From assembly GCA_004524535.1 (NCBI GenBank), contig SDNY01000064.1:1-20764 (forward strand): a stretch of 20,764 bases of DNA. The letters run 5' to 3'. The position numbers and the translations under genes are program-made. Each line of letters begins with the position of its first letter. The stretch's first letter is position 1. Positions 1 to 20,764 of the stretch are shown piece by piece. This DNA is from Promethearchaeota archaeon (lineage in GTDB: Archaea > Asgardarchaeota > Lokiarchaeia > Sigyniarchaeales > SOKP01). The notes under the pieces were generated by a model. The model searched no databases. It worked only from the letters and a program-made list of their open reading frames with translations, and was not told the DNA's origin.

Positions 1-285
1 TTCATCTATTAGAGCGAAAGACACATAATCTTCAGGGGCAAAAGCAACCTCAATCGAACCGCCATGCGAAATTGGTACAGCGTCTTCTACAATTACATTT
101 TTAATGCCCTTTTTATTTGGATCACCGGCGACGCGTCCAATTAAAATCCCCATTACTTCTCTGTACTGTCTCTGATCTCTTACTCGATTACCAAATCTTA
201 AAATATGAACAAGCATTTTGTAATAGGCGAGTGGTTTAATAAAGACGGGTCTATCGCTATCTTGATGACGTTTACTCAAATTCAT
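1..285 (-). CDS. MPN/JAB1 (Mov34) domain protein, Rpn11/CSN5-like; N-terminal part, runs off the window edge
   Basis: Missing from the ORF track. Manual translation from ATG 285 (or TTG 279): MNLSKRHQDSDRPVFIKPLAYYKMLVHILRFGNRVRDQRQYREVMGILIGRVAGDPNKKGIKNVIVEDAVPISHGGSIEVAFAPEDYVSFALIDE, open to position 1. 'LAxxKMxxH...EVMGxLxG...V.DA.P' is the N-terminal MPN+ signature, including the JAMM glutamate. Confidence 0.9.
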   Translation of the reverse strand, partial: MNLSKRHQDSDRPVFIKPLAYYKMLVHILRFGNRVRDQRQYREVMGILIGRVAGDPNKKGIKNVIVEDAVPISHGGSIEVAFAPEDYVSFALIDE

Positions 286-391
286 TCACTTTTTTTTAAA
301 ATTTAGATTTGTTAATTCTTATTATTAATATAATTTAACGATTTTAAAATACTATTTATGGAATAAAAAAGAGTAAAATTTTTCCTAAATA

Positions 392-1120
392 TTAATGTTT
401 ATGAGGAATTTCTTTACCGCAGTCCGGGCAGTATTTAGGAATCAAATTTTTACCGCAATAAGGGCAAAATTCTGATGATTTTTCACTAACTTCCTCTGTC
501 GAAACTACAGCAGATGATTTTTCACTAACTTTTTCTGTCGAAACTTCAGCAGATGCAGGAGTTTCTTGAGGAGTCCCTCCTGGAATTGAAGGTAATTTTC
601 TTTTTGTTTTTATAGTAGATGAAGCAGATGCCTGTTCTTCTTTTGCTCTTTCAGCAGCCACTCTTTCTTTAAATGCTTTTCGCTGTTCTTCTAACTTCTC
701 CTCTTGAGTTTGTTCACTTTCTTGTTTCACCCAACCAGGACCTTTAAAAGCACCTTTGATCTCGCTATCAGGTACTTTTTCTAATTCAACTTTTTTCGTT
801 TCAGCAATAGGTGCAACAGCTCTTTTTTCTTGTTTTTTACTAATTGCTTGTTTTATTAACGCTTGAGTTGTTTTCATAATTTGGTGTGGGTTTATATTTG
901 GTAGCGTAATAGTTCGTAGGACCCAGCCAACAATATAATTCTGATTTGGAAAGTCTCCATCTCCCATTTCAGCATCTTTATATACATAAGAATCGATTAC
1001 GTCCTTGCCTTTAAGAAGGCGAGACGCCCAGCGTTTATTTATAAGTCCCAGTTGTAATCGATAAGAAGTACCTGAAATTCCCAATTGGGATGATAAGGGG
1101 ATGAAACCTTGTTCTGTAAT
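392..1120 (-). CDS. Uncharacterised protein: N-terminal globular domain, charged low-complexity linker, C-terminal double zinc ribbon
   Basis: C-terminal CPYCG...CPDCG and an E/K/S-rich linker. The track start is TTG 1084, but the frame is open to ATT 1120, which has AAGGTGA 6 nt upstream. Confidence 0.8.
   Translation of the reverse strand: MTEQGFIPLSSQLGISGTSYRLQLGLINKRWASRLLKGKDVIDSYVYKDAEMGDGDFPNQNYIVGWVLRTITLPNINPHQIMKTTQALIKQAISKKQEKRAVAPIAETKKVELEKVPDSEIKGAFKGPGWVKQESEQTQEEKLEEQRKAFKERVAAERAKEEQASASSTIKTKRKLPSIPGGTPQETPASAEVSTEKVSEKSSAVVSTEEVSEKSSEFCPYCGKNLIPKYCPDCGKEIPHKH
474..555. repeat. 39-bp in-frame tandem duplication (2 copies + 4 nt)
   Basis: 474-512 gatgatttttcactaacttcctctgtcgaaactacagca vs 513-551 gatgatttttcactaactttttctgtcgaaacttcagca, 36/39 identical. 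Encodes SAEVSTEKVSEKS / SAVVSTEEVSEKS. Confidence 0.95.
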
Positions 1121-1126
1121 GATATT

Positions 1127-1133
1127 TCACCTT
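1127..1133 (-). promoter_or_regulatory. Archaeal-type Shine-Dalgarno site (AAGGTGA)
   Basis: + strand tcacctt at 1127-1133, with a 6-nt spacer to the in-frame ATT at 1120. Confidence 0.6.
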
Positions 1134-1281
1134 ATTATTATTGTAATATTTTGATTATGATTATTATAATAATTATAATTTTACTAATTTATAATTTTAT
1201 ATGCAAGAAAAAGCATAAATAGAAAAAGTTTTATTATGAATTAACAAGTTTAAAAATAAATAAAAAGACTCATAATAAAAA

Positions 1282-2238
1282 ATGACTGTAATTATCCCAA
1301 AAAAAGCTTATTTAACTATTGTAGCAGCGTCTGTTAGATTTGCAAATCCTAAGATTCCCTTTGACGATTGGTTAGAAATATATGGTATTTTTACGGGAAA
1401 ATCTTCCAAGAATGGTAAGGATTTAATAATTACTAAAGCATATAATATTACACACCAAGTAAAAAGGGAAGAGGATATAATAGACAAGGTATATTGGTCT
1501 GATGAAGATTATATCTCATTTAGTATAATTGATGACGATGCGTTTTCAAAAGGCGAATATACTGTAGGATGGTATCATTCTCATCCTGGTCACAGAGTTA
1601 TGATGACTAGTTTAGATATACGCACTACAGCAACTTATCAACAATATAATCCTCTCGCAATATCTCTTGTATTTAATCCGCAACGATTAATCAGACAAAT
1701 TGAAATCGCTGAAAGAAAAGGATATCCCGAACTTAGATTAGAAAACGATCCCGGCTTTAAAATCTTTAGATTGGACAATCCTGAAAATGCGGATTCAAAT
1801 TACCACGAAGTTTTTGATTATAAGATTGATGGATTTGAAAGTGAAGAGCAATTAGTCGAATATTCTCAAAAGTTCGCTAAGGATATAACAAATTTATTTC
1901 CTAACGATAATGTCGTTGAATCATATAACAATTACGTCAATGATAAATTAACAAAATTAAATTCATTATTCATGGGAACTGAAGATTATTTGAAATCATT
2001 AGCTCGAAAAGGCGAAAAAAGTAGGATCCCTGAAGTTTTAGAAAATCAAAAAAAAGAGATTAATCAATTTGTAGCAGAAACATTTATGAAAATAGAAAAT
2101 ATGAAAGAATTCCTTGATTATCTCGAATATAAAGAAAGAGATGTGATAATTCCAAAAGTGAAGGACGTCTTATCCAATTGGGATGAAAAAATTTCTAATT
2201 TAGAAGAGAATTTAAAGGAATTATCAAAAAAATTCTAA
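1282..2238 (+). CDS. MPN+/JAMM metalloprotease (deubiquitinase/desampylase-like) with helical/coiled-coil C-terminus
   Basis: WLEIYG glutamate; VGWYHSHPGHRVMMTSLD = H-x-H-x7-T-x2-D JAMM motif (Thr in place of Ser); 'YQQYNPLAISLVFNP' fits the post-JAMM MPN segment; heptad-like C-terminus. Confidence 0.9.
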   Translation: MTVIIPKKAYLTIVAASVRFANPKIPFDDWLEIYGIFTGKSSKNGKDLIITKAYNITHQVKREEDIIDKVYWSDEDYISFSIIDDDAFSKGEYTVGWYHSHPGHRVMMTSLDIRTTATYQQYNPLAISLVFNPQRLIRQIEIAERKGYPELRLENDPGFKIFRLDNPENADSNYHEVFDYKIDGFESEEQLVEYSQKFAKDITNLFPNDNVVESYNNYVNDKLTKLNSLFMGTEDYLKSLARKGEKSRIPEVLENQKKEINQFVAETFMKIENMKEFLDYLEYKERDVIIPKVKDVLSNWDEKISNLEENLKELSKKF

Positions 2239-2435
2239 ATTACTTAAAATCTATTTTTTATTCTCTACTTCCAAAAAAGCTTTTAATATTTTTTACAGAT
2301 TAACATTAAAAATATTATAATTTCTACTTTCTTTTTCTATTATCGCAAATTTAAAGTTCATAATAATATTTTTGATAATTGGGTTTGTAAAGAAAACTTA
2401 TTAATTGCTTTTACCTTACTATTTTTAAAAATTAT

Positions 2436-4655
2436 TTGACTAAATACACGATGAAAAAGATTAATTTTCCCTTCACAGCGATCCTAGGACAAGATAAAAT
2501 GAAAATGGGCTTAATTTTAAATGTAATTGATCCTCAAATAGGTGGAGTTTTGCTAACAGGGCATCAAGGAACGGGCAAGTCGACTGCTGTTAGATCTTTA
2601 GTTGAAGTTATGCCTAAAATTGAGATTTTTGAGGATTGCCAATTCTCTTGCGATCCAAAATCTAATATCGACGATTTGTGTGCTTCTTGTCGAGAGAAAA
2701 AGAAAACAGGTAACTTCAAAACAATTATTAGGGAAATGAAAATTGTGGATCTGCCACTAGGATCAACCGAAGACATGGTGGTGGGGTCATTATCCATTGA
2801 TAAGGTACTTACTCAGGGGACATCAGAACTTCATCCAGGACTATTAGCAAAAGCTAATCGAGGTATATTATATGTTGATGAAATAAATCTTTTACAAGAC
2901 CACATAGTTGACGTTCTTTTGGATGCCGCAGCGTCAGGAATCAACATAATAGAGCGTGAGGGAATATCAGTTTCTCATCCATCTCGATTTGTCTTGGTCG
3001 GCTCTATGAACCCCGAGGAAGGGGAATTGAGGCCACAGATCGCTGATAGGTTAGGTTTAGAAGTTAAAATAAAGGCACCGCGAGATCCTAAGTTGCGGGC
3101 CGAAATTACTAAAAGAGTAATAGAATTTGATGATAATCCAAAGGATTTTATTAAGAACTATGAAGAAGAGCAGGAAAAATTAAGGCAAAAAATACTTAAT
3201 GCGAGAAAGATCATTAGTTCGGTTGAAATTCCAGCGCGTATGTACGAATTAGTATCGAAAATTGTTAATGATCTTGGAATTTTTTCACAAAGAGCAGATA
3301 TAACATTCATTAGATGTGCTAGGGCGAACGCTGCTTTAAATGGTAGACGGAAGATTGAACAAGAGGATCTTAATGTTGCTATGGACTTAGTTTTTGAGCA
3401 TCGGATTGCATCGTTGCATTATGAACTGACTCCTAATGAAATTAAAGCGAAAATTGCAGAAGTTTATGGAAAAATTGAAGAAGCAATCGAAGATCCAAAA
3501 GTATATAAATCTAATCCGGAAACTGAAGGGCCTTTAAAGCACGATGATACACCTCAAGAAGACTTTAAGCGACAACCTATTGATCCTGATAAAGTGGATG
3601 TTGGAGAAACAAAAGAACAAAAATTACCTCCTCCTAAATATCCAGATAAGAAAAAGAGAAAAGCAAAACCAGCAGGAGGTTGGAAAGTTAAAGATATACC
3701 ATTTGAAGAAGCAGATGATTTTAATTTATCAGATGATGATTTTGATATAACTTCATTTGTTTATAGGATGGAAAAGAAAATGAATTCTATTTTAGATAAT
3801 ATTCGCAAAGATCGTAGAGTTTCTGATTATGGAGGTCGGGGAATTGGTCGTAGAATTAAAATAGCATCATCTCAAAAAGGAAGGTATGTATCATATCGGA
3901 CTCCTAGAGGTCAGCGACCAAAAAGTATAGCTTTAGATGCGACAATTAGGAACTACTTAAAAAATATTGTGTACAATCAAACGGAAATTAGCTTTCCAAT
4001 TCGATTTAATAAATATGATTTAATGGATAAAATCTATGAATATCGAGCACCATTAGCGCTATTTTTTGTTCTTGACAGTTCTGCGTCAATGTACTATGTT
4101 ATTAAACAAATGACTGATGTTATTTTATCTTTACAAAAGGAAGGATATAGAAAAAGAGATAAAATTTGCCTTATAATCTTTAGAGGTAAAGAGGCTGTTG
4201 TCCTGCAAAAGCCGACTGTTATTTTTAAATATGCTTTAAATAAAATAAAAAAAATAGAGGGAAAGTCATATACACCAATGGCAGCTGCCTTAAGGAAAGT
4301 TATGGACTTAATAAAGGCAGAGAAAATGAAAAATAAAAATATTGTTCCCGTAATTTTTATTTGTTCAGACTGTGGTGCTAATATCTCAGCGAAATATCCT
4401 GATTTGATAGCTCAAATCGAAAGTGATTATGTCGTAATTATTCAGGAATTAAAAGAATTAACCAAAAAGCTGTCAAAACAAAAAGTTCATCTAGTTGTGT
4501 TAGAACCAAAAAAATCATACGCAACGCAGGCACTTGGGGTACATCCATATTCTGCTGATAAAATTAAGAAAAATTTCAAAAGGTATGGAGGAGCTGAGAT
4601 ATATAAATTCGATAAATATGATGCTCTACAATTAATTTTAAAAAAAATAATTTAG
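2436..4655 (+). CDS. Mg/Co-chelatase ChlD/BchD-like AAA+ ATPase fused to a C-terminal vWA domain
   Basis: [10 protein letters not shown]-terminus, Walker [10 protein letters not shown], '[16 protein letters not shown]' Walker B, '[13 protein letters not shown]', acidic/Pro-rich linker, vWA MIDAS DSSAS...YTP...SD. Start is TTG 2436 or ATG 2451. Confidence 0.9.
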
Positions 4656-4952
4656 ATATAATTTTAGAATTGAAAAAGATTCTTTAACAATATATCTCGC
4701 TTCTTATATTTATTCTTTATACTAATTTGCTGTCAATAATGTGAAATTTATTTTAATTGTGGGATTAAATATGGATGATGACAGTTCTATTGCTCATTTA
4801 ATTCTAAGCAGACTGAATACCTTATAATTCCATGTATAATTTTTCGTATAGTGATTGCTATTTGTTGCATTTAAGCAAGATAAAGCAAGGTTTAAATATA
4901 CAAAAACGTTTAAATACTAATATAGAACTTAAATTTGAGGCGATTAAATAAT

Positions 4953-5498
4953 ATGGATGATTTAATTAAGCAGAGAATAGCTTTTATATTTGGATCAATA
5001 TTGTTAATCTTAGGGATTCTATTATTTATATTCGCATCAATACGTTTAATTGAGGGCGTCTTTATTCTGATTTCAATGATTTGCTTTCCTATTGGATTAT
5101 TTCTGGTAATTAAGGGTTCTAAACCTAGAATAAAAGGCATAATTATGTTTGCTATTGGAGTTCTAATTAGTATTTTTTCGATTACCCTTTTAGTTATAAA
5201 TATTACTTATATTGATTTATTAATTGCTTTAATAATTCTTCTTCTTCTTCTATGGATGTGTTTTTTTATTTTACCGGGTTTAATATTAATTATTAAAGAG
5301 GAAATAGGACCATCCTGTATATTTCCATGTATATTCGTTGTAATTTATCTTTTTTGGTTTTTCCTTATCATGGGTGTGGGTGCATCTCTCTATCGAGTTG
5401 AATATAGAGAATTTTTCTTTCAAAACTTTTTACCAGTATCTGCTTTCTGTTTTTTTATAACCTCTCTTATAACAGGATTAGGATATATAACCCAATAA
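4953..5498 (+). CDS. Hypothetical multi-pass membrane protein (about 6 TM)
   Basis: Almost entirely hydrophobic segments with short polar loops. ATG 4953 is preferred to the track's TTG 4935 because GAGG lies upstream. Confidence 0.7.
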   Translation: MDDLIKQRIAFIFGSILLILGILLFIFASIRLIEGVFILISMICFPIGLFLVIKGSKPRIKGIIMFAIGVLISIFSITLLVINITYIDLLIALIILLLLLWMCFFILPGLILIIKEEIGPSCIFPCIFVVIYLFWFFLIMGVGASLYRVEYREFFFQNFLPVSAFCFFITSLITGLGYITQ

Positions 5499-5538
5499 AG
5501 TTGGGATTAAATCGAAAGCTCTGTTTATTTAATTTTTT

Positions 5539-6483
5539 TTATTGTTTTTTTGCATACTCTAAAGCTATTTCCGTAGCCTCATTTATTAATTCTAAATGTC
5601 TTTTTCCGAAGGATTTTAATAATTTTCTATAAAGTCCAGGACATAATCCTTGTAAAAATTGCATCAGTCTTCCATAACGTCTCTCAAAAATATATAATTT
5701 TTTCTTTTTAATCTTTTTAATAAAACGTTTTACAGCTCGCTCTACGGGAAATCCTCCAGCAAAACCATTATATATTCCTTGCTTTTTAGTGAATTCTTCC
5801 CAATAATGTCTTTTCCCTATTTTAAGGGCTTCCTGCATAACATCAACATTAATTCCTTCCAATTTTTCAGGGGATATGCCAAATCCAACTGATTCAATTA
5901 AATTTGTTCTAATTGGAAAAGGACAAATTACTGACACATCAATTCCTTTATGACTATATTCACCATAGAGTGATTCACAAAATCCTGCATTCGCAAATTT
6001 TGATGTGTTATATGGATTTAAGCCCCCCACTCCTAAACTTCCTGCAATAGAAGCCGTTACAATGATGTGTCCATGGCTCTGCTCTATTAATTTAGGTATA
6101 AACGCTTTTACTACATAATACATGCCAAATAAATTGACATTTATGGTTCTCTCCCATTGGGCTTGAGCTATATCCTCAAATGGCCCACCTGTAGCGATAC
6201 CTGCATTACTAAAAAGAAAATGAATATCTTCTAATTCCTTAATTGAAATTTTAGCTAAATTTCTTACTTGGGAATTTTTTGTCACATCACAATTAACTGA
6301 GATTACTTTTATAGAAAATTGTTCTAATTCTTTTCTTAGTAATTCTAACTTTTCCATATTGATATCAGAGATTACGAGATTACATCCATATTTTGCTAAG
6401 TTTAAAGCAAATTCTCGTCCAATACCACTGGCAGCCCCTGTTATAACAGCACTTTTTCCGTTAAAAAACTTCTTGCTTTTCAT
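5539..6483 (-). CDS. Short-chain dehydrogenase/reductase (classical SDR)
   Basis: TGAASGIG Rossmann motif, CDV, SNAG, TAS, catalytic YNTSK, ICP. Confidence 0.95.
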   Translation of the reverse strand: MKSKKFFNGKSAVITGAASGIGREFALNLAKYGCNLVISDINMEKLELLRKELEQFSIKVISVNCDVTKNSQVRNLAKISIKELEDIHFLFSNAGIATGGPFEDIAQAQWERTINVNLFGMYYVVKAFIPKLIEQSHGHIIVTASIAGSLGVGGLNPYNTSKFANAGFCESLYGEYSHKGIDVSVICPFPIRTNLIESVGFGISPEKLEGINVDVMQEALKIGKRHYWEEFTKKQGIYNGFAGGFPVERAVKRFIKKIKKKKLYIFERRYGRLMQFLQGLCPGLYRKLLKSFGKRHLELINEATEIALEYAKKQ

Positions 6484-6591
6484 TATCTTAATTCACTTGC
6501 CATTTCTAACAATAAATTCTAGAATTAAGGAGAATTTAATTAAATTAGTATAATAAATATTTCTTTAAATTCCCTATCTATTATTTTATTA

Positions 6592-7836
6592 ATGGCTAAA
6601 AATTCACGATCCGTATTAGTCGTAGGATTCAATACACGCCCTCTCACTTATTCTTTAAATAAGGCAGGATACGATGTATATGCGGTTGATTTTTTTGGCG
6701 ATTTAGACTTATATCCAAATGTAAAAGATTGCCTAATCGTAATAAAAGAATTAGAAACTACTTACGATCTTTTTAAAAATAAGTATAGTATTTTTTTAGC
6801 TAATTTTACAATCGAAATATTACAAAAATATCCAAATATTGAATATTTAATAATAGGGAGTGGTTTAGACGATGCTTTTGAGGAAAGGGAGGCGATTTTA
6901 AAGGAAATAAAAAAAGATCAATATTCTATAAAAAATTTAAATAACTCTATAGAATCAATTAAAATAGCCAGAAATATCGACTTTGTGTACAATATGATAT
7001 CATCAAAAGGATATAAAATTCCCCTTACTCTCCCATATGAAAAAATTAAATCAAAAGAAAATGTGTTGAAATATCCGTTTGTTATAAAGAAAAAAACGGG
7101 AGCCGGAGGTATTAACATTTATAAAATGGAAAATGAAAACAGTTTATCATCATTTTTACAAACACAAAAGCCGAAAGGTTTTAAAGAATCAGAATGGTTA
7201 GTTCAAGAATTCATAGAAGGTATACCGGTGAGTTGTACTACAATTTCAAATGGAGAAGAATGCGAAGTTATTTCTATCAATAGACAAATTATTGGTTTAA
7301 AATTTCTTAATCCACCTAAAGAATTTATGTATTGTGGCAATATTGTTCCTGCTTATTTATTTAAAGAAGATGAGGAATTAATCTCTGAAATTTCAATAAC
7401 TTTAACTAAAGAGCTCGGATTAAAGGGGATTAATGGATTTGATTTTGTGTTAAAAAATCATTATCCTTATCTAATGGAGATCAATCCAAGAATTCCTGGT
7501 TCAATTAATGTTTCGGAAACTGTCCTTGATCTAAACTTAATGGATTTGCATATTAAAAGTTTTGATGCAACTAAGTGGGATAAAATTGAAAAAAACCTTA
7601 ATTTAGCTAAATCTAAAGGATTTGCTACCAAATTAATTATGTTTGCTCCTAAAGAAATATATAGAGATAAAATAGAACAACTAAATCAACTTGAAAACAT
7701 ACACGATAAAACTGAGCCAAAAATTATATCAAAAGGCACCCCTATATGTACAATATTATATAAGGATAAGAACTTTTCAAGATCTTTTTTTGGAGCGTTA
7801 AAAATTGCCGATGAAATAAAGAAAATCATTGGTTAA
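6592..7836 (+). CDS. ATP-grasp family ligase (archaeal/methylotroph ATP-grasp_3 type)
   Basis: 'VYAVDFFGDLD' N-terminal motif, PFVIKKKTGAGG, LVQEFIEG, YCGN, GFDF, YLMEINPR. Confidence 0.85.
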   Translation: MAKNSRSVLVVGFNTRPLTYSLNKAGYDVYAVDFFGDLDLYPNVKDCLIVIKELETTYDLFKNKYSIFLANFTIEILQKYPNIEYLIIGSGLDDAFEEREAILKEIKKDQYSIKNLNNSIESIKIARNIDFVYNMISSKGYKIPLTLPYEKIKSKENVLKYPFVIKKKTGAGGINIYKMENENSLSSFLQTQKPKGFKESEWLVQEFIEGIPVSCTTISNGEECEVISINRQIIGLKFLNPPKEFMYCGNIVPAYLFKEDEELISEISITLTKELGLKGINGFDFVLKNHYPYLMEINPRIPGSINVSETVLDLNLMDLHIKSFDATKWDKIEKNLNLAKSKGFATKLIMFAPKEIYRDKIEQLNQLENIHDKTEPKIISKGTPICTILYKDKNFSRSFFGALKIADEIKKIIG

Positions 7837-7927
7837 TAGAGTAATTAAGAGGAAATTCATAATAAAAAAAGATTAGACTAATTATAATAAATAAATAGGC
7901 TATAATTTTTCTCAATAGTAAGACCAT

Positions 7928-7955
7928 CAAAACGAGTAAAACTGTACTCATTTTA
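7928..7955 (-). ncRNA. Hairpin just downstream of tnpB; probable 3' part of the omegaRNA / right end
   Basis: Minus-strand RNA UAAAAUGAGUA-CAGUUU-UACUCGUUUUG forms an 11-bp stem with two U-G pairs. These pair only on the tnpB-coding strand. Confidence 0.5.
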
Positions 7956-7957
7956 TT

Positions 7958-9166
7958 TCAAATAATCATATCAACAATAGTATGTTGGATTATTTGTGGC
8001 ATCAGTCCGAATGCCTCTATCCCATCAACCGAAATGGCATTTGGGAATGCTTTTTTCATGATATTATATGCGCCGTTTACATCAGCGTTAATAATCGTTC
8101 CATCAGAAGCACGAAAAAGACCTCGTCTAATCCGTTTCCCGAGATATATATTATGTTTTTTGATTTTTTCCTTATCTAAGAAACTACATTTTGAAGTATA
8201 AGCCTCATCATCCGTGATATAGTGAATCCCCACTAATTCTGCTTTATATTTGATTTGGAGTAGTAACTTAGAAAAAGGAATTTGAACAAAATTCTGATTA
8301 TTTCGCTTTCCTATATTAATGTCTTGTTTCCATTCTTTATTATATCCGATTACAATACTCCCTATGTTATGCTGAATGCAATATTCTACAATATATCGAG
8401 ATGTTCGATGAAAGAGAGTGGTGATTTTATTAGTTCGTTTTAAATGGAGTCTCTTGATTCGCTTGGTATCCTTGAAATAACCTTTCCTATTTTCTATACT
8501 CCTATAATTTGCTAACTGTTTGTTGTAAAATTGATTTATGGATTTTAATACCTTACCTTTAATAATAATTGGTTCTTGACCAATATTATTTACAGCATTT
8601 ATAAGGTTATTTAATCCCAAATCAATCGCTAAAACATTATTTTGATTTAAATGAAAATTTTGCACTTCTTTCTCATACACTATTTCAACCTTATATTTTG
8701 TACCTAAGGGGATTATTCTTACTTCTTTTAACTTATCTTTTATTCTGATCTTTATAGGTGCAATATTAATCCTTTTTGGAAAATATAAATATCCATCTTT
8801 GATTTTACATTGCTGATTCGTAAAAATAATAATAGTTTCTCCATTTTTGTTCTTATATCTTGGTATTCTTGGTTTTTTCTTAAATTTTTTATAATTCTTT
8901 TTATATTCTTGTAGTGCTTTAAAATATGATTTCCAATTTCTCCTTACTACTTTTAAAATCTGTTGAGAGGTCTGAGAAGGTAACTTTCTATAGGCTTCTT
9001 TATGCTTGAGAATAAAATCCAAATCATAATAACTGAGGGTATTATTTAGTTGAAAAAAATCTTGTCTTACATACCAATTCGCTGAATTATACAAATCTTT
9101 CGCTAAATGGCATAATATAGAAAGTTCTTTTGAATATGGTACTTGAATTTGTTCAGTTAATCTCAT
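7958..9166 (-). CDS. tnpB: RNA-guided endonuclease TnpB
   Basis: 'AKDLYN' N-terminus, LPSQTSQQ, PRIPRY, RuvC-I LAIDLGLNN, RuvC-II region IVIGYN...DEAYTSKCS, 'KRIRRGLF', RuvC-III INADVNGAYNI; 402 aa. Confidence 0.95.
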   Translation of the reverse strand: MRLTEQIQVPYSKELSILCHLAKDLYNSANWYVRQDFFQLNNTLSYYDLDFILKHKEAYRKLPSQTSQQILKVVRRNWKSYFKALQEYKKNYKKFKKKPRIPRYKNKNGETIIIFTNQQCKIKDGYLYFPKRINIAPIKIRIKDKLKEVRIIPLGTKYKVEIVYEKEVQNFHLNQNNVLAIDLGLNNLINAVNNIGQEPIIIKGKVLKSINQFYNKQLANYRSIENRKGYFKDTKRIKRLHLKRTNKITTLFHRTSRYIVEYCIQHNIGSIVIGYNKEWKQDINIGKRNNQNFVQIPFSKLLLQIKYKAELVGIHYITDDEAYTSKCSFLDKEKIKKHNIYLGKRIRRGLFRASDGTIINADVNGAYNIMKKAFPNAISVDGIEAFGLMPQIIQHTIVDMII

Positions 9167-9252
9167 TTTCTCTTAGTAAATAATGAGTGTGCTTTTTATA
9201 ATGAGTAATGGATGAGAGATTTACTGATTTATCAAAAAGTATCATTGTTAAA

Positions 9253-9269
9253 ATTTGATAATATCAAAT
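9253..9269. repeat. Perfect 8-1-8 inverted repeat between divergent tnpB and the coiled-coil gene
   Basis: atttgata-a-tatcaaat. Confidence 0.7.
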
Positions 9270-9381
9270 GTTATGTGTGACTAATGTTATTATTTTTATT
9301 TACTATACTAAAAATTAAATTTTAATAAGAATTGAATATATATAATTAAGAGAAAAAAAGTTATTTTCAAAAAACCTAATC

Positions 9382-10206
9382 ATGGAAGTAAATGGAGATA
9401 AAGAAAAACTCTTAAGAGACACAATAGAGGATATAAAAAAAACCATCGCTCTTAAAGAAGATCAATTAAGCACTATTAATTCTACCTTGGTCCTTAAGGA
9501 TGCGCAAATAAAGACGTTAGAAGACTCGTTAAAAGTTAAAGAAGAAAAAATTAGCGCTTTAGAAAAGACGGTAAAACTAAAAGAAGAAGAATTAAAATCG
9601 ACGCCTGTCTCAACAGTTGATGAAGATGTACTAATAGAAAAAGAAAAGAAAATTGAAGAACTTCAAAAAGAGATTGAAGCATTAAACGATGAGCTAAATA
9701 AATCAGACGAAGTAATCGAGCAGTTAGAAGTAGAAAAAGAAAAATTAGAGGAAAAGGAAAAAAATTCCAAATCCTCAGATTCGAAAATTATTGATTTTAC
9801 AAATATTTCGATTAACACATCTGAGATTATTGAAAAAATGCGTGAAATTCTACAAAAAGCAATGCATAACGTATCAATTGTAGTTCCTAATATAACAGAT
9901 TTACAAGAGTTATACCTTTATGAAGTTAGGTCATCGGTTAATATGAAAATCTCTTGTGAAATTAATCCTGGAATCGAGGAAAACGCTGATTTATTAGATG
10001 AATATGAAAGTTTCGACAATATCTCTCTGAGAAATTTTGAGGGAAGCGATAGATACATTATAATAAGAGACGGTGAAGAATTATTGATTGGAGTTATTGG
10101 AAAAAGCGATAATAATCATCTAGTCTTTCACACAAGTGATCCTTCTCATATTAAACTCTTTAATTCTCTCGTAATGGAAGGTTGGCTGAGATCTAGGAAA
10201 ATATGA
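9382..10206 (+). CDS. Coiled-coil protein with C-terminal PLD-like/TrmB-effector-like domain (no intact HKD)
   Basis: N-terminal ~130 aa with 14-residue periodicity (LKEDQLSTINSTLV/LKDAQIKTLEDSLK/VKEEKISALEKTVK). The C-terminal 'EILQKAMHNVSIVVP...RYIIIRDGEELLIG...FNSLVMEGW' resembles the PLD-like fold. Confidence 0.6.
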   Translation: MEVNGDKEKLLRDTIEDIKKTIALKEDQLSTINSTLVLKDAQIKTLEDSLKVKEEKISALEKTVKLKEEELKSTPVSTVDEDVLIEKEKKIEELQKEIEALNDELNKSDEVIEQLEVEKEKLEEKEKNSKSSDSKIIDFTNISINTSEIIEKMREILQKAMHNVSIVVPNITDLQELYLYEVRSSVNMKISCEINPGIEENADLLDEYESFDNISLRNFEGSDRYIIIRDGEELLIGVIGKSDNNHLVFHTSDPSHIKLFNSLVMEGWLRSRKI

Positions 10207-10440
10207 GAACGAGGAAAAAACCATTCTTCAAATTTCTGCAGGATAGATGAAGTTTATGATTAATAAAAATAGAGTGGGTAAAAGATTTTTAAATTTTGGC
10301 AGGATTTGAAAAAGATAAACAAAAATAAGAAAAAAAAACAAAAAAATTATTCACTCTTAAAAACTTCAATAATACTTACATCATAGTTCTGGATTCCGTT
10401 ACGGGCGTGTAATTCACAACCACAATTTAGGTGAAGAAGG

Positions 10441-10730
10441 TTAGAATCCGTTTCTCCAAATATGCTAGCCAATAATGGAATGGCTTACGGTTATTCTATC
10501 TTTTATTTTTGTAGCAATGATTATCCAATTTCTCTATAAACGGATAGAGAAACTGCGTTTTCTACGGAATAATATGAAAAGAAATACTCGAAATAATTAA
10601 AGGATTTCTCTGATATTAGATGACCTCGTGGAATAGGATATCCTATTGAAGAGAAAATTGAAGGTGAATTTACTATTAAGCTTGAGGATTATAAACAAGA
10701 AGTTCTTAAGCTTAAAGAGTTTAAATCTAA
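10441..10730 (+). pseudogene. Probable decayed CDS remnant
   Basis: One frame reads LESVSPNMLANNGMAYGYSIFYFCSNDYPISL*TDRETAFSTE*YEKKYSK*LKDFSDIR*PRGIGYPIEEKIEGEFTIKLEDYKQEVLKLKEFK, with stops at 10537, 10570, 10594 and 10621. The last part is protein-like in composition. Confidence 0.35.
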
Positions 10731-10772
10731 TAAATCTAATTTTATATTAATTAAATCTAATTTTATATTAAT
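10722..10772. repeat. 21-bp perfect tandem repeat x2, preceded by a 9-bp partial copy
   Basis: taaatctaa (10722-10730), then taaatctaattttatattaat at 10731-10751 and 10752-10772. Confidence 0.9.
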
Positions 10773-10778
10773 TTATTT

Positions 10779-11498
10779 TCAAGTGAAAATTGGACATTTA
10801 GTCTTTTCACATCTGTCATTAATACCCGAAAATCTACACTCTATTGGTTCGTAATTTAAAACAATATCAAATTTCTCTTTTAAGAACTTTAATGTTTCAA
10901 TAATAGATATTTTTACAGATCTTTTACAGCAATGTTCTAGATTATCTGCGATTTTAGCTAATACTTTTGAGGTCATTTGATTTGCTAGTGTTCTTTCTTT
11001 ATCTTTTGATGGAGTAGCTCCTGTAAATATACTAATAGCAATCCCAGCGCCCATACCAGCACCACAAGTGCCATAAAAACCACACCACCCCCCTGGTATT
11101 TTGGATGCTCTTTTAATTGCCTCTTTAATATCCATAAAGGTTATATCGTCCCCGTTGGGTTTTTTTACATCATTATTTTTTAAAGCTGTTAATATAACTG
11201 CTGGGGTTAACACATGATGTTCAGGGCCATAAACTTTAAAATTATTATGCATCATAATCTTATCAGCTATTTCAAAAGGATTTTTTAAATCTGTATTTTC
11301 ACAAAATCTTGTTATTATTTCGATTGGAACATTGGAATGGCATGAATCGCATATATAATGACCATTTGGGCAATAGATATTTACAACATCACGTTTTAAA
11401 CAGAATTCACATTGAAGTTCTTTTCTATCCTCTAATTGAGTTGCGTAGACTAAATCATGACCACAAATTTCGCATTTATCCTTCTTTTTTTCTGACAT
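10779..11498 (-). CDS. Cys-rich DUF5714-family protein
   Basis: CEICG, CEFC, CPNGHYICDSCH, GPEHH, PGGWCGFYGTCGAG, CCKR and C-terminal Cys cluster, the pattern I recognise as DUF5714. Confidence 0.8.
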   Translation of the reverse strand: MSEKKKDKCEICGHDLVYATQLEDRKELQCEFCLKRDVVNIYCPNGHYICDSCHSNVPIEIITRFCENTDLKNPFEIADKIMMHNNFKVYGPEHHVLTPAVILTALKNNDVKKPNGDDITFMDIKEAIKRASKIPGGWCGFYGTCGAGMGAGIAISIFTGATPSKDKERTLANQMTSKVLAKIADNLEHCCKRSVKISIIETLKFLKEKFDIVLNYEPIECRFSGINDRCEKTKCPIFT

Positions 11499-11518
11499 TA
11501 TTAAACTTAAGGTTTTAA

Positions 11519-12373
11519 TTATATTATATCAATAAAAGATCTTTTTCTTTGACTAAAAGATGCTAATTTATTGTATCCAATTTTTTTTAATAATTTCAGC
11601 ATCTTTTTAAATTCATAAGCAAGTTCATTAGGATCATGGGCGTCAGATCCTAGCAAAATTGGGATTTCTAAATCACACATTTTTTTTAAGATCTCTTCAC
11701 TTGGATATTGTTCTTTAACATCTTTTCTAAATCCTCCTGTATTAATTTCAACAGTTAGATCTCTTTTTTTAATCAAATCAAGCGTTTTTGAAATCTCAAT
11801 CGTGATTAAATCTTTTGAATTCTTACTGGGAAATTTATTAAACTTTTTGGGCAAATCAAAATGACTTACTATATCAAAATCAAATTCCGTTGAATTTAGC
11901 ATTTTATGCATTGTCTGATAATATAGAAGAAAAACACGGTTTGGCCCTAAAGAATTATATTGTTCTAAAAATCTATTATCATCCATTGCCCAAGGTCCAT
12001 TCTCTAAGAATAATATATGCACCGATCCTAAAATATAATCCAAGCGAGATTTAACTTTATTCAGATGAGTATTTAATTTTTCTACTTGGTTTTCTATATA
12101 ATCTATTTCAAATCCTATTTTTAAATCGATTTTTTCTTTATTTTTTTTTTTTAAATTTTCAATTGTAGAAATATAACTCTCAATTTCATTCAAATTCATT
12201 CCATAATCCTCAATAGGAACTCCATCCATTCCTATTAGATAATCATATGGAAAATGATCGCTTATCCCCAGTAGATCTAAATCCAACTCAATACCTTTTT
12301 TAACATAATCCTCCAGAGATCCAATCGCGTGATGACACATTGAATTATGAGTATGCCAATCTTGTAGCTTCAT
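11519..12373 (-). CDS. hisK: Histidinol-phosphatase HisJ/HisK family (PHP domain)
   Basis: DWHTH...CHHA, ISDH, GFEID, LDYILGSVH, SHFDLPKKF, VEINTGG, LGSDAH. Confidence 0.85.
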   Translation of the reverse strand: MKLQDWHTHNSMCHHAIGSLEDYVKKGIELDLDLLGISDHFPYDYLIGMDGVPIEDYGMNLNEIESYISTIENLKKKNKEKIDLKIGFEIDYIENQVEKLNTHLNKVKSRLDYILGSVHILFLENGPWAMDDNRFLEQYNSLGPNRVFLLYYQTMHKMLNSTEFDFDIVSHFDLPKKFNKFPSKNSKDLITIEISKTLDLIKKRDLTVEINTGGFRKDVKEQYPSEEILKKMCDLEIPILLGSDAHDPNELAYEFKKMLKLLKKIGYNKLASFSQRKRSFIDII

Positions 12374-12467
12374 TTTCCTATTATCATGATTTATTTTAAA
12401 GATATTGCGTTTAAATAGCAGTATTAAATAAATAAGTTAAATTTTTTTATTATATAATATTAGAGAG

Positions 12468-13283
12468 TTGGTTAATTTGGAATTTAAAAATAAACAATTT
12501 GATGGTCCATATGAAGTATCTGAAATCCAAATTGATCAAATATTGAGAGGGATACTATATTTTCCTCCCCAATCTTTTAAAAAACCTTATCCATTAATAA
12601 TATACTTCCATGGTTTTCCTCAATTATCCCCTTTAATAGAGATCATTAAACGTTATAAATTTATGTTAGACATTGGATATTCATTATTAGTTTTTAATTT
12701 TAGAGGATACGGTTATAGTCAAGGCAAGATTTCGATTAGCTCACAAGTATTAGATGGAAAGAAGATAATTGAGTTAGTCAATGCAATGGTAAAAAATGAG
12801 ATTTTTGATATAAATAATATAAATATTATTGCTCATGATTTTGGAGCTTATATCGCTTTGATATTGTGTTCTAAAGTTAGAGTTATAAATAAATTATTAT
12901 TAATTAGTCCAATTTTAGAACTTAAGAAAAGAGTTAATGGTGAAGATTTTAAGAAAGCTCTACAATATATCAATCGATTTCTACCTAGAACCATTCATGG
13001 TATAGAAAATATTGAAGAATTCATACGAATGACTAAAAAAGAATTATCCAAAGAAGAATTTCAAATTGAAAAATGCATTCCAAAATTAAAAAATAAACAA
13101 CTTAAAATTATTATTGGAGAAATAGATAAAGTTTCACCTATAGTTGAAGTCAAGAAAATATTGAAAGGAGCAAATATAACTCCAGATATATTTATTATGG
13201 ATGGAATGGACCATGAATGCATTGAAGATGAGGATTACAAAAAGTATAATGAAGAAGTTTTAAAATTTTTTAAAATTAATTAA
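12468..13283 (+). CDS. Alpha/beta-fold hydrolase with Asp at the nucleophile position
   Basis: YFHGFP oxyanion motif, FNFRGYGYSQG, elbow IAHDFGA, GEID acid, MDH histidine. Confidence 0.85.
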   Translation: MVNLEFKNKQFDGPYEVSEIQIDQILRGILYFPPQSFKKPYPLIIYFHGFPQLSPLIEIIKRYKFMLDIGYSLLVFNFRGYGYSQGKISISSQVLDGKKIIELVNAMVKNEIFDINNINIIAHDFGAYIALILCSKVRVINKLLLISPILELKKRVNGEDFKKALQYINRFLPRTIHGIENIEEFIRMTKKELSKEEFQIEKCIPKLKNKQLKIIIGEIDKVSPIVEVKKILKGANITPDIFIMDGMDHECIEDEDYKKYNEEVLKFFKIN

Positions 13284-13293
13284 GAGTTTTTAA

Positions 13294-14205
13294 TTAAATC
13301 CCTTCCATTCTTTTTTTCTCTTCCTCTATCCTTTCTTTTTTAAGCTCTTTTTTTTCTTTATAAGTCATATGCTGGTCGTGTCTTTTAATATATAACTCTT
13401 CATATTTTTTTCTTAAATTTTCAACATCTTCAATCTGTCCCAATACATCCTCTAAACCATCTTCAAAAAATCTATTTTTTTTGAATTTCTTTGCGGGAAC
13501 CCCAACATAAATCCATCCCTCTTCTAATTCTTGACCGACAATAGTAACTGAATTCGCTGCTAAAACACTATTCTTTCCTATATGTGTACCTGGCATAACA
13601 ATAGCATGGGCACCTATTCTAACATTATCTTCTATTATTGTTTTCTTTATTATTAAGAGATTTCCTACAATTACAGCAGATTGAACGATGCTACCTTGCC
13701 CCACAACGACATTTTTTCCAAAATCTATAAATTCGCAATCTACCCAGCCCTCAAATAGCGAGTTTGAAAATTTTGTTTTTACACCAAACATTTTAAAAAC
13801 GACATTGTCTAAAAAAGGGAACGGAAATTTATGTGCTAGCCAAATTGGCCATTTTTTTATGGTATTTCGAAGACTCCAATAACGATAATCTCTATCTGAG
13901 GGCTTTCTTAAAAAGACACCTTCCTTAGGTTTATGAATTGCATTGACTATTAAAAGCAATATCTTAGCAAATAATAATGATGTGAAAACGGCTGAAACAT
14001 ACATTAGAAAGCAGAGTAGCGGAAGAAAAATATAAAAATGGATTGGCCTTATTGGATCCCAGAGCCATCTCCAATAAAACCATAATTCTAAGAGTACAGG
14101 AATCATCGAGACCCACATGAGAAATATATAAAAAATTAAATATCTTTTTTTTACTAAAACTGTTGGAACAAACGGACCTACCCTCATAGAAGTTGGAACA
14201 GACAT
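13294..14205 (-). CDS. Membrane protein, 2 TM + left-handed beta-helix (hexapeptide) acyltransferase-like domain (paralogue 3)
   Basis: Two N-terminal hydrophobic helices, HKPKEG, YWSLR, FGVK, hexapeptide repeats (IEDNVRIGAHAIVMPGTHIGKNSVLAANS), GVPA, charged helical tail. Confidence 0.85.
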   Translation of the reverse strand: MSVPTSMRVGPFVPTVLVKKRYLIFYIFLMWVSMIPVLLELWFYWRWLWDPIRPIHFYIFLPLLCFLMYVSAVFTSLLFAKILLLIVNAIHKPKEGVFLRKPSDRDYRYWSLRNTIKKWPIWLAHKFPFPFLDNVVFKMFGVKTKFSNSLFEGWVDCEFIDFGKNVVVGQGSIVQSAVIVGNLLIIKKTIIEDNVRIGAHAIVMPGTHIGKNSVLAANSVTIVGQELEEGWIYVGVPAKKFKKNRFFEDGLEDVLGQIEDVENLRKKYEELYIKRHDQHMTYKEKKELKKERIEEEKKRMEGI

Positions 14206-14222
14206 TTTTTCAAACCCTTGAA

Positions 14223-15122
14223 CTATATATTAATTTTATCCTTTTTATCTTCTTCAATATTAATTTCATGCTCAATGCTTATTGCCTGCTCATCATCAAC
14301 AATACTTTTTGTTATAAATTTCGAACCACCTAGTCTATTTGGTTTCAGCTTTATGCAAGGAATACCAAAGTAAATCCATTCTGTTTCTAAGAATTGACCA
14401 TAAACTGTAGCAGAAAGTGCGCCTAAAAATGAATCCTTTCCTGAAATAGTTCCTGGTGAGACACAAGCCATTCCTCCAATAATAGTATAATCACTAAATA
14501 TTAATTTTTTGATAATTAGGTACTTTCCAACAACCATTGAACTCATGACTACAGCACCTTGTCCAACCAAAACTTTCCGTCCAAATTGTATAAACTCCAT
14601 ATCACACCATGAATCTTGGAGATGACTTGAAAAATCCATCTTCACTCCAAACCATCGGAAAGCTAATGTATCAATCCACGGTAAAGGGCAATTTCTCACA
14701 AGCCACATTACTAATTTTTTTAATTCTGTTCTCATACACCAGAACTCAAAGTCTTTGTCTCCTTTCTGAGCTAAAAATATGCCTTCTTTCGGTTTATGAA
14801 TAAGATTAATTAAAATTAAAAAAAGCTTACTAAAAAAGATACATCCCAAAATAAAAATAAACAACATAGAAAAAATTGCGACGGGTAGGAATAAAATAGG
14901 AAAAAGATAAACCATCCAATCTTCTGTTATTGGAGGTAAATTCTTGAAATATTCATATAAATATATTCCAACTAATAACCCGCTAAACCAAAAAATTGGA
15001 ATATAAATTACAAGAAATTTGATACTAACTCTACCAATTGCGCTACTAGTTGTGAAATCAAGTGCATATTCCTTCTTATCAATATTTTCTTTATCTGATG
15101 TTTCAATTATCTTTTCAGTCAT
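14223..15122 (-). CDS. Membrane protein, 2 TM + left-handed beta-helix domain (paralogue 2)
   Basis: Two TM helices, HKPKEG, FWCMR, FGVK, D-x-x-FIQFGRKVLVGQG, IIGGMACVSPG, YFGIP. Confidence 0.85.
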   Translation of the reverse strand: MTEKIIETSDKENIDKKEYALDFTTSSAIGRVSIKFLVIYIPIFWFSGLLVGIYLYEYFKNLPPITEDWMVYLFPILFLPVAIFSMLFIFILGCIFFSKLFLILINLIHKPKEGIFLAQKGDKDFEFWCMRTELKKLVMWLVRNCPLPWIDTLAFRWFGVKMDFSSHLQDSWCDMEFIQFGRKVLVGQGAVVMSSMVVGKYLIIKKLIFSDYTIIGGMACVSPGTISGKDSFLGALSATVYGQFLETEWIYFGIPCIKLKPNRLGGSKFITKSIVDDEQAISIEHEINIEEDKKDKINI

Positions 15123-15131
15123 AGGTTTATT

Positions 15132-16031
15132 TTATAAGTTTTTTTCTCTATCATTGATTTCTTTTAAATTCTTATTTTTCTCTAAATCTTCTTCAGATAT
15201 TTTCAAATAATTCATTACTTTTTTCGTAAAAATTTTACGGCCTGGAATACCAAAATAATAATTATTACCTTTCGTAATCTGTTGTTTCGCAAAGGCACCA
15301 AGTGGTAACATATAAGAGTTATCTTTTATTTCACAACCAGGTCCAGCTATATTAAGTGCAGCCCAAGTAACATTATCTCCAACCTTTACTTCAAAATAAG
15401 GAATTCTTCCAAATATACCCTCGACTGCATGAGAACATATTGCTGAGTTAACTCCTATATAACAGTTATCCCCAACATCAATAAATTTATCAGCAACAAC
15501 CTCTTCTTCGATAGTTGTACCTTTCCCAATTTTACATGATCCTACAAAATTAAAGAACCAATTAGCCAACCATGGAAAAAGCCCTTTAGTAAATGCATTT
15601 TTTCCATATTTTATTATAAATGATCGGATATGGTAATAATTCAACGTATCACTAGGGACGGTCCGAAGAATAATCCCATTCTGAGTAGGACTCCTCCATT
15701 CAGTAAATCTCCAGAGCACTCGAGTTAATAAAGCAATAAGAAATAAATGTAAAAGGTAGCAACTAATTGTAATTAAAGGCATTAAAGCTAAAGCTAATAG
15801 GGGTCTAAGGTCTGTAAAAAGGGAGAAAAAATCATTGATATCCAAAAAAAAAGGTTTAAAAACTAAAAAAAAGTATAACATGAAAACAATTCCAGGAAGG
15901 AAATAAGATCCCAAATAAATAATAGCAAAAAAAGTTAAATATAAGTGAAATTGTAGGTTAATCTCTTGTTCTTTTTCGCCTTTTTTTTCTTCAGTATTAT
16001 TAATCTTTGGCTCTTCTTTCATATTAGCCAT
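15132..16031 (-). CDS. Membrane protein, 2 TM + left-handed beta-helix domain (paralogue 1, retains His)
   Basis: Two TM helices, PTQNG, YYHIR, CKIGKGTTI, DKFIDVGDNCYIGVNSAICSHAVEG, VKVGDNV, YFGIP. Confidence 0.85.
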   Translation of the reverse strand: MANMKEEPKINNTEEKKGEKEQEINLQFHLYLTFFAIIYLGSYFLPGIVFMLYFFLVFKPFFLDINDFFSLFTDLRPLLALALMPLITISCYLLHLFLIALLTRVLWRFTEWRSPTQNGIILRTVPSDTLNYYHIRSFIIKYGKNAFTKGLFPWLANWFFNFVGSCKIGKGTTIEEEVVADKFIDVGDNCYIGVNSAICSHAVEGIFGRIPYFEVKVGDNVTWAALNIAGPGCEIKDNSYMLPLGAFAKQQITKGNNYYFGIPGRKIFTKKVMNYLKISEEDLEKNKNLKEINDREKNL

Positions 16032-16234
16032 TTTATGTCCTTTTTATAAAGAATGCTAATTAATTATTGGTTTTAATGCAAAATTATGTAATATTTTAAT
16101 AGATAATTTTTTCAACTATTAATTTTTGACTATTATTTCTTTTAAATTATTTATCTACTAAAACGATTTCTTTTAAATATTTTAAGAATAATTGTAAAGA
16201 TAGTGGAGTTTTTAGTTTAGATACAAGTATGATT

Positions 16235-16900
16235 TTATCTATTAGAATCCATATACCCTTTTATATATTTATAAACTTCTTCAGCGGGTTGATATACTCC
16301 AAAATGCCCTTCGCATAAAATATCTGCTTTTAAATCAAGCAGTTTTTGCATTGATTTTTGATAATCGTCTAAATTAGAACCAAAACTTTTCATAAATGGA
16401 CCGTGAAGGTCTTGTCCAAATAAGATCTTAGTACCTTCAATTTCTACTAACACAGAAATAGATCCAGGAGTGTGGCCCGGAGTATGAATACATTGAAATT
16501 CATATTCACCCAATTTTAAGATCTCAATTTCTTTAGTGAATCTCTCATGTAATTTTATTGGTTTATAATCAACACCGTACCAAGATGCTGCAGTTTTACG
16601 ATCATATCCTTTTTGTTCAATAGCATCAGCATCTAAATCATGAGCGTAAAATTTCATATTCTCATTAAGTGAAACTTTTAATTCATAGCAGATAGCAATA
16701 TGATCTATATGGCAATGGGTTAGAATGCAATGTTTTATGTTTTTTGGATTTAATCCAAAACTATTGATATTTTTTACTATTAAATAAATATTCATCCCAG
16801 AATCAATTAAAACAAGACCATCATCACTATTTGTATTCACTAAATATACAGAACAACCAGAATCTCCTAAATGATACACATCTTTAAATATTTTTTTCAT
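16235..16900 (-). CDS. Metallo-beta-lactamase-fold hydrolase (glyoxalase II-like)
   Basis: LIDSG, THCHIDH, HTPGHTPGS, LFGQD, EGH. Confidence 0.93.
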   Translation of the reverse strand: MKKIFKDVYHLGDSGCSVYLVNTNSDDGLVLIDSGMNIYLIVKNINSFGLNPKNIKHCILTHCHIDHIAICYELKVSLNENMKFYAHDLDADAIEQKGYDRKTAASWYGVDYKPIKLHERFTKEIEILKLGEYEFQCIHTPGHTPGSISVLVEIEGTKILFGQDLHGPFMKSFGSNLDDYQKSMQKLLDLKADILCEGHFGVYQPAEEVYKYIKGYMDSNR

Positions 16901-16910
16901 TTCGATTAAA

Positions 16911-18527
16911 TTAAAGGATTTTTTCTCTTAAAGTTTTTACATCTAAATTTTTTAACTTTTTGTAGAATCGAATGAAAAATAAATAACATCCGCAAGACCA
17001 AATAATCCAAGAAACAACCTGCCATCTATCTAGATTTAAGAGGTAATTGATAAAATTATCAGCTTTTCCTAAACCGAAAAAGTTCAAAACATCATGAAAG
17101 GGGTATTGAACCTCTATTCTTCTATGCTTATCATTCATCGCTACTACTTCATGGTCGTTTCTCCTCAAATTTTTAAAGATGTTATCCACTGATTTATCCT
17201 TAGGATTTTTCAATCGGAGTTTAATAAATGTGTCTAATTCTTTGTTTTTATGTTCATCGGTACCGGCAATGCATGTTAAATTGTGATCTAAGCAAAATTC
17301 TCTTATTTTTTTGTCTTTAGGATTTCCTCCATTTACGATTTCGAATCCATCTACACCCCAATCCATTAACTGTTCAAGAGTATAAGGAATACCTCTTCCA
17401 TCTTCCTTTGCATTTTTTTCCGCGTTATAGTGGTTTACAAAGATATAACCTCCTTCTCGTTTAACATGTTTTATAGTGTCTTCGGCGTTCATTGATTTGA
17501 ACGGGCATGTTGGTGCATCTGATTCTTTAGGAACAACTGTATGATCAAGACCGAAAATGTTCATGTGTATATCATTGTCATGATCAGTCCACTCTTCTGC
17601 AATAATAACGGTAAAATCTAAATCGTATTCTTTAACAAATTTTCTTGCTACCTTTGCACCTCTTTGATTATCATGATCCGAAAAGGCAGCTCCCGAAATC
17701 CCTTGTTCTATATACCACATAACTCTTTCTTCGGGTGTCAAATATCCATCAGAATATATTGTGTGCACATGAAAATCAAAAAGAAATTCATCATGATCGA
17801 GGTCAGTTTCGATCTCTTGAGTGGGCCACTTAAATGATACTAAAATCACGCTCAATCCAAGCATTAAAAAGATAAACCCGGCACAATATGCCAAATGCTT
17901 TTTGAATTCGTTAGCATTGTGGGTTTTTTTTTCTTTTTTCTTGAATTTTTCTGAATAATTAAATTTATATTCAGGATTCCGATATTTTGCCAGAATATAT
18001 CCTCCTTTAAGAGCAACCAGAGTCAATCCAATAGGGACGAAAATTTGTACTAAAAACATAAAATAGAGGTTAACAAAGTAGAAACCAATAAAAATATAAG
18101 CGAACAATAAAAACACCATACAACAGGCCACCCCTCCTCCAATTAAAATACCTGAAAATCTTAAAAAATCTCTGAGAGGGTAATTTAACAACTGGACTTT
18201 TTCCGAAGGCTCAAACCCTCGCTTCTTTTTAATATAAAAGTGGTATATAACCTGTATAATGATATAAGATATTATAAATCCAGAAATCCAATTAAAATCG
18301 ACTGAAAATACAAAAGCAATTCCTATAATTGGCTCAAAAAAATATCTTAAAAGCGGGATTCGAGAATCATATGTCGAGGAAACATTCTTTCCATCAATCA
18401 AGTCATAAAAAGTAACTTTACGCTGAGCAAATATAGCTAATATTATCAGACAGATAATCCAAACTAAAAAAACCCTCTGAACAAACTTTAAAAATTTAGA
18501 TTTGTTTTGATAGTTTGTATTTTTCAT
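16911..18527 (-). CDS. Multi-pass membrane protein with PHP (polymerase/histidinol phosphatase) domain
   Basis: About 5 N-terminal TM segments and one C-terminal TM; DFHVHT-x2-SDG, FSDH, AEEW, NH, GFEI, GTDEH. Confidence 0.85.
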   Translation of the reverse strand: MKNTNYQNKSKFLKFVQRVFLVWIICLIILAIFAQRKVTFYDLIDGKNVSSTYDSRIPLLRYFFEPIIGIAFVFSVDFNWISGFIISYIIIQVIYHFYIKKKRGFEPSEKVQLLNYPLRDFLRFSGILIGGGVACCMVFLLFAYIFIGFYFVNLYFMFLVQIFVPIGLTLVALKGGYILAKYRNPEYKFNYSEKFKKKEKKTHNANEFKKHLAYCAGFIFLMLGLSVILVSFKWPTQEIETDLDHDEFLFDFHVHTIYSDGYLTPEERVMWYIEQGISGAAFSDHDNQRGAKVARKFVKEYDLDFTVIIAEEWTDHDNDIHMNIFGLDHTVVPKESDAPTCPFKSMNAEDTIKHVKREGGYIFVNHYNAEKNAKEDGRGIPYTLEQLMDWGVDGFEIVNGGNPKDKKIREFCLDHNLTCIAGTDEHKNKELDTFIKLRLKNPKDKSVDNIFKNLRRNDHEVVAMNDKHRRIEVQYPFHDVLNFFGLGKADNFINYLLNLDRWQVVSWIIWSCGCYLFFIRFYKKLKNLDVKTLREKIL

Positions 18528-18566
18528 AATTATGATAATAATTAGTGCGTATTGATTAAAAAAAAT

Positions 18567-20015
18567 TCATTTCCTTTTAAAAAATAAAAATAGTGAATAA
18601 AAACCTTCAAGTAAAATCTTGAAATCTAATATTGTTTCAATTTTAGATAATTTTTTTAAGAAAAATTGAAACCTTAAATAAAATTTTTTATACATTAAAT
18701 TGTATAATTTTTTAATATCTTTCTCAGAGAGATTTTCTAATCTCATAATTTGTTTGGAAAAATCGTAATCATCCCAATTATATGTTAAAATCAAATTTTT
18801 TTCTTTTGCCCATTTAAACATTTCTGTTCCAGGATAAGGGGTTGTAATATTAACAATCAAAATATCAGGATTTAACTTATTCACAAAAACAATATTTCTA
18901 ATAATACTTTCTTTAGTATCCCCTGGATTACCTACCATAAATGCAAGCCGATTATCAATACCAGCTTGTTTTGTCCAATTAACTGCATTAATTACCTGTT
19001 TTATATTTATTTTCTTATTTACATTATTCAATACTTTTTTGTCGATAGTTTCAATTCCATACATAATTTGATGACAACCTGCATATTTCATCCATTTTAG
19101 CATTTTAGGTGTTACGTAATCAACTCGTGAAAAACAGCACCATGAAATTTTAAGTTGATTATTTATAATCAATTTGCAGAAGTCTATTACATTTTTTCTA
19201 ATAGATGTAAAATTATCATCATAAAATTGAAATTCTCTTATACCATAATTATCAATAAGATATTTAACTTCTTTAAAAATAGTCTTAGCAGATTTATAAA
19301 TTAATTTATTTCCAAGAGGTTTGGAACAAAATGTACATTTTCCTGGACAACCTCTTGAAGTAAGCATACTCATTGCTGGCAATTGTTTATAACTCCCCTT
19401 TGCTGGTTTATATTTATGAATTGGTAATAGATCAAAAGCAGGCATTGGCAAAATATCTAAATTTGTTATTCTCTCTCTTGGTTTATTATAAATAATTTTG
19501 TAATCCTTGTTTGAGTAATTTTTATAAACAATTCCATTAATATTTTCAATCTCTTCACCTCTTACAAGTTCCTCCAATGTAATCTCACCTTCTCCAATGA
19601 CTATTATATCAATATATTCTTTATTAATTACTTCTTCTGGCATGAATGTTGCGTGTACCCCTCCAAAAACTATTATGGCATTTGGATAGTATTCTTTACA
19701 AATTTCAGCAATTTTAAATGCCTTTTTAATTTCAACAGTCATGGCAGTAAAACCAATATATTTTATTAAACTATATTTTGAAACATACTCCTTTTCAAAA
19801 TATTTCCGAAAGGTTTGAACTGAAGGAGATTCTATTAAACAATCGAGGATTCTTACACTATGACCTTTCCATCGTAAATAACCTGCTATATCAGCAAGAC
19901 CTAAATGTGGAAAATTAGACTCAACTCCCCACCAGATATTTTTGCTTTTTCTATAAAATCTAGGTGGAGCAATTAACAAACAATCTAATACGTATTTATT
20001 ATCTGCTATTTTCAT
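18567..20015 (-). CDS. B12-binding domain radical SAM protein (class B methylase/BchE-like family)
   Basis: PHLGL, ILD, GGVHAT, GEGE, TSRGCPGKCTFC (CxxxCxxC), FYDDNF, GIET, FMVGNPG, PYPGT. Confidence 0.95.
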   Translation of the reverse strand: MKIADNKYVLDCLLIAPPRFYRKSKNIWWGVESNFPHLGLADIAGYLRWKGHSVRILDCLIESPSVQTFRKYFEKEYVSKYSLIKYIGFTAMTVEIKKAFKIAEICKEYYPNAIIVFGGVHATFMPEEVINKEYIDIIVIGEGEITLEELVRGEEIENINGIVYKNYSNKDYKIIYNKPRERITNLDILPMPAFDLLPIHKYKPAKGSYKQLPAMSMLTSRGCPGKCTFCSKPLGNKLIYKSAKTIFKEVKYLIDNYGIREFQFYDDNFTSIRKNVIDFCKLIINNQLKISWCCFSRVDYVTPKMLKWMKYAGCHQIMYGIETIDKKVLNNVNKKINIKQVINAVNWTKQAGIDNRLAFMVGNPGDTKESIIRNIVFVNKLNPDILIVNITTPYPGTEMFKWAKEKNLILTYNWDDYDFSKQIMRLENLSEKDIKKLYNLMYKKFYLRFQFFLKKLSKIETILDFKILLEGFYSLFLFFKRK

Positions 20016-20077
20016 TATGAGTGTTATTTAATAATTTTTAATAAATTTTCTTTTTATTTCGATTAAATCCATTTAAT

Positions 20078-20293
20078 TTATATTTTACTTTTATAAAATT
20101 TATTATAGAGTAGGATAATTGCTACAAACGCAACCCCCGTTGAAAAAAGAACATCAGATGCAAAATGTTCCCCTACTACAATTCTAAATATCCCAATAAA
20201 CAACCCCCAGCTAATAATAAGAATTGTAATAATTATTCTAATAGGATCTGAGACTTTACGATCCTTGACAACTATTAATAAAGGTAAGAACAT
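20078..20293 (-). pseudogene. C-terminal remnant of a PAP2-family membrane phosphatase
   Basis: RIVVGEHFASDV matches PAP2 motif 3 (R-x5-H-x3-D). Motifs 1 and 2 (PSGH) are absent and there is an in-frame stop at 20303-20305 just upstream. Confidence 0.75.
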
Positions 20294-20308
20294 GATATTA
20301 ATTTAAGT

Positions 20309-20620
20309 TTATTCAGGATCTAATAAATATTTGCTGAGGATTTCATGGCGATATTTTTTAAGTATTTTATCACTAGTTAATCCATGACAATTTGCGCATA
20401 AGGCTTTACATCTTTCTTTCTTTAAAATTTGCTTAATTTTTTCAATATTAGCCAAATCTCTTAAACGATACCATGTGTTTTTTTTAAGTTTAGGATTTAG
20501 ATGATGGAATTGAACTAAGGGAAGCTTATTCAATAGAGAAGTTCCACATGAAGAACATGCATCATTAAATAATGACAATGAAGTGAGAATTAGAACTCTG
20601 GCAATGGAGCGGGCGAATTC
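20309..20620 (-). pseudogene. HNH/McrA-like Zn-binding endonuclease domain, probably a 5'-truncated remnant
   Basis: CSSC...QFHH...C-x2-LCANCH. The frame stays open upstream of the track's TTG 20578 (EFARSIARVLILTSLSLFND) to a stop at 20636-20638. Confidence 0.65.
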
Positions 20621-20764
20621 GACGTTTGTCGGGCATTATCAAGAGCAGGAGAAAATGAAATTGAAGGTTTAATAATTACAATAGTTACCATTTCTTTAAT
20701 TGTAGGATTGACGGCTATTTTTATGCCGATTGGCTATAAATTATACAAGAAGAAAATTGAGAAA
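20618..20764 (+). pseudogene. C-terminal remnant of a membrane protein, possibly an ABC-2 type permease
   Basis: Frame reads FDVCRALSRAGENEIEGLIITIVTISLIVGLTAIFMPIGYKLYKKKIEK to the edge: D-x2-RAL, one TM helix and a basic tail. An in-frame stop lies at 20591-20593 with no ATG/GTG/TTG between it and the TM segment. Confidence 0.4.

Follow-up and report, generated by a model that had tools for sequence, protein, structure and literature searches.

Three adjacent, related genes in a genome of the Lokiarchaeia raise the question of whether their products are separate membrane-anchored acyltransferases, a split copy of the C1-C2-C3 polymerisation module of Pls and PosA (bacterial synthetases of polylysine and other isopeptide-linked homopoly(amino acids)), or the subunits of one enzyme of another kind. 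The genes lie in a 20,764-nucleotide stretch of contig SDNY01000064.1 from a Promethearchaeota archaeon (hereafter the window), where they follow one another in the order A, B, C:

16032-16234, minus strand: region upstream of A, 203 nt, A+T-rich
15132-16031, minus strand: gene A, open reading frame of 299 aa, the proposed catalytic subunit (N-terminal tail, membrane hairpin, two linker helices, left-handed beta-helix, C-terminal helices; His201)
15123-15131, minus strand: A-B spacer, 9 nt, after the TAA stop of A and in frame with A and B
14223-15122, minus strand: gene B, open reading frame of 299 aa, without the histidine and with Ser195 instead
14206-14222, minus strand: B-C spacer, 17 nt
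13294-14205, minus strand: gene C, open reading frame of 303 aa, without the histidine and with Ala177 instead; it ends in a charged C-terminal helical tail

The upstream region is likely the promoter region of the three-gene unit, and the TTTATAAAAA stretch within it, about 20 nt 5' of the ATG of A, is a putative archaeal TATA-like box. A and B share a reading frame (16031 and 15122 differ by 909, or 3 x 303), with only TAA and three codons between them. The three proteins are paralogues: B and C are 42 % identical (E 1e-62), A and C 26 % (E 2e-13), and A and B 21 % (E 2e-7). A reading of the same DNA made from its letters alone (the sequence-only reading) had described three co-oriented paralogues of 299, 299 and 303 aa spaced by 9 and 17 nt, and both the list of open reading frames and the identities agree with it.

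The same reading had assigned to each protein two transmembrane helices, a linker with P-x2-G and (Y/F)-x3-R motifs, a left-handed beta-helix and a G(I/V)P ending, and most of this description holds. Two long N-terminal helices per protein are indicated by hydropathy segments, by the AlphaFold model of A and by that of a natural triple fusion; in the model of A (overall pLDDT 72.3) the hairpin helices span residues 28-63 and 75-113, and the block-mean pLDDT reaches 93-98 over residues 31-110. In the three-way alignment, (Y/F)-x3-R is common to A (YYHIR), B (FWCMR) and C (YWSLR), as is G(I/V)P (FGIP, FGIP and VGVP, respectively). The P-x2-G motif is found in B and C (KPKEG) but not in A, which deviates slightly at this site (SPTQNG, that is, P-x3-G). 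The Pfam Hexapep model (PF00132) matches A with 28.4 bits and C with 40.8 bits, both above its cut-off of 27. B has no Pfam match, Hexapep included, and is placed in the left-handed beta-helix fold because it is 42 % identical to C. Each of the three types has its own set of invariant residues, that of C including H125; H200 is nearly invariant in this type. Of the three subunits, C is conserved most strongly: the best 120 relatives listed, each representing a 90 %-identity cluster, are 72-93 % identical to it.

The solved structures closest in fold are those of maltose and galactoside O-acetyltransferases (MAT, LacA), which reach target TM-scores of 0.56-0.63 across some 185-190 columns; Foldseek with the monomer model of A gave weak matches, the best at E 5.2e-4. 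When the PDB was searched by sequence with A, B, C, P0121 (a triple fusion) and an A-type profile, only soluble hexapeptide enzymes and gamma-carbonic-anhydrase-like chains came up, the latter including matches of C to gamma-carbonic-anhydrase-family chains and complex I carbonic anhydrase subunits (E 2.6e-7 to 5.5e-6). In the ESM Atlas, the matches were mainly Promethearchaeota clusters of the family itself, together with one bacterial (Bdellovibrionota) hexapeptide cluster at 0.94. No solved structure of a Pls-type polymerisation module was found by the PDB sequence and fold searches, and the PosA paper likewise presents this module as lacking one (PMC10522769).

A query profile of 26 Asgard units (unit length 275 positions) gave 516 matches at E<=1e-30, among them proteins of about 1300 aa matched in exactly three stretches, each covering approximately positions 22-250 of 275 with E 1e-44 to 1e-54. 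Of 31 long matches scanned, 9 passed both TIGR02353, the NCBIfam model of the Pls/PosA family, and the adenylation model TIGR01733. By hhalign, the Asgard profile aligned with 48 Pls units at 99.9 % (E 2.7e-33), and A aligned with Pls unit 3 over 230 columns, both membrane helices included. On these alignments, the unit-level homology to the Pls/PosA terminal module extends past the beta-helix to the membrane hairpin and linker. The search with TIGR02353 itself, proposed in the sequence-only reading, gave a different outcome from the comparison with Pls units: A, B and C scored 20.7, 17.9 and 36.8 bits, far from the curated cut-off of 423.1; the alignment of B (residues 85-259) takes in the linker as well as the second membrane helix. 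The A-B fusions that occur naturally in relatives reached 44-58 bits, and a six-frame search of the source genome gave 16.9-37.6 bits. These weak direct matches were dropped as non-specific, since the model also matches 14/14 control genomes and ordinary hexapeptide genes in the source genome score higher.

The homology at the unit level thus bears out the likeness to the Pls terminal module claimed in the sequence-only reading, but the identification of A, B and C as its split copy does not survive a tree of 91 units from Pls, Elusimicrobiota-type and Asgard proteins. Units u1-u3 of Pls form a clade of their own (98) and the Asgard A and B/C types cluster together (92), which rules out a split copy of C1-C2-C3. 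The three units of the Elusimicrobiota-type proteins form a further clade (96), adjoining the single-gene Asgard forms. Because the Pls, Elusimicrobiota-type and Asgard units fall in separate clades, the triplications are independent, and the A/B/C family is best read as a sister lineage of the Pls/PosA C1-C2-C3 polymerisation module. A one-to-one correspondence of A, B and C to C1, C2 and C3 was also sought by HMM typing and rejected, with low and mixed scores: Pls u3 was typed best with A in 11/16 cases and u2 with B in 12/16, and u1 was split 5/5/6.

Set side by side, these systems share a unit and differ in how it is deployed. The Pls/PosA units, like A, B and C, comprise two membrane helices, a short strand, two linker helices and then the left-handed beta-helix. 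Both systems appear to bring three different units into one assembly with the histidine in only one of them. The tandem domains of Pls are reportedly the subject of a mutational study by Kito et al. in 2013. Pls and PosA, however, carry their three units and six membrane helices in one polypeptide that also contains adenylation and thiolation domains, whereas A, B and C are encoded by three separate genes, with neither domain in the chains, the window or the genome; moreover, the histidine-bearing unit comes last in Pls and first in the Asgard gene order. The model description of PosA gives the same repeat-unit architecture as the models of A and of the triple fusion P0121 (PMC10522769).

The Elusimicrobiota-type proteins (P0146, P0148, P0166, P0174 and P0175; about 650-690 aa, in clusters that include Elusimicrobiota MAG records) also consist of three units of two membrane helices and a left-handed beta-helix (2TM-LbH) and have neither an adenylation nor a carrier domain. 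They differ from A, B and C in being one fused chain, in forming their own clade and in bearing the histidine in the middle unit; it is confined to one unit in 4/5 of them, and P0175 has it in all three. Only generic names are attached to these five proteins as annotation. Other Asgard families have single-gene 2TM-LbH proteins (242-290 aa) with the same unit and the histidine kept but, unlike the triplet, encoded by one gene and scattered through the genome; in two families this form is paired with an MBL-fold hydrolase gene (4/4 and 5/6 loci). Presumably, these single-gene proteins reflect a homotrimeric ancestral state.

The distribution of the histidine is the clearest difference among the three unit types. 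His201 of A is invariant in 31/31 A-type sequences and aligns with His115 of LacA (1kqa; position counted along the printed alignment), which we take to be the catalytic histidine of that enzyme. In the corresponding column, histidine is present in 29/29 A units, serine in 28/28 B units, and serine or alanine in C units. The single-gene Asgard relatives keep the histidine, both in the four examined individually and in all eight stand-alone ones in the alignment, and in nine verified Pls enzymes it occurs in unit 3 (9/9) and in neither unit 1 (0/9) nor unit 2 (0/9). Among A, B and C, only A therefore carries a putative catalytic histidine at the LacA His115 position, and because B and C are devoid of it, their complex should have a single active site. 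By symmetry from the A-C and B-C contacts listed, rather than from coordinates, His201 would be placed at the A-B interface. Against the single-site reading, we note that C is the most conserved subunit yet would lie outside the catalytic interface.

Gene order, natural fusions and structure prediction all speak for the membrane heterotrimer with one gene per repeat that had been proposed from the sequence. Across 18 loci from relatives, 22/22 complete sets have the order A-B-C, each C being preceded by B and that B by A, with B-C gaps of -14 to +24 nt; 8 of these sets have A and B fused into a protein of 605-633 aa, and in the other 14 the two are split. A second paralogous system consists of a fused C'-A' gene and B' in 11/11 loci. 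Among 16 longer homologues there are 4 C-A-B triple fusions, 11 C-A fusions and 1 A-B fusion; read as a cycle, each of these orders agrees with A-B-C, which is what a ring would predict. The triple fusions, with all three unit types in one chain, are P0121 (805 aa), P0124, P0127 and P0129, and the AlphaFold model of P0121 has a pLDDT of 84.5 and a pTM of 0.85. A model of the complex, built for the A-B-C combination, scored 0.84 in 3/3 runs, against 0.46 for the best of three controls; its beta-helix part may owe a high score to the solved homotrimers of beta-helix enzymes that already exist. The mark used for such models was reached by 58/80 solved complexes and 2/110 mismatched pairs; the runs had at least 78 % of contacts in common, with a partner pLDDT of at least 79.

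These data suggest a 1:1:1 A-B-C complex. The same loci also contain 4 further A-B fusion genes and 2 extra A genes without a C of their own, so the stoichiometry may be more flexible than 1:1:1. As for the conservation of the triplet, the A-B-C unit is old and strictly kept (22/22), whereas the copy number of whole sets varies, with three sets in the source genome and up to three complete sets in one locus.

The gene content of the source genome, which is 99 % complete, bears on the acyl donor. Scans with Pfam and NCBIfam models placed no adenylation or thiolation domain in A, B or C, and the absence of adenylation and carrier domains from the window, pointed out in the sequence-only reading, extends to the genome: a search for stand-alone genes gave no match to the carrier domain PF00550 or the PPTase PF01648, and 0/15 matches to the amino-acid adenylation model TIGR01733 reached its cut-off. 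PF00550 is present in 2/21 genomes of the family and in 0/14 high-quality ones; the LbH family is present in 15/15 genomes. Of the two donors that had been envisaged, a trans-acting carrier is unlikely, since the genome has neither carrier domain nor PPTase. A CoA thioester is the most likely donor, given the lack of carrier domain, PPTase and amino-acid adenylation domain, and it is the donor used by maltose and galactoside O-acetyltransferases.

None of the neighbours of the triplet in the window recurs beside it in the 18 loci of relatives. The neighbours that do recur in those loci (ribonucleotide reductase, alcohol dehydrogenase, UvdE, DUF1295 and CN hydrolase, among others) are read as local synteny, not function, and the second system is flanked by an acyl-CoA dehydrogenase gene in 4/11 loci and by mixed genes otherwise. 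The gene neighbourhoods of the two systems yielded no acceptor candidate. A literature search found no account of an archaeal Pls-like module that is split or carrier-free, in line with the earlier statement that no such archaeal system was known, and the literature searched contained no occurrence of TIGR02353 by name.

Considering this evidence together, we regard it as reasonably probable that a single membrane-embedded acyltransferase is assembled from A, B and C as three non-identical subunits, and that it has pseudo-threefold symmetry, one active site and a CoA donor. Each subunit would contribute a two-helix membrane hairpin, making six helices in total, followed by two linker helices and, in the cytoplasm, a left-handed beta-helix like that of maltose/galactoside O-acetyltransferases; the three beta-helices would lie next to one another in the way known from ordinary hexapeptide acyltransferases. 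The single active site would combine His201 of A with the adjacent face of B, with a CoA thioester as the source of the acyl group. The acceptor molecule probably sits at the six-helix membrane part or moves through it. MAT and LacA resemble A, B and C in that they are the best solved fold match of the soluble part, with LacA His115 aligned with His201; they are soluble homotrimers with three equal active sites, whereas the enzyme proposed here would have a hairpin in the membrane for every subunit, subunits of three kinds and a single histidine in the whole trimer.

As a rule, hexapeptide acyltransferases are homotrimers, with active sites between the subunits. Three membrane-anchored acetyltransferases, each a homotrimer with a substrate of its own and encoded next to the others only through tandem duplication, would also be in keeping with the single-gene 2TM-LbH relatives of other Asgard families and with the orphan A-B and A genes. 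We nevertheless consider this improbable: B and C lack the histidine that A and all single-gene forms keep, each type has its own invariant residues, the A-B-C order and the A-B, C-A and C-A-B fusions tie the three together, and the complex model exceeds its best control. Somewhat less probable still is a true polymerase of the Pls kind, which would produce and export a homopoly(amino acid) and be fed by a separately encoded adenylation enzyme and carrier protein. The unit homology to Pls/PosA, which takes in hairpin and linker, the same one-histidine asymmetry and the 13 AMP-binding genes of the source genome would fit such an enzyme, but it is at odds with a 99 % complete genome without a PP-binding domain or an ACPS-type PPTase, with the scarcity of PP-binding domains in the family, with the failure of all 15 TIGR01733 matches to reach the cut-off, and with a tree in which the A, B and C units are not orthologous to C1, C2 and C3.

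The PDB matches of C to the gamma-carbonic-anhydrase family and complex I chains bring to mind a gamma-carbonic-anhydrase-like or purely structural membrane trimer, comparable to the heterotrimeric gamma-carbonic-anhydrase module of mitochondrial complex I. Gamma-class carbonic anhydrases bind zinc through three histidines where subunits meet. Such a function is very improbable, as the soluble part over its whole length is closest in fold to maltose and galactoside O-acetyltransferases, the histidine of the A type lines up with the one in LacA, and the nearest homologues of known function are the amide-forming modules of Pls and PosA.

Beyond the single-site acyltransferase favoured above, a bolder extension, which we hold to be rather unlikely, is that Lokiarchaeia-type Asgard archaea possess a carrier-independent relative of the Pls polymerase, a membrane machine of three subunits and one active site that uses CoA-activated monomers directly to build a novel polymer, or to acylate a lipid or surface molecule repeatedly, and perhaps exports the product. 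If this were true, the several paralogous sets per genome would yield different products, and homotrimers would have given rise to a one-histidine heterotrimer on three independent occasions: among Asgard archaea, among the Elusimicrobiota-type proteins and among the Pls synthetases.

How the three tandem units of the Pls-type module cooperate is unsettled, and the Asgard family, in which the Pls-type unit is found in separate genes and also fused in twos and in threes, always without an adenylation or carrier domain, offers comparative evidence that the three units may act as one ring and that this ring may have one histidine-bearing site. A, B and C are small, separable proteins suited to structural and enzymatic work. 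For Asgard biology, they would represent a highly conserved membrane enzyme of possible relevance to the envelope or lipids of the organisms.

Three co-oriented paralogous genes, A, B and C (hereafter the triplet), are located on the minus strand of the window:

15132-16031, minus strand: A, ORF of 299 aa
14223-15122, minus strand: B, ORF of 299 aa
13294-14205, minus strand: C, ORF of 303 aa

This arrangement, observed by the sequence-only reading, was confirmed: the ORFs were found with spacings of 9 nt (A-B) and 17 nt (B-C), and their pairwise similarity is significant, with identities of 42% for B and C (E = 1e-62), 26% for A and C (E = 2e-13) and 21% for A and B (E = 2e-7). A and B are in frame with each other, with just TAA and three codons between them. 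An A+T-rich spacer of 203 nt lies 5' of A, and an alpha/beta-hydrolase gene downstream of C is convergent with it.

Each subunit represents one 2TM-LbH unit, that is, a two-helix membrane hairpin, a helical linker and a left-handed beta-helix. Specifically, A and C pass the cut-off of the Pfam Hexapep model, with no match to it for B, and the AlphaFold model of A comprises two long helices (residues 28-63 and 75-113; block-mean pLDDT of 93-98 over residues 31-110), followed after this hairpin by linker helices (129-148 and 153-163), the beta-helix and C-terminal helices. Under the positive-inside rule, the arginine-rich segment behind the second helix of A (TRVLWRFTEWR) would place the beta-helix in the cytoplasm.

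Our results link these units to the C-terminal C1-C2-C3 module of the homopoly(amino acid) synthetases Pls and PosA (NCBIfam TIGR02353). The direct matches to TIGR02353 (E = 1e-4 for A, 8e-4 for B and 1.5e-9 for C) were rejected as specific evidence, because this model matches 14 of 14 control genomes and the triplet is outscored by ordinary hexapeptide genes from the organism's own genome. We built a profile from 26 Asgard units (alignment A2) and searched 1.84 billion representatives with it. The matches number 37,974 at E <= 0.001; stricter limits of 1e-10 and 1e-30 leave 3,874 and 516, respectively. Many of the best 150 are proteins of about 1300 aa, each containing exactly three matching stretches (about positions 22-250 of 275, E = 1e-44 to 1e-54). 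Among 31 long matches scanned with TIGR02353 and an adenylation model (P0245 was left out as too long), nine pass both, with 460-643 bits for TIGR02353 (P0206, P0211, P0215, P0219, P0223, P0226, P0240, P0242 and P0244), and are true Pls/PosA synthetases. In hhalign, the Asgard profile aligns with 48 Pls units over 183 columns (99.9%, E = 2.7e-33), and A aligns with Pls unit 3 over 230 columns, both membrane helices included. For PosA, an AlphaFold model is described in which the six membrane helices are bent, the three beta-helices have five turns each, and every hairpin is connected to its beta-helix by two helices and a strand (PMC10522769); the elements in the models of A and of P0121, a triple fusion, follow the order described there. 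According to the same paper, a few archaea have full-length homologues of 1100-1800 aa (PMC10522769); the literature accessible to our search contained no archaeal relative of the Pls module that is split or carrier-free.

A search restricted to proteins of similar length gave 774 relatives of C at E <= 0.001; identity to C is 72-93% for the best 120. Their source names are purely generic (for example, 'DapH/DapD/GlmU-related protein'), and the hosts are Asgard MAGs under several names. Matches at E <= 1e-5 are present in 68 of 121 genomes sampled across the phylum. Those in the window's own family (15/15) and in a second family of the same order (2/2) are strong; outside these two families the best E value is 1.8e-16, and the weak matches elsewhere are lone scattered genes (242-290 aa) with the same hairpin and beta-helix layout. 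The own genome (3.66 Mb, 99% complete) contains nine units arranged as three sets, the second of which forms a paralogous system (A', B' and C'):

Set 1, the window: A, B and C
Set 2, contig C165: a fused C'-A' gene (521 aa), then B'
Set 3, contigs C191 and C37: a pair on C191 and an unlinked A-like gene on C37

On C165, a Ras-family small GTPase gene (L059:2913-3482) lies directly 3' of B' on the same strand; no counterpart was found in the 10 related loci.

The genes are organized as one unit across relatives. The order A, B, C holds for all 22 C genes (18 loci from relatives), with B-C gaps of -14 to +24 nt, and A and B are fused in eight of these sets and split in 14. Besides the 22 sets, there are four fused A-B genes without C (loci L021, L024, L028 and L037) and two extra A genes (L026 and L033), mostly beside a complete set, as well as one B truncated by a contig end. 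Given these C-less genes and the status of C as the most conserved subunit, one C could serve several A-B pairs. In all 11 loci of the second system, C' and A' are fused and accompanied by B', and 16 longer homologues include four C-A-B triple fusions (651-805 aa), 11 C-A fusions and one A-B fusion. All three fusion types are cyclic permutations of A-B-C, as a ring of three would allow. The complex model of A, B and C scored 0.84 in each of three runs, a pass that may stem in part from likeness to the beta-helix homotrimers already solved; of three controls, the best reached 0.46 (A replaced, C still on B) and the other two 0.00. The score mark applied is reached by 58 of 80 solved complexes versus 2 of 110 mismatched pairs. 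The runs have at least 78% of contacts in common, with partner pLDDT of at least 79; the contacts include membrane helix 2 of A with membrane helix 1 of C, and beta-helix faces with one another. PDB searches found no membrane form. The model of the triple fusion P0121 (pLDDT 84.5, pTM 0.85) presents the same run of elements three times.

The sequence-only reading had envisioned the triplet as a split Pls-like terminal module forming a membrane heterotrimer, one gene per repeat. A quick IQ-TREE search on 91 units, with SH-aLRT values as support, places Pls units 1-3 in a single clade (98) and the Elusimicrobiota-type units, all three of them, in another (96) that neighbours single-gene Asgard forms; among Asgard triplet units, A types (95) and B/C types (94) cluster together (92). 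This interpretation is partly supported: with Pls and Asgard units in separate clades, the triplet is not a split Pls; the homology of the units to the Pls module stands, and the heterotrimer is supported by gene order, fusions and the complex model. The clustering of units by lineage indicates an independent origin of the three-fold state in each of them, barring homogenisation of the units of a lineage by concerted evolution, which seems unlikely given that A is just 21-26% identical to B or C. In the Asgard part of the tree, A' joins A, B' joins B, and C' is placed with B and C in a clade (97) whose internal order is unresolved. The triplet had therefore apparently differentiated before the duplication that gave rise to the second system. 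Carrier-free three-unit proteins also occur beyond the Asgard set (P0146, P0148, P0150, P0166, P0174 and P0175), two clusters of them bearing Elusimicrobiota MAG names; P0150 (960 aa) has a short-chain dehydrogenase domain at its N-terminus.

A single histidine distinguishes the subunits. The corresponding column holds His in 29 of 29 A-type units, Ser in 28 of 28 B-type units and Ser or Ala in C-type units; His is kept in A', the C37 and C191a units (set 3) and the aligned single-gene Asgard forms, and is absent from B', C' and C191b. The A-type profile aligns this column with residue 115 of LacA (1kqa), counted from the printed alignment; we take His115 to act as the catalytic base in LacA. 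Verified Pls enzymes carry His in unit 3 (9/9) and never in unit 1 or 2, and four of five Elusimicrobiota-type proteins carry it in unit 2 only, P0175 having it in all three. This restriction to one unit suggests that three lineages have arrived at a one-histidine trimer. In the complex model, A residues 191, 222 and 240 contact C residues 179-181, and B residues 197-201 contact C; by symmetry, the His201 side of A would face B.

Directly upstream of A, 203 nt away, is a further gene:

16235-16900, minus strand: MBL-fold hydrolase gene

Of the five genomes examined first, four contain a single close orthologue each, and G038 also has a weaker second match. A 2TM-LbH gene lies within 1.5 kb of the MBL orthologue in 10 of 30 loci: the window, five of six loci of one other family (the sixth being at a contig start) and four of four of another. 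In nine loci of two other Asgard families (L088, L091-L096, L098 and L100), the orthologue (47-50% identical) directly adjoins a single-gene 2TM-LbH; this adjacency was found in none of 15 additional genomes from the window's own family and in none of 4 loci of two further families. The MBL-fold gene is an accessory candidate: its association with the single-gene forms is real, that with the triplet uncertain. Other genes in the window are as follows:

1282-4655, plus strand: JAB/MPN-domain gene, then a 739-aa AAA (Mg-chelatase-like) and VWA-domain gene
7958-9166, minus strand: TnpB-like gene (OrfB_IS605 and Cas12f1-like TNB domain)
16911-18527, minus strand: membrane protein (538 aa) that includes a PHP-domain metallohydrolase portion; encoded 5' of the MBL gene, on its strand
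18567-20015, minus strand: B12-binding radical SAM protein (best NCBIfam match HpnJ, sub-threshold)

In all known enzymes with this fold, the acyl group comes from a phosphopantetheine thioester, of either CoA or a carrier protein. Searches of the own genome found no PP-binding domain and no ACPS-type transferase; among its genes are 13 AMP-binding ones, and none of 15 TIGR01733 matches (amino-acid adenylation) reaches the cut-off. PP-binding occurs in 2 of 21 genomes of the family and in none of the 14 high-quality ones. The fold, together with the lack of these carrier and amino-acid adenylation functions in the own genome, points to a CoA thioester as the likely donor. ADP-forming acyl-CoA synthetase-like genes (Succ_CoA_lig and CoA_binding) adjoin the unlinked A-like gene on C37 (L061:5323-6813) and single-gene forms in 3 of 10 loci (L046:4940-6391, L050:1-1416 and L052:1299-2861), and 4 of 11 loci with the second system have an acyl-CoA dehydrogenase beside it; these neighbours are weak hints that also favour a CoA thioester. 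A GDPD phosphodiesterase gene is likewise close by on C37. The gene neighbourhoods point to no acceptor, and the reaction may be either a single transfer or a repeated one (polymerisation, as in Pls). The triplet is best described as a putative heterotrimeric, single-site membrane acyltransferase, representing a family sister to the Pls polymerisation module.
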